Shown here piece after piece: positions 1-47,508 of a DNA stretch of 47,508 nucleotides (position 1 is the stretch's first letter; each line of letters begins with the position of its first letter). The position numbers were made by a program, and so were the translations under genes. The DNA is taken from NCBI GenBank assembly GCA_016839445.1, contig JAEOUG010000060.1, forward strand, positions 1 through 47,508, read 5' to 3'. Below the pieces are notes generated by a model. It was given only the letters and a program-made list of their open reading frames with translations. It searched no databases and had not been told where the DNA came from. This stretch comes from Candidatus Thorarchaeota archaeon. GTDB lineage: Archaea; Asgardarchaeota; Thorarchaeia; Thorarchaeales; Thorarchaeaceae.

Positions 1-249
1 CCAGATGAGAGCAACACAATATTCGGATTCAATCTCGAATCTGATGGCGACATAGGCTGTCATGACGTAGCGCTCTTCCTGAACGAATCCGATATTGCTG
101 TGAGGAGTGGTTTGATCTGCGCGCATCCACTAGTTGAGTCAATTGCAGGAAGCGGTCTTGTCCAAGCTTCCATTCATGTCTACAATACAATCGCTGATAT
201 CGATAGGCTCTGCGACACACTCGGTATTATTGTGCGCGACTTTCTTTGA
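1..249 (+). CDS. Cysteine desulfurase (SufS/class V aminotransferase), 3' end only
   Basis: Not in the ORF track. Frame 1 translates to PDESNTIFGFNLE...HDVALFLNESDIAVRSGLICAHPL...QASIHVYNTIADIDRL...DFL*, matching the SufS RSGxxCAHPL catalytic-Cys loop and C-terminal ASxxxYN motif. Confidence 0.8.
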   Translation, partial: PDESNTIFGFNLESDGDIGCHDVALFLNESDIAVRSGLICAHPLVESIAGSGLVQASIHVYNTIADIDRLCDTLGIIVRDFL

Positions 250-252
250 GGA

Positions 253-513
253 CTAGCTGAACATGAAGATGGGAGGGTAGAAGACGAAGTACTGGACAAC
301 AACAGCCAGTAGTACACCACCAAACACAAGTCCCTTGCCCCTTTTTGCATTCACATCCGTTAGCCAGAGAATGGCACCGACTAGTACGACCATGAAGGCC
401 GATATGTTACCCAAGAAGATCAAGAAGCCCCATATTTCTGCGAAGTACTGTGCAATGAGATTGGCGAAGTCTGTCAGTGGACTGAGTTGAACCACAGAGT
501 GCATAAGCCTCAC
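253..513 (-). CDS. Small two-TM membrane protein, TrbC/VirB2-pilin-like
   Basis: Two hydrophobic helices (FLIFLGNISAFMVVLVGAILWL; GLVFGGVLLAVVVQYFVFY) are separated by a short basic loop (NAKRGK). The start may be the ATG at 504. Confidence 0.55.
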   Translation of the reverse strand: MRLMHSVVQLSPLTDFANLIAQYFAEIWGFLIFLGNISAFMVVLVGAILWLTDVNAKRGKGLVFGGVLLAVVVQYFVFYPPIFMFS

Positions 514-547
514 ATACTTCCTGACCAGTGCTGAGAATATAAGGCCG

Positions 548-2371
548 TCAAAGAACAGTGACTGATTTCGCTAGATTTCGTGGTTTGTCAGGATCGTAAC
601 CCTTCTTCACGGCCATGTAGTAGCTGAAGAGCTGCAGGGGCACAACGAAAGCCATCGTGCTGAACTCAGGTTCCACACTCTCTGGAACAATGAAGACGTC
701 ATCAGACAGTGTCCTAAGCTCCTCGTCATTGCGCTCGATGACTGCCACAATTCGAGCACCTCTGGCCTTCATCTCCATGATATTGCCAATAAGGCGATTC
801 CGAGTTTCATCCTTGGGCGCCACGAATATCACAGGATAGCCGTCTTGGACTAGGGCAATGGGGCCATGCTTCGATTCACCCGCAGAGTAAGCTTCCGCAT
901 GATTGTAGGCAATCTCTTTCAGCTTCAGCGCACCCTCTTCAGCAGTGGCAATCGAGATTCCCCTGCCCAAGAAGAGAAGACTCGGCGCATCATAGAGCAT
1001 CTGAGCCAGCCTTCTGGCCGGTTCCTCGTTCCTTGATATTATCTCCGAAATGATACTTGGCATGGTTTCAAGAGCCGCTCTCTTCTTCTGTAATGCTTCC
1101 CTCTTCCTATGACCCGATTTCTCACCGACCGCCAATACAAGAAGCCCCAGAGCGGTCAACTGCACCATGAACGTCTTAGTGGCAGCAACGCCAATCTCTG
1201 GTCCTGCTTGTGTGATGATTGTATGATCCGCAAGCCTTGTCACAGAGCTTCCTACAACGTTCGTGATGGCTACAACTTTTACTCCGAACCGTTTGGCGTA
1301 CTTAATCGCGCTTATGGTGTCTGTTGTTTCTCCTGATTGTGTAATAGCAATAATACAGTCCTTCTCACTTAATGCATCACACACTGTATCTGAGAAGTCG
1401 CTCGCCAATTCAAAGGTTGGCACGATCCCTGTGAGTGATGTGAACATGTGCCTCCCAGATATTGCAGCATGCCCTGATGTGCCCATTGCCAACAGATACA
1501 CTCTGTCACATGATTTCACAATCTCGGCTGCCTCCTCTATTACCTCCGCCCGTAATCGTAGAGTGTTCCTTATGGCATCAGGCTGTTCATGTATTTCCTT
1601 CAACATGAAGTGCGGGTAGCCGCTTTTCTGAGCTTGGTCTGCCGTCCAGCTAATCTTGATTGGTTCTCTTTCTATTCTAGCCCGCTTGTCAAGCTTCTCA
1701 ATCTTCACATCATCTGGTGTTATCGACGCAATCTCACCGTCGAGAAGAAGTATCATGTCGTTTGTCATTGGTAGAAAGGCAGGTATATCCGATGAGACAT
1801 AGTTTGCTCCTTGCTTCTGCCCGATGACCAAAGGATTACCATCTCTCGTACAGACTATCTTCTCTGGATCCGAAGTAGACATCGCTACAATAGCATAGGT
1901 TCCTTCAATTCGATCAGTGACCAGCCTCAGAGCATCCTCCAAATCCATTCCGGTCTTCATCGCATCCTCAAGCATGTGTGGAATCACTTCGGTGTCCGTT
2001 TCTGATTCGAAGTGGTGTCCTTTCTCAGCGAGCTCCTTACGAAGTTCCATGAAATTGTCTATCACACCATTATGAACAACAGCAATCTTGCCACTACAAT
2101 CGAAGTGAGGGTGTGAATTGAACAATGAAGGAATTCCGTGTGTGGCCCAGCGGGTATGACCAATTCCTATGGAACCCGGCATGTCATCCAGGTTTAGTTT
2201 CCTATGCACTTCCTCAATCTTGCCCTTGTCTTTCTTGACATGAATCTCTCCATTGGAGATTGTGGTAACCCCGACGGAGTCATATCCCCTATACTCCAAT
2301 CGTTTCAGAGCTTGGTGTAGAAAGGATGCAACTTCACCTCGTTCCTGAACCACACCAATGATCCCGCACAT
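548..2371 (-). CDS. glmS: Glutamine--fructose-6-phosphate aminotransferase (isomerizing)
   Basis: N-terminal MCGIIG, LEYRGYDS, GHTRWATHG, two SIS domains, and C-terminal PDKPRNLAKSVTV. Confidence 0.98.
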   Translation of the reverse strand: MCGIIGVVQERGEVASFLHQALKRLEYRGYDSVGVTTISNGEIHVKKDKGKIEEVHRKLNLDDMPGSIGIGHTRWATHGIPSLFNSHPHFDCSGKIAVVHNGVIDNFMELRKELAEKGHHFESETDTEVIPHMLEDAMKTGMDLEDALRLVTDRIEGTYAIVAMSTSDPEKIVCTRDGNPLVIGQKQGANYVSSDIPAFLPMTNDMILLLDGEIASITPDDVKIEKLDKRARIEREPIKISWTADQAQKSGYPHFMLKEIHEQPDAIRNTLRLRAEVIEEAAEIVKSCDRVYLLAMGTSGHAAISGRHMFTSLTGIVPTFELASDFSDTVCDALSEKDCIIAITQSGETTDTISAIKYAKRFGVKVVAITNVVGSSVTRLADHTIITQAGPEIGVAATKTFMVQLTALGLLVLAVGEKSGHRKREALQKKRAALETMPSIISEIISRNEEPARRLAQMLYDAPSLLFLGRGISIATAEEGALKLKEIAYNHAEAYSAGESKHGPIALVQDGYPVIFVAPKDETRNRLIGNIMEMKARGARIVAVIERNDEELRTLSDDVFIVPESVEPEFSTMAFVVPLQLFSYYMAVKKGYDPDKPRNLAKSVTVL

Positions 2372-2454
2372 TCGCTTGCTTCCTCAAGGACAGAATGGAC
2401 TAAGCTTGCAGAATTGTGCAAAAAGCGTTTGTATTCTGTCACACAACTACTCTG

Positions 2455-2766
2455 CTATCCTGTCAATTCGATTTCGATATAGACTGAGTCGGGAATTCTA
2501 ACTCGCATTATCTGGCGGATAGCACGCTCATCAGCATCAATGTCAATGAGTCGTTTGTGAACACGCATCTCCCACTTGTCCCATGATTCAGAGCCTTGTC
2601 CGCAGGGAGTCTTCCTGGTAGGCACCAGCATCCTTCGCGTAGGAAGTGGGATGGGACCTGCCATCCGGACTCCTGTCTTCCGAGTTATCCTCTTGATTTG
2701 ACTACAGACACCGTCTAGGTGCTCTGTACTGGTACTCGAAAGTCGGATTCTTGCTCTCTGAGTCAT
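2455..2766 (-). CDS. rps10: 30S ribosomal protein S10 (uS10)
   Basis: [11 protein letters not shown]...GPIPLPT...[25 protein letters not shown]. The likely start is the ATG at 2766, inside ORF 2455..2880. Confidence 0.97.
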
Positions 2767-2916
2767 CTTGATTCCTCGATACAGATGGAAGCACTGGGAG
2801 CGCTCAAGGCTACCGACGAATCTGATGTGGATAAAAAGCTTGTCTTGTGAATGATGATTCCAGGAAAAAGGAACGTCCATAAAGTGGGGACTCCATCTGA
2901 TATCTGAGTGTAGACA

Positions 2917-3714
2917 GTGAAGGAGCTCGTGATAATCAAGCTTGGAGGGTCGGTCATTACTCGCAAGAAGCAGTCCCCTCCGACGACAGACAGAAGGAAT
3001 CTGTCAAGGATTGCCAAGGAACTCCAACAAGACCTCAGGCAGAAGCTGATAGTCCTAGGCGGTGGAGCGCATGGTCACCAAGCAGCTCATGCATATGGAT
3101 ACGGAGATCCGGCAACACCTTTGCCGCGTCTACTTGAAGGTGTGCCGAGAATACGCCACAGCATGTCTGTGTTGGCACTGGAGGTAGAAGAGGAATTCAA
3201 CAGACATGGAGCGAGAGTAGTCGTGGTTCCTCCCTTCACACAAGCAGTTGTAAGAGATGGAAAGGTTCTCGACTTTTCTCTCACAACGATTCAGAGGATC
3301 TTTCAGGCGGGCTTCTCAGTGATAACTCATGGTGATGTCTGTCTTGACGAAGATGGCGTCCCGTCCATCCTGTCTGGTGATACCCTCATAGCATACATGG
3401 CGAGGAATCTGGAATGCAGACAAGTCCTCATAGGAACTGATGTGGACGGAATCTATGACTCCAACCCAGAATCAAACAGGGACGCCAAGCTGATTCCAGT
3501 AGTGAACGCTGCAAATGCCAGTGAGTTGCTTGCGGGTGCAGGTCCTTCGGCAGGTACCGATGTGACCGGTGGAATGTCAAAGAAGCTCTCCGAGGTCCTT
3601 GAGATTGCACACAAACATACAGAGGTCATCATATTCAATCTGTCCGTTCCAGATAGGCTAGCCCGGTTATTGCAGGGAGAACAGGTGGTCTGCACAAGAA
3701 TCCTAGGTCAGTAG
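2917..3714 (+). CDS. Isopentenyl phosphate kinase (amino-acid kinase family)
   Basis: [33 protein letters not shown] and DVTGGM..K are typical of archaeal IPK. Confidence 0.9.
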
Positions 3715-3721
3715 GTTGGGT

Positions 3722-6700
3722 TCAGACAGCAGACGCCGCCACGTTGTCTTCCATTGTCAGGATTGTTAGATTGCTGGGGGTAATCGCATTGTCCTCAAGG
3801 TACTCCGCGGCGGTAAGGATGCAAATGACACGAACCGAGTCGCATTTCCTGCATGCGATATCATTATGCAGATTCATCAGTGTGCTTAGTTGCTGCTGGG
3901 TTGGGAATATGACGTACGAAGTACTTCCAACACAGAAATCGTAGTATCCGTGATCTCTCTTGACTTCTTGGCCTCGTTTCATGAACTCTACTTCGAATGA
4001 TTTGATTACACCTGCTTTCAAGTCCCTCAGCACCGAGGAGTTGGCAATCCAGAGACCCTTCTCAACGTCCTGAATACCGATGTCTTCTCCTATTCGAACT
4101 GCGGTCAGTACTTCGTCGGCCAGTAGCTCAGTCAGAGCACGCTTCCCTTCATCCTTCATTAGAGGCGCAGTCCTTCCCTTCACCGACTGAAGAGAGGTCG
4201 TTTCAATGAATTCGAGAATTGATTCCCAGAGAACTTGCCCACCAGACAGAGACACAAACTCTTGTATCAGTTCAAACCACAGCCTGATTTGCACCGCGCG
4301 GCTGGTGACCGAACCAACATCGTGCATTGCATCAAGTAATCCAAGGTGATGTGAATCCTCATCACACAACTGCTCAGGAGGTTCTTTCACATTCTCCAAT
4401 GATTTCGAAGTCGAAGAGAAGCCTTCCATCATAGATTCAATTGAGCTTGGAAATGCCGAAACAACAGTGACGTCCTCAAACTCGCTCTTGCTTCCCAGCG
4501 AATCCCGGAGTCTCGCTGCAGCCACACTCCCACGAACAACTACATAGAGATTGTTGATTCCGGTACCTAGATTCTCCATGCACTTCCGGATGTTTCTCAC
4601 AGCATCCCTCATCATTGAGGACTTGAGGTGTTCTGGCTGAATCAGTATCGCTCTATCAGTGAGAATCAAGTCAGGCATTCCAGAACCCGGCTCTGAAACA
4701 GTGACATCCTCCATGTCTTCAACGTAGGAGAGAATCCGATCAACAATCACACGTCTGATAGCATGAGGACTTCTACCTGGTAGTGTGTAGATAACGCCTC
4801 CTGGGACTAGAGAAAATGAGTCTCTCTCAATTGTGCCAAATGAAACTAGGTCATGAAGAACCTCTTCCAAGTCTTCAGTCGCCGCTGAAGAGTCCAAAGA
4901 CCGCAGGATATTCCTGATCTCGTCTTCAGTTGCCATCTCTGCTGAAGCAAGATGCGCAACAAGATGGTTTCCATACTGACCTAGTCGATCAAAAATCACG
5001 ACTCCGCTATCAGAGTCAGAGCTATCGTGCTCTATCGTGACCTTTTCCGTAGTGCGCACATCTGCTGATTGTGGCGAGGGCTTTGCTGCTTCTGCAACTA
5101 CCTCACGTACTGGTTCGGTGAAATCAAAGGGAAGCGTGGCTATCTCGAATGTTTCGCAGTGGGGTATTGACATGAGTGCCCTACCACGCTTGAGGCTAGT
5201 GAGGTATCTGCCCTGTTCTTCACTAAGGGACAAGAATCTCTCGCCTGTCTTACTATCATAGGGCAATCGAAAGATGATCTTCGTGGCTGTATTGGCAAGA
5301 ATGTTCGAGGATATGTTAGGTCTTGTGGATACAACGAGAACCCCTTGACCAGTGGCCCTCTGCAACATCACCATCGATTCTCCGGTGGTGACATCTGCGG
5401 CAGTGTTTCTGGTGTAGCTTTCAGGAACAAGATTGTTGGCTTCCTCAAGCACAACTACATGATGCAGTCCTTCGACAATCCCTCGCTTCATAGCATAGTC
5501 GAATATTCGTTTTGCTACCAAGTTGTAGAGCAGGCGTGCGGAGTCCATCCCTCCAATCTTCGCGACGTGACGCAAATCGAATACTACCCGTTTCGTCATC
5601 AGCTGTGCAAGATCTGTTGCATCACTTCCTCCCCCTAGGATCTTGCCCATAGGCGATCTCTTCAACACTTCTAATCTATTCAGAAGTGCATCGCGAGTCA
5701 GACTGCCCATGCGGTCTTTGCCGGACACTTCATTGATTGTGTCAAAGAGGACCTGAACCGACTTCCTCGTCCCGGGATGCGAAACTATTCTCACTATGCT
5801 TTCCCTGAGAAGCTTCTCCATTGCCGGTGAGAGATCCGACGCATCTCCCCGTTCTTTCAGAAGTTCTCTCAGCATAACGAAAGTTGAATGTCCTCCTATA
5901 CCATCAGAATCCGTTTCGGAATCGACCAACTCGATAGCGAAATCATTGTCAAGTCCTGGCCGGATGACCTTCACGTCACCAAGAGCCACCAAGTCTGAGT
6001 ATTCAGAACCCTTCAGATCGAATACCCACCAAGGGACATCAGTCTTCTCGCTGAGCTGCCTGATGATGTTCTTCACAACCGTGGTTTTTCCTGTACCTGT
6101 CGAGCCCAGAATGGCCACATGCTCTCTGAGCCAGTCTGTTTCAAGCCCTACCTCAAATAGAGTTCGACTCGCAAAGACCGCTCTACCCACGACGATCTCT
6201 TTTCCAACAGATTCTGGGGAGGGAACCTCAAACGATGGAACCTGTGAGGAGCTGATGGTTGGTAGTTTCTCAACAGGTGTATTCACAAAAGCAGCTACTT
6301 GGCTGCTATGCAGTTTCTGTTTTGACAGGTGTCTCCGTGCAAGAAGGGTGTACAGCGTCTTGCGCCTTATCTTCAGTGCCTCAACCTTGAGAGAGCTCTC
6401 TCCACCCCATATCGACACGACTACTGCTTTCATGGCCGCAGCCGTCCGAACACGTGTTGCTTCATCATCATCTATCACTGTGAAACGTACCGAGCAATCG
6501 AACCATCCTCCTTCCTCTCCAATCTCACCATATCTTGAGATTAGCTGCTTCTTCGTTGCATGATCCTTGAGGGATTCTTCGTTTCTTCTCTCTCGCGCCT
6601 GAATCGTTCTCCATTTGCTCTCAAGCTTCTTTGTTTCCCTTCCTGGCCCCGATGCCGAGAAGACACAACACATCCTAGCATTGTAGCCTTGCTTCAATAA

Positions 6701-7477
6701 CGTGGACACAAATGTGCCTACCTGCGAAGAGTCGTGGTGAGGAAGTACTCTAGGTTGCCCGGTCAGCGTCATTAGCGATACATGTCCAAGGGTGTACGAG
6801 TCAATCGAATCCACGGAGCCCGATTCCCCCTCGCTCATCACTATTGCATTTCGCAGCTGGTTGCCTGAGAGCATCTTCATCTCGACGGTGTTGAGTGAAG
6901 CAAGGAGGATTGCTTCAGCTCTGGTTGCCTCTGTCCTCAGTATCTCCTTCACATCTGCTGCTTCATTCGAGCTTGCTGTTATGAACAGCCTCAGGAAGGG
7001 CGCACCGTGGTCTACGCCTGCCTCAAACGCTATGGTGGCCGATTTGTCCAGACCGGATCGAAGGGCCAATAGCATACCGTCTCTGTATCTAGTCTTTCCA
7101 GTATCATCAACATAAACCGAACTAGGCACAGCCCCGATTTCGAGACAGCACGTTCCCAAGACACCGTGTTCTCTCCTGAGCATCAAGAAAGCGTCCTCCA
7201 TGTCCATAGACGGCTGTCCCAATGCCAGTTTCTGAAGTCCTGCCGTAATTCCTGAGGATACTGAAACACAACATAGGCCAATCTCAAGTGGAACCTTGAA
7301 GGGAAGGATGATGGACGGCAGGTACCCATACAGGGGCAGGAGATAGCTTGAAACTAAATACACTCCTAGCAGGACAATGCAGATGAACCAGCAATACTGC
7401 ATGCCTTTGACGAATCTACAGGACAAGAGGTAGAGTTTCAATCTAGCAAGTCTAGATGTCTTGGCACCTGAATCCAT
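3722..7477 (-). CDS. Large membrane-anchored HerA/VirB4/TraD-family P-loop ATPase (DUF87-like) with long C-terminal extension
   Basis: N-terminal TM segments; HVAILGSTGTGKTT (Walker A); VFDLKGSEY; VVVLEEANN (Walker B); STRP..S.NILANTATKIIFRL; LTSLKRGRAL. Confidence 0.85.
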   Translation of the reverse strand: MDSGAKTSRLARLKLYLLSCRFVKGMQYCWFICIVLLGVYLVSSYLLPLYGYLPSIILPFKVPLEIGLCCVSVSSGITAGLQKLALGQPSMDMEDAFLMLRREHGVLGTCCLEIGAVPSSVYVDDTGKTRYRDGMLLALRSGLDKSATIAFEAGVDHGAPFLRLFITASSNEAADVKEILRTEATRAEAILLASLNTVEMKMLSGNQLRNAIVMSEGESGSVDSIDSYTLGHVSLMTLTGQPRVLPHHDSSQVGTFVSTLLKQGYNARMCCVFSASGPGRETKKLESKWRTIQARERRNEESLKDHATKKQLISRYGEIGEEGGWFDCSVRFTVIDDDEATRVRTAAAMKAVVVSIWGGESSLKVEALKIRRKTLYTLLARRHLSKQKLHSSQVAAFVNTPVEKLPTISSSQVPSFEVPSPESVGKEIVVGRAVFASRTLFEVGLETDWLREHVAILGSTGTGKTTVVKNIIRQLSEKTDVPWWVFDLKGSEYSDLVALGDVKVIRPGLDNDFAIELVDSETDSDGIGGHSTFVMLRELLKERGDASDLSPAMEKLLRESIVRIVSHPGTRKSVQVLFDTINEVSGKDRMGSLTRDALLNRLEVLKRSPMGKILGGGSDATDLAQLMTKRVVFDLRHVAKIGGMDSARLLYNLVAKRIFDYAMKRGIVEGLHHVVVLEEANNLVPESYTRNTAADVTTGESMVMLQRATGQGVLVVSTRPNISSNILANTATKIIFRLPYDSKTGERFLSLSEEQGRYLTSLKRGRALMSIPHCETFEIATLPFDFTEPVREVVAEAAKPSPQSADVRTTEKVTIEHDSSDSDSGVVIFDRLGQYGNHLVAHLASAEMATEDEIRNILRSLDSSAATEDLEEVLHDLVSFGTIERDSFSLVPGGVIYTLPGRSPHAIRRVIVDRILSYVEDMEDVTVSEPGSGMPDLILTDRAILIQPEHLKSSMMRDAVRNIRKCMENLGTGINNLYVVVRGSVAAARLRDSLGSKSEFEDVTVVSAFPSSIESMMEGFSSTSKSLENVKEPPEQLCDEDSHHLGLLDAMHDVGSVTSRAVQIRLWFELIQEFVSLSGGQVLWESILEFIETTSLQSVKGRTAPLMKDEGKRALTELLADEVLTAVRIGEDIGIQDVEKGLWIANSSVLRDLKAGVIKSFEVEFMKRGQEVKRDHGYYDFCVGSTSYVIFPTQQQLSTLMNLHNDIACRKCDSVRVICILTAAEYLEDNAITPSNLTILTMEDNVAASAV

Positions 7478-7671
7478 GGACGAGTCCCTCTCATTCTCAG
7501 ACTAGAGCGGAGTCGAATCATTGTGTCATTGGCTTCCATAAGAACTCCCCTCGATGTCTTGAGATGCGGTCAGTACTGATAGGAGGTTAAATGACTGAAT
7601 CTCAACTCAGTAGGTGACTCGACACTAGTCCATTAGGGCAATTTGAGAATCAGCCTGCTGGGGATGGTCCA

Positions 7672-9633
7672 TTGAAAAAGCGATTCGTGATACTCTCTGT
7701 GTCCATTTTCATTCTACTCTCAATACTATCCACCGCACCACGGCATGTGTCGGCACAGGTTCCGTTTGTGGTGTGTCGAGGAGATGAAATCACGATTACA
7801 GTGACTTTGCTCCAGAATGGGACCTTTGGTGACCCAGTTGCCGACCAGGAGATTGAGATCTTCGATCAGACGTACAACGATCTCCTTGGACTCACAGAAA
7901 CCGATAGCTCAGGTACTTGTGAGCTTGCATGGCAAATCCCGATAGATCATCAACTCGGAATCACCACGATCAATGCGACTTTCAGAGGCAACTCCTCACT
8001 CTTCCTCGCGCCGTCATCAGTAACTACGGATCTTCACATAGTATCTGCCACTGAAATCCAAGTGAGCCATAGTTATGTTACGGCTGCTTCAGGAGACGCA
8101 ATCGAGATTCTGGCAAGGCTTGTCGACGATGAAGGATTACCAGTTCCCGACGAGACCGTTCTCATTCAAGTGGATAACCAGACAATCGCGTCCTGTATGA
8201 CCAACATTTCTGGGTATGCCAATTTCCTGGTTAGCTGCAACAAATCTTGGCTGGTATTAGGTGAGAACAAAGTCACTCTAGCCTACGAATGGAATCCGGT
8301 TCTTCATCTTGCTGGCTGCACGGATGAAGTGACCATCAATCTAATAGAAATCGAAACGACAATCAGTGAAGCAGGGGCCGTTCCAACGGCTGCATTACTC
8401 GACTCGTCCATTGAATACCTCTTGACGCTCTCAAGTCTTGAGGGTCCTGTATCCAACTCAGTTGTCAGGGTAATGCTCGATGGGAGCCAAATCGGGGAAG
8501 TACTCACGAATCACCAAGGCAACATCTCTGTTCACCTAGAAGTAGACACAAGATTCACACTGGGAAGTCATACCATAGGATTCCGCTATGATGGCTCTGA
8601 CCGATACTCGCCGAGCCAGATACACTTCCCACTAGTCGTCACGAGCTCAGCTCACATTTCCGTACAGATTCCTACTGAGATTCTGCTGAATACAGTTGCA
8701 GTATTTCAGGTGAATGTCACCGACAGCCTAGGCCGGGCAATCGAAGGGATTAGTCTGAGATTGAATGACACAGTTTCTGGTCTAACTACTACCGAGAGCC
8801 TCCCGAGTGGAGTAGAGAGCTTCACAATCGGAATACCAATTGAGGGAACCGTAGGGAACAGGACCATGTTGTTTCAGGCTCTGGGCACGGCCTTTGTCGA
8901 GGAGTCTGTTCTCCAAATCGTAATACGCGTCTGGCTTCGGCCATCCTTTGTACTGGACTTCACTAGCATCTTAGGATTCTCATCCCCGGGTCAGAATGTG
9001 GCAGTTGAGATACGACTGACAGATCATGTCACCAATCTCACCAATCGCGTGGTCCTTACCCAGATGGACGATGAACCACAGGATGCACTTGTCACCGACG
9101 CACGAGGAGTGCTCTGCCTCAGTTTTCAAGCGCCTGAAGCCGAGGGAGTCCACAGGCTCCACTTCAGATTCCTAGAGAATCTTACAAGATACGAATTAGG
9201 GACAGAATACAATTTCACTTTCACTGTGGCTCGCGCCATTCCCATAGTTGTCGTTCTTGAAGAATACGAAGTCATCTCTCCACTCAAGCAAATAAGGGCC
9301 CGAGTCTGTATACTTGGTCTCAATGGGTCGTTGATTGGTGGAGTGGACGTACACTTCTCATGGTTCTCCTTCACAATTGACTCCACAAGTTCCGAGATTG
9401 GCAGGATTGTCCTTCATCTGAGTCTTCCTAACCACGACGGGGTGTTCTTCCTTGTCTATTCTATAGACTCCACTGGAACAATCGCAGAATCTGATGGGGC
9501 TTTGCCAATCAGTGTAACAGGGGCGGAGCTAGCTGCAGCAGAAGGACTTGGCATTCCCACAATCCTGTTTGCACTCATGGTGTCAGTCATCGTCGTCGCG
9601 GTCCCAAGTGCCGCTCGTCGATTCGCTGTCTGA
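7672..9633 (+). CDS. Secreted, C-terminally anchored surface glycoprotein with tandem Ig-like beta-sandwich repeats
   Basis: Signal peptide MKKRFVILSVSIFILLSIL; repeated 'L.D..G.P', 'TD..G' and 'F.G...Y.PS' Big-like motifs; many N-x-S/T sequons; C-terminal TM helix followed by RR. Confidence 0.75.
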   Translation: MKKRFVILSVSIFILLSILSTAPRHVSAQVPFVVCRGDEITITVTLLQNGTFGDPVADQEIEIFDQTYNDLLGLTETDSSGTCELAWQIPIDHQLGITTINATFRGNSSLFLAPSSVTTDLHIVSATEIQVSHSYVTAASGDAIEILARLVDDEGLPVPDETVLIQVDNQTIASCMTNISGYANFLVSCNKSWLVLGENKVTLAYEWNPVLHLAGCTDEVTINLIEIETTISEAGAVPTAALLDSSIEYLLTLSSLEGPVSNSVVRVMLDGSQIGEVLTNHQGNISVHLEVDTRFTLGSHTIGFRYDGSDRYSPSQIHFPLVVTSSAHISVQIPTEILLNTVAVFQVNVTDSLGRAIEGISLRLNDTVSGLTTTESLPSGVESFTIGIPIEGTVGNRTMLFQALGTAFVEESVLQIVIRVWLRPSFVLDFTSILGFSSPGQNVAVEIRLTDHVTNLTNRVVLTQMDDEPQDALVTDARGVLCLSFQAPEAEGVHRLHFRFLENLTRYELGTEYNFTFTVARAIPIVVVLEEYEVISPLKQIRARVCILGLNGSLIGGVDVHFSWFSFTIDSTSSEIGRIVLHLSLPNHDGVFFLVYSIDSTGTIAESDGALPISVTGAELAAAEGLGIPTILFALMVSVIVVAVPSAARRFAV

Positions 9634-9646
9634 AACCAGAATTCAA

Positions 9647-9754
9647 TGGTGCTCCGGCCGGGATTCGAACCCGGGTCGGGGGATCGAGAGTCCCCCATGC
9701 TGGGCCGGACTACACTCGGTCCGTTTGACAGATTATCAAACGGTCTACCGGAGC
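9647..9754 (-). tRNA. tRNA-Glu(CTC) with 30-nt BHB intron at position 10/11 (intron 9715..9744)
   Basis: Minus strand reads GCTCCGGTAG[ACCGTTTGATAATCTGTCAAACGGACCGAG]TGTAGTCCGGCCCAGCATGGGGGA-CTCTCGA-TCCCCCGACCCGGGTTCGAATCCCGGCCGGAGCACCA. CCA is encoded. Confidence 0.93.
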
Positions 9755-9829
9755 AAGGTCGCACCAGCCCGAAGCGGAACACGCAGCCTCTAGTAACCAA
9801 ATAAGCCTTTCCCATGTTCCAAGCTCTTT

Positions 9830-10048
9830 CTAAGGCAGGCTGAACAGCTGGGTCAGGCTGTTCCAGCTATCTTCTAGCAACTGAAAGAGAGCGTCAACAA
9901 TTCCCTGTGCCCATCCTGTTGCCTGGAGAATCACCGCTATCACGATGGAAACAGTCACCACTGCTAGACCCAGCAGAAGGCTCTCCTCGACCAAGGGCCC
10001 ACCAGATTCCTCTTCAATGACACCCCTTTTCTCTTTCATTCTGTTCAT
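9830..10048 (-). CDS. Flp/type IV-like prepilin with class III signal peptide
   Basis: Charged leader MNRMKEKRGVIEEESG, then G|GPLVE with Glu at +5, a hydrophobic helix, and a short amphipathic tail. It lies directly downstream of a pilus ATPase. The start is uncertain (10039, 10048 or 10105). Confidence 0.65.
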   Translation of the reverse strand: MNRMKEKRGVIEEESGGPLVEESLLLGLAVVTVSIVIAVILQATGWAQGIVDALFQLLEDSWNSLTQLFSLP

Positions 10049-10077
10049 CTCTGAGCCTGTACTCCCGCCATTGCCTA

Positions 10078-11787
10078 TTAAAGTCCTAAACCATGGTTTC
10101 TCCAATCGAAACCCATTGGATGTCCATCCTTCCAGAGAAGATCACAGGCGCTTTCGAATGCATCACCTGAGGAGTGCTTCTCGAGGAAACCCATGAGTCC
10201 CTCCAAGGCAGGCAGGTGAGAGAGATGTCCGGATTCTCTTGCTCTTCTTAGAAACGCACCATCTTCATTCCACGTCTTCAATCCATCCTCCCCGCTATAG
10301 ACACAGTTGAGTCCGCTGAACCTGATTAGTCCATCACTGGAAGTCCTGCAAACCTCTGCAATCTCTGTCACCACTCGTTTTGGCTCCGTTGGCTTTGGCC
10401 TCTGAAGCGTAACAACCAGATCCATGAGGGCTATAGAAACAGGCGCAATACCATGAGATATGTTCCATCTCGATATCAGTGCAGATGCAGAACTGCTATG
10501 ACATGTCTGTATGACTCGAAGTCCAGCGGAGAGGGCATGAAAAAGTGCCTCTGAATGCTCCTTGGTCTGAATCTCTCCAAGTACGACGTAGTCGGGGGAC
10601 CGATGTAAACACTTCACGATTTCATCGCTCTTGCTTGATTGTCTTGATTGCTCATCCACAGGGTCTACTCTGAATCGAACCTGATGTGAGGAAGAGATCT
10701 CTCTGCTCTCCAGTGCATCCTCCACATACACCCGTCTCCACTTCTTGGGTACAACCATATCCAAGGCATTCAGCAGCGTGGTCTTCCCAGAACCTGGCTC
10801 CCCTGTCACTGTAATATTGAACCTGTTCGCGATCGCAAGTACAAGCAGCGCCGCGGCTTCTTGGCTCAGAGTGCCGTTCTTGACCAAATCTGCCAAGCCA
10901 AACGGGGTGAATCTGGCACGGCGTAGTTCAAGGTGGAGTCCATCCGGACTCAGCGGAGGTATGCTTGCGGATATGCGCAGAGGCACTCCCAAGATGCTGA
11001 GATCGGTCTTCAGAGATGGATTACTCGAGTCAAGATGGAGGTTACTCTGTGCACGAAGCATTGTCACGATCTCAGAAGCATCATCTGGCTCACATACAAG
11101 CAAGGTTGTGCATCTTCCGTGAGTTTGGTGGTCGAAGTAGAATGCATTTCCAGGGTTATCCAAGAACACTTCCTCTGTCAATTCATCCATGAGAATCGGA
11201 ATTATAGGTCCAAGTACCGAGGAACGATGAGCAACTATCTCCGAGAGTCGACCTTGAGTTTCATCTGTCATTTCGGGAATGGTATTCCGAATATGCTTCG
11301 CAACATGATCCGCAATTCGATTGAGCTGATCCGTCAGCCCCTCACGTGCGGAACTTATCTCTCCAAAGGGCATCGTCGCGTTGTCAATCAGACGGCTCAA
11401 CAGCGAGTGCTCCAGCGGAGTCCTGACCAACGGATAGCTCTGAAACATCACCTCTTCCTGAGAGGACATCTCTTGGAAGACGAGAAGATATGGTCCAACG
11501 ATATGAAGGCCTACTACCTTGTGGGCAGTAGCACTGATGCAACCATCACTTCCTAGGAATATAGATTCCCAGCCCTCCTTGCACAACGAGGGATGCCCAG
11601 TTACGTACTCGGTACCTGTGCAAATGTGAATGAACCCCCTCTCGGCTTCTACTATCACCAAAGACCCGCAGTCATCTGTCTTCCTTTTCTTCTCCCAGCA
11701 AGGCGATTCTTCGTGCTTCTCACACATACTACAATCCGAAACATCACAGGAAACAACGGCAGGATTTACCCACAAGCAACTCACCAC
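10078..11787 (-). CDS. Type II/IV secretion-pilus ATPase (TadA/CpaF/VirB11/FlaI family) with Cys-rich N-terminus
   Basis: Walker A GEPGSGKTTLLNAL, Asp box VEDALE, Walker B LHRSPDYVVLGEIQ, His box QTCHS. Confidence 0.9.
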   Translation of the reverse strand: MVSCLWVNPAVVSCDVSDCSMCEKHEESPCWEKKRKTDDCGSLVIVEAERGFIHICTGTEYVTGHPSLCKEGWESIFLGSDGCISATAHKVVGLHIVGPYLLVFQEMSSQEEVMFQSYPLVRTPLEHSLLSRLIDNATMPFGEISSAREGLTDQLNRIADHVAKHIRNTIPEMTDETQGRLSEIVAHRSSVLGPIIPILMDELTEEVFLDNPGNAFYFDHQTHGRCTTLLVCEPDDASEIVTMLRAQSNLHLDSSNPSLKTDLSILGVPLRISASIPPLSPDGLHLELRRARFTPFGLADLVKNGTLSQEAAALLVLAIANRFNITVTGEPGSGKTTLLNALDMVVPKKWRRVYVEDALESREISSSHQVRFRVDPVDEQSRQSSKSDEIVKCLHRSPDYVVLGEIQTKEHSEALFHALSAGLRVIQTCHSSSASALISRWNISHGIAPVSIALMDLVVTLQRPKPTEPKRVVTEIAEVCRTSSDGLIRFSGLNCVYSGEDGLKTWNEDGAFLRRARESGHLSHLPALEGLMGFLEKHSSGDAFESACDLLWKDGHPMGFDWRNHGLGL

Positions 11788-11807
11788 TCCTTATACTTCA
11801 GGACTGG

Positions 11808-12851
11808 CTAGTGTACAGCTTCAGGTGCTTCCACGAATCCCTTGATCATGCCAAAGTGGTCCCGAATGCTATACTCGGCAACATCAGTAGCAGTTGATGT
11901 GAGCTTCTGTGTCAATACCGCACGTTTTCTGTGACGTACTGCGATTAGCCTATCACTTGCATAGGCCGCCGACACTGTGAAGATGAACGGATTTCGTCCT
12001 CCCCTTTTCGAGGCCGGAATCATCTTCAAGACGTCCAGAAGGCAGTCTCTTAGAGCATTCTCGTATTCATCTGGTTTCCATTGACGTGATTTGATCTTGC
12101 TCAGAACTTTCGAGGAATTCATGAGCATCGACAGAACCCTTGGAACATAGTCTTCCGGCTTGCGAATGCTTGGCACGTGACCTGTCAGAGACCTGAGCCG
12201 TAGAGCTTCTCGTACAATGGCTCTCACATTCACACGATGACCACACTTCTCGAAGACATCTGCTATCTCTTCCAGCGTAATAGGCGCATCTTCCCTGAAC
12301 TCCCTTACAGCCATAAGGAGGCAGACCGCCATGAGCAGAATGTTATTCTTGATACCGTTTGAGGTATCAGATGAAACCTTCTTGTAGAGATACGCAGTTC
12401 TGTCTCGAACCTGCTCAGTCAGCATCAGGAGCTTGGAAACATGATTCAGTGTTCGCAAAGCTCTATACTTCGCCTCGTTCTTTCCAATCCTGATTCGGGT
12501 ACTATAGATGGTCTTTAGTCTCTTGAACTTCTTCTGTTTGCGAGCAGACAGAGTCTGTCCGCTGGCATCTTGGAAGTAGCGATCTTTGTGATAGCCGATA
12601 TAGCTCCCAAGACCATCCACAATATGCATTCGGTTTCCTAGAGATACATACATCGTCGCCTCAGGAGAGCCAGCTTGTTGTTCCTCTCCCATCTGGTATG
12701 TTGGCAGAACGTATTCTCTGGAGATGACTAGACCGCAATTTGCGCAGACAATATGCCCACGACTTATCACCAAGAATCCTCCACAATCTGAACAAGACTT
12801 GGAGGTTGTCTGGTGATGGTATTCACATGTTCCATCAGTCAAGAACCACAC
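11808..12851 (-). CDS. Divergent transcription initiation factor IIB (TFB) paralog
   Basis: Zn ribbon CSDCGG...VCANCGLVI, two cyclin-like repeats, GRNP..F..SAAY, and C-terminal HTH LTQKLTSTATDVAEYSIRDH. The B-reader is non-canonical (no EWR motif). The start may be the TTG at 12842. Confidence 0.8.
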   Translation of the reverse strand: MWFLTDGTCEYHHQTTSKSCSDCGGFLVISRGHIVCANCGLVISREYVLPTYQMGEEQQAGSPEATMYVSLGNRMHIVDGLGSYIGYHKDRYFQDASGQTLSARKQKKFKRLKTIYSTRIRIGKNEAKYRALRTLNHVSKLLMLTEQVRDRTAYLYKKVSSDTSNGIKNNILLMAVCLLMAVREFREDAPITLEEIADVFEKCGHRVNVRAIVREALRLRSLTGHVPSIRKPEDYVPRVLSMLMNSSKVLSKIKSRQWKPDEYENALRDCLLDVLKMIPASKRGGRNPFIFTVSAAYASDRLIAVRHRKRAVLTQKLTSTATDVAEYSIRDHFGMIKGFVEAPEAVH

Positions 12852-13013
12852 CCAGTAAAAGGTGCGTAATCCTTCCTAACTGGATTTCACATGAGATTTG
12901 TACATCCAACGGAAGATGCAGTTCATCCAGGCAAACACTAAGGTCTCATGAAAGGCTATCTGCAGCCTAGTCAGATAGGGGGGTGGCCGAAAGTAATCAG
13001 CAGAAGTCGGCTT

Positions 13014-13379
13014 CTAGTTAAGAGCAAGATAGAACCTATCAGACTCAAATGTCTTGATCTGCACGGGCGTGGCTTTGCTCAGATTAAGAATGAGTCTAAG
13101 GCCTCCAATTGACCCGACAATCTCAAGATTCTCCGAGTCATTCTTCTTGAAAACGGTCCCTTCTACATACAGCTTGGTGGAGTTTCCCTTAGATATCGGC
13201 TTTGAATCGATAACTACACCCACATTCTGGTTGGCGGCCATTCCAGTGCAAAGCACATCCGGTAACTCAATCGTCAGAGCAGCTCCCTCGCTCTTCGATG
13301 ACAGCTTGACCAGCTTCAGTCTCCTGGTCTCAGTTTCTTCAATAGAGTCTATCTTACTGTCTTTTAGCCTGACAACCAT
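13014..13379 (-). CDS. rpo8: DNA-directed RNA polymerase subunit Rpo8/RpoG (Rpb8 homolog)
   Basis: OB-fold size (121 aa). LYVEGTVFK...VGSIGGLRLIL...FYLAL matches the Rpb8 'YVMxGxVYK...SFGGLL...YLL' pattern. The start is the ATG at 13379. Confidence 0.7.
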   Translation of the reverse strand: MVVRLKDSKIDSIEETETRRLKLVKLSSKSEGAALTIELPDVLCTGMAANQNVGVVIDSKPISKGNSTKLYVEGTVFKKNDSENLEIVGSIGGLRLILNLSKATPVQIKTFESDRFYLALN

Positions 13380-13501
13380 CTTTGACAAGCCTCCAAAGTG
13401 GGCCCTATGGTCTTGGCCAGGCATCTCGTTTTAACCCTGTCGCTACAGCGTTGGGTCGTTTTTTAGGGAGCATCCATACCTTCCTTCGGTGACAGCGTCG
13501 T

Positions 13502-15394
13502 ATGAAGCCAAGACACATTGCCGCACTCGTCGCTTTTCTCGTTATGACCCCTCTGCTAGTGACTCCTGCAGCAGCCTACTACTTCGACTTGCAGGACTTT
13601 GAAACCGACAAGCTGGTCTACGAAGTTGGCGAAACGGTCAACATGGCTGCAAGTCTGATAGCGGACTTCGGAACCAGTGGCTGGTGCAGGCTAACTTTCG
13701 GCTTCGTTTCAGATCAAGGCCCAGTCTTTGCTGAAGAATACAATGTCACTCCGTCAACACAACTACGTGTCTTCAATTCATGCTATGTCCTACATCCAGA
13801 CGACACGTCTCCGGGAAGTACGGGTACGCAGGGGTATGCCATCTTCAATGCAGAGATATACGACACAATCTCAGAGAGCGATGGAAGAAACATCGAAGTC
13901 ACTATTACTCGAGGACATCTCACAGCAATACCTCTCTCATCGATGACAGTCAACCATGGAACGAATACCACGCTCACGTTCAAGGTAGCAAGCGTACATA
14001 CTCCAGACATCACACTTGATGATGGCATTGCCACTGTTCACATTCGAGATGACCAAGGTCAACTTGTAGCACTACTCAACGAAACTGTTACACCTGAGGG
14101 GCTTACGAACGTCAGCTGGGACGAATCGTATGGCCCACCCGGCGATTATGAACTGACGATACATACAGAGGCGAATGATGACTTCCTCGAACTGAATGCC
14201 ACACTCCCGGTCACAGTCATTCCTGAGGCATCCTATCTGAACGTCGCCGAATCTCCCGAGTCGGCACACTGCCAATCACCAGATGGTACCATTTTCGACA
14301 CGATCCTTGTCAAAGTCGCACATACTGACATTCTAGGCGTTCCTGTCATTGGAAGCAGTGTAGGCTGGAATACCACTTCTGACTATGGCCCGATGACTCA
14401 CGAAGGAGGTGGCGTTTACTCCAGCTGGATTCCAGCTCGACTTGCACCCGGTCTCCATAATCTGACCGTCACGGCGAACCATTCCGAATACCAAATGGCA
14501 ATCCTTCAGATACCTCTCACACTCTTGCCGAACAGCGTGGTCCTGCAGACCAGTGTCGAGTCTCCAAACGTGACGGAAGGCGGCCTCCTTCGATTCAACG
14601 TAACTGCTACCGAGGAAGTCGGATGGAATCAGCCGATTCTCCTAGAACTCGATGACGGTATGGGCGAAGTGTCGTTTGCACTGACGGTGAATCCAGGAGA
14701 AACAGCGATTTTGACCCACGACCTAGAAGATGGCGTGTCAGTCGGTTCCCACACACTTTCCATTACTCCTAAGACAGAATTCTACTCAGTTACCGGTGGA
14801 GCGAATCTCACGTTCTTCTTGATAGGATTCATGACCTTAGATGCCGTCTTCGGAGAGGCCTTCTACTCCGAGGAATTGGGATTCAACTTGACTGTCCTAG
14901 ACTCTTCGAATGAAACTGTGGATTCAGTGGTCTGCTCCCTGCTTCTCTACAACGAAGTGGAACCGTTCTATGTTTCAGGTCTCCTGAATCCTAATGAAAG
15001 CCAGTCAGTTCCACTTCCTTCCTATGTAGGCCCCGGTCTCCATAATATCACGGTGGTTGTATCGAGCCCCTATTATCACCAGGTCAGCATTTCTACTCAA
15101 ATCACTGTCTGGATGAGAACCAACTTGTCCATTGTGATTGAGGGCAGCTCACTAGCGTCTGCCATCAATCAACCTCTCAATCTCTTGTGGTTCAATCATG
15201 AGGCCTCCTCCAATCTTGTTCAGCGGAAGGACCTCTACCGAGTCACCAACAGATCGACTGACTTCTCTAGAAAGCTGACCGAGATTGAGTTCAGGCACAA
15301 TAACCTTGTCTACGGTTTTGGAGAATGCCCTAATCTCTTCGTCTGGAAAGGGCCACAGGGTCCTGAGTCGCAGCGCTCTGACATCAATCCGTGA
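13502..15394 (+). CDS. Secreted surface glycoprotein with Ig-like domains
   Basis: Signal peptide ending in AAA; TDKLVYEVGETV motif; acidic, Thr/Val-rich beta repeats; many N-glycosylation sequons. There is no clear C-terminal anchor, and the 3' end overlaps korA. Confidence 0.7.
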   Translation: MKPRHIAALVAFLVMTPLLVTPAAAYYFDLQDFETDKLVYEVGETVNMAASLIADFGTSGWCRLTFGFVSDQGPVFAEEYNVTPSTQLRVFNSCYVLHPDDTSPGSTGTQGYAIFNAEIYDTISESDGRNIEVTITRGHLTAIPLSSMTVNHGTNTTLTFKVASVHTPDITLDDGIATVHIRDDQGQLVALLNETVTPEGLTNVSWDESYGPPGDYELTIHTEANDDFLELNATLPVTVIPEASYLNVAESPESAHCQSPDGTIFDTILVKVAHTDILGVPVIGSSVGWNTTSDYGPMTHEGGGVYSSWIPARLAPGLHNLTVTANHSEYQMAILQIPLTLLPNSVVLQTSVESPNVTEGGLLRFNVTATEEVGWNQPILLELDDGMGEVSFALTVNPGETAILTHDLEDGVSVGSHTLSITPKTEFYSVTGGANLTFFLIGFMTLDAVFGEAFYSEELGFNLTVLDSSNETVDSVVCSLLLYNEVEPFYVSGLLNPNESQSVPLPSYVGPGLHNITVVVSSPYYHQVSISTQITVWMRTNLSIVIEGSSLASAINQPLNLLWFNHEASSNLVQRKDLYRVTNRSTDFSRKLTEIEFRHNNLVYGFGECPNLFVWKGPQGPESQRSDINP

Positions 15395-16285
15395 CTGGTC
15401 AGACATCAGCTCCTCTACAGCCCGCGATGTTGACCCAAATGAAACAATACCCCACTCTGCACTTTCAGGTCCACTCAATACGATATCAACAAGGTATTTG
15501 GAGGCATCACGTATCTTCGATGTGATTCTTCGAACAAGACCATCATGTATACCTGGATCTGAAGTCCGCCTAAACCCCCGCTCATCATGAGTAGAACCAG
15601 TAATCAAGAGATTGTGCCCATCCCCGAACCTCGGCATCAACGAGTGACCGTCCTCATCTACAACACCAAACGGATTACCTCTCTTGTCCAGAAATCTCCT
15701 CGCAATCTCAGCATCGGTCTTGCGTTCTACAATCACCTTCTCCCGCGAATGAGCCACCACCTCATCTGACAGGAGAATTACAGGATGCCGAAGCCTCTCA
15801 GAAACAGCGAATGCCCGAATTGTCAACTCATAGGTTTCCTGAGCAGAATTGGGCGCAATCACAACAGCTTCATAGTCACCATGGGTTCCCCATCTGGCTT
15901 GCATGAAGTCGCCCTGAGCCGCCTTCGTCGCTTGACCAGTGCTGGGCCCTGCTCGTTGGACATCTACTATGACACACGGCGTTTCTGTCATTGCAGCATA
16001 TCCAATACTCTCCTGCATTAAACTGAAGCCTGGCCCCGACGTGGCAGTCATAGATAGCGCTCCACCCCACGAGCTTCCAATGACTGCAGATATGGCCCCG
16101 ATTTCGTCCTCCATCTGTACGTACCTACCTCCTACTCGAGGCAATTCCACAGACATTATCTCTGCGATCTCAGAAGCGGGCGTAATGGGGTAGCCTGCGA
16201 AGAATCTACAACCTGCTTGGATTGCAGCCTCCGCACACGCCTGATTGCCTTGCCAAAAGACGACATTCTTCACAGATGATGACAT
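15152..16285 (-). CDS. korA: 2-oxoacid:ferredoxin oxidoreductase alpha subunit
   Basis: QGNQACAEAAI.AGCRFFAGYPITPASEI, QMEDEIGA, ATSGPGFSLMQE, DVQRAGPSTG, VPELNLGQ. The start is the ATG at 16285. Confidence 0.92.
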   Translation of the reverse strand: MSSSVKNVVFWQGNQACAEAAIQAGCRFFAGYPITPASEIAEIMSVELPRVGGRYVQMEDEIGAISAVIGSSWGGALSMTATSGPGFSLMQESIGYAAMTETPCVIVDVQRAGPSTGQATKAAQGDFMQARWGTHGDYEAVVIAPNSAQETYELTIRAFAVSERLRHPVILLSDEVVAHSREKVIVERKTDAEIARRFLDKRGNPFGVVDEDGHSLMPRFGDGHNLLITGSTHDERGFRRTSDPGIHDGLVRRITSKIRDASKYLVDIVLSGPESAEWGIVSFGSTSRAVEELMSDQSRIDVRALRLRTLWPFPDEEIRAFSKTVDKVIVPELNLGQLSREVSRSVGDSVEVLPLNKIGGGLMIEPQEIERLIDGRR

Positions 16286-16405
16286 AGCGCCGTTGCTCCG
16301 GCCAAGGCCAATCGCCGCCTCAGATAAGCATACTCTTAGAGGTCCCAAAATGAGAAGCGGGATTGCGATAGTCTTTTATCGCCACTCGAGCGAATGACGA
16401 AAACA

Positions 16406-16509
16406 GCGGCCGTAGTCTAGTATGGTCAGGACCGGAGCTTCCCAAGCTTCTAACCCGAGTCGATCTCTCATCCAGGATCGCGGGAATTCAAATCCCGGCG
16501 GCCGCACCA
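16406..16509 (+). tRNA. tRNA-Gly(CCC) with 27-nt BHB intron at position 53/54 (intron 16460..16486)
   Basis: GCGGCCGTAGTCTAGTATGGTCAGGACC-GGAGC-TTCCCAA-GCTTC-TAACCCGAG[TCGATCTCTCATCCAGGATCGCGGGAA]TTCAAATCCCGGCGGCCGCACCA. A TTTTATC box lies at about 16374-16380. Confidence 0.92.
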
Positions 16510-16526
16510 CTTCTGCGTCAGGTTTA

Positions 16527-16650
16527 TCCTACACAATGAGTTAGAGATAGTGGCGAGTGATGATTTCCATGACCCCGATGAGTCCGTGAGGACGATGATA
16601 TGGATCTTGAGTTAGGAGCTCGCCAATACTTTCGGTCACCTCCTACACAA
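16527..16650 (+). repeat. 10-bp direct repeat TCCTACACAA (16527-16536 and 16641-16650)
   Basis: Two exact copies read directly from the sequence; they flank the structured element. Confidence 0.75.
16549..16632 (+). ncRNA. Putative structured small RNA with two K-turns (C/D-box-like)
   Basis: Terminal stem TGGCGAGT/GCTCGCCA, box-C-like GTGATGA, internal stem TCCATG/TATGGA, and apical GTCC-GTGA-GGAC hairpin flanked by ATGA/GATGA. TTTATC lies 29 nt upstream. Confidence 0.5.
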
Positions 16651-16719
16651 ACATCCATTTAATCGTACAATCTACAAACGCTTTTAAGCCAGAATCTAGA
16701 ATTACAGTTTCGGAGTGCG

Positions 16720-17925
16720 ATGGTTCACGACTACGTAGAAGACGAACTCAGCAAACGCAGTGTCTTCAAGTCAGAGCAGTTCCTATCGATTGACTATGTT
16801 CCAGAGAACCTACCACACCGCCAGAATGAACTGAGAACCCTTGCGCAGAACTTCAAGACGCTCATCGACTCTCCTGGTCAGACAAGTGTCAAATTCATCG
16901 TGGAGGGTCCTGTAGGAACAGGCAAGACCGCCGTAGTGAAACGTTTCTCGGAGCAGATGTTTCAAGCTGCAGACAGGCGGAATATCAGACTTCACACAAT
17001 TCATGTCAATTGCCGTGTCAACAAGACGGAATACCTAGTCTTCCTGAGAGCCCTACGCGAATTCAAACCAGAGTTCCCACGACGAGGGCACTCTCCCGAG
17101 GAACTCCTTCAGATGCTAGTAGAGGTTCTCGATGAGGAAGATCGGTACCTGCTTCTCATACTAGACGAGCTGGACTACTTCATCAGACAGAGAGGCGCAG
17201 ATATTCTCTATGATCTTACCCGGCTAACTGATGACAGGCTAAACGCCAGACAACGCGTTTCAATCATCAGCATAGGGCGCAGGATACCCCTTGACGAAGA
17301 TATTCTCGATTCTAGTACGCTTAGCACCCTGCAGCGAAATCTGCTTCGCTTCAATAGATATGACCGTATTGCGCTGTATGATATCCTACGCGACAGAGTG
17401 GACATGGCCTTTCGCAAGGACGTTGTGATGGAAGACACAGTCCAAGTGGTGGCTGACATTGCATCGGCTCCTGGTGATGCCAGATATGCTATCGAGCTTC
17501 TTTGGAGAGCTGGGAAGCAAGCAGACCGCGACATGAGTTCCAAGGTCATTCCAGACTACGCTCGCCGCGCGAAAGCAGACACTCACCCCGAGCTGCGAAA
17601 GGAGGTTCTTGCTAGTCTCCCTGCTCATCAGAGAATACTCCTCCTTTCTGCGGCCAGGCAGTTGCGAGAGAATCGTGGTGCCTATGTCACCATGGGTGAG
17701 GTTGAGGAAATGTATCAAACAGTCTGTGAGGAGTACGATGAAGAACCCAGATCACACACACAGATTTGGGAATGGGTTCAGGATCTCACGTCTCACGGTG
17801 TCATTGATACGAAGAAGTCAGGTTCTGGCCAGAGAGGACAGACCACTCTCATTGGGCTTTCAGACGTTCCTGCTGATATGCTCGAGGGGTTCCTGTCAGA
17901 CCTGCTTGATGATAATGACTCATGA
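16720..17925 (+). CDS. cdc6: Orc1/Cdc6 replication initiator
   Basis: DYVPENLPHR, Walker A GPVGTGKT, HVNC, Walker B LDELD, GDARYAI, and C-terminal winged helix ending GQRGQTTLI. TTTTAA box at about 16682. Confidence 0.97.
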   Translation: MVHDYVEDELSKRSVFKSEQFLSIDYVPENLPHRQNELRTLAQNFKTLIDSPGQTSVKFIVEGPVGTGKTAVVKRFSEQMFQAADRRNIRLHTIHVNCRVNKTEYLVFLRALREFKPEFPRRGHSPEELLQMLVEVLDEEDRYLLLILDELDYFIRQRGADILYDLTRLTDDRLNARQRVSIISIGRRIPLDEDILDSSTLSTLQRNLLRFNRYDRIALYDILRDRVDMAFRKDVVMEDTVQVVADIASAPGDARYAIELLWRAGKQADRDMSSKVIPDYARRAKADTHPELRKEVLASLPAHQRILLLSAARQLRENRGAYVTMGEVEEMYQTVCEEYDEEPRSHTQIWEWVQDLTSHGVIDTKKSGSGQRGQTTLIGLSDVPADMLEGFLSDLLDDNDS

Positions 17926-17935
17926 TGTGACCGAT

Positions 17936-18223
17936 ATGAATGGAGAACATCCTAGCAACGTGCCAATCGAGGAGCTCTTCTCTTCAAAAGGAAGAGTGAG
18001 GATTCTGAAGGAGTTGGCTACATCAAGCGAACTGAATATCTCAGAGCTCTGTCGACGGGTGGAGCTCAACCACAGTTCCACGAAATCACATCTTGAGGTG
18101 CTCCTTGCATCTGGTCTTGTTGAGGAGAAGAAGTTCGGCAGAATCAAGATCTACAGGTATAGGATTGAAGACATACGGGCCAGGTCAATCCGCAATCTGT
18201 TCAATCTCTGGGATTCAAGATAG
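17936..18223 (+). CDS. ArsR-family winged-helix transcription regulator
   Basis: LFSSKGRVRILKEL...ELNISELCRRVELNHSSTKSHLEVL...GLVEEKKFGRIKIY. This is the C-terminal part of ORF 17609..18223, with likely start at ATG 17936. Confidence 0.85.
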   Translation: MNGEHPSNVPIEELFSSKGRVRILKELATSSELNISELCRRVELNHSSTKSHLEVLLASGLVEEKKFGRIKIYRYRIEDIRARSIRNLFNLWDSR

Positions 18224-18237
18224 GGGTCCAGAGAGCC

Positions 18238-19053
18238 ATGACTGACTACCTTGCACGTCTTTTCTATCTTGGAGACCGATATTATGGGTCTCAGTGTCAA
18301 CCTGACAAGACAACGGTCCAGGGAGAACTCATCAGGGCTACTTCCAAGTGGAGCGGCGAAGACCATTCCTCGCACTCGGTCAGAATCTCAGGCAGAACCG
18401 ATAGAGGGGTTCACAGTCTTGGGCAACTGGTCCTGATCTCGACAGAGAAGCATCTATGTCTCGACAAACTGAACAAGAACCTCCCTGATGATATCATTCT
18501 ATGGGCACTCACAGAGGCACCCGCCGACTTCCAGCCAAGATTCAGCGCGCTCATGAGGCACTACCGATACTACCTCGATGACTCTTGGGAGGCACTTGAC
18601 CTACGAAGAGTCCAGTCAGGGATTGATCAACTCATCGGGACTCACAACTTCCAGTTGGTTTCAAAACCTGATGGTGACAGAAACACCATGACAACCATCC
18701 TAAACATGGCCGTAGTTCGGACCGAAGCAGCACGTTATCTTGACGTATTTGGAACCAGCTTCCTATGGAAGTTCGTGAGGAAAGCCGTAACCTTGCTTCA
18801 ACGTATCGGCTCACATCAGCTAGATCCGGAATCAATCAGCAGCGTACTCCGAGGCAGCAGAACTTCTATTGCCGGGGGGATAGCTCCAGCGCCTCCAGAG
18901 AGGCTGGTGCTGGTTGAAACGGTAGTGCCCATAAGATTCAGAGTCAGCAAATACGCGCTCAGAGGAGTCCGAGTTCTTCTAGAGAAACGAATCGCATTCC
19001 TTCGCAGCAGTCTTGAGACTCTCGAGGAGAGCTTCAGTTACTTCACTGTTTGA
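18238..19053 (+). CDS. truA: tRNA pseudouridine(38-40) synthase
   Basis: YLG..YYGSQ.QP..TVQG, GRTDRGVHS (catalytic Asp), R.YRY, G.HNF, SFLWKFVRK. Confidence 0.93.
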   Translation: MTDYLARLFYLGDRYYGSQCQPDKTTVQGELIRATSKWSGEDHSSHSVRISGRTDRGVHSLGQLVLISTEKHLCLDKLNKNLPDDIILWALTEAPADFQPRFSALMRHYRYYLDDSWEALDLRRVQSGIDQLIGTHNFQLVSKPDGDRNTMTTILNMAVVRTEAARYLDVFGTSFLWKFVRKAVTLLQRIGSHQLDPESISSVLRGSRTSIAGGIAPAPPERLVLVETVVPIRFRVSKYALRGVRVLLEKRIAFLRSSLETLEESFSYFTV

Positions 19054-20251
19054 GGGCCTTCTTGTCAACGTCAAGCCACTCAGCGAAGCGCTTGAAGGAA
19101 CCCGGATTGAGTTTCACAAGTCGGTGAATGGTTTCCAAGTGAGTTCTCCTCGCCCGACTCCGCGAAACCAACCCTCTGTCTGCAAGTGCGGCCAACGCAT
19201 CTGCCTCCCTGTCCGTCGAACGGCTTCCCTGCCAGACAAGAAGTGGCCAACTTGGTCTTTCATACTCGACCTTCCTGAAGGGTGTTTCTGACCTGCTCAT
19301 AGCCACCTTACTAGCCATGAAATCGAAGAAATAGGAGAGGAGTTTCCAGTTCTGAGAATTCATTATTCTTCCAAGCACTAAATCGGCAAGTGATAGTCCA
19401 TCAAGACCATTCTCCAACTCGTGAACATCCAAGAAATGGAGGTGGATATTCTCTTCCACCCAGAGAAGGAGCGAGTCGTAGTCCAAATCAGAGTCTGAAA
19501 GAACATCGCGCGCGATGGCAGGGTCCACAGACATGAAGAAGCGCCTCAGTGTAGCATCTGAACCATGTCGAATGTCCCGCGAGGTCCTTAGAACATCATC
19601 GAGATTGCCTCGCTTGACGTGTGTTTCAAGGTCAGAAATCGCGGCACGAAGGTCTCCTCCTGCTCCGTCGGCAATCCGCTCAAGAGCCTCTAATGATACT
19701 GAGACGCTGTCACCTGAAGCAATCATCTTGAGCACGCCCACGATTTCATCATGTTCAATGGGTCTGTAAACGAAGACCTCACATACCGAATACAGGTCTT
19801 TCAACCGAGGACTCTCAGGGTCATTCGCTGTCATGATTATGGGGTGCATCGATTCCTTGATCACTTTTAGAATCGCACTGACTCCTCCTCGGTCGCTAGT
19901 TCCCGAGAGTCCGTCCACCTCATCAAGAAGGATGACTCTCCCTCGACCATCCAGAGTCTGCTGCGAGGCAGCTCGCCAGACCAATGTTTCAATCGCGCCC
20001 TTGTTCCTCTTGTCGCTCGAGTTGAATTCGACCAGTTCTAGGTCCAAATCAATGGCCAAAGCCCCGACAGATGCAGTCTTGCCAGTACCCGGTGGCCCAA
20101 CTAGTAGGGCGGCTCGGTTTTTGGGTACTCGTTTTTCCCAAGATGCCATCCATGTCTTCAGAGAATCAATCGCATCTGTGTTTCCGACTAGGTCTTCTCT
20201 ACTCTGCGGCCTGTGCTTCTCAGGCCAAGGAAGGTCGCCTCTCTCCGTCAA
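19043..20251 (-). CDS. rfcL: Replication factor C large subunit
   Basis: PWPEKHRP, GPPGTGKT, EFNSSDKR, LLDEVDGL, GDLRAAI.DL, WVEEN. Confidence 0.93.
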   Translation of the reverse strand: MTERGDLPWPEKHRPQSREDLVGNTDAIDSLKTWMASWEKRVPKNRAALLVGPPGTGKTASVGALAIDLDLELVEFNSSDKRNKGAIETLVWRAASQQTLDGRGRVILLDEVDGLSGTSDRGGVSAILKVIKESMHPIIMTANDPESPRLKDLYSVCEVFVYRPIEHDEIVGVLKMIASGDSVSVSLEALERIADGAGGDLRAAISDLETHVKRGNLDDVLRTSRDIRHGSDATLRRFFMSVDPAIARDVLSDSDLDYDSLLLWVEENIHLHFLDVHELENGLDGLSLADLVLGRIMNSQNWKLLSYFFDFMASKVAMSRSETPFRKVEYERPSWPLLVWQGSRSTDREADALAALADRGLVSRSRARRTHLETIHRLVKLNPGSFKRFAEWLDVDKKALKQ

Positions 20252-21204
20252 GTGCCACTACCCCGACTTAAGTGTGCCAAAAGCGATGAAATCTGCACTT
20301 CTCCGTCTGCCCCCTCGCCAACACGGAATTCAATCTCTGCGGTTCTCTCAATGGCCTCCATGCTCTCATCTGAGCTAAGATCGAGGTTCTGCACTTCCCT
20401 GTGAATCTGACGGACCAAGTCCACAGGTGACACACCCTGCTGATAGATCAGGCTCCTCAGCGACTCAAGTGATCTGAGGTATTCCCCGCCTCTGGCCTCA
20501 AGAAGCATTGCCCTTATCGATTCGGGGTTCGCTCTCCCCGAAATCGAGAAGACTATCTCATCGGTGACCTCCTTGCTTGCAGAGGAGGCCGCTTGAAGCA
20601 GATTAATCGCGGCCCTCATGTCTCCTTCTGAGAGATAGAGTATTGCAGTAATCCCTGCTGCATTGGCTTTGACTCCCTCATTCTTCGCTATGTACTTCAG
20701 CCTCTGGGTTATGTCTGCATCACTTAGCCTTGAGAATCTGAATACCGCACATCTTGATTGGATTGGTGGTATTATCCTGCTTGAGTAATTGCAGATTAGA
20801 ACCATACGACAGGACTGGGCATAGGATTCCATGGTTCGTCTCAATGCGTGCTGTGCATCCGCGGTAAGATGGTCTGCTTCATCAAGAACGAGTATCTTGA
20901 AGGGAGCTCCACCGGCTGGAAGTGTTCTGGCGAAGTTCTTGATTTGATTGCGTACTACGTCAATCCCTCTCTCATCACTCGCATTGAGTTCCATGAAGTT
21001 CCTGCTGAATGAATCTGCGAATAGGTCTCTGGACATAGCCATGGCTGCAGTTGTCTTGCTCGTGCCAGGTGGTCCGGCAAAGAGACAGTGAGGAACCGCC
21101 CTCGTCTCGACAAACTTCTGTAGACTCTCAATGATTGATTCTTGACCGATAATGTCGGCCAATGTGGGCGGCCGGTACTTCTCTGTCCAAAGATCCAGTT
21201 CCAT
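20248..21204 (-). CDS. rfcS: Replication factor C small subunit
   Basis: WTEKYRP, GPPGTSKT, ELNASDERGIDVVR, DEADHLT, IQSRC. Confidence 0.96.
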   Translation of the reverse strand: MELDLWTEKYRPPTLADIIGQESIIESLQKFVETRAVPHCLFAGPPGTSKTTAAMAMSRDLFADSFSRNFMELNASDERGIDVVRNQIKNFARTLPAGGAPFKILVLDEADHLTADAQHALRRTMESYAQSCRMVLICNYSSRIIPPIQSRCAVFRFSRLSDADITQRLKYIAKNEGVKANAAGITAILYLSEGDMRAAINLLQAASSASKEVTDEIVFSISGRANPESIRAMLLEARGGEYLRSLESLRSLIYQQGVSPVDLVRQIHREVQNLDLSSDESMEAIERTAEIEFRVGEGADGEVQISSLLAHLSRGSGT

Positions 21205-21359
21205 TAGAGATACCCTTCTGCTCGTAGTTGTTGGATGCTAGTCAGTCTGCGGAGATTCCTCTGGCCTCTTAAATTGTTGTCCGCCCCGTTGTCTATTCGG
21301 CTCGCGAACTGAGAGAAACGGCTTTATCTCCCCCCAATGTCTATCATGAGTGCACAGCC

Positions 21360-21914
21360 ATGAGGATAGTCAGCGAACTTGAACGCATGATGAGTCGGTT
21401 TGAGATGCTTTTCCTTAACGATTCAAGAGAATGCATATTCCTCAAGCCAGTAGAAGCGATTTCGCTAGCTGGTGAGCGAGTTGGCCCCTTTAAGAAGGGT
21501 GACAGATCCTATCTGCCAAACTGGGTGATCGAGAAGCTCCTAGTAGATGATCGAGTGGAAATTGCACCTGCTCACGCACATGAATCTCTCAGACGCCTTC
21601 AAAATCTCAACAGGGAAGAGGAAAAGCATAGGCAGCTTCAGGACTTCAACCCGTTTCTCTATGCAGCCATAGGTAGGAAGCTACTGCGCCTGCAGAGCGA
21701 TAAGACATCCATGGACCCGCGAAGATTCGAAGAGATAGAGAAGCTACAGAACCTTGCATCCCTCCTTGCAGAAACACGACTCTCAAAGATTCTGACAATC
21801 GCCAAGGCCAGAGCATTCAAGGACAAGAAGGAGCAGATGACGTACGAAGAGCAGTGGCTTTGCGAGGAATTGACATCCCTCTTGTCAGGATGGCGCCAAT
21901 ACATCGTGGGATAG
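21360..21914 (+). CDS. GINS subunit (Gins23/Psf2-type, B-domain then A-domain)
   Basis: GPFKKGD..YLPNWV..L motif, helical C-terminus with RLSKIL and MT.EE.W, and position immediately upstream of mcm. Confidence 0.8.
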   Translation: MRIVSELERMMSRFEMLFLNDSRECIFLKPVEAISLAGERVGPFKKGDRSYLPNWVIEKLLVDDRVEIAPAHAHESLRRLQNLNREEEKHRQLQDFNPFLYAAIGRKLLRLQSDKTSMDPRRFEEIEKLQNLASLLAETRLSKILTIAKARAFKDKKEQMTYEEQWLCEELTSLLSGWRQYIVG

Positions 21915-22013
21915 TGTATCCATGTTAGTGCCCTTAAATACAAGGACTAATGAACAGAAGAATCGGTGCACATTAGCAGAGGTCGTTCATCGTAGTACTA
22001 GAGGCTGAGGACA

Positions 22014-24083
22014 ATGGCAGAGTATGAGGACCCCCAAGAACGCATAGAGGAATTCCTGAGGACATACAAGGATGAACAGGGTAGCAAGGTATACTGGACG
22101 AAAATCGAACAGATGTCGATAGATGACAGAACCTCTCTGACAATTGATTTTCAGGATCTGATGACTTTCGACAATGAGTTTACCAGCCTCGCGGGACAGA
22201 ATCCGACTGCTTTCCTGAACATGGCATCTGACGCTTTGCATTCGGCTCTCAAGATTGCCGATCCGGAATACGTTGCCACTTTGGACAAGGGGTTCATCAA
22301 AGCCAGATTCATCAACTATCCTGACTTCGTCAAGCTTCGGGCAATTCGTGCAAAGCACATTGGGAAGATTCTGCAAGTCAGCGGGATTCTGATGAGGGCC
22401 AGTGAAGTCAAACCTCTGCTCGTGCAGGCTGTATTCCAGTGCAGGTTATGTGATACAGAGATACCCCAGGACCAAGAGGAGGGAAGATATACTGAGCCTC
22501 CACTGTGTCCAACGTGCGACAAGAAGACCCCCTTGCGTCTTCTTCCACAGAAATCAACCTTCAGAGACTGGCAGAAGGTCCGTGTGCAGGAGTCTCCAGA
22601 CGAGCTCCCTGCAGGAAGTATGCCTCGCTCTGCAGATGTGATTCTTGAGGGAGATATCGTAGACATATCGAGACCTGGGGACTTCGTTAGGATAACTGGC
22701 GTCTTGAAGACTACACCTGACTTCTCTCGAAGAGGCAGCAGACTGGCAACATTCAACGTGTTCCTTGAGGCTAATGGTGTTGAGGTGTCAGAGAAGGAGT
22801 TCGAGCAGGACGAGGCTTCAGATGAAGAAGAAAGGGAGATTGAGGAGCTGGCAAAGGACCCCTACATCCATCGGAGGATAATAAAATCGATAGCGCCAGC
22901 CATTCAGGGCCACCTTGACATCAAGGAATCGATTGCTCTCCTCATGTTTGGCGGAAGAGAGAAGCGATTACCCGATGGTACACGGCTACGTGAGAAGTCG
23001 AATGTCCTGATGATAGGAGACCCGGGAACCGGAAAGAGCCAGATACTGAAGTTTGTATCTGACATTGCTCCTCGAGGGCTATACACATCAGGAAAGGGTA
23101 CGACTGCTGCAGGTCTTACCGCAGCCGTGGTACATGATACAGATACGGGCGCTATGACCCTAGAAGCTGGAGCCCTAGTACTGGCCGACAAAGGAATCGC
23201 CTGCATTGACGAGTTTGATAAGATGGACCCCAACGATCGAACAGCAATCCACGAAGCGATGGAACAGCATACCGTCAGTATTGCCAAGGCTGGAATCGTC
23301 GCCACCCTGAATGCGCGGACTTCAATACTGGCAGCCGCAAACCCGACATTTGGAAGGTATGATCCAAACGAAACGATGCAAAGCAATATCCGTCTCCCAT
23401 TCACGATTCTCTCACGTTTTGACCTAATCTGGATAATCCGTGACACGATTGATGAAGAAGAGGATAGAAAACTTGCCTCCTTCATTCTTGGAATGCATCA
23501 GATGAAGCCGAAGGACGAAGGGGCCGATGAAGAACCACCCATTCCTCCTGATATGCTCAAGAAGTACATTGGTCATGCAAATCGCAGGTACTTCCCCGAA
23601 CTAAGTGACGAAGCAGTCGAAATCATAGAGTCATTCTATGTGAATATCAGAAAGGAGGCAGAGGGAGGCGCCATCCCCATCACAGCTCGTCAGCTAGAAT
23701 CACTGGTACGACTAGCTGAGGCGAGAGCCAAGATGGCACTTCGTCCAAAAGTCACTCGGGAGGATGCAGAAGCGGCGGTTCGATTGATGAGGAAGTCGCT
23801 GATTGAAGTAGCTGGCGATGAATCAGGTCAGATTGATGTCTACAAGGTCATGACCGGCTGGAGCACAGAACAGAGAACATCTTCGCAGGTCATTCTCAAG
23901 ACCGTTGAGGGAATGGAAGACGAAGGCATAGCCAGCATAGATAGAGATGATCTCATCCAGAGAGTGGTTTCTGCTGGAATAACCAGAGAGAAGGCCGAGG
24001 AGATAATCCAGAAGCTTGTCAATGATGGACTACTATACACACCCAAGCCCGGAAAGATACGGCGTGTGCGTGAGACAATGTGA
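22014..24083 (+). CDS. mcm: MCM replicative helicase
   Basis: C4 Zn finger, GDPGTGKSQ, GLTAAV, CIDEFDKM, IHEAMEQ, LSRFDL, TARQLESL. No intein seen. Confidence 0.98.
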   Translation: MAEYEDPQERIEEFLRTYKDEQGSKVYWTKIEQMSIDDRTSLTIDFQDLMTFDNEFTSLAGQNPTAFLNMASDALHSALKIADPEYVATLDKGFIKARFINYPDFVKLRAIRAKHIGKILQVSGILMRASEVKPLLVQAVFQCRLCDTEIPQDQEEGRYTEPPLCPTCDKKTPLRLLPQKSTFRDWQKVRVQESPDELPAGSMPRSADVILEGDIVDISRPGDFVRITGVLKTTPDFSRRGSRLATFNVFLEANGVEVSEKEFEQDEASDEEEREIEELAKDPYIHRRIIKSIAPAIQGHLDIKESIALLMFGGREKRLPDGTRLREKSNVLMIGDPGTGKSQILKFVSDIAPRGLYTSGKGTTAAGLTAAVVHDTDTGAMTLEAGALVLADKGIACIDEFDKMDPNDRTAIHEAMEQHTVSIAKAGIVATLNARTSILAAANPTFGRYDPNETMQSNIRLPFTILSRFDLIWIIRDTIDEEEDRKLASFILGMHQMKPKDEGADEEPPIPPDMLKKYIGHANRRYFPELSDEAVEIIESFYVNIRKEAEGGAIPITARQLESLVRLAEARAKMALRPKVTREDAEAAVRLMRKSLIEVAGDESGQIDVYKVMTGWSTEQRTSSQVILKTVEGMEDEGIASIDRDDLIQRVVSAGITREKAEEIIQKLVNDGLLYTPKPGKIRRVRETM

Positions 24084-24103
24084 TGGCGTCGGAGAGCAAA
24101 TAG

Positions 24104-26326
24104 ATGCGTGTGGATGAGATAGATATCAACAAGAGAATAGTCGACTATCTGAAGAAGAACGGCATCGAAGAGCTCTTCCCGCCCCAGGCAGAGGCTCTGA
24201 AATCCGGTGTTTTGGAGGGGCGGAATCTTGTTCTGGCCATACCGACTAGCTCCGGGAAGACCCTTGTCGCAGAAATCTGCATCCTGAAGTCAATACTCGA
24301 GGGCAAGGGGAAGGCAATGTATCTGGTGCCGCTGAAATCTCTGGCCCGTGAGAAGTATCAAGACTTCAAGGGCTACGAAGAACTGGGCATAACGGTTGCT
24401 ATGTCCGTAGGCGACTACGATTCTCCTGGCACAAGGCTTCGTGATGCTGATATTGTGATACTCACGACCGAGAGAGCAGACTCGCTTGTCAGACACAAGA
24501 CTGACTGGATTGACGAAGTTGGCATCGTAATCGTGGATGAGATCCATCTCGTCAACGATTCCAGTAGGGGACCCACACTGGAAATGGTCCTGGCGAAGCT
24601 TTCACAGAGACTCAGCAATGTCCAAATCGTTGCGCTTAGTGCGACAATATCCAATGCCGACCGCATTGCAGAGTGGCTAGATGCAAGACTTGTGAAGAGT
24701 GATTGGAGACCTGTCCCTCTGAACGAAGGCGTCTACCTAGACGGTGAAATCACATTCTACAATGGAAAGAAACGAGAGATTCCTCTCAAGAGGAGAGAGG
24801 AGCTTGCAGACGTTGTATGTGATACTCTTGAGGAGGATGGGCAGGTACTCATCTTCGTGTCAAGCAGAAGATCGACAGTGTCAGTAGCCAAGAAGCTGGC
24901 CCGCTTCCTACGCCCATTCCTTCGTGAGAATGCTCTGCCTCAGCTGACCAAGATTGCCAAGAAGATGTCTGCGGGACCGTCTGTGCCAGAGGCATCAAGA
25001 ACGCTAGCCCGTGTCGTAGCAAACGGCGCAGCTTTCCACCACGCAGGTCTTGACAATTCGGAACGAGCCCTCGTTGAAGATGCATTCAAGGCCAACATGC
25101 TCAAGGTGATTGTAGCCACTCCAACCTTGGCGGCTGGCGTTAATCTTCCCGCCCGCCGTGTAGTCATCCGTGACTACCGCCGATTTGAGCAAAACCTAGG
25201 CAGTTATCCCATCCCTGTTCTTGAATACAAACAGATGGCCGGCCGAGCGGGCCGTCCGAAGTACGACACTTACGGAGAGGCAGTGCTCATTGCCAGGAGC
25301 GACTCTGAGAAGGATGACCTTCTCGATAACTACATCTTGTCTGGACCTGAGGAGATCGTGTCCAAGCTTGCGTCGCCCTCCGCTGTACGTTCTCACTTGC
25401 TTGCATCTATTGCGTCAGACATGACACGGAATCGCAGAGAGATAGACAATCTGATTTCGTCAACATTCTTTGCGCACCAGTTCGAACCAAGAGATATCGA
25501 TGACTACATCACTCTAGCTCTGGATTTCCTTGTCGAGGGCGAGCTCATCACCAATCAGGATGGCGAGCTGTCTGCAACCGCACTCGGAAGGCGTACATCG
25601 CAGCTCTACATTGACCCCGAGTCGGCTCTCCTCTTTCGAAACATTCTCTCTGAAACAGAAGAGCCAACGATCTTAGGGCTTCTCCATCTCTTTTGCCATG
25701 CCCCTGACCAGCCCAAATCCTATGTCACCAGGACCGAAGCAGAGGACTACGATCTCTTTGTCGATGACAACTTGGACGACTTCTTGATTGAGCCACCTGA
25801 CGACAATCCGCTCTATCCCTACTCGGGGTTCCTCGGTGAGGTGAAGACAGCGCGGATCTTACTAGGATGGATTTCAGAGCAGTCCGATAGGGACTTGACT
25901 GAGTACTTCGGCGTGGGCATGGGCGATGTTCATAGGTTTGTGCAATCAGGAGAGTGGCTTGCATATGCAGCTGCTGAGATTGCTAGGGTTTCAGGCTTCA
26001 CACGACACATACAGGTTCTTCAGAATCTGAGATTGCGACTGAAGCATGGAGTCAAAACCGAGCTACTTGAACTAGTCAGACTAAGAGGCATAGGAAGGAT
26101 TCGCGGAAGGATGCTGCACAACTACGCCTACAGAAGCCTTGCAGATCTGCATCGCGCACCCGCCGGGGAGCTTGCGAAAGTTCCAACTATCGGGTCGGTA
26201 GTGGCCAAGTCTATCAAGAAGCAGCTCGGCATCGAAGTCGAGCTAGACCATGTCGAGCCATTTCTGGACGCCGAAGACGACGATGAGGTTGATTCAGTTC
26301 AGACTCTTCTGGAAGACTTCTCCTAG
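24104..26326 (+). CDS. hel308: Ski2-like DNA helicase Hel308/Hjm
   Basis: PTSSGKT, DEIH, SAT, AFHHAGL, ATPTLAAGVNLPA, QMAGRAGRP, and C-terminal HhH motifs. Confidence 0.95.
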   Translation: MRVDEIDINKRIVDYLKKNGIEELFPPQAEALKSGVLEGRNLVLAIPTSSGKTLVAEICILKSILEGKGKAMYLVPLKSLAREKYQDFKGYEELGITVAMSVGDYDSPGTRLRDADIVILTTERADSLVRHKTDWIDEVGIVIVDEIHLVNDSSRGPTLEMVLAKLSQRLSNVQIVALSATISNADRIAEWLDARLVKSDWRPVPLNEGVYLDGEITFYNGKKREIPLKRREELADVVCDTLEEDGQVLIFVSSRRSTVSVAKKLARFLRPFLRENALPQLTKIAKKMSAGPSVPEASRTLARVVANGAAFHHAGLDNSERALVEDAFKANMLKVIVATPTLAAGVNLPARRVVIRDYRRFEQNLGSYPIPVLEYKQMAGRAGRPKYDTYGEAVLIARSDSEKDDLLDNYILSGPEEIVSKLASPSAVRSHLLASIASDMTRNRREIDNLISSTFFAHQFEPRDIDDYITLALDFLVEGELITNQDGELSATALGRRTSQLYIDPESALLFRNILSETEEPTILGLLHLFCHAPDQPKSYVTRTEAEDYDLFVDDNLDDFLIEPPDDNPLYPYSGFLGEVKTARILLGWISEQSDRDLTEYFGVGMGDVHRFVQSGEWLAYAAAEIARVSGFTRHIQVLQNLRLRLKHGVKTELLELVRLRGIGRIRGRMLHNYAYRSLADLHRAPAGELAKVPTIGSVVAKSIKKQLGIEVELDHVEPFLDAEDDDEVDSVQTLLEDFS

Positions 26327-26330
26327 GGTT

Positions 26331-27383
26331 CTACTGCAACAGAGGAATTGTTTCCTCAAGATAGGTCACAAGGGACTCTGTATGTTTCATACTCGTATCG
26401 CTTTCCTCATAGGAGTCCTGATAGCTAGTGACCTCGGATCCTGACAGCTGTTCAACAAGATTGGCCGATCCCATAGCCATCACATCGAGATTGTAGCCAC
26501 CTTCGAGAGTACAGACAAGGTGCCCTCGTGAATGTCTCTGGGCCATTTCCATCAGCTTCGAATTCATCGAGGCAAATCCTGTTGATGTAAGGCCCAGTGA
26601 TGTGAGCGGATCCATGTAGTGTCCATCATATCCTACCGAGGCAAGCACGAACTGTGGCCTAAAGGACTCCGCCAGAGGTTCTATGACCCTCGAAAAGGCT
26701 TGACCGTAGGACCAATTGCCTGCGCCCGGATACATAGCCAGATTCACATTGTATCCTCTACCTTCCTTCTCGCCAATCTCGTTTGGGAATCCAGACCCAG
26801 GAAAGAGGGTTCTTCCATCTTGGTGAAGTCCAACGTAGAGCACCCTGCTGTCCGAGTAGAAGGCGTTCTGAGTGCCGTTACCGTGATGAGCATCATAATC
26901 CACAATCATTACTCTGTTCAGGCCATGCTTCTCCAGAAGATGCAGGGCTGCAACTGCGATGTTGTTTATGAAACAGAAACCGAAGGCCCGTTGCCTCTCG
27001 GCGTGATGCCCAGGGGGTCTGCAGAGCAGGAACGCGTTCTCTATACTTGAATCCATGACTCTATCTACAGCCATGGATGCTCCCCCTGCGGCGAGCAGAG
27101 CGGCCTTATACGAATGGCTGTTCACGGACGTGTCCAAGGTATAGAAGCCTCCACCCATCTCAGACTTCGTGCGTACTCCTTCAACGTATTCACGATCATG
27201 GAGTCTGTAAATCGTGTCCATCGTCGGAATCCCGGGTTCATGAAGCTGAATGATGCCCTTCTCGACGAGACCAGTAGCCTCGATAGCACTCATTGCGCTT
27301 CGAAGTCTTTCTGGGCTCTCAGGATGACCAAGAGACATCTCATGCTTTAGGAACTCACTGTGGAATACGAGACCTGTGACCAA
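26331..27383 (-). CDS. Histone deacetylase-family (class II/AcuC-like) amidohydrolase
   Basis: HPESPERL, RPPGHHA, GFCFINN, DYDAHHGNGTQ, GYDGH..DPL, LEGGY. The likely start is the TTG at 27383. Confidence 0.93.
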   Translation of the reverse strand: MVTGLVFHSEFLKHEMSLGHPESPERLRSAMSAIEATGLVEKGIIQLHEPGIPTMDTIYRLHDREYVEGVRTKSEMGGGFYTLDTSVNSHSYKAALLAAGGASMAVDRVMDSSIENAFLLCRPPGHHAERQRAFGFCFINNIAVAALHLLEKHGLNRVMIVDYDAHHGNGTQNAFYSDSRVLYVGLHQDGRTLFPGSGFPNEIGEKEGRGYNVNLAMYPGAGNWSYGQAFSRVIEPLAESFRPQFVLASVGYDGHYMDPLTSLGLTSTGFASMNSKLMEMAQRHSRGHLVCTLEGGYNLDVMAMGSANLVEQLSGSEVTSYQDSYEESDTSMKHTESLVTYLEETIPLLQ

Positions 27384-27555
27384 GAGGCTCACGTCCTGTT
27401 GATCTACACCTGCGCCCTTGTCCCTGATAAATGTGAAGTGATTCGAACACATGTTCCAAGAATACCCATCTTCGATACTGCGGTCCTGAGTGGCAACGTT
27501 TATTTTCGGTTCCAGATACGCAAAGGCGTCTGACACAGATAAGGTCAGCATGCAA

Positions 27556-27663
27556 GGGTCGGTAGTCTAGCTTGGTATGATTCTTGCTTGGGGTGACTGA
27601 TGACAATGGTCATCAGTCCTAGAATGCAAGAGATCGGGCGTTCAAGTCGCCCCCGGCCCACCA
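27556..27663 (+). tRNA. tRNA-Pro(GGG) with 31-nt intron at canonical position 37/38 (intron 27594..27624)
   Basis: GGGTCGGTAGTCTAGCTTGGTATGATT-CTTGC-TTGGGG[TGACTGATGAC-AATG-GTCATCAGTC-CTAGAA]T-GCAAG-AGATCGGGCGTTCAAGTCGCCCCCGGCCCACCA. Confidence 0.93.
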
Positions 27664-27680
27664 TCTTCTTCTTGTTCGGG

Positions 27681-28256
27681 TCACGGCTGAGACCCATGCT
27701 TGCTCCACATCACTTCATAGATTGGGCCCCTTGGAGTCAGAGTGCTCTTCATCAGATGAACTGAATTGACTGACATCTGTCCTAACACGGTCTCAGACAG
27801 GGATTGAAGATTGACTGCAAGCTTCTCTCGATTTTCCACATACCTAACTCTCGCTATCGTTGCATGGGGCGTGAATCGTTGTTTCTCCGGACTGAATCCA
27901 GTGGTCTTCAGCATGTCATCAATCTGCATCTTGAGTGAGACCATCTGTCCCTGGTTCTCACTCACACCAATCCAGATTACTCTTGGTCTGTGCACGTTAG
28001 GAAATGCTCCAACACCGCTAATCCCTACAGAGAACTTGTCAAAGCTCAGCTGGTCAAGGCACTGCTGTATCTCAGCCTTCTGACCAAGAGTGATATCTCC
28101 AAGGAAGCGGAGCGTGAAATGGATGTTCTCTGGTTCCACTAGCTTGAGTTTCGCGGCTCGCAAGTCGAGGGACCCCTGGACCGTCTTCAGTCCTGATAGA
28201 ATCTCCTTATCAGTAATGTTGACGCTGAGGAACGATCTTATGTCGCTGCTAATCAT
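27681..28256 (-). CDS. thpR: RNA 2',3'-cyclic phosphodiesterase (2'-5' RNA ligase, 2H family)
   Basis: Two HxT motifs (ENIHFTLRFLG; FTPHATIARV), FP...PRVIW, S.LTPRGPIY. The start is the ATG at 28256. Confidence 0.92.
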   Translation of the reverse strand: MISSDIRSFLSVNITDKEILSGLKTVQGSLDLRAAKLKLVEPENIHFTLRFLGDITLGQKAEIQQCLDQLSFDKFSVGISGVGAFPNVHRPRVIWIGVSENQGQMVSLKMQIDDMLKTTGFSPEKQRFTPHATIARVRYVENREKLAVNLQSLSETVLGQMSVNSVHLMKSTLTPRGPIYEVMWSKHGSQP

Positions 28257-28378
28257 CCTCACCCAGCCTGCTCTCACAGACCGGATGCGTATTAATGATG
28301 GCATGGCATTCCAATACACCTCAAAAGCAAGTCTTAAAGGACAAATCCTGAAGGAGGCAGCGGAGACAGAATGACACA

Positions 28379-29509
28379 TTGACGAAGCCCAAAGACGCTC
28401 CAGTGGAAGTACCTCCTGCGTCAAGGGGATCCACTAAGAAGACATCCCGGAGAAGGGGGCTAGAGTTCCCCAGCGCACGACAGGTTGTCGTCAGAGACGT
28501 CGGCTATCCCTTTAGGTTGAGGGGTGATCCCAAGCAGATGGGTCTTGAGGTGGACAACGAGGATTTGTTCGCCGACTATGCTCGAGAGCAGTGGATGGGC
28601 AGTGTCGTACGCCCGGGTCTCTATCTCTTCGACCGATACATCATTCCTGATTTTGCCTTTCAAGTAGTGGATGCAGAACCTCAGGAGTCGATTATCACGA
28701 AGGCAACTAGGATTATTCTCGCGTCTCCACTCGAAGCGGGTGCTGCGAACATTCCCTCGAAGATTGCTCTGGAGGATGTAGTCGGACATGAATCTGTGAA
28801 GAAGAAATGCAGGCTTGTCCTTGAGTACCTGGCAGAGCCTTCGAAGTTCGGTGAATGGGCCCCGCGTGCTATTCTCTTCCATGGGCCCCCCGGCACAGGG
28901 AAGACTCTCACTGCTCAGGCAGTGGCCAGTGAGGCAAACGCTCAGATATTCCTCGCTAAGGCCTCAGACCTCATCGGCGTTCACGTGGGTGATGGAGGAC
29001 GTAGAATCAACGCGCTCTTCGAAAACGCCCGCCTGAGAGCTCCAAGTATAGTCTTCATCGATGAACTTGACGCGATTGGACTTGCCAGGTCGTTTCAATC
29101 AATCCGTGGTGACGTTTCAGAGGTTGTCACATCGCTTCTTGGGGAACTTGACAGGACTAGCGAGGAGTCCGGCGTTGTGGTGGTAGGCGCAACCAATGCA
29201 TTAGCTCTTATTGACCCCGCGATTCGCAACAGGTTTGATAGCGTCTTCGAATTCGGACTACCGAGCATAGAAGAAAGGCTGGGGATTCTGGAGATGTATT
29301 CACGTCGACTTCCAATCCCGATAGAAGCCGACTTGAAGAGCATCGCCGCGATCACAGAAGGGTTCTCAGGGCGCGACCTTAGAGACCGAGTACTGAAGGA
29401 ATCATTACACGAAGCCATATGCAGCGGGGAATCCTTGATAACCGAAGATACAGTTCGTCGTGTTCTGGCGTCAATCAAGACTCCGCGTCGACCAGAGTAC
29501 TCAATCTAG
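28379..29509 (+). CDS. Archaeal AAA+ ATPase (COG1223-like)
   Basis: YAREQW.G..V..G.YLFD N-domain, FGEWAPRAILFHGPPGTGKT, FIDELDAI, LIDPAIRNRF. Confidence 0.88.
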   Translation: MTKPKDAPVEVPPASRGSTKKTSRRRGLEFPSARQVVVRDVGYPFRLRGDPKQMGLEVDNEDLFADYAREQWMGSVVRPGLYLFDRYIIPDFAFQVVDAEPQESIITKATRIILASPLEAGAANIPSKIALEDVVGHESVKKKCRLVLEYLAEPSKFGEWAPRAILFHGPPGTGKTLTAQAVASEANAQIFLAKASDLIGVHVGDGGRRINALFENARLRAPSIVFIDELDAIGLARSFQSIRGDVSEVVTSLLGELDRTSEESGVVVVGATNALALIDPAIRNRFDSVFEFGLPSIEERLGILEMYSRRLPIPIEADLKSIAAITEGFSGRDLRDRVLKESLHEAICSGESLITEDTVRRVLASIKTPRRPEYSI

Positions 29510-29524
29510 TTTCAGGGTGCTAGT

Positions 29525-30064
29525 ATGAAACTGATAATCGTCACCGGGATGCCTGGCGCAGGAAAGAGCGAAGTCGCAGACGCTTTCAGGCGTGCAGGCA
29601 TCAAGACAATCATCATGGGAGATGTTATTCGCGACGAAGCGCGAAGACGAGGTTTGGAGGCCAGTCCCGAGAACACGAGAAGGATCATGCTCGAACTAAG
29701 AGAGATTGACGGGCCTGGCGCAGTTGCGAAACGCTGTGTCGAGGACTTGAAGATCACTCAAGGCGATACTGTAGTCATCGAGGGATGTAGGAGCATCGCA
29801 GAAGTTGAGGTCTTTGAGGAAAATGCAGACCAAGTCATAATCATCTGCGTTCACTCAGCTCCTAGGACAAGGTACGAACGCCTCTGTTGCAGGAACCGGG
29901 ATGACGCACCCCCCTCCTGGCAGAACTTCCGCGAGCGTGACCTACGCGAGATATCAGTCGGTCTTGGTGGAGTCATTGCACTCAGCGAGATCATGATAGT
30001 CAATGACTCGAGTCTAGAACAGCTTCGCTTGGAAGCGAGCAGGCTCACAGAGAGGTTGGCCTGA
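29525..30064 (+). CDS. Archaeal nucleotide kinase-like protein (dephospho-CoA kinase-like, UPF0200)
   Basis: IIVTGMPGAGKS, MGDVIR, R.R.D, RD.REI..GLG.VIA. Confidence 0.85.
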   Translation: MKLIIVTGMPGAGKSEVADAFRRAGIKTIIMGDVIRDEARRRGLEASPENTRRIMLELREIDGPGAVAKRCVEDLKITQGDTVVIEGCRSIAEVEVFEENADQVIIICVHSAPRTRYERLCCRNRDDAPPSWQNFRERDLREISVGLGGVIALSEIMIVNDSSLEQLRLEASRLTERLA

Positions 30065-30065
30065 C

Positions 30066-30491
30066 TTGCAGGTCCGTATCCACAGCGTTGCCTATCCTAC
30101 TGAGGACATGCAGAGGGTTTCAAGAGCGATAGAGTCCATTCTTGGCAGAATACAGCTCTCCCATGCAGATGACGGCGAAGTCGTCAGATTGGATGGGACT
30201 CTGAATCAATCAGGCCTTCTTGGAGGGTTGCGCCAAGCTATTCATGACAGGAGAATAATCGACGCAGTCCGCTCAAGACTACAGAGGAATCGGGTTGAAA
30301 ACACGTCTCGCCTCATGTTCGACAAACAAGCGGCTTTGCAGGGGCGAGTCCGACTTCTCGATGACTCCATTGAGACTCCGCCACTAGGATCTATCCTGCT
30401 TGAGTTCAGGGCGGAATCGGAAACTGAGTTCAACTCATTCATGAACTGGTTTGTGCCCCCAACCGAGGATGGCAGAGTCGTGATGAATTAG
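30066..30491 (+). CDS. UPF0201/COG1931 putative RNA-binding protein
   Basis: YPTED..RV..AI, RIIDAVR, FDKQAA..GRV, PPLGSI, PPTEDG. It is the usual partner downstream of UPF0200. Confidence 0.8.
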   Translation: MQVRIHSVAYPTEDMQRVSRAIESILGRIQLSHADDGEVVRLDGTLNQSGLLGGLRQAIHDRRIIDAVRSRLQRNRVENTSRLMFDKQAALQGRVRLLDDSIETPPLGSILLEFRAESETEFNSFMNWFVPPTEDGRVVMN

Positions 30492-31510
30492 AGCACGACG
30501 GTGACAACTTCACGAACAAGGCCGCTATGGACCCTAATGCCAATCTCTCGTCCTATAGTGAACCCGGCCTCTCGGATGACTTCCGACAGTCCCATCTTCT
30601 GCGATCCACAGATGCATGTCGACTCACCTCTCTGTCGGACAATCGAGTCTAGATTTCTGACAAGCCCAGTGATTAGGTCGAGTGAGTGAAGACCTCTCGT
30701 TGAACTTGCTCTTCCATAGGGTGGATCCGTTACGAGAGCATCACATGCAATCACTGGACAGCTCCGGGCGTCGCCTTGAACGAGAAGGTAGTCTGCTTCG
30801 ACCTGGGACAGATTGACTCTTGCACCGACCAGCATTTTCCATTGAGAGTCCACACCTACTACCCTGGCTCCAAGAAGTGCGGCTTCGCATAGTATTCCAG
30901 CACCACCACAGAAGGGGTCCAGTACAGTGCCGCCGTCAGACACACCTGCAAGGTTGCACATCACTCGCGAGAGGGTTGCATTCATCATGCTAGGATGGAA
31001 GAACGGCTTCCTACCGGGTTCCCTGCCTCTCAAGAGCCGTCTGAGCACAGAGGGTTCAGAATCGCAGATGATTGTGGTCTTCGGATGAATGAAGACTCTA
31101 AGCAACGCAGCAGGATTGTCCAGGCTCACTTCAAGGCCCAGAAGACCCTGAATGTGCTTTCCCAGTTCCGTTTCCACTCCGACACGCTCGTTTCGAGGAA
31201 GCCCACCTTCGAGCGCCTGTGGCCGTATGGCGAATGTCTTCTTCCCTGGAACATGCTGTCTGAATACTTCCTCGGAGATTGTGTCTACCAACAGATCCGG
31301 TGAAGGAGCTTCACCAAGGACGATGCCCCCTTCCTGCACCAAGGCCGCCCTCTCTAGGATGAACCCGAGTGGATTGGCCGTGCAGTCAAGTACGGCCAGC
31401 CTCCCATACCAAGTGATATCAATATCATAGATCAGAAGTCTACAGACTGCCTCAAGTTCCGCCTTTGCCAGTTCGACATGCTCACCTGAGACATACACAC
31501 AGTATCTCAA
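30488..31510 (-). CDS. trm11: tRNA (guanine(10)-N2)-methyltransferase, THUMP + Rossmann MTase
   Basis: SGEH.ELAKAE, RKPFFHPSMM, VLDPFCGGAGIL, TDPPYGR, VHSGLVR. The likely start is the TTG at 31510. Confidence 0.87.
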   Translation of the reverse strand: MRYCVYVSGEHVELAKAELEAVCRLLIYDIDITWYGRLAVLDCTANPLGFILERAALVQEGGIVLGEAPSPDLLVDTISEEVFRQHVPGKKTFAIRPQALEGGLPRNERVGVETELGKHIQGLLGLEVSLDNPAALLRVFIHPKTTIICDSEPSVLRRLLRGREPGRKPFFHPSMMNATLSRVMCNLAGVSDGGTVLDPFCGGAGILCEAALLGARVVGVDSQWKMLVGARVNLSQVEADYLLVQGDARSCPVIACDALVTDPPYGRASSTRGLHSLDLITGLVRNLDSIVRQRGESTCICGSQKMGLSEVIREAGFTIGREIGIRVHSGLVREVVTVVL

Positions 31511-31520
31511 AGACCAATCA

Positions 31521-32285
31521 CTACTCGTAGAGGTTGTCCCCTCCGGAAAAAACTCTCTGCAATTCACCATAGACCGTATCAAAGCCACTCATGTCCTTAG
31601 CAGAAACCGGAATTGCCCCCGCAAGACTGCCAAGGTTTGTCAGCATTTCAAGGATGTATCTGGAGTATTCCCTCTTGATTCCCTCTGCGGTGCCATCTAG
31701 CGCCCCCTCAAGAAGGTAAGGTTCCTCGCCCCACTGCACAATCTCGTCAATCTCTTCCTCCATTAGGATGTCGGATTTGCTCAGGATGTTCAACTGAGGA
31801 AGCCCGAATCGAATGCCCAAGGACACTCCAAGAAGCATACACGAGAGATATCCGGAGGGAGTTCGGGAGATGTTTGCATCCAATAGATAAAGCGAGACTG
31901 CTGTATCACCCGCTGCCAGACCTGACACCATGAGGGGGCCGGAGTTTCTGTACGCGAAGAGCTCCATCTGACCTGGGCAATCAACTAGTACGTAGTCCCT
32001 TTCCGTTTCCAGAATCTCATCTCGAAGATCGTTCACTTGGCTGACAGCCATGTCAAGGGATGCAACCAAGGCTCCGTTCGGTCCCAGCCCAAATGACTCC
32101 ATTATCTCACCGTAGTCGACATACTCTCTGATGTCAACGTCGCTAGTGTAGGGCGGAGAATCGACTCCCGGGTCAAGATTCACAACAGCCACACTGAGAT
32201 CTGACCCTATCAGCCACTTCTCCAGAGATGATGTGAGCAGGGACTTACCGGATCCTGCAGTTCCTACTAGAAACACGAAGTACAT
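31521..32285 (-). CDS. GPN-loop GTPase
   Basis: GTAGSGKS, VNLDPG, GLGPNGAL (GPN motif), DCPGQMELF, LSKSD, VSA. Confidence 0.95.
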   Translation of the reverse strand: MYFVFLVGTAGSGKSLLTSSLEKWLIGSDLSVAVVNLDPGVDSPPYTSDVDIREYVDYGEIMESFGLGPNGALVASLDMAVSQVNDLRDEILETERDYVLVDCPGQMELFAYRNSGPLMVSGLAAGDTAVSLYLLDANISRTPSGYLSCMLLGVSLGIRFGLPQLNILSKSDILMEEEIDEIVQWGEEPYLLEGALDGTAEGIKREYSRYILEMLTNLGSLAGAIPVSAKDMSGFDTVYGELQRVFSGGDNLYE

Positions 32286-32422
32286 CTATTGAACCTTCGA
32301 GAAGAGAGAGTGCGAGCTCTTTGAGTTCTTCGGTACGAGTTGGGCTCACTGCATCGACACAGAACGAATCCATTTTCGTCGTGTGCACAATTCTTATCTA
32401 CATCCTGACTGGCAGAATGCGC

Positions 32423-33172
32423 ATGGAGTCCAGTGAGGCACTTCAACGGCTCGCAGAGGCCATGGCCGGAGAGATCTGTCTTGCTGAGAGCGACCCAGGT
32501 TCCGTGATGCGGAGCTGGCGTGAGAGATTCCATATATCACAGAAGAGCCTGGCTAAGCACCTGAGTGTTTCTCCGTCCGTGATAAGCGATTATGAGAGCG
32601 GTCGTCGCAAGTCGCCAAGAGTAGAAACTATCAAGCGATTCGTGGAAGGCCTCATTGAGATGGATGCAGCAGAGGGAGGTCGAGTAGCCATGGCGTTGGA
32701 GAAACTCATAGATCCTGAGATCACGTCAGATGCGATTCTCGACAGCAGGGAGTTCGGAGTTCCTGTCCCAGCTCGTCTTCTAGCCGAACATCTGGAATGC
32801 AGAATCCTTACCCACCCCAACCTACTAGACCGTGACATCTACGGCTATACTGCTCTTGACAGCGTAAAGGCAATAGTAAGCCTAACTCCACAGCAGCTTC
32901 TGAAGCTGTACGGAGGGACGACTCAGCGGGGTGCAATCCTTACCAATGTCACGACTGGTCGTTCCCCTATGGTGGCCATTAAGAGCAGTCAGATTGGCAC
33001 ATCAGCAGCAGTGAAGCCCGCTGTCGTAGTGCTTCAGGGTGTTAAGGAACTGGACCCTCTGGCTGTGAAGATTGCTGATAGCATTCATTTGCCCCTGTGC
33101 GTATCTGAGATCAGTTCGGCCGAGGAGCTTATTCGGCGGGTTCGGCAATTCGAACCGCTGTTATCAAAATAG
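32423..33172 (+). CDS. XRE-family HTH regulator (COG1709-like)
   Basis: AGEI...PG..MR.WR..F.ISQ..LA..L.VSPSVISDYESGRRKSP; YGYT.LDS.KAI; VTTGRSPMVAIK. Confidence 0.88.
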   Translation: MESSEALQRLAEAMAGEICLAESDPGSVMRSWRERFHISQKSLAKHLSVSPSVISDYESGRRKSPRVETIKRFVEGLIEMDAAEGGRVAMALEKLIDPEITSDAILDSREFGVPVPARLLAEHLECRILTHPNLLDRDIYGYTALDSVKAIVSLTPQQLLKLYGGTTQRGAILTNVTTGRSPMVAIKSSQIGTSAAVKPAVVVLQGVKELDPLAVKIADSIHLPLCVSEISSAEELIRRVRQFEPLLSK

Positions 33173-33186
33173 AGGAGCCCTTCTTT

Positions 33187-34482
33187 ATGGAGTTCACAAT
33201 GGAAATCAATGACCCCATTCACGGATTCATTGGACTCTCCGATATCGAGGCCAAGATAATCGATTCGGAAACATACCAACGACTGCGAAGGATTAAGCAA
33301 CTCTCTGGCGGCCACTTTGTCTATCCGACTGCCGAGCATACTCGTTTTGCTCATTGCATCGGAGCGATGTACGTCGCCGGATTGACAGCGCAGAGGCTGC
33401 TGAAGCAACTTGGGCTGGGCGACGATGTACTTCAGGAGGTCCGAATCGCCGGACTTCTGCATGATGTGGGTCATGGTCCATTCAGCCATGTCTTCGAGGA
33501 GTCCCTGCTGGAAAGCCGTGGTTGGAATCACGAGGATGTGACTGAATGGATCATTCTCACCAGTGAGCTAGCAGACATCTTGGGAGATGGTGGAATCTCC
33601 AAGAAACGAATAGCTGATTTGGTCAGAGGTCGCCGGAAGACGAAGAAGGATGCGGTGGTCAGTGGGATTGTAGCCGGTCAAGTGGACGCAGACAAGATGG
33701 ACTACCTCATTCGTGACTCATTCTACTGCGGCGTCAACTACGGACTGATCGACCTGCACAGACTGATAAACAGCCTGGAGTTCACCAAAGATTACATCAT
33801 GCAGTTCGACATCGCCGCCAGAGGCGCGCTAGAGGCCTTTCTAGTCGCTCGATATGAGATGTTCTTGAATGTCTACTACCACAAGACCGTGAGAAGCGTA
33901 GAAGTGATGCTGGTGAAGCTCATTAATGCGGCTGATAGTGTGTTGGCCCTTACTGGCTTCAAGACGCCCGAGGAGTTTCTCGAGCTAGACGACATGTCCC
34001 TTGTATCAAAGGTACGCAGAATCGATCCAAAGGAGTCAGATGATGCCGAAGAAGCACACAGAATGATGAGTCTCCTAGACTCTAGGATTCTCTACAAATC
34101 AGCTTTCGAGAAAGTCCTCCACACGGAAGACCGGTTTGTGTCCAAAGTCTTAACGAAGCCACGTGTCAGAGAGAGTATTCAAGATGAGATTGCATCAATT
34201 GCCGGCGTACCAGAAGAAGACGTGATCGTCGATGTTCCAACTCTCCCTTCTGTACCATACAATATCCATCAACTTGATCCAATGGAGATTGGTATCTTCG
34301 AGGTCGTCGATGGCAGGAGAGTCTCACGTAATCTGTCAGACTACTCCAACATCGCAGAGATGATGAAGGTCTATCTGGATGTGATTCGTGTCTACACCTT
34401 TGACAAACACCGTGCTAAGGTAGGTCGAGCGGCAAGAGAGGTCTTTGAAGAGGTTCCCGATACTGCCCTCATTCACATGTAA
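33187..34482 (+). CDS. HD-domain phosphohydrolase (COG1078, SAMHD1/dNTPase-like)
   Basis: INDPIHG, QRLRRIKQL, HTRFAHCIG, LLHDVGHGPFSH, DADKMDYL.RD, VYYHK. Confidence 0.92.
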   Translation: MEFTMEINDPIHGFIGLSDIEAKIIDSETYQRLRRIKQLSGGHFVYPTAEHTRFAHCIGAMYVAGLTAQRLLKQLGLGDDVLQEVRIAGLLHDVGHGPFSHVFEESLLESRGWNHEDVTEWIILTSELADILGDGGISKKRIADLVRGRRKTKKDAVVSGIVAGQVDADKMDYLIRDSFYCGVNYGLIDLHRLINSLEFTKDYIMQFDIAARGALEAFLVARYEMFLNVYYHKTVRSVEVMLVKLINAADSVLALTGFKTPEEFLELDDMSLVSKVRRIDPKESDDAEEAHRMMSLLDSRILYKSAFEKVLHTEDRFVSKVLTKPRVRESIQDEIASIAGVPEEDVIVDVPTLPSVPYNIHQLDPMEIGIFEVVDGRRVSRNLSDYSNIAEMMKVYLDVIRVYTFDKHRAKVGRAAREVFEEVPDTALIHM

Positions 34483-34511
34483 GAGTGTAGCGGGCAGTAA
34501 CCTCTGTGGTG

Positions 34512-34565
34512 ATTATATAGCCCTGGAACGGATGCTCTATTGACCTAACCGTTCCATACGGGGCT
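34512..34565 (+). promoter_or_regulatory. TATA box plus inverted repeat upstream of the roadblock operon
   Basis: ATTATATA at 34512-34519, then AGCCC-TGGAACGG-N17-CCGTTCCA-TACG-GGGCT. Confidence 0.45.
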
Positions 34566-34573
34566 GAATATTC

Positions 34574-35521
34574 TTGAGCGACGAACTAACGGAAACCCTG
34601 CAGAACATCAAGACTATCACTGGGGTAGAAAACGTTGTCCTGATTCAGAAGGATGGGCTTCCTGTGGCAAGCGCAGGAGTCTGGTTCAGCAAGGAGGAAG
34701 TATTCGCCGTCGCATCATCAACCTGCGCTATCTTTGGAGTGGCCCGTCTGATTCACGGGAGCTTTCGCTATTTGCTCATGGAGTCGGATACTTCCAAAGT
34801 CTTCCTTGCATCGTTGCCAAATGACCCAGACTACTTCCTCACTGTGACTACGGCGCCTCGTGTGAATCTGGCCGCGCTTTTCATTGAGATGAACGACAGC
34901 CTCTCTCGCCTCTCCTTTCTGCTTCGTCAGCACGTGGACGGCCGCTTACCTCCACTCCGTTCATACAGCTCCGAAGAAACCCAGAAGGTTCTGCAAGGCT
35001 TCGCAGTAGCTGAAGGCCGCGATACAACCTATGGAATGACAAGATCGATAATCTCGCTAGATAGATCACAGGCACTCACTCTAAGGGCTTTGCTTCGCCA
35101 AGTACATGACTCAATCCCAAACATCGAATCGGTGTTTCTCTCTCTTAGCGGAGGTGTGCGAGTCTCTCTCGAAGGCTTCACCAACGACCGCTTGGCTGCT
35201 ATGTCCTTTGCCCTCCACGATGCCTCTGAGAGAGTGGTGAGAACCCTCCGCAACAGCTCCCTTCAGACGGTTCTATGTGAGACCGAGTCAAGTAGGCATT
35301 TCATCTACTCGGTCCCGAACGGTGTCTTCAGTCTCTGGGTGGCAAAAGACAACCAGAAGCTCGGGCTGATGCGTCTACTGCTCAAACACTACATAGAGGA
35401 AACAAGACGTGTGCTAGCGGCCGCATCTGCCGCGAAGCCGGCAATCCCAGATGAGCTGAAGGAACTACTGCTCTCAAGATCTTCTGAGAGTGGCTTGATT
35501 GTATCGAGGAAAGACCCATGA
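34574..35521 (+). CDS. Tandem Roadblock/LC7 (MglB/LAMTOR-like) domain protein
   Basis: Domain 1: L..I..ITGVENVVLIQKDGLPVAS...VNLAALF.EM. Domain 2: LL.QV..SIPNIESVFLSLSGG...LAAMSFAL...KLGLMRLLL. Both fit the alpha-beta-beta-alpha-beta-beta-beta-alpha roadblock pattern. Confidence 0.8.
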   Translation: MSDELTETLQNIKTITGVENVVLIQKDGLPVASAGVWFSKEEVFAVASSTCAIFGVARLIHGSFRYLLMESDTSKVFLASLPNDPDYFLTVTTAPRVNLAALFIEMNDSLSRLSFLLRQHVDGRLPPLRSYSSEETQKVLQGFAVAEGRDTTYGMTRSIISLDRSQALTLRALLRQVHDSIPNIESVFLSLSGGVRVSLEGFTNDRLAAMSFALHDASERVVRTLRNSSLQTVLCETESSRHFIYSVPNGVFSLWVAKDNQKLGLMRLLLKHYIEETRRVLAAASAAKPAIPDELKELLLSRSSESGLIVSRKDP

Positions 35522-36438
35522 CATATACCATTCTGAGCCTCATTGAACTGATGGAAGACCAGTTCCCAGTACTACTCAATGCAGTCCTAGAGAGAATGCC
35601 AGTGCTCGTGGCAGGCGAAGACATAGAGCTAATCGACGATATTGCTGAGAGTCTAACCACTCTCTGTCCTCATCGTCTTCGTCTGATGTTCTGGCGTGAC
35701 TTCACATCAGAAGCTGACATTCTTTCTGTCTGGGAGGAAGAGAAACACGACTATGACGTGAGTCGGACTGTAGTCTGTGGTCTCTCATCAAACCTGAGGT
35801 TGGCACTGGAGAGAATAGCCCACTTCAATGGCTGGGTCTTGGCCATTCCACTGGGATCCAGAGTTCTGGGAATGAGTGTTGATGAAGGAATCCTTTCAGA
35901 AGTCACGGACCACGTACTCAAGAAGTCGCCAGACTGCGGGATTCTCAGAGTACGCTCTCCATCATCCATGGAATTCTCCATGAAATCGGGCACTGACAGC
36001 AGCCTGGCAGTGGAGAAGAAGACTGTAGAGAAGATTCTCGTAAGGAAGAAGCAATCACTTGAGAGGATACGACGTCTTCTCAGCAAATCCCTCAGAGGAC
36101 TGAATGTTTCTGATGCAATCATGAAGGCAGTGCTGAAGCTCGATGATGAGTCTGAGAAACTGACACAGGATGTCTTCGAGGAGGAAATCAGCAATTATGT
36201 CCATGCAGCCAGAAGGGCGGTCACTCTCCTCTCACGAATCCGCCTTGCGAGAGAGCTCGGTGCATCAACTACACTCACTGAACGCAACCTCTACGAGGCT
36301 ATCGGGTGGGACTCTGGTGAGATGCCGGACCTGATACGCTTCATTAGGGCAGAGTGGCATGAGGACTTCTCTGACTGCGTGAAGAGTGGGGCCCTCTCTG
36401 GATTGGGAGCGTGGGTTGACAGTATGTGGGGCGCATAG
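35518..36438 (+). CDS. Hypothetical protein with cDENN/folliculin-like N-terminal segment
   Basis: FPVLLNAVLERMPVLVAGEDIELIDDIAESLTTLCPHR resembles the cDENN 'LL.ALL.ER.I.....L....AL..LL.P' motif. It is translationally coupled to the roadblock gene (4-nt ATGA overlap). Confidence 0.5.
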   Translation: MTYTILSLIELMEDQFPVLLNAVLERMPVLVAGEDIELIDDIAESLTTLCPHRLRLMFWRDFTSEADILSVWEEEKHDYDVSRTVVCGLSSNLRLALERIAHFNGWVLAIPLGSRVLGMSVDEGILSEVTDHVLKKSPDCGILRVRSPSSMEFSMKSGTDSSLAVEKKTVEKILVRKKQSLERIRRLLSKSLRGLNVSDAIMKAVLKLDDESEKLTQDVFEEEISNYVHAARRAVTLLSRIRLARELGASTTLTERNLYEAIGWDSGEMPDLIRFIRAEWHEDFSDCVKSGALSGLGAWVDSMWGA

Positions 36439-36450
36439 GAGAGAACAAGG

Positions 36451-37032
36451 ATGATCATAGACTACGGCAATCGAACGATCGGTCTGAAGATTGTCTTCTT
36501 CGGACCCGCAATGAGCGGCAAGACTACCGCCATAAGATGGCTCTTCTCCGCTTTCGACTATAGCGACAAACTGACATCCATAGAGAACACTGTGGGAAGG
36601 ACCATGTTCTGCGACTTCGGGACTATACCTTTCCCGCTTAGCGCTGTGTGGTCAGTGAATGCACACATTTGGTCTGCGACAGGCCAGGACTTCTATCGGT
36701 CCACGCGAGAGGTTGTCCTTGTTGGGGCTGATGGTGTGGTGTTCATGGCCGATTCTCAGCGTCATCTATTGGACGAGAATCTCACAAGCTGGAATGAACT
36801 TATGGCCACCATGGCTGAGGAAACAAGGCCGCTTCCCCTGGTCATTTGTCTCAACAAGCAAGACATTCCTGGAGCCATTGAGGAAGAGGAGATTCGGCGT
36901 CACCTGAAGGTTCCGGGCTCTGTCCCCGTCTTCAAGAGCATCGCTAGTCAGGGTCACAGGATCTTGGACGCATTCGAGTATATCTTCCAGGCTGCCATGC
37001 GTGCCAGCACGTTGGTACAGCCTGTTTCATAG
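36451..37032 (+). CDS. MglA-type (Ras/Arf-superfamily) small GTPase
   Basis: N-terminus IDYGNRTIGLKIVFFG; G1 GPAMSGKT; switch I TVGRTMFCDF with intrinsic Arg; atypical G3 SATGQ (compare MglA TVPGQ); GADGVVFMADSQ; G4 NKQD; G5 SIA. Confidence 0.9.
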   Translation: MIIDYGNRTIGLKIVFFGPAMSGKTTAIRWLFSAFDYSDKLTSIENTVGRTMFCDFGTIPFPLSAVWSVNAHIWSATGQDFYRSTREVVLVGADGVVFMADSQRHLLDENLTSWNELMATMAEETRPLPLVICLNKQDIPGAIEEEEIRRHLKVPGSVPVFKSIASQGHRILDAFEYIFQAAMRASTLVQPVS

Positions 37033-37107
37033 GCGCTTCTTGCCGAATGACATCGAACGATTTATACGACCACAAACGTCTGCGGCCACAGTCCAATAGA
37101 ATCGCCC

Positions 37108-38802
37108 GTGGTGAGCCTCTACTTGAGTTCCAAAAGGGATAGCACTAGGTTTGTCTTCATAACTGGTGGAGTACTCTCTGGCATTGGCAAGGGTGTCACC
37201 ACCGCCTCCATCGCCAAGCTCTTCCAATTCCGAGGATATTCTGTCAGGATAATCAAGATTGATCCTTACCTCAACATTGACCCGGGGACATTGAATCCTA
37301 TCGAACATGGTGAGGTCTTTGTGACAGACTCTCCTTGGGTCTTCAGACCAGTTGAGGGAGTCGAGTTCAGAATCTCGGAGATAGACTTGGACTTCGGTAC
37401 ATACGAGAGGTTCACGGGCCTTGAAGTACACCCCTCGCAGAACATTACTTCCGGGCAAATCTACATGTCTGTCATCCTTGAAGAGCGAAGAGGCGGATTC
37501 CTCGGAAGAACTGTGCAAATAATCCCGCATATCACTGACAGAATCAAACAGCGGATCTGGGAGGTTGTCGAAGAGAAATCGCCGCCTGACATCCTCTTGG
37601 TCGAGATTGGAGGCACTGTCGGCGATATCGAGGCCGCTCCCTTCCTTGAGGCTGTGCGCCAGCTGGCTCGTGAGGTCGGCCGTGAGAGAGTAGCAATGGT
37701 TCACGTAACCTTGGTGCCGTACATGAAGTCCGTCGGCGAGTTCAAGACGAAGCCAACGCAGCACAGCGTTCGTACAATACAGAGCTTGGGGTTGCAGCCT
37801 GACATCGTGATATGTCGCGCTGAGAAACGTCTTCCTGAATCGGCCAAGGAAAAGATTGCACTCTTCTGCAATGTACCATCCGAGCAAGTCATTTCGAATC
37901 CTGACATCTCCATCATCTACCAGCTCCCCCTCTTCTTCGAACACGAAGGCCTTGGAAGAATCTTGATGAAGCATTTTCATCTTGATGATCATGACCCTGA
38001 AATAGCTCAGTGGAAGGAGATTGTTGAATCTTTCAAGAACCCCACTGAGCACGTTGTCATAGCCATGCCTGGGAAGTATACAACCCTGGGTGACTCCTAC
38101 AAGAGCATAAACGAAGCTCTTGCACACGCAGCAGCCTGTTGCGGCGCGGAGGTTGAAGTCAAGTGGATTGAGACTGAAGAGAGAACAACAGAGGAGTGCC
38201 TCACTGAAGACCTGTCTGATGTCGATGGCGTTCTGCTGACTCCTGGATTCGGTGAACGCGGTGTTGAGGGCATGATCTGTGCGGCCATGGTGACTTTCCG
38301 CACCAAGATACCCTTCCTAGGTATCTGTTATGGAGCCCAGCTTGGGTCTGTCGCTTTTGCCAGGAAGGTGATGGGCTGGAAAGGGGCGCATACGACAGAG
38401 GTTGATCAGGACAGCCTCTACCCAGTAGTAGATCTGATGGACGACCAGAAACAGATGGAGGACAAGGGCGGCACCATGCGTTTGGGTGGTCATGAGGTCG
38501 TAATCGAGAAGGGAACCGTACTCCACAAGACCTATGGTGTCGACAAAGTACGGGAACGTTTTCGTCACAGGTACCATCTCATTGACCGTTACCTCAACAA
38601 GATGAGGGATAGCGGTCTCATAGTATCCGCCTTTGACTCGTCCCGACGGATAATCAATGCAGTGGAACTCAAGGATCATCCCTTCTGGGTCGGAGTTCAG
38701 TTCCATCCTGAGTTCAGGTCAAGGCCTGGTCAGCCCCACCCGCTTTACTTGGGCCTAATAAGGGCCGCAATCGAATACAAAAGAGTGAGAGGGAATGGCT
38801 AG
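37108..38802 (+). CDS. pyrG: CTP synthase
   Basis: FITGGVLSGIGKG, KIDPYLN.DPGT.NP.EHGEVFV, KTKPTQHSV, GICYG, RHRY, QFHPEF. Confidence 0.98.
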   Translation: MVSLYLSSKRDSTRFVFITGGVLSGIGKGVTTASIAKLFQFRGYSVRIIKIDPYLNIDPGTLNPIEHGEVFVTDSPWVFRPVEGVEFRISEIDLDFGTYERFTGLEVHPSQNITSGQIYMSVILEERRGGFLGRTVQIIPHITDRIKQRIWEVVEEKSPPDILLVEIGGTVGDIEAAPFLEAVRQLAREVGRERVAMVHVTLVPYMKSVGEFKTKPTQHSVRTIQSLGLQPDIVICRAEKRLPESAKEKIALFCNVPSEQVISNPDISIIYQLPLFFEHEGLGRILMKHFHLDDHDPEIAQWKEIVESFKNPTEHVVIAMPGKYTTLGDSYKSINEALAHAAACCGAEVEVKWIETEERTTEECLTEDLSDVDGVLLTPGFGERGVEGMICAAMVTFRTKIPFLGICYGAQLGSVAFARKVMGWKGAHTTEVDQDSLYPVVDLMDDQKQMEDKGGTMRLGGHEVVIEKGTVLHKTYGVDKVRERFRHRYHLIDRYLNKMRDSGLIVSAFDSSRRIINAVELKDHPFWVGVQFHPEFRSRPGQPHPLYLGLIRAAIEYKRVRGNG

Positions 38803-39965
38803 TGGACAGGGACCTCGACAGGATGCTCTCTCAGCTCGTGGAACAGATTGAGAGAATCGAGGTTACAAGGACTGAGTTCGGAGGAGTACTAAGAGAGATC
38901 AAGGGGTCTATAGACCTAGGGAAATTCCCAGGCATTGCTTCAGATATTCCTGAGAAGAGGTTCGTGAAGCCTATTGCGCCCGTGGACCTATCCGGACTTG
39001 GCATTGCAGGTGTAGACGGAGGCCTCACTCGAAAACGGTTCCGATCCATGGACCTCATACTGACCCGAGGCATAGCAGTAGTCTTCCATTTTGGCCCAAA
39101 GGAAGGGCCCACTGTGAAGTTCTTCCCCGAGCCCTTCCCAGAACCTGTCGTGAAGCCCATGCTTTTGACTCTCTCTGGTCTCGAACTGGAGCAACTGGCG
39201 TCCTTGGAGAGGACTGCGGCGGAGATACGTGTGGCCCTAGCTGTACTGGAAGAATTCGAGGCAGACCTCATTCTCATGGACGGGTCTCTCTTCTATCATC
39301 CCCGAGATCGCCCGCAGACGGGCTCACCAGCCTATGAGAGGTTTCAGGAGGTCCAAGCCCTCTACCGACAGTTGTACAACAAAGCAATCAGAAGCGGAGT
39401 TGCCCTCATTGGTGTCGTCAAGGACAGCCGGTCAACCAGAGTCACTCACATCATGGGAGATGTTCTCCCACACATCCTCAGGGATCCATCTATCTTCGAG
39501 AAGATGCAGGGAATCGACTATCGTTGGTTGTTGAAGAACTCCCGTGATTGTGACATCCTTGACACGTTTCTCGAAGAGGGAGAACGGTCCTTCGCGTTCC
39601 GGTATTCCTCAGAAATTCCAGCCAGTTCAAACTCACTAGATGACGAGATCAACAAGTGGGCTTCTTCAATCTGGGTTACGTATCTGAAGACTGCTTCAGA
39701 GGATCTACCTATCAGAATCGAGATGCTCCTGAACCCTGAAACCGGCCTTGAGCCCGAGAAACTCGACAGAGCGTTGGCTGCCATTCTTCCGCTTTCATGG
39801 CAGCATCCAGAGTACGGAATTCCATCTCCCATACTTGAGGCCGATACTCGTGCGAAAATCACTCTGAAAGAAACTCAGCTCATCGTAGACCGTCTGATGG
39901 CCCTATCTGGTCTTACCTACACAACTCTTGAGAAGAGACGTTCGAGAAACCCATTTGGAGGCTAG
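38802..39965 (+). CDS. nurA: DNA double-strand break repair nuclease NurA
   Basis: AGVDGG, E..V, LMDGSL, GVVKDS, YGIP.PILEAD.RAKI; lies upstream of herA. Confidence 0.9.
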   Translation: MDRDLDRMLSQLVEQIERIEVTRTEFGGVLREIKGSIDLGKFPGIASDIPEKRFVKPIAPVDLSGLGIAGVDGGLTRKRFRSMDLILTRGIAVVFHFGPKEGPTVKFFPEPFPEPVVKPMLLTLSGLELEQLASLERTAAEIRVALAVLEEFEADLILMDGSLFYHPRDRPQTGSPAYERFQEVQALYRQLYNKAIRSGVALIGVVKDSRSTRVTHIMGDVLPHILRDPSIFEKMQGIDYRWLLKNSRDCDILDTFLEEGERSFAFRYSSEIPASSNSLDDEINKWASSIWVTYLKTASEDLPIRIEMLLNPETGLEPEKLDRALAAILPLSWQHPEYGIPSPILEADTRAKITLKETQLIVDRLMALSGLTYTTLEKRRSRNPFGG

Positions 39966-39968
39966 AGA

Positions 39969-41483
39969 ATGAACGAATACCCGCAACCAAGTCGGCTAGG
40001 GACCGTAATCTGCACAGACTCGGGTCCGAATGTGATGGAGTTCTCCTTTGTCGTTGAGGGAGGACCAAATGACATCATCGCCAGAAGAGGCGAGTTCGTG
40101 TCCGTTGTCACAGAAAGCGGCATTGTGATTGCACGTATCCAAGACCTCACAAGGACTAATCGGTACTACCAGCACGCGGAAGCTGTTCGTGAATACCAAT
40201 CACGAGGGGAGCCACTCAGAGCCATATTCCCAACAGACAGATGGCAGTACACTGTGGCAAGCGCTCGGGTTCTGGGACTGTGGTCTGATGGTCATACAGT
40301 GAGACCGTACTTCGCAGTTTCACCAGGAGCGACGGTGAGAAGTGCCGATGAGGATACGCTGGGCAGATTCCTCAGACTTGACTCGCAAGATGGGCTTGAC
40401 CTCGGCACCGTGGCATACCAAAATCTCGCGTTTACGCCGTCCATTGATCGTCTGGTGTCCAAACACCTAGCCATCCTAGCCATGAGTGGTGCAGGGAAGT
40501 CATACTTCGTGTCCGTTCTCTTAGAAGAGATACTCAAGAGAACACCTAAGCAGGGGCGGCTGTCGGCTGTTGTTGTGGATGTCCACGGCGAGTATACATA
40601 CCTCAAGGATGCAGGACCCGAGAGTCTGGGAATGAAACCTAAGGACTTCGATGTCGAGGTAGTAAAGGGCTCACACTTTCAGATACCAGTTCAAGCTCTA
40701 TCTGCAGAGGGCATTGGTGCCCTGGTCGCAGATATGAGTTCCATCCAGATTCGAGACCTGCGTAGAGTCATAGCAAACGCCCGAACTCACCTCGAAGGAA
40801 GTTACAGCCTCGGTGAGCTAGCCACCTTGATTCGGGAGGATGAGACGATAAGCCGAAACACCCGGGAGGCGTTGACTAGTTGGCTTGTGAGTCTTGATGA
40901 AACAGGGCTCTTTGGAAAAGAGGGTGTACCGGATATCAAGCGTCTCATTCGTCCTGGTAGACTCACAATCATTGATCTGAGCGATTTTATCAGTCTCAAG
41001 AAGAAGCAAATCGTCGTTTCACACCTTGCCTCAGAGCTCCTCTATCTTAGAAGGCGAAACGAGATTCCGCCGTTTCTCTTTGTCCTAGAGGAGGCTCACC
41101 AGTTCTGCCCCGAGAGTAGGCATGAACTGGCCTTGCCAAAGGGCAGGATTGAGACCATTGCTCGTGAGGGCCGGAAGTTCTATGCACTACTGTGTCTGAT
41201 ATCTCAGAGACCTGTCAAACTCTCAACAACAGTCTTGAGTCAGTGTAGCAACCAAGCTATTCTTCGATGTACAAATCCCTACGATCTTGACCACATAGGG
41301 AAGTCAAGTGAAGGAATCGACAGGTCCTCCCTTGATGCCATTACCACACTTGAGATAGGTGAGGCGCTGTTTGTTGGAGAAACCGTGTCGGTCCCCACCT
41401 TCGTGAAGATTCGCCACAGACATCTGGAACCCACTGGGCTTCCTAGGAGTCTGTCTGAGGCCATAAAGCGTTCCGACAAGTGA
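39969..41483 (+). CDS. herA: DNA translocase HerA
   Basis: HAS-barrel N-terminus, KHLAILAMSGAGKS, DVHGEY, LEEAHQF, IAREGRKF, SQRP, LSQC. Confidence 0.93.
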   Translation: MNEYPQPSRLGTVICTDSGPNVMEFSFVVEGGPNDIIARRGEFVSVVTESGIVIARIQDLTRTNRYYQHAEAVREYQSRGEPLRAIFPTDRWQYTVASARVLGLWSDGHTVRPYFAVSPGATVRSADEDTLGRFLRLDSQDGLDLGTVAYQNLAFTPSIDRLVSKHLAILAMSGAGKSYFVSVLLEEILKRTPKQGRLSAVVVDVHGEYTYLKDAGPESLGMKPKDFDVEVVKGSHFQIPVQALSAEGIGALVADMSSIQIRDLRRVIANARTHLEGSYSLGELATLIREDETISRNTREALTSWLVSLDETGLFGKEGVPDIKRLIRPGRLTIIDLSDFISLKKKQIVVSHLASELLYLRRRNEIPPFLFVLEEAHQFCPESRHELALPKGRIETIAREGRKFYALLCLISQRPVKLSTTVLSQCSNQAILRCTNPYDLDHIGKSSEGIDRSSLDAITTLEIGEALFVGETVSVPTFVKIRHRHLEPTGLPRSLSEAIKRSDK

Positions 41484-41562
41484 GGTCTGCGCCAACAACT
41501 CTGATAAGACAAGATGAGCGTGTGAGGGCATCTGAGAAGAAATCCGTGATTGGTGTCACAAA

Positions 41563-42168
41563 TTGGATGATGAAGAAAGAAGGGCGATTCGCCTCCTAAT
41601 CGAGTCTATGCAGTCTGGTCTCGTGGAGTTGTTCGATCAACTGAGTGGGCTCCGTGAGCAACTTGAACTGATGCCTGAGATGGAGTCAGATTCCACCCCA
41701 CGCGTTGTTCCTCTCTTCTCGGATGTGAGTAGCAGGTCCAAGCCCTCTGTGGACGAGTCCACATCAGTGGATGAATCAGAAGCCGGGGTAGTTGTCGACG
41801 GACCAGAGCCCGAAGGCGAGGTTGAAGCTAGTACAGAAGAGCCAAGATTCGATGACTCCGCCCATTCTGATGCCGCATCATCCGCAAGCGCGAAGGTGAG
41901 TCGTGTCCTCGACCCAATCGCGGAGGAGCTGAAGACTGGAGAGGCTGGCGCCAACATTGTGCTTGAGTTCCTACAGACCGCCAGGGACTACCTCATTGAT
42001 GATGATTCACGCAAAGAAAAGGTTGCACGGGACATAGATATCGTCCTTCGATTCCTTAGGGCGCGCGGAGACCGCTCAATTCGACCCGACGAGCGTGAAA
42101 ATATCCTGAAAAGAATGGACCGCTGGAAAGCCCATCTAGTGGCCTATGCGGGCTCTCCAGTTGTCTAG
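41563..42168 (+). CDS. Hypothetical protein (helical N- and C-domains joined by an acidic disordered linker)
   Basis: 201-aa ORF with a TTG start and GGTG SD-like sequence; codon-like composition; no recognised family. Confidence 0.6.
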   Translation: MDDEERRAIRLLIESMQSGLVELFDQLSGLREQLELMPEMESDSTPRVVPLFSDVSSRSKPSVDESTSVDESEAGVVVDGPEPEGEVEASTEEPRFDDSAHSDAASSASAKVSRVLDPIAEELKTGEAGANIVLEFLQTARDYLIDDDSRKEKVARDIDIVLRFLRARGDRSIRPDERENILKRMDRWKAHLVAYAGSPVV

Positions 42169-42174
42169 AAGATC

Positions 42175-42456
42175 TCAATCCAGATCAATAACAATCTGCT
42201 TGACCTTAGTCTTTGAAATCTTCTTGAGGCCGTGCTGGCCTGGTTCATATCTGCACTCCAAGAGACCTGCCTCATAGAGTATTTTGATTTGGGCGCTGGC
42301 GTTTGCTTCCGTACCACCGAGGTGTCGGGCTACTCGCGTGACGTCCTTCTCACCCTGAAGAAGTAGCTTCAGTATCTTTAGACGAGTTCCTGAAGACAGT
42401 GCGCGTCCAATACGAAGTATTGTGTCATCGTTGTCAATGTGAAGTTTCTCGGACAG
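42175..42456 (-). CDS. ArsR-family HTH regulator with probable CTG start (absent from ORF track)
   Basis: (M)SEKLHIDNDDTILRIGRALSSGTRLKILKLLLQGEKDVTRVARHLGGTEANASAQIKILYEAGLLECRYEPGQHGLKKISKTKVKQIVIDLD*. It is preceded by GAGGTG-TGA-TAA-CTG. Confidence 0.85.
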   Translation of the reverse strand: MSEKLHIDNDDTILRIGRALSSGTRLKILKLLLQGEKDVTRVARHLGGTEANASAQIKILYEAGLLECRYEPGQHGLKKISKTKVKQIVIDLD

Positions 42457-42581
42457 TTATCACACCTCGAATCAATCTTGCGTGTTGCTCAAGTGGGCCT
42501 TTATTATACTTGTTGTTTGGGGAGTTTCCGGGGGCTGATGTTAGTACAAATAGGTTCTTAGCGTATCAGACGGGAGATTGA

Positions 42582-44624
42582 TTGAGTGCTCCTCTAATGG
42601 ATAGTGATGACGAGTTCATACTTGGCTTCGACATTCTACCATCACACAGCCCAAGTTCTAGAAGTGCGCCAAAGTATGCCTGTGTCATCATGCACAAGGG
42701 TGTGGAACTCAACGAGTACTCTGAAGTCACACGCGGAAACCTGCTGAGAATCATCAGAGAAATCAAGCCAAAGTGGGTGTGCACGGACAACATCTTTGAG
42801 GTCGTGTCAGACAGCAAGTCTCTGTTTCGATTTGCAGATCGTCTTCCTACAGATACGCGACTTGTTCAGGTCACTGGTGTTCCCCCTCATCAAGTACCCC
42901 TCAAGCGTCTTGCCAAGAGATACGGAATACCAACACGCGGAAAGCCAACACCGCTTGAAGCAGCCAGGATTGCAGCCCAACTGGTAAGCCGAGGCATTGG
43001 CCACTACGTGGAGTGCTTTGGAGAGCAGACGGAAATCAAAGTGACAAGAGGCAGGAAGCCCGGAAGAGGAGGACAGAGCGCTAACCGGTTCCGGAGAAGA
43101 GTCCACTCCCAAATCCAGCAGATGACACGTCACATAGAGTCCACACTAAGGGCCGCTGGTATCGACTTCGACGTGCATACAAGGGAGTCAGATTTCGGTT
43201 ACTCCAGTGCGAGACTTGTCACCAATGCGCCATTGCCTGCGATTCGGAATCTGATTGAGTCGAAGCGCAACGGGGACTTCAAGATTCTCATTGCGCCAGT
43301 CAGAAAGAGATTGGAGTTTCTCCCACTCGAACCAAAGGCCATTGCGGCCGACACTACGCCAAGGTACTTCATCCTTGGGCTAGATCCTGGGACAACGGCG
43401 GCCTACTGCCTCCTGGCCTTCAATGGCAAGATACGTGTCCTAAGAAGTAGAAAGGGACTAACACGAGCTGATGTCATCCGTGAAGTCTACGAAGAGGGCA
43501 TCCCAGTTCTGGTCGCTGCAGATGTTCCCAGTGCTCCCCACTTCGTGGAGAAGATTGCCCGAACTGTGAATGCACCAATCTTCACCCCCGAGAGACCTAT
43601 TCCTGTTGCGGACAAGAATGAAATCGCCAGAGAATATGCTGAAGACGTCAAGGTTCGGAATGCTCACGAAAGGGACTCGCTCACTGCCGCGGTCTACGCA
43701 TATAGAAGCATTCTCCCAAGACTACAGCAGATTGACAGAATGGTCCGAGAAGAAGAGCTAAGTGTCGACAGGAATCATCTGAAAGCACTTGTCATCAAGG
43801 GAACCCCAATCAACGAGGCCATTGCTTCTATTCAGGCTGAGAGTGTCGAGTTTTCAGAAGCAGTAACAGAGCCCGAAGAAGAGGTTCAGCCTTCCGAGCA
43901 ACTAACACAGGAGCGCTTTGACGGACTTCGGACTAGAATGGAGGATCTGGAGGACAAGAACGCAGTCCTTGAAGAGAAACTTGATGACTTGAAGAGAGTC
44001 AACGAATTCCTCAGGTTCAGAGAGAGCGAAGTGAGCGAGAGTCTAGAGATCATATCTCGCGAGAACTACTGGAAAATCAAGCGCGACCGGGAGGTTGCGA
44101 AGTCCAAGGAGGCGCTTCGGAAATCAGAACAGAGAGTGCTGCAGCTGAGGACTGAACTGGAGGCTCTGGGCAAACGCTTGGACCTTCTGAAGGGCGTGAA
44201 GCGTCTCGAGATGAAGGGCGACATGCTCGCAATCAAGGTCATTCCCCACTTCACAAGGGAGAGCATTGAGGAATACACCAAGAAGGTCGGTCTCAAGAGC
44301 GGGGATATCGTGCTGTTCGAGGACGCATCGGGGGGAGGACCTCATACTGCAGCCCTTCTGATTGAGAGAGAAATCCGTGCTGTTGTCGTCGATACGCCCT
44401 TGTCACATCTACCCCGAGAGGAGCTTGTACGGGCACTCATACCCATTGTGAACGCTGACGATGTTGAGCTAAGAAGAATAGACGAGTTCGCTTTCATCTC
44501 TCGAAAGAAGTTCGAAGCAAAGATGCAGACCTTTGTGCGTGAAGTCCGGGAGGAGGCACGGAAGAAGGGTGAAGAAGATCTCGTAGAACTAGTAGAGCGG
44601 TACCGCAGAGAAGGAAGGGCCTAG
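42582..44624 (+). CDS. DUF460/COG2433 protein (RNase H-like fold plus coiled coil)
   Basis: ILGFDI, DNIFE, LVQVTG, RGRKPGRGGQS.NRFRR, ILGLDPGTT, HERD.L.AA, and a long coiled coil. Confidence 0.88.
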   Translation: MSAPLMDSDDEFILGFDILPSHSPSSRSAPKYACVIMHKGVELNEYSEVTRGNLLRIIREIKPKWVCTDNIFEVVSDSKSLFRFADRLPTDTRLVQVTGVPPHQVPLKRLAKRYGIPTRGKPTPLEAARIAAQLVSRGIGHYVECFGEQTEIKVTRGRKPGRGGQSANRFRRRVHSQIQQMTRHIESTLRAAGIDFDVHTRESDFGYSSARLVTNAPLPAIRNLIESKRNGDFKILIAPVRKRLEFLPLEPKAIAADTTPRYFILGLDPGTTAAYCLLAFNGKIRVLRSRKGLTRADVIREVYEEGIPVLVAADVPSAPHFVEKIARTVNAPIFTPERPIPVADKNEIAREYAEDVKVRNAHERDSLTAAVYAYRSILPRLQQIDRMVREEELSVDRNHLKALVIKGTPINEAIASIQAESVEFSEAVTEPEEEVQPSEQLTQERFDGLRTRMEDLEDKNAVLEEKLDDLKRVNEFLRFRESEVSESLEIISRENYWKIKRDREVAKSKEALRKSEQRVLQLRTELEALGKRLDLLKGVKRLEMKGDMLAIKVIPHFTRESIEEYTKKVGLKSGDIVLFEDASGGGPHTAALLIEREIRAVVVDTPLSHLPREELVRALIPIVNADDVELRRIDEFAFISRKKFEAKMQTFVREVREEARKKGEEDLVELVERYRREGRA

Positions 44625-44628
44625 CGGT

Positions 44629-44856
44629 CTACTCGGGTATCTGAATCCAGAGTATGTTGTTGCCTCTGATTAGAATCTGACCATATTTCGCCCTTATCTG
44701 GTCACTCTCCATCTCTTCTGCATCTGCGAGCGTGAGGTTCATGTACATATCGCATCTCGTGAGATGCCCTCTGAATATCCTCTGGTCTTTGAGCTTGACC
44801 GAAACGACCTCGTTGATTTGCAGTTCCAGCGCTTTGATGGGCATTCTCTCGGACAT
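44629..44856 (-). CDS. Sm-like (Lsm/SmAP) RNA-binding protein
   Basis: P...L....N..V.VKLK..R.FRG.L...DMYMNL.L.DAEE (Sm1) and G.ILIRGNNI (Sm2). Confidence 0.93.
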   Translation of the reverse strand: MSERMPIKALELQINEVVSVKLKDQRIFRGHLTRCDMYMNLTLADAEEMESDQIRAKYGQILIRGNNILWIQIPE

Positions 44857-44996
44857 GCTTGGCACCACTCAAGAGAGGCCAAGTGGGAGCATTATAAAGC
44901 CTTTGATGCAAGGCTGGATGCATCAGATTCAAGGCGCATGATTCAACAGCGCTTTAACCGAAAGCACCTGCAGCAGAGGTCGATGGGGCCGCTAGT

Positions 44997-45986
44997 ATGA
45001 CAACAATCTGTCTGGGTATCGAAGGGACAGCACACTCATTCGGAGCTGGTATTGTCACAGAGGACGGAGAGGTTCTGTCCAACGTCTGGGACATGCTGAG
45101 CCCTGCTGAGGGAGGCATCCACCCCAGAGAGGCCAGTCGCCACCACGCAGATCTCGGCCCAGAAATCATCAAGACGGCAATGGAGTCAGCGGGTATCGAA
45201 TTCAGGGACATTGACATTGTCGCATTCTCCAGAGGTCCTGGCCTCGGACCCTGTCTTCGTACTACGGCCACTATCGCCCGGGTTCTCTCTCTGAAACTTG
45301 GAGTGCCTCTTGTCGGGGTCAACCATTGCGTGGCACACATAGAGATTGGTTGCCTGGAGTCTGGATTCGTCGATCCAGTCACTGTCTATGTATCCGGCGG
45401 GAACACGCAGGTAATCGCGTTTGCTGGCGGACGCTTCCGTACTTTCGGAGAGACTCTGGACATCGCTGTAGGAAACATGCTCGATGTTCTTGGCAGGTCG
45501 CTAGGAATGGGCTTTCCGGCAGGCCCAGCCATTGAACGTGAAGCCTTGAAGGGTACCCGGTATCTGCCGCTACCGTATTCAGTCAAGGGAATGGATCTCA
45601 GCTACTCCGGGATCCTGACATCGGCACGGAGGCTATATGACGAAGGGAACTCGGTGCAAGACATTAGTTTCAGTGTACAGGAAACCGCATTTGGGATGCT
45701 CGGAGAAATCGCGGAGCGCGCGCTTGCACACACAAAGAAGAAGGAGCTTCTCCTGACCGGAGGTGTTGCCAGAAATAACCGGCTTGCAGAGCTCTTGGAG
45801 GGTGTTTCAGAAAGACATGGAGTCGTATTCCATCGTGTTTCTCCCCCTCTGGCCGGCGACCAAGGGGCGATGATTGCCTGGAATGGAATCCTGTCACATA
45901 GGTCCGGTAATCACCTAGAAGTCCGTGACTCGCATGTCCTTCCTAGATGGCGAACTGATGAGCAAGACATCGACTGGAGGTCCTGA
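44997..45986 (+). CDS. kae1: KEOPS t6A synthase Kae1
   Basis: LGIEGTAHS, GGIHPREA..HH, GPGLGPCL, VNHCVAHIE, VSGGNTQ, GETLDIAVGN, GDQGAMIA. Confidence 0.97.
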   Translation: MTTICLGIEGTAHSFGAGIVTEDGEVLSNVWDMLSPAEGGIHPREASRHHADLGPEIIKTAMESAGIEFRDIDIVAFSRGPGLGPCLRTTATIARVLSLKLGVPLVGVNHCVAHIEIGCLESGFVDPVTVYVSGGNTQVIAFAGGRFRTFGETLDIAVGNMLDVLGRSLGMGFPAGPAIEREALKGTRYLPLPYSVKGMDLSYSGILTSARRLYDEGNSVQDISFSVQETAFGMLGEIAERALAHTKKKELLLTGGVARNNRLAELLEGVSERHGVVFHRVSPPLAGDQGAMIAWNGILSHRSGNHLEVRDSHVLPRWRTDEQDIDWRS

Positions 45987-45988
45987 AG

Positions 45989-46612
45989 ATGGACATCATA
46001 GCAGTTGGCGCAGAATCGACCCTCTACAGATTGGAGCACTGGGGTCGTATCTTTGCTGTGAAGTGGCGGAGAGAGAAACCTTACCTCCTACCGAATATCG
46101 ATGCGTCATTGAGGCGGGCACGAACGACCAGAGAGTGCAAGATGTTGACAATGGTTCGTTCTCTTGGCATACGTACTCCTGCGATATACTCTCTTGACCT
46201 CAATGAATGCTCCATCACGATGGATTTCATCAAGGGCATTCAGCTGAAGCAGTCAATTCAGAGTGGTTCACTTCAAGATTCCAAGAGATTCTGTACAGAG
46301 TTCGGAGACATCCTCGCTCAGCTCCATCAGGCTGGAATCGTGCACGGGGATCCTACAACCAGCAATCTGATTCTCGATGAGCAGGGCCGACTATGGTTTG
46401 TAGACTTCGGCCTTTCGGAAACCAATGCCACTGTAGAGATGAAGGGTGTAGATGTGCATCTTGTCCGCCGGGCCCTAGAAACAACCCACTGGGACGTGCA
46501 GGATGTGCTCCTGCAATCCTTTCTAGAAGGATACAGCTCTAGAGCTGGCAATGAAGCCGAACAGACATTCGCAAGGATGGATGAAATCCGGGAGAGGGGA
46601 CGCTACCACTAG
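45989..46612 (+). CDS. bud32: KEOPS kinase/ATPase Bud32
   Basis: GAES, K.R..K.Y, RT..E, HGDPTTSN, DFGL, VD..L, IRERGRY. Confidence 0.95.
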   Translation: MDIIAVGAESTLYRLEHWGRIFAVKWRREKPYLLPNIDASLRRARTTRECKMLTMVRSLGIRTPAIYSLDLNECSITMDFIKGIQLKQSIQSGSLQDSKRFCTEFGDILAQLHQAGIVHGDPTTSNLILDEQGRLWFVDFGLSETNATVEMKGVDVHLVRRALETTHWDVQDVLLQSFLEGYSSRAGNEAEQTFARMDEIRERGRYH

Positions 46613-46681
46613 ACACCAACACCTTCTGGACGAAGAGGGCGTTCTCCACAAGGCAATCTTTATATCCGAAGGCTCAGGGCG

Positions 46682-46718
46682 TGGGTCTGACCCGTCTTTT
46701 GGGAACATATCGGACCCA
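46682..46718 (+). promoter_or_regulatory. Hairpin in the rps15 5' leader (candidate r-leader)
   Basis: TGGGTCTGA...TCGGACCCA stem enclosing CCC-N7-GGG. It lies between a TTTATA box (about 46659) and the GAGGT SD. Confidence 0.4.
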
Positions 46719-46730
46719 GAGGTCTTCCCG

Positions 46731-47192
46731 ATGGCAAGAATGCATACAAGGCGCAAGGGCCAGTCTGGAAGCAAGCGTCCCTCGACGCTGCGCGTGCCAG
46801 AGTGGATAGATAAGGAAAAGAACGCTAAGTGGGTAGAAGAGAAGGTAATCGAGCTTGCCAAGGCGGGAAACACTCCATCAATGATTGGCATGGTTCTGCG
46901 TGACCAATACGGTGTTCCCCTTGTAAGAACCGTGAGCGGTAAGAGAGTCATGGGTATCCTACGCGAGAACGAGCTTGAGCGGAGAGTTCCAGAGGACCTT
47001 CGCAACATGATTGCTAAGGCTACGACAATCCGCCGACATCTTGAAGACAACAAGAAAGACTTCGTGTCGAAGAGAGGACTCCAGCTCGTAGAGAGCAAGA
47101 TCCACAGGCTCTCCAAATACTACAGGAAGAAGAAGGTTCTTCCATCCGACTGGAAGTACAGTCCGGACCAGGCTGCAGTCCTTTTGAGATAG
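46731..47192 (+). CDS. rps15: 30S ribosomal protein S15 (uS15/S13e)
   Basis: MARMHTRRKGQSGS.RP, IG..LRDQYG.P, PEDL, HL..N.KD, ESKIHRL..YY, LP.DWKY. Confidence 0.97.
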   Translation: MARMHTRRKGQSGSKRPSTLRVPEWIDKEKNAKWVEEKVIELAKAGNTPSMIGMVLRDQYGVPLVRTVSGKRVMGILRENELERRVPEDLRNMIAKATTIRRHLEDNKKDFVSKRGLQLVESKIHRLSKYYRKKKVLPSDWKYSPDQAAVLLR

Positions 47193-47226
47193 TTTTATCA
47201 TCCGGCTGCATGCCATCTGCCCTGTT

Positions 47227-47508
47227 ATGAGCCGCAGGACTAGATCATCAGCATCTCTGAAGTCCCTTGTTAAGAAATCGAATGAGATCGAAACCACGCT
47301 GGCCAGACAGGTTCTTGTTCAGTCCTCTCCGGAACCAGCCGCTCTCCTAGCCAGCGCTGTTCTATGCAGATCACTAAAGCGAGCTGGTCATCTCTTCCAC
47401 TTCTCGACCTCCACCCCTCTTCTAGATACTGACGTTGTCAATGAATTGAAGGAGCAGCACGACAAGAAATCATTGCTCTTCGTGGGAGTCTATCTCCACG
47501 GCAAGAAG
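47227..47508 (+). CDS. 5' part of a degenerate DHH/RecJ-like protein (runs off the window)
   Basis: MSRRTRSS...VLVQSSPEPAALLASAVLCRSLKRAGHLFHFS...LLFVG follows the DHH N-terminal pattern but lacks DxDG. rps15 followed by a RecJ-like gene is a common archaeal gene order. Confidence 0.5.
   Translation, partial: MSRRTRSSASLKSLVKKSNEIETTLARQVLVQSSPEPAALLASAVLCRSLKRAGHLFHFSTSTPLLDTDVVNELKEQHDKKSLLFVGVYLHGKK

Follow-up and report, generated by a model that had tools for sequence, protein, structure and literature searches.

A probable box C/D guide RNA of Asgard archaea for wobble methylation, with a second guide that likely contacts two pre-tRNA introns

Introduction

At C'/D', Pyrococcus sRNAs use K-loops, and Pyrococcus tRNA-Leu genes are not known to have introns. 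In Haloferax volcanii, the box C/D RNA sR-tMet, reportedly described by Joardar et al. in 2011, is said to be ~75 nt long, to have an unusual C'/D' motif and to give Cm34 by acting on elongator tRNA-Met in its intron-containing precursor form; its guide reportedly forms one continuous duplex that spans the anticodon loop and the start of the intron, and a separate site at which the other guide docks is not known to have been described.

The P. abyssi sRNA sR47 methylates C34 of tRNA-Leu(CAA) in vitro, and it does so with the guide that lies upstream of box D; the oligonucleotide used as its substrate includes the 12-mer GACUCAAGAUCC, identical to the Thorarchaeota (Thor) target presented below (PMC3413156). 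C34 of tRNA-Leu(CAA) has also been predicted as a C/D target for P. furiosus (PMC7668247), and in Pyrococcus four C/D sRNAs serve position 34 of the tRNAs for Leu(CAA), Leu(UAA), Met and Trp (PMC7994747). The euryarchaeal pre-tRNA-Trp intron is itself a box C/D guide that is needed for Nm34, so that modification precedes splicing (PMC11408192, PMC7994747). For tRNA-targeting sRNAs the other guide is described as having no target, and the available part of the same source gives an intron role for the tRNA-Trp intron guide only (PMC7994747). In eukaryotic box C/D snoRNAs, complementarity outside the guide is reported to aid methylation of yeast pre-rRNA (PMC3116282); in bacteria, TrmL makes Cm34/Um34 in both tRNA-Leu(CAA) and tRNA-Leu(UAA) (PMC4615657). 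Asgard tRNA genes are unusually interrupted, according to a 2026 preprint. The available parts of PMC7994747, PMC11408192 and this preprint, and the further literature searched, describe no co-evolving docking site in an intron, and the available part of the preprint makes no mention of guides, methylation, sRNAs, tRNA-Met or tRNA-Leu.

Here, we analyze a 47,508-nt stretch of a Candidatus Thorarchaeota genome (contig JAEOUG010000060.1, assembly GCA_016839445.1; hereafter the window), in which an unannotated double K-turn RNA with its own promoter had been predicted between tRNA-Gly and cdc6. We report that this locus probably encodes a box C/D guide for wobble methylation, with a second guide contacting two pre-tRNA introns.

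Results

A locus with two K-turn signatures between tRNA-Gly and cdc6

The sRNA locus sits on the + strand at 16551-16625 of the window, between a tRNA-Gly(CCC) gene and cdc6/orc1 (Table 1), and likely encodes an RNA of ~75-82 nt. ARAGORN does not call the tRNA-Gly(CCC) gene; relatives of the Cdc6 protein (65-82% identity) are found in Thorarchaeota MAG records. The layout of the RNA reads as C - guide - D' - hairpin - C' - guide - D, with a terminal stem that closes it, and the register of the boxes is fixed by K-turn geometry. At K-turn 1, a GAU bulge (16559-61) precedes GA (16562-63), which faces GA (16616-17) in sheared pairs; beyond these come U16564-G16615 (found as U.G, A-U, U-A, C-G or G-C) and U16565-A16614 (U-A or G-C), two pairs that both covary. 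At K-turn 2, GAU (16594-96) is likewise followed by GA (16597-98) facing GA (16580-81) in sheared pairs. Both sites carry the K-turn signature in their sequence, with a canonical helix, an RAU bulge and invariant GA/GA, which marks them as predicted L7Ae-type binding sites.

Table 1. Features of the sRNA locus and its neighbors, in positions of the window
Feature	Position	Strand	Remarks
tRNA-Gly(CCC) gene	16406..16506	+	~30-nt T-arm insertion; Rfam tRNA match of 37.5 bits
TATA-like box TTTATC	16523..16528	+	28 nt ahead of the sRNA's 5' stem; read directly
Basal (terminal) stem, 5' strand UGGCGAGU	16551..16558	+	C helix of K-turn 1; pairs with 16618-16625
Degenerate C box AUGAUUU	16560..16566	+	AUGA invariant in 46/46
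D' guide, 11 nt	16567..16577	+	Invariant core UGACCCC at 16570-76; proposed docking guide for intron GGGGUCA
Degenerate D' box AUGA	16578..16581	+	UGA invariant in 46/46
Apical stem-loop GUCC-GUGA-GGAC	16582..16593	+	C helix of K-turn 2
Degenerate C' box AUGAUAU	16595..16601	+	AUGA invariant in 46/46; AUGAUGU/AUGAUGC in L082/L083
D guide GGAUCUUGAGUU, 12 nt	16602..16613	+	N+5 is G16609, predicted partner of C34 of tRNA-Leu(CAA)
Degenerate D box AGGA	16614..16617	+	GA invariant in 46/46
Basal stem, 3' strand GCUCGCCA	16618..16625	+	Pairs with 16551-16558
Short U tract UUU	16630..16632	+	Possible 3' end or putative terminator
cdc6/orc1 gene	16720..17925	+	ORF of 401 aa; starts 95 nt downstream of the sRNA

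The basal stem, the GAU bulges, the tandem GA pairs, the apical hairpin and the UUU tract all lie where the original prediction had put them. The upstream TTTATC box that it had placed 29 nt before the RNA is there as well, at a distance of 28 nt from the stem, and the TTTATC box of tRNA-Gly (16375-80) stands 31 nt before G16406, the spacing given for the tRNA. A GTTTA(T/A) box aligns at the place of TTTATC in 29 of 30 Thor loci, L023 being the exception, and the sRNA is probably transcribed from its own promoter, with TTTATC as the putative promoter element. On the other side of the RNA, ACTTT follows the stem in most Thor loci, and distant homologues have T-rich tails 3' of the stem. Separately, the alignment of Thor loci shows a conserved non-coding block that extends past the RNA, from 16551 to ~16688.

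Part of the stretch is present in 20 sequencing runs, only one of which is recorded as RNA, with a small share. The single contig from this RNA library (195 nt) comes from a relative (22 differences) and covers 16591-16760, with no transcript ends or discrete sRNA in that interval, and it may reflect DNA carry-over.

The basal and apical stems covary across relatives

Folding of the + strand gives -25.6 kcal/mol (z = -2.67; 0/200 shuffles as good), and the minus strand folds nearly as well (z = -2.65; 4/200 shuffles as good), so that folding energy alone cannot decide the strand; conservation does. A DNA search of 61 related genomes matched 53 of them, some by the tRNA part only, and 36/36 of the window's own family. 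The element lies between tRNA-Gly and cdc6 in all 30 of the relatives' loci first taken. With the addition of Cdc6-derived loci, 74 loci overall yielded an alignment of 46 distinct sequences, in which all four GA dinucleotides, both bulge AUs and the spacer cores UGACCCC (first spacer) and GAUCUUGAGU (second spacer) are invariant.

We tested a structure of 14 pairs, with 8 in the basal stem, 2 beyond K-turn 1 and 4 in the apical stem. It is paired in 93.6% of cells, with both-side changes in 8/14 pairs; 0/500 shuffles reach the observed values, and slid controls of the same structure drop to 23-64% paired. In the basal stem, whose 8 pairs are formed in 95.4% of cells, G-C changes to A-U and U.G to C-G/U-A, while all 4 apical pairs show both-side changes (95.6% of cells paired). 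Such compensatory changes in the basal and apical stems indicate an RNA under selection.

The check that had been suggested, a collection of homologues tested for covariation, thus came out in favor of the element, with 46 distinct homologues in which both stems covary and with folding and conservation that exceed chance. The basal and apical stems are conserved and covarying, but the middle stem UCCAUG/UAUGGA, although present in this sequence, has 0 compensatory changes, 76.8% of cells paired and its first pair in only 5/46 sequences; the rod-like fold with self-paired guides is not supported by covariation. The GNRA loop is not a feature of the family either: GUGA is peculiar to the window's genome, and relatives have GUAU, GAAA, UAAU and others.

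A covariance model built from the 46-sequence alignment was run on 151 genomes sampled across the Asgard phylum and gave exactly one match per genome in 98 of them, with 26/26 genomes of the window's own family (f1), 13/13 of f5, 15/19 of f12, 6/6 of f19 and 6/25 of f9. When 26 distant matches were aligned, canonical CUGA boxes appeared in many rows, and the D-guide core GAUCUUGAGU was present in 25/26, L195 reading AAUCUUGAGU instead. The D-side spacer has a length of 12 nt in the window, as it does in each of three distant rows that we measured. The proximity of the sRNA to cdc6 recurs in Asgard families f2, f3 and f16, and in f21 in divergent orientation; cdc6 is absent within 1.5 kb of the f7 and f18 homologues.

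A probable box C/D sRNA with degenerate boxes

Judged from its sequence, the RNA is most probably a box C/D sRNA whose boxes have degenerated, and not a new class. The C box AUGAUUU keeps 5/7 of RUGAUGA and the D box AGGA 2/4 of CUGA, and the two adjoin the covarying 8-bp stem. The internal order C - D' - C' - D is present, with invariant UGA (D') and AUGA (C'), and guide spacers of 11 nt (16567-77) and 12 nt (16602-13) fit the ~12-nt spacing of archaeal C/D RNAs. The C/D consensus appears to be a property of the homologue family that is degenerate in this member: the D box varies among AUGA, ACGA, AAGA and CUGA, with canonical CUGA in many distant homologues; the D' box is CUGA in L082, L083, L085 and many distant Asgard homologues; and in the divergent members L081-L083 and L085, CUGA occurs at D, at D' or at both, with C and C' reading AUGAUGG or AUGAUGU.

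Partner proteins are encoded in the same genome, namely L7Ae (PF01248, 94 bits), Nop5 (PF01798, 216 bits) and fibrillarin (PF01269, 302 bits), with the Nop5 and fibrillarin genes adjacent at G000:C29 and the L7Ae gene at C7. In a scan of Rfam release 15, the element falls below the gathering threshold of every family, the neighboring tRNA alone passing. In E-value mode, the sole + strand matches are to SNORD33 (17.9 bits, threshold 44) and SNORD103 (14.6 bits, threshold 45), two families of eukaryotic C/D snoRNAs, with E-values of 2-5 and scores far below threshold. The Rfam scan that had been called for thus gave no family at threshold and only weak matches on the strand of the RNA. Between the two identities left open by the original prediction, CUGA in distant homologues, box order, spacers and the Nop5, fibrillarin and L7Ae genes speak for an atypical C/D guide with degenerate D boxes and not for a new class.

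The D guide matches the wobble position of tRNA-Leu(CAA)

We took as tRNA set the 32 Rfam tRNA places in the genome; ARAGORN performs poorly there, with 22 calls, some of them spurious. Among these 32 loci, the best D-guide duplex is with tRNA-Leu(CAA) (G000:C6:11872-11984), to which ARAGORN assigns an intron of 27 nt after position 37. The mature anticodon arm reads GACUCAAG followed by AUCC, and its nucleotides G30-C41 pair with 16613-16602 of the window. The D guide and the mature target GACUCAAGAUCC form 11 Watson-Crick pairs and 1 G.U, and U16601-A42 extends the duplex to thirteen pairs. Counting upstream from box D, the fifth nucleotide of the guide (N+5) is G16609, which is opposite wobble C34, and box C/D rules predict that the D guide directs the 2'-O-methylation of this residue to Cm34 in tRNA-Leu(CAA).

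In a shuffled-guide control against unspliced tRNA genes, 5/500 reach the energy of the D guide. The target is kept in 20/20 distinct tRNA-Leu(CAA) genes of relatives, as GACUCAAGAUC and then AUCC in exon 2. A whole-genome scan with the D guide found one other perfect 12-mer, which is about the chance expectation.

The window's genome offers a partial 16S and no 23S rRNA, and same-genus sequences were used instead; neither guide has a conserved site in four 16S and two 23S sequences of the genus. A 9-nt match of the D' guide at ~nt 155 of 23S was rejected because it falls in a variable loop and G015 lacks it, and two further matches from the rRNA search were rejected because they lie outside rRNA genes. 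The neighboring tRNA-Gly was also considered as a target, and no complementarity was seen by eye. The search for complementarity in rRNA and tRNA, proposed together with the original prediction, proved to be the decisive test: tRNA gave targets, rRNA nothing conserved.

The D' guide is complementary to islands in two tRNA introns

The D' core UGACCCC is complementary to GGGGUCA, an island in the introns of pre-tRNA-Met(CAU) and pre-tRNA-Leu(UAA). GGGGUCA is present in 30/30 Thor pre-tRNA-Met introns, where the surrounding intron varies in sequence and length, and in 29/30 Thor pre-tRNA-Leu(UAA) introns, the window's own genome having a weakened island, GGGUCG, that gives 8 bp including one G.U. 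The motif is found in 0/20 tRNA-Leu(CAA) introns. We took the intron-containing tRNA(CAU) as Met; it could be Ile2 rather than elongator Met. When paired with the D' guide of the same genome, the Thor islands give 7-11 bp of contiguous pairing; from N34 to the start of the island it is 28-34 nt in Met and 17-19 nt in Leu.

In the window's genome, GGGGUCA occurs in 1/32 tRNA loci, and one of the best D' duplexes is with the 61-nt intron of pre-tRNA(CAU) (G000:C102:27553-27690). This match in one genome is not significant, with 207/500 shuffled guides equally stable among tRNAs, and the case for the D' guide rests on conservation and covariation.

Other Asgard lineages carry a different guide and a correspondingly different island. 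G075 (f19) and G049 (f3) have the D' guide UCUGACCCC, and both have the island GGGGUCAGA in the intron of pre-tRNA-Met; from G049 we took 20 intron-containing tRNAs, which include neither Leu(CAA) nor Leu(UAA), and its Met site came from a pattern search. GGGGUCAGA also occurs in pre-tRNA-Leu(UAA) of G075, in an insertion 5' of the anticodon arm, so a simple co-linear topology of two sites is not universal. In family f5, G040 and G109 have the D' guide UCUAGCCCUU, with AAGGGCUAGA in the introns of pre-tRNA-Met and pre-tRNA-Leu(UAA). Off the sRNA gene's own complement, AAGGGCUAGA has 3 matches in G040 and 6 in G109; 2 of these are in the two introns in either genome, and the reversed-pattern control gives 2 in G040 and 0 in G109. 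Three positions change on both guide and island between Asgard lineages. Because guide and island change together, the RNA-RNA contact appears to be under selection, and we consider it highly probable that the pairing is real.

Exact probes found no intron island in f12 (G080, G095, G129) or f18 (G060), the only matches being to the sRNA gene's own complement (G080, G129, G060). In one f12 tRNA-Leu(UAA) that we inspected, a 37/38 intron is absent and the match is partial, at no more than 6 nt. On the D' side, the spacer measures 11 nt in the window and G075 and 13 nt in G040 and G109, with the consequence that N+5 falls on a different island residue between lineages.

Discussion

We propose that the sRNA assembles with L7Ae, Nop5 and fibrillarin into a methyltransferase RNP, as box C/D rules would have it, and that its D guide pairs with G30-C41 of tRNA-Leu(CAA) so that wobble C34 would become Cm34. 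The anticodon loops of the Leu(UAA) and Met precursors match the D guide only imperfectly: that of Leu(UAA) reads ACUUAAGAUC, with a G.U at N+5, and that of Met reads ACUCAUAAUCU, with 2 central mismatches, at N+7 and N+8. In these precursors, the intron island could dock the sRNP through the D' guide and let the D guide methylate N34; the island being intronic, this methylation would precede splicing. A single sRNA would then serve three tRNAs that have separate guides in Pyrococcus.

Docking is favored because the island-bearing precursors are exactly those that nearly match the D guide, and because the D spacer stays at 12 nt while the island residue at N+5 shifts. Further in its favor, Leu(UAA) and Met are position-34 targets of separate sRNAs in Pyrococcus (PMC7994747), and when the window's genome (G000, 90% complete) was searched with exact 9-mers, no second C/D-like guide turned up for C34 of Met or U34 of Leu(UAA). 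That docking in the intron lets the D guide methylate N34 of the Met and Leu(UAA) precursors has, in our judgment, close to an even chance of being correct. The full proposal, with intron docking motifs that co-evolve with the second guide of a phylum-wide sRNA and one RNP that carries out three wobble methylations before splicing, is a tentative one, to which we give a little less than even chances.

The D' guide could instead be an ordinary, independent guide that methylates the intron G at its N+5, with Nm34 in tRNA-Leu(CAA) only; methylation of the intron might time splicing or stabilize the excised intron. The conserved and covarying pairing of the island would be expected of such a guide, N+5 lies inside the duplex, on the fourth G, in Thor genomes and G075, and by established rule box C/D RNPs methylate whatever pairs at N+5. 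However, a catalytic guide is expected to keep its register, whereas D' spacers of 11 and 13 nt shift N+5, and it is hard to see what purpose a methyl group would serve on an intron that is discarded. Independent action also sits poorly with islands that are found exactly in the two pre-tRNAs nearly matching the D guide and in none of the 20 tRNA-Leu(CAA) introns, and we regard it as unlikely.

A conserved RNA-RNA contact in the intron could also be that of an RNA chaperone or splicing regulator, which would hold the two precursors in, or out of, their bulge-helix-bulge fold with methylation at neither site; dual-guide archaeal sRNAs with nearby targets have indeed been proposed as folding aids (PMC7994747). 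This is quite improbable, as nothing ties the island to the splice-site helix, the pairing of the anticodon loop is already explained by GAUGAG, which is conserved further 3' within the Met intron, and the choice of two precursors that nearly match the D guide would be left unexplained.

We give hardly any credence to the new-class alternative of a regulatory RNA bound by L7Ae, or of a DNA element, in the cdc6/origin region, which the position 95 nt upstream of cdc6, the recurrence of this neighborhood in f2, f3, f16 and (divergently) f21 and the conserved non-coding block running on to 16688 could suggest, but which does not account for the compensatory changes in both stems of an RNA under selection, for f7 and f18 homologues with no cdc6 within 1.5 kb or for the conserved tRNA partners of both guides. 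The link to the replication initiator in the original prediction thus holds for the neighborhood, which is real and partly conserved, and not for a functional tie, since the guides point to tRNAs.

Returning to the reading of the sRNA as a wobble-methylation guide that docks on introns, a single-copy sRNA recognizable across most Asgard families provides a handle on RNA-guided modification in the closest archaeal relatives of eukaryotes. The 'orphan' second guide of a tRNA-targeting sRNA appears here to have a co-evolving partner in tRNA introns, and docking offers a testable reason for the persistence of particular Asgard tRNA introns. If true, these introns would gain a selectable function, and archaea would have a counterpart of the accessory base-pairing of eukaryotic snoRNPs. 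If docking holds, the second contact would widen the substrate range of a guide RNP, a theme known from those eukaryotic particles.

Taken as a Cm34 guide for tRNA-Leu(CAA), the RNA belongs to a known class and is ordinary there, though it had not been annotated; the new part, as far as the literature consulted shows, is the co-evolving partner of its D' guide in two tRNA introns, which lies outside the coordinates of the original prediction. The RNA of the window is a predicted functional analogue of sR47, which works with L7Ae, Nop5 and fibrillarin: both have a D-side guide for C34 of tRNA-Leu(CAA) and the same target 12-mer. In contrast to sR47, the window's RNA is longer, its D and D' boxes are degenerate, its C'/D' site is a stem-closed K-turn and its second guide has conserved partners in introns. 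The Rfam scan gave no sR47-type match, and the likeness may be due to homology or to convergence. The position-34 guides of Pyrococcus include those for the same three tRNAs that are the partners here (Leu CAA, Leu UAA and Met), but Pyrococcus has one sRNA per tRNA, whereas a single sRNA here would contact all three, with its second guide on introns.

The sR-tMet RNA is reportedly likewise a C/D RNA of ~75 nt with an unusual C'/D' motif that acts on an intron-bearing precursor, and is said to differ in its continuous pairing. In pre-tRNA-Trp the intron itself is the guide, whereas the intron here holds no more than a 7-10-nt complement of a guide that would act in trans. TrmL resembles the proposed RNP in that one enzyme serves two tRNA-Leu, but this SPOUT enzyme consists of protein alone and uses no guide RNA. 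Finally, the extra pairing of yeast snoRNAs involves accessory regions of the snoRNA, whereas here it would occupy the whole of the second guide position, with a tRNA intron as partner.

Surroundings of the sRNA: cdc6 and a conserved non-coding block

The box C/D sRNA gene also adjoins cdc6 in the other Asgard families f2, f3, f16 and f21 (homologous loci L181, L184, L186, L187 and L190), with the two genes divergently oriented in f21; at the loci from families f7 and f18 (L182 and L183), cdc6 was not found within 1.5 kb of the sRNA. The upstream side can be shared as well: in two other Asgard genomes (G048 and G058), the 3' end of a tRNA lies directly upstream of the sRNA, the same arrangement as in the window.

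Beyond the 3' end of the sRNA, the non-coding sequence stays conserved in each of the 30 Thorarchaeota loci that were aligned, and includes three motifs (table below). The last of these, GCTTTTAAG, is probably the TATA box of cdc6, lying ~32 nt upstream of the ATG at 16720; the other two could be origin sites or regulator sites.

Features of the window outside the sRNA and cdc6
Feature	Window position	Strand	Description	Source
Conserved block	16626-16688		Non-coding, 3' of sRNA	Alignment of 30 loci
Conserved motifs	within 16626-16688		ATACTTTCGGyAACCTCC, TTTAATCGTAC, GCTTTTAAG	Alignment of 30 loci
tRNA-Gly(CCC)	16406-16506		~30-nt insertion in T arm	Rfam match
Partial tRNA match	9658-9716	minus	Model positions 9-63	Rfam match

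Other RNA genes and their surroundings

In the window's genus, the 16S and 23S rRNA genes are unlinked: no SSU match was found in the ~3 kb preceding the 23S gene (L040, L042, L088-L092). Elsewhere in the window's own genome, an ORF of ~242 aa (G000:C102:22780-23130, plus strand) resembles the fibrillarin family weakly, with a sub-threshold score of 24.4 bits. Two tRNA genes, including tRNA-Leu(UAA), follow immediately downstream of this ORF.

In the intron-containing tRNA(CAU) (G000:C102:27553-27690) and its relatives (L124-L153), the T loop is unusual: it reads AUCGAAG, and position 54 is A. Two further features are retained in their intron, a 5' hairpin that covaries and a GAUGAG able to pair with the anticodon loop.

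ARAGORN detected no tRNA in the window, and Rfam matched two, the tRNA-Gly(CCC) with its T-arm insertion and the partial minus-strand match (table above). This pattern is typical of the heavily interrupted tRNA genes of Asgard archaea.

Follow-up and report, generated by a model that had tools for sequence, protein, structure and literature searches.

[quoted passage not shown] DENN domains of the DENND1 type are direct guanine nucleotide exchange factors (GEFs), and the FLCN-FNIP complex has its catalytic arginine in the longin domain, not in the DENN domain. Among the bacterial systems, Miertzschke and co-workers are said to have found in 2011 that one MglA is bound per MglB dimer, and to our knowledge bacterial MglAB systems have no DENN-fold protein.

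Several described systems serve as the standard of comparison for the locus reported here. The Group 1 MglA proteins, in the consulted part of the survey by Wuichet and Sogaard-Andersen (PMC4316618), share a catalytic set composed of an intrinsic Arg adjacent to the Thr of G2, the G3 motif TVPGQ, in which Gln is retained but Asp is absent, and NKxD, while the Group 2 proteins have neither the intrinsic arginine nor the NKxD lysine (NxFD). The same text describes an Asp-Gly pair in MglB proteins, as well as the actinobacterial conservon, which comprises the CvnA kinase, the CvnB roadblock protein, CvnC, and the MglA-like GTPase CvnD. For FLCN-type GAPs, the consulted part of a second source gives a catalytic longin arginine/GP motif (PMC12290439). 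Finally, the consulted text of Liu et al. (bioRxiv 10.1101/2020.10.19.343400) predicts a conserved Asgard operon encoding a Roadblock protein, a small GTPase distinct from Rag, and a DENN protein, and proposes that it is FLCN-like. The FLCN-like reading of the genes considered below is thus already published and is not new.

The window, a stretch of 47,508 nt of DNA from Thorarchaeota (an Asgard archaeon), carries three open reading frames on the + strand: RB2 (gene 1, 34574..35521, 315 aa, TTG start), MID (gene 2, 35518..36438, 306 aa, ATG start), and the GTPase gene (gene 3, 36451..37032, 193 aa, ATG start). MID begins within the last 4 nt of RB2 (35518-35521), and the spacing between MID and the GTPase gene is 12 nt (36439-36450). 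A single conserved TATA promoter lies ahead of the three overlapping or near-abutting genes, in agreement with the earlier note, which had described a co-oriented and tightly spaced gene set behind a TATA box. The box, TTATATA (34513..34519, + strand), was assigned as the operon promoter from its sequence and conservation; it is preceded by a GTGTGGTG block and is located 54 nt 5' of the RB2 TTG. In an alignment of same-genus loci, the block TTCTGTGTGGTG[GA]TTA[TA]ATAG and the leader downstream of it are near-invariant (12/12 loci), and the DNA 5' of the promoter block diverges among the same 12 loci. RB2 starts with TTG or GTG at every one of these loci. A purine-rich leader, GGGGCTGAAT, just 5' of the TTG (34560..34570, + strand), corresponds to GGGGCTGAGGA in relatives; a Shine-Dalgarno-like role is suggested for it by position and conservation.

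Contigs from RNA libraries (3 runs from 2 studies) span only positions 35542-35832 and bridge no gene junction; the absence of RNA cover over the rest of the operon proves nothing. No Rfam RNA family was found within 34000-37500. A structured or antisense RNA at 35542-35832 was considered and dropped, since for neither strand does this segment fold better than shuffled sequences (z -1.1 and -0.7).

The order RB2-MID-GTPase was kept in all loci compared by tblastn (19/19), and a wider survey was carried out over 201 Asgard genomes, with a threshold of E <= 1e-17 for MID. Slightly more than one-half of these genomes (108/201) contain MID, and every one of the 108 also contains RB2. RB2 is directly upstream of MID in 105 of the 108 genomes, and the GTPase gene is directly downstream in 104; the Asgard families without MID are also without RB2. 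Furthermore, eight divergent loci have only RB2, MID, and the GTPase gene in common and differ in their flanks. The conservation of synteny in Asgard genomes, which the earlier note had named as a check, is thus established, and the arrangement of the trio is far beyond chance. The notion that the three genes owe their proximity to chance or to an accident of one lineage, with no functional link, is strongly disfavored and barely credible, since the order and the tight spacing recur at these frequencies in several Asgard families while the surrounding genes change.

The product of gene 3 matches Arf, Roc, and Ras in Pfam. Its best solved relatives are MglA structures (6hjh and 3t12; E 8e-30, 107 bits), and the next one, Arf, follows about 72 bits lower (E 1.5e-7, 34 bits). 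The motifs are G1 GPAMSGKT, switch I GRT (residues 49-51), G3 SATGQ, and G4 NKQD, of which GRT and SATGQ align with DRT and VPGQ of MglA. Residues R50, T51, A76, T77, G78, and Q79 are invariant among the orthologs (11/11), and so are GPAMSGKT and NKxD. Compared with the Group 1 set, Arg50 stands beside the conserved G2 Thr in the place of the intrinsic arginine, MglA is the closest relative, and the P-loop and NKxD are both present. The G3 motif of the orthologs, [ST]ATGQ, has no Asp and keeps Gln79; it is a variant form, because its first three residues differ from those of TVPGQ. Judged by sequence, gene 3 is therefore an MglA-family GTPase with its own predicted catalytic arginine and G3 glutamine, as the earlier note had read from GRT and SATGQ. 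The trio lacks a GTPase of the Rag type, which would carry a roadblock domain at its C-terminus: gene 3 encodes a single 193-aa G domain, and the Pfam family Gtr1_RagA scores below its cutoff of 22 bits (13.8 bits, E 0.038). In a tree of Asgard copies, the RB2-linked GTPases are separated, with support of 91/94, from three other MglA-like paralogs, two of which come from this Thorarchaeota genome.

RB2 carries two roadblock domains in one polypeptide, and conservation is far higher in the first than in the second. The Pfam family Robl_LC7 matches it in two stretches (E 2.7e-10, 40.3 bits, cutoff 23), and its AF2 model (pLDDT 78.4, pTM 0.77, with a low-confidence tail) contains two alpha-beta-beta-alpha-beta-beta-beta-alpha units, domain 1 (residues 3-120, nt 34580-34933, + strand) and domain 2 (residues 164-286, nt 35063-35431, + strand). 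The profile match above the cutoff and the modeled fold together place RB2 among the Roadblock/LC7/MglB proteins, and the two fused domains claimed by the earlier note are recovered both by Pfam and in the model. Foldseek matched RB2 to 3kye, the Thor roadblock protein 7f8m, LAMTOR2, and MglB, with a probability of 1.00 and a target-normalized TM of 0.7-0.8; the multi-longin proteins Mon1/Ccz1 match over approximately 300 columns. The internal repeat is invisible by sequence, since BLASTP of one half against the other gave only an out-of-register match of 38 residues (E 3e-4). NCBIfam returned nothing for RB2, and the homolog search returned only near-copies from Thorarchaeota.

The asymmetry of the two domains is pronounced. 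The mean pairwise identity among eight divergent orthologs is 40.8% for domain 1 vs. 26.2% for domain 2, and 12 of the 15 invariant alignment columns fall in domain 1. These include D27 and G28; D27, G28, and P30 are invariant in all sequences (16/16). By the sequence description in the consulted part of PMC4316618, D27-G28 fits the Asp-Gly pair of MglB, and it does so in domain 1 only. The single-chain asymmetric pseudo-dimer proposed earlier is consistent with these figures and with the model, in which RB2 is predicted to form one compact two-domain body.

The middle protein, MID, has no Pfam match at E <= 0.1 and none in NCBIfam, and thus nothing at the curated thresholds of the DENN and Folliculin_C profiles. 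Its AF2 model (pLDDT 90.6, pTM 0.86) opens with a cDENN helix and comprises five strand-helix units followed by long helices, which divide into an alpha/beta, cDENN-like part (residues 1-157, nt 35518-35988, + strand) and a helical, dDENN-like part (residues 164-303, nt 36007-36426, + strand). This predicted architecture agrees with that of the DENN superfamily, a three-layer alpha/beta sandwich around a central sheet and, after it, an all-helical d-DENN domain. When this model was compared with 48,161 chains by VIA-align, DENN modules held ranks 1-5 and 7 (Z 13.3-9.8) and covered model residues 1-292. The highest scores were obtained for DENND10 (residues 157-357, Z 13.3) and the C-terminal DENN part of FLCN (residues 345-558, Z 13.2; 187 residues aligned of a 199-residue chain, rmsd 3.5), with SMCR8 (Z 11.3), C9orf72 (11.2), and DENND1A (9.8) below them; the DENND1A-Rab35 complex, 6ekk, is among the matches. 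Foldseek found FLCN with a probability of 0.99-1.00, and the nearest named Atlas clusters, C9orf72-like (0.96) and Folliculin_C/SMCR8_C (0.92), are all of the DENN clan. At the level of sequence, the hints are weak: among 38 members of the MID family, Folliculin_C matches three (best E 4.8e-4) and is the sole Pfam family with more than two matches, and DENN matches one (E 0.093). The family profile found no DENN chain among PDB sequences, its only matches being of the ferritin type (E ~2e-3), which were treated as chance matches to long helices. Since MID is without a Pfam match and its profile finds no DENN chain in PDB, the DENN assignment consists of the predicted fold plus these hints. The model thus supports for MID the fold, cDENN+dDENN, that folliculin, DENND10, SMCR8, and C9orf72 share, in line with the earlier suggestion of a DENN/folliculin-like protein.

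The same comparisons allow MID to be read as an ATPase domain of RecA/P-loop-like type that has degenerated and carries a helical lid, its DENN likeness being convergent or too remote to speak for function. Such a reading can point to the archaeal RuvB-like helicase (Z 10.2), VirB11/HP0525 (9.6), and GspE and CpaF (9.3-9.4), all aligned over residues 1-160 by VIA-align, to an RFC clamp-loader chain that ranks first in Foldseek by E-value, and to the missing DENN match of MID itself. We consider it improbable. P-loop ATPases reach at most Z 10.2, and the alignments of most, including the top-scoring one, are confined to residues ~1-165 (three type IV/secretion ATPases, namely GspE, FlaI, and a chain of the type IVa pilus machine, extend to 226-268), whereas the DENN modules with Z 13.3-11.2 cover both the alpha/beta and the helical parts (residues 1-285). 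The Foldseek ATPase rows, ranked 1 and 5-8, have TM values of only 0.22-0.27 at rmsd >19 Å, and the alignment of 38 MID sequences contains no GxxxxGK[ST] or Walker A motif in the loop after strand 1. The family-wide Folliculin_C matches and the DENN-clan Atlas neighbors likewise speak against an ATPase.

MID appears to be a DENN core on its own and not the complete tripartite module, because the chain starts at cDENN and is without a longin domain: its residue 1 aligns with FLCN residue 345, and nothing that corresponds to an N-terminal longin/uDENN precedes it. No relatives in which MID is part of a longer, fused chain turned up, a negative that counts as weak evidence on this point. In hhalign, the N-terminal motif of MID also weakly matches (probability 66% over 57 columns) a 294-aa open reading frame from another Asgard genome, which has neither GTPase nor roadblock neighbors. 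The earlier designation of the locus as Rag/Ragulator/FLCN-like holds as an analogy only, because the GTPase is not a Rag and there is no longin domain with an arginine finger.

Taken together, the trio is probably how Thorarchaeota encodes a self-contained small-GTPase switch of three genes, which is kept as one operon in many Asgard archaea. The tandem RB2 would stand in for the MglB homodimer, with domain 1, which carries the invariant Asp27-Gly28, binding one GTPase asymmetrically, and it would speed up hydrolysis by bringing Arg50 and Gln79 of the GTPase itself into position; we put the chances of this role of RB2 at slightly better than even. MID would act on this GTPase too, as its second regulator, and among the possible roles nucleotide exchange is the most likely, in the manner of DENND1-Rab35. 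By this analogy a GEF function of MID is a reasonable possibility, although it falls short of being probable. As two separate chains, MID and RB2 would together amount to a longin-DENN module without the covalent link.

The role of MID could also be of a different kind. RB2 and the GTPase may by themselves be a complete MglB-MglA-like switch, with MID as an effector or adaptor that reads the state of the GTPase or anchors the pair to a membrane or a partner. In one Asgard family (f12), 10 genomes contain paralogous RB2-GTPase pairs with no DENN gene between them, and in two genomes of another (f9) the DENN gene is on a different contig from the RB2-GTPase pair. These observations indicate that the DENN protein is not obligatory in cis and could be accessory. 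The GTPases of these pairs fall in the same tree group as the DENN-linked ones. MID is also the least conserved member of the trio (mean pairwise identity of ~25-28% vs. 47% for the GTPase), and the longin position of the FLCN-FNIP arginine is a further point for an effector or adaptor. On the other hand, the co-occurrence of MID and RB2 is strict in both directions at the family level and without exception in the 108 genomes, RB2 and MID share 4 nt at their junction, and the DENND1-type domains act as exchange factors themselves. We regard an already complete two-protein switch as rather unlikely, and an adaptor or effector function of MID as a possibility a little weaker than the GEF function.

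The DENN domain may first have evolved in archaea, encoded on its own within an operon and regulating an MglA-type GTPase that has an arginine finger of its own, with a fused roadblock pseudo-dimer acting at its side. The eukaryotic longin-DENN proteins (FLCN/FNIP, C9orf72/SMCR8, and DENND) may then stem from a later fusion of the two operon partners, accompanied by a switch of client from the MglA type to Rag, Rab, or Arf GTPases. Such an origin is conceivable, and we advance it as a speculative proposal with the odds against it. Were it true, the DENN-less RB2-GTPase paralogs of one Asgard family would mean that one DENN protein can serve two switches in trans. The operon is a good system for testing the original role of DENN, since a DENN-fold protein, a roadblock pair, and an MglA-like GTPase are present in one small expressible unit.

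A close bacterial counterpart is the MglA-MglB polarity switch of Myxococcus xanthus and Thermus thermophilus (PDB 3t12, 6h5b, 6izw), which shares with gene 3 the intrinsic Arg, the G3 motif with Gln and no Asp, and NKxD; in both systems the roadblock regulator is encoded beside the GTPase. The fused chain of RB2 could mimic the MglB dimer, the difference being that MglB is a homodimer, whereas the roadblock domains of RB2 are fused and unequal. The trio also differs from bacterial MglAB in its G3 motif ([ST]ATGQ vs. TVPGQ) and in the DENN-fold gene placed between the roadblock and GTPase genes. With the eukaryotic regulators FLCN-FNIP, C9orf72-SMCR8, and DENND1/DENND10, MID has in common the predicted cDENN+dDENN fold and putative partners of the same kinds, a small GTPase and a domain of the roadblock/longin type. 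Unlike them, it has no fused longin domain, and the putative client of the trio belongs to the MglA type instead of being a Rag, Rab, or Arf GTPase. MID also has nothing that corresponds to the longin arginine/GP motif given for FLCN-type GAPs in the consulted part of PMC12290439.

The actinobacterial conservon, in the description consulted, has the same order as the trio, namely a roadblock gene, a gene of unknown function, and a gene for an MglA-family GTPase. Nevertheless, the trio does not belong to this class: the conserved unit of the eight divergent loci lacks a histidine kinase such as CvnA, gene 3 has the intrinsic Arg and NKxD, unlike the Group 2 GTPases of the conservon type, and the middle protein, with its 306 aa, predicted DENN fold, and no Pfam match, sets the trio further apart.

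The nearest described system is the operon of Liu et al., which, in the consulted text, shares with the trio the roadblock protein, the non-Rag small GTPase, and the DENN protein, and which is likewise conserved in most Asgard lineages and proposed to be FLCN-like. We consider it very likely to be the RB2-MID-GTPase operon. In the Asgard and DENN literature, we found no bench work on binding, exchange, or hydrolysis for the proteins of the trio. Two differences concern the description of the components: the GTPase is called Rab-like in the consulted text of Liu et al., whereas the closest solved relatives of gene 3 are MglA proteins and it has the intrinsic arginine, and the same text is silent on a tandem of two unequal roadblock domains as in RB2. 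Because the operon and its FLCN analogy are already in print, no new kind of system is presented here; compared with the published operon, this locus adds a confirmed copy of it, with an MglA-type catalytic set and an unequal tandem roadblock protein, as well as the synteny count over 201 genomes and the DENN-less paralogous pairs.

The operon occupies positions 34574-37032 of the window on the forward strand and consists of ORFs for the tandem roadblock protein RB2 (34574-35521, 315 aa, TTG start), the putative DENN-fold protein MID (35518-36438, 306 aa), and an MglA-type GTPase (36451-37032, 193 aa). By the ORF coordinates, the first two genes overlap by 4 nt, and the third follows after 12 nt. 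A TTATATA box is located upstream of RB2 (34513-34519). The block at this box and the leader to the TTG/GTG start are near-invariant among 12 same-genus loci, and DNA farther 5' is variable; judged from the aligned sequences, the conserved block and leader are a phylogenetic footprint of the operon promoter. The ORF list and promoter alignment bear out the earlier note, which described three co-oriented genes with these spacings behind a TATA box.

The upstream neighbor encodes an HD-domain phosphohydrolase (HD + HD_assoc_2, 33187-34482, + strand), and the downstream neighbor is the CTP synthase gene pyrG (37108-38802, + strand). The 75-nt spacer between the GTPase and CTP synthase genes contains a TTTATA sequence (37061-37066) that may be the latter's own promoter. 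A 366-aa ORF antisense to CTP synthase (37027-38127, - strand) shares 6 nt with the end of the GTPase gene and is most probably a pyrG shadow ORF. The window also contains a GPN-loop GTPase (ATP_bind_1, 31521-32285, - strand) and an abutting NurA-HerA pair (38802-41483, + strand). The HD, pyrG, and NurA flanks were found again only in one same-order relative (locus L015). By the names of its homologs, the source genome belongs to Thorarchaeota.

MID is present in 31 of the 41 genomes surveyed, namely the source genome, 23/24 other same-genus genomes, and 7/16 other Asgard genomes. The order RB2-MID-GTPase was observed in all 19 loci identified by tblastn, with overlaps or short gaps in each, and these three are the only genes common to eight divergent loci. 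A wider survey covered 201 evenly drawn Asgard genomes, of which 111 matched the MID profile (108 at E <= 1e-17) and 113 matched RB2. RB2 was found in all 108 genomes carrying MID, and the families devoid of MID also lack RB2 (e.g., family f5, MID in 0/21 genomes). The gene order is kept across Asgard genomes: RB2 lies immediately upstream of MID in 105/108 genomes, and the GTPase gene immediately downstream in 104/108. The exceptions comprise five genomes. In three of them (G088, G183, and G194) one gene falls at a contig end; in the other two, both from family f9 (G156 and G198; loci L034/L036 and L035/L037), RB2 adjoins the GTPase gene and MID resides on a separate contig, away from the contig ends in G156 and as a divergent copy (profile E 6e-25) in G198.

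Ten genomes of family f12 have an additional RB2-GTPase pair that lacks an intervening MID (L024-L033; e.g., G110, contig C40, 275-1804). The two genes are 50-100 nt apart, and in most of these genomes the pair coexists with a complete three-gene operon. Nine of these GTPases were included in a phylogenetic tree (for the tenth, the matched stretch was too short), where they form one clade (95/91) within the RB2-linked group; this group splits off (91/94) from three other MglA-like paralogs, two of them from the source genome, in a tree that has several long branches and a midpoint root for drawing only. The MID-less pairs of f12 and the displaced MID of f9 suggest that roadblock protein and GTPase make up the core and that the DENN protein is an additional partner, in some genomes not encoded in cis.

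Other loci of related content were also noted. The source genome has a second, different roadblock-GTPase cluster (L020, contig C180, 695-3360, - strand) with three single-domain roadblock genes (99, 154, and 123 aa; one LAMTOR5-like and one MAPKK1_Int/LAMTOR3-like), a 126-aa ORF without Pfam match, and an MglA-like GTPase that shares 40% identity with the one in the operon; this cluster contains no DENN-fold gene. In G032, a very divergent 228-aa small GTPase, placed on a long branch of the tree, is encoded on the opposite strand ~470 nt downstream of the operon (L019, 3700-4386, minus strand). In G026, a 294-aa ORF without Pfam match (L022, contig C1, 2747-3631; G025 and G060 have similar frames of ~320 aa) shows weak similarity, at its own positions 100-156, to the N-terminal cDENN motif of the MID profile (hhalign probability 66%, E 5e-5). 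Flanked by PAC2 and unrelated enzymes, it could be a distant DENN-like paralog with an extra N-terminal domain.

MID itself has no Pfam or NCBIfam matches and belongs to a small family (65 representative clusters at E <= 0.001 among 1.84 billion proteins). Its AF2 model, built from 38 sequences, is confident (pLDDT 90.6, pTM 0.86) and comprises an alpha/beta half (1-157) and a helical half (164-303). Foldseek against PDB gave no matches at E <= 0.001; folliculin (FLCN) chains 6ulg_L, 3v42_B, and 6nzd_H had probabilities of 0.99-1.00, and AAA+ proteins TM values of 0.22-0.27. In VIA-align comparisons with 48,161 chains, DENN modules rank first: DENND10 (8p0v_M, Z 13.3), the FLCN C-terminal domain (3v42_B, Z 13.2, 187 residues aligned of a 199-residue chain), FLCN (6nzd_H, 12.8), SMCR8 (6lt0_B, 11.3), C9orf72 (7o2w_A, 11.2), DENND1A (6ekk_A, 9.8), and FNIP2 (6ulg_N, 7.4). 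These matches extend over the alpha/beta and helical halves alike. For RecA/P-loop ATPases the maximal Z is 10.2, and most of them are limited to approximately residues 1-165; the MID alignment has no Walker A motif. As weak hints in agreement with a DENN fold, Pfam Folliculin_C matches three of 38 family members (best E 4.8e-4), and the nearest named Atlas clusters are C9orf72-like, Folliculin_C/SMCR8_C, SPA, DENND11, and Avl9. The modeled structure thus favors the DENN/folliculin-like assignment proposed for the middle gene. MID lacks a longin domain, since it begins directly at the cDENN part; a search for longer fused relatives, in itself weak evidence, found none. In metatranscriptome data, three runs belonging to two studies yielded a single contig apiece (207-233 nt, >= 99% alike) within 35542-35832, all on the same 5' part of MID, with no contigs elsewhere in the operon and no gene junction bridged. 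They are compatible with MID expression and may also stem from DNA carry-over; searches of the region gave neither an Rfam family nor signs of unusual folding.

The two fused roadblock domains ascribed to RB2 are recovered both by Pfam (Robl_LC7 above cutoff in two stretches) and in an AF2 model from 16 sequences (units at 3-120 and 164-286, with a linker of low confidence between them; pLDDT 78.4, pTM 0.77). BLASTP did not pick up this internal repeat. Foldseek matched single roadblock proteins (a Streptomyces roadblock, Thorarchaeota roadblock 7f8m, LAMTOR2, and MglB), as well as the multi-longin proteins Mon1 and Ccz1 across ~300 columns. By sequence, the halves are unequal: mean pairwise identity among eight divergent orthologs is 40.8% in domain 1 versus 26.2% in domain 2, and 12 of 15 invariant columns, D27-G28 among them, fall in domain 1.

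The operon as such is already known. A preprint (Liu et al., 10.1101/2020.10.19.343400) describes a predicted operon "conserved in most Asgard archaea" that encodes a LAMTOR1-like Roadblock, a DENN-domain protein, and a small GTPase characterized as Rab-like but separate from Rag, for which its authors proposed an FLCN-like GEF module; going by that text, RB2-MID-GTPase is very probably the same operon. MglA-like GTPases have been recognized in Asgard (PMC10933270; 10.1101/2024.02.28.582541), and DENND10-like folds in prokaryotes were noted in passing (PMC13392464). In the literature searched, a single paper names Asgard, DENN, and MglA together and draws no link among the three, and no bench work on this module was found. 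The present analysis adds to this the MglA-type catalytic residues of the GTPase, the inequality of the two fused roadblocks, counts of synteny, and the paralogous pairs that lack a DENN gene. The gene parts and their linkage confirm the observation behind the proposed roadblock, DENN/folliculin-like, and MglA-type switch; the structural side of the interpretation is supported, and the functional roles are predictions. RB2 would be the single-chain equivalent of an MglB-like dimer, binding one GTPase via domain 1 and promoting hydrolysis for which the GTPase itself supplies Arg50 and Gln79. MID would be a second regulator, with nucleotide exchange as its likeliest role and adaptor or effector function as the alternative.

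MglA proteins are the best solved relatives of the GTPase (E 8e-30, 107 bits; next family 34 bits), and GPAMSGKT, GRT, [ST]ATGQ, and NKxD are invariant in 11/11 orthologs, in line with the GRT and SATGQ motifs initially read as MglA-like. The protein is not a Rag (Gtr1_RagA score below the Pfam cutoff). MglA-like GTPases as a class are near-universal in Asgard (192/201 genomes at E <= 1e-35, paralogs counted). According to a study of MglA (PMC4316618), Group 1 MglA proteins are marked by an Arg beside the G2 Thr and by a G3 motif without Asp but with Gln. The operon GTPase has the same marks, although its G3 motif reads [ST]ATGQ versus TVPGQ in Group 1, and D27-G28 of RB2 is reminiscent of the Asp-Gly pair described there in MglB proteins.
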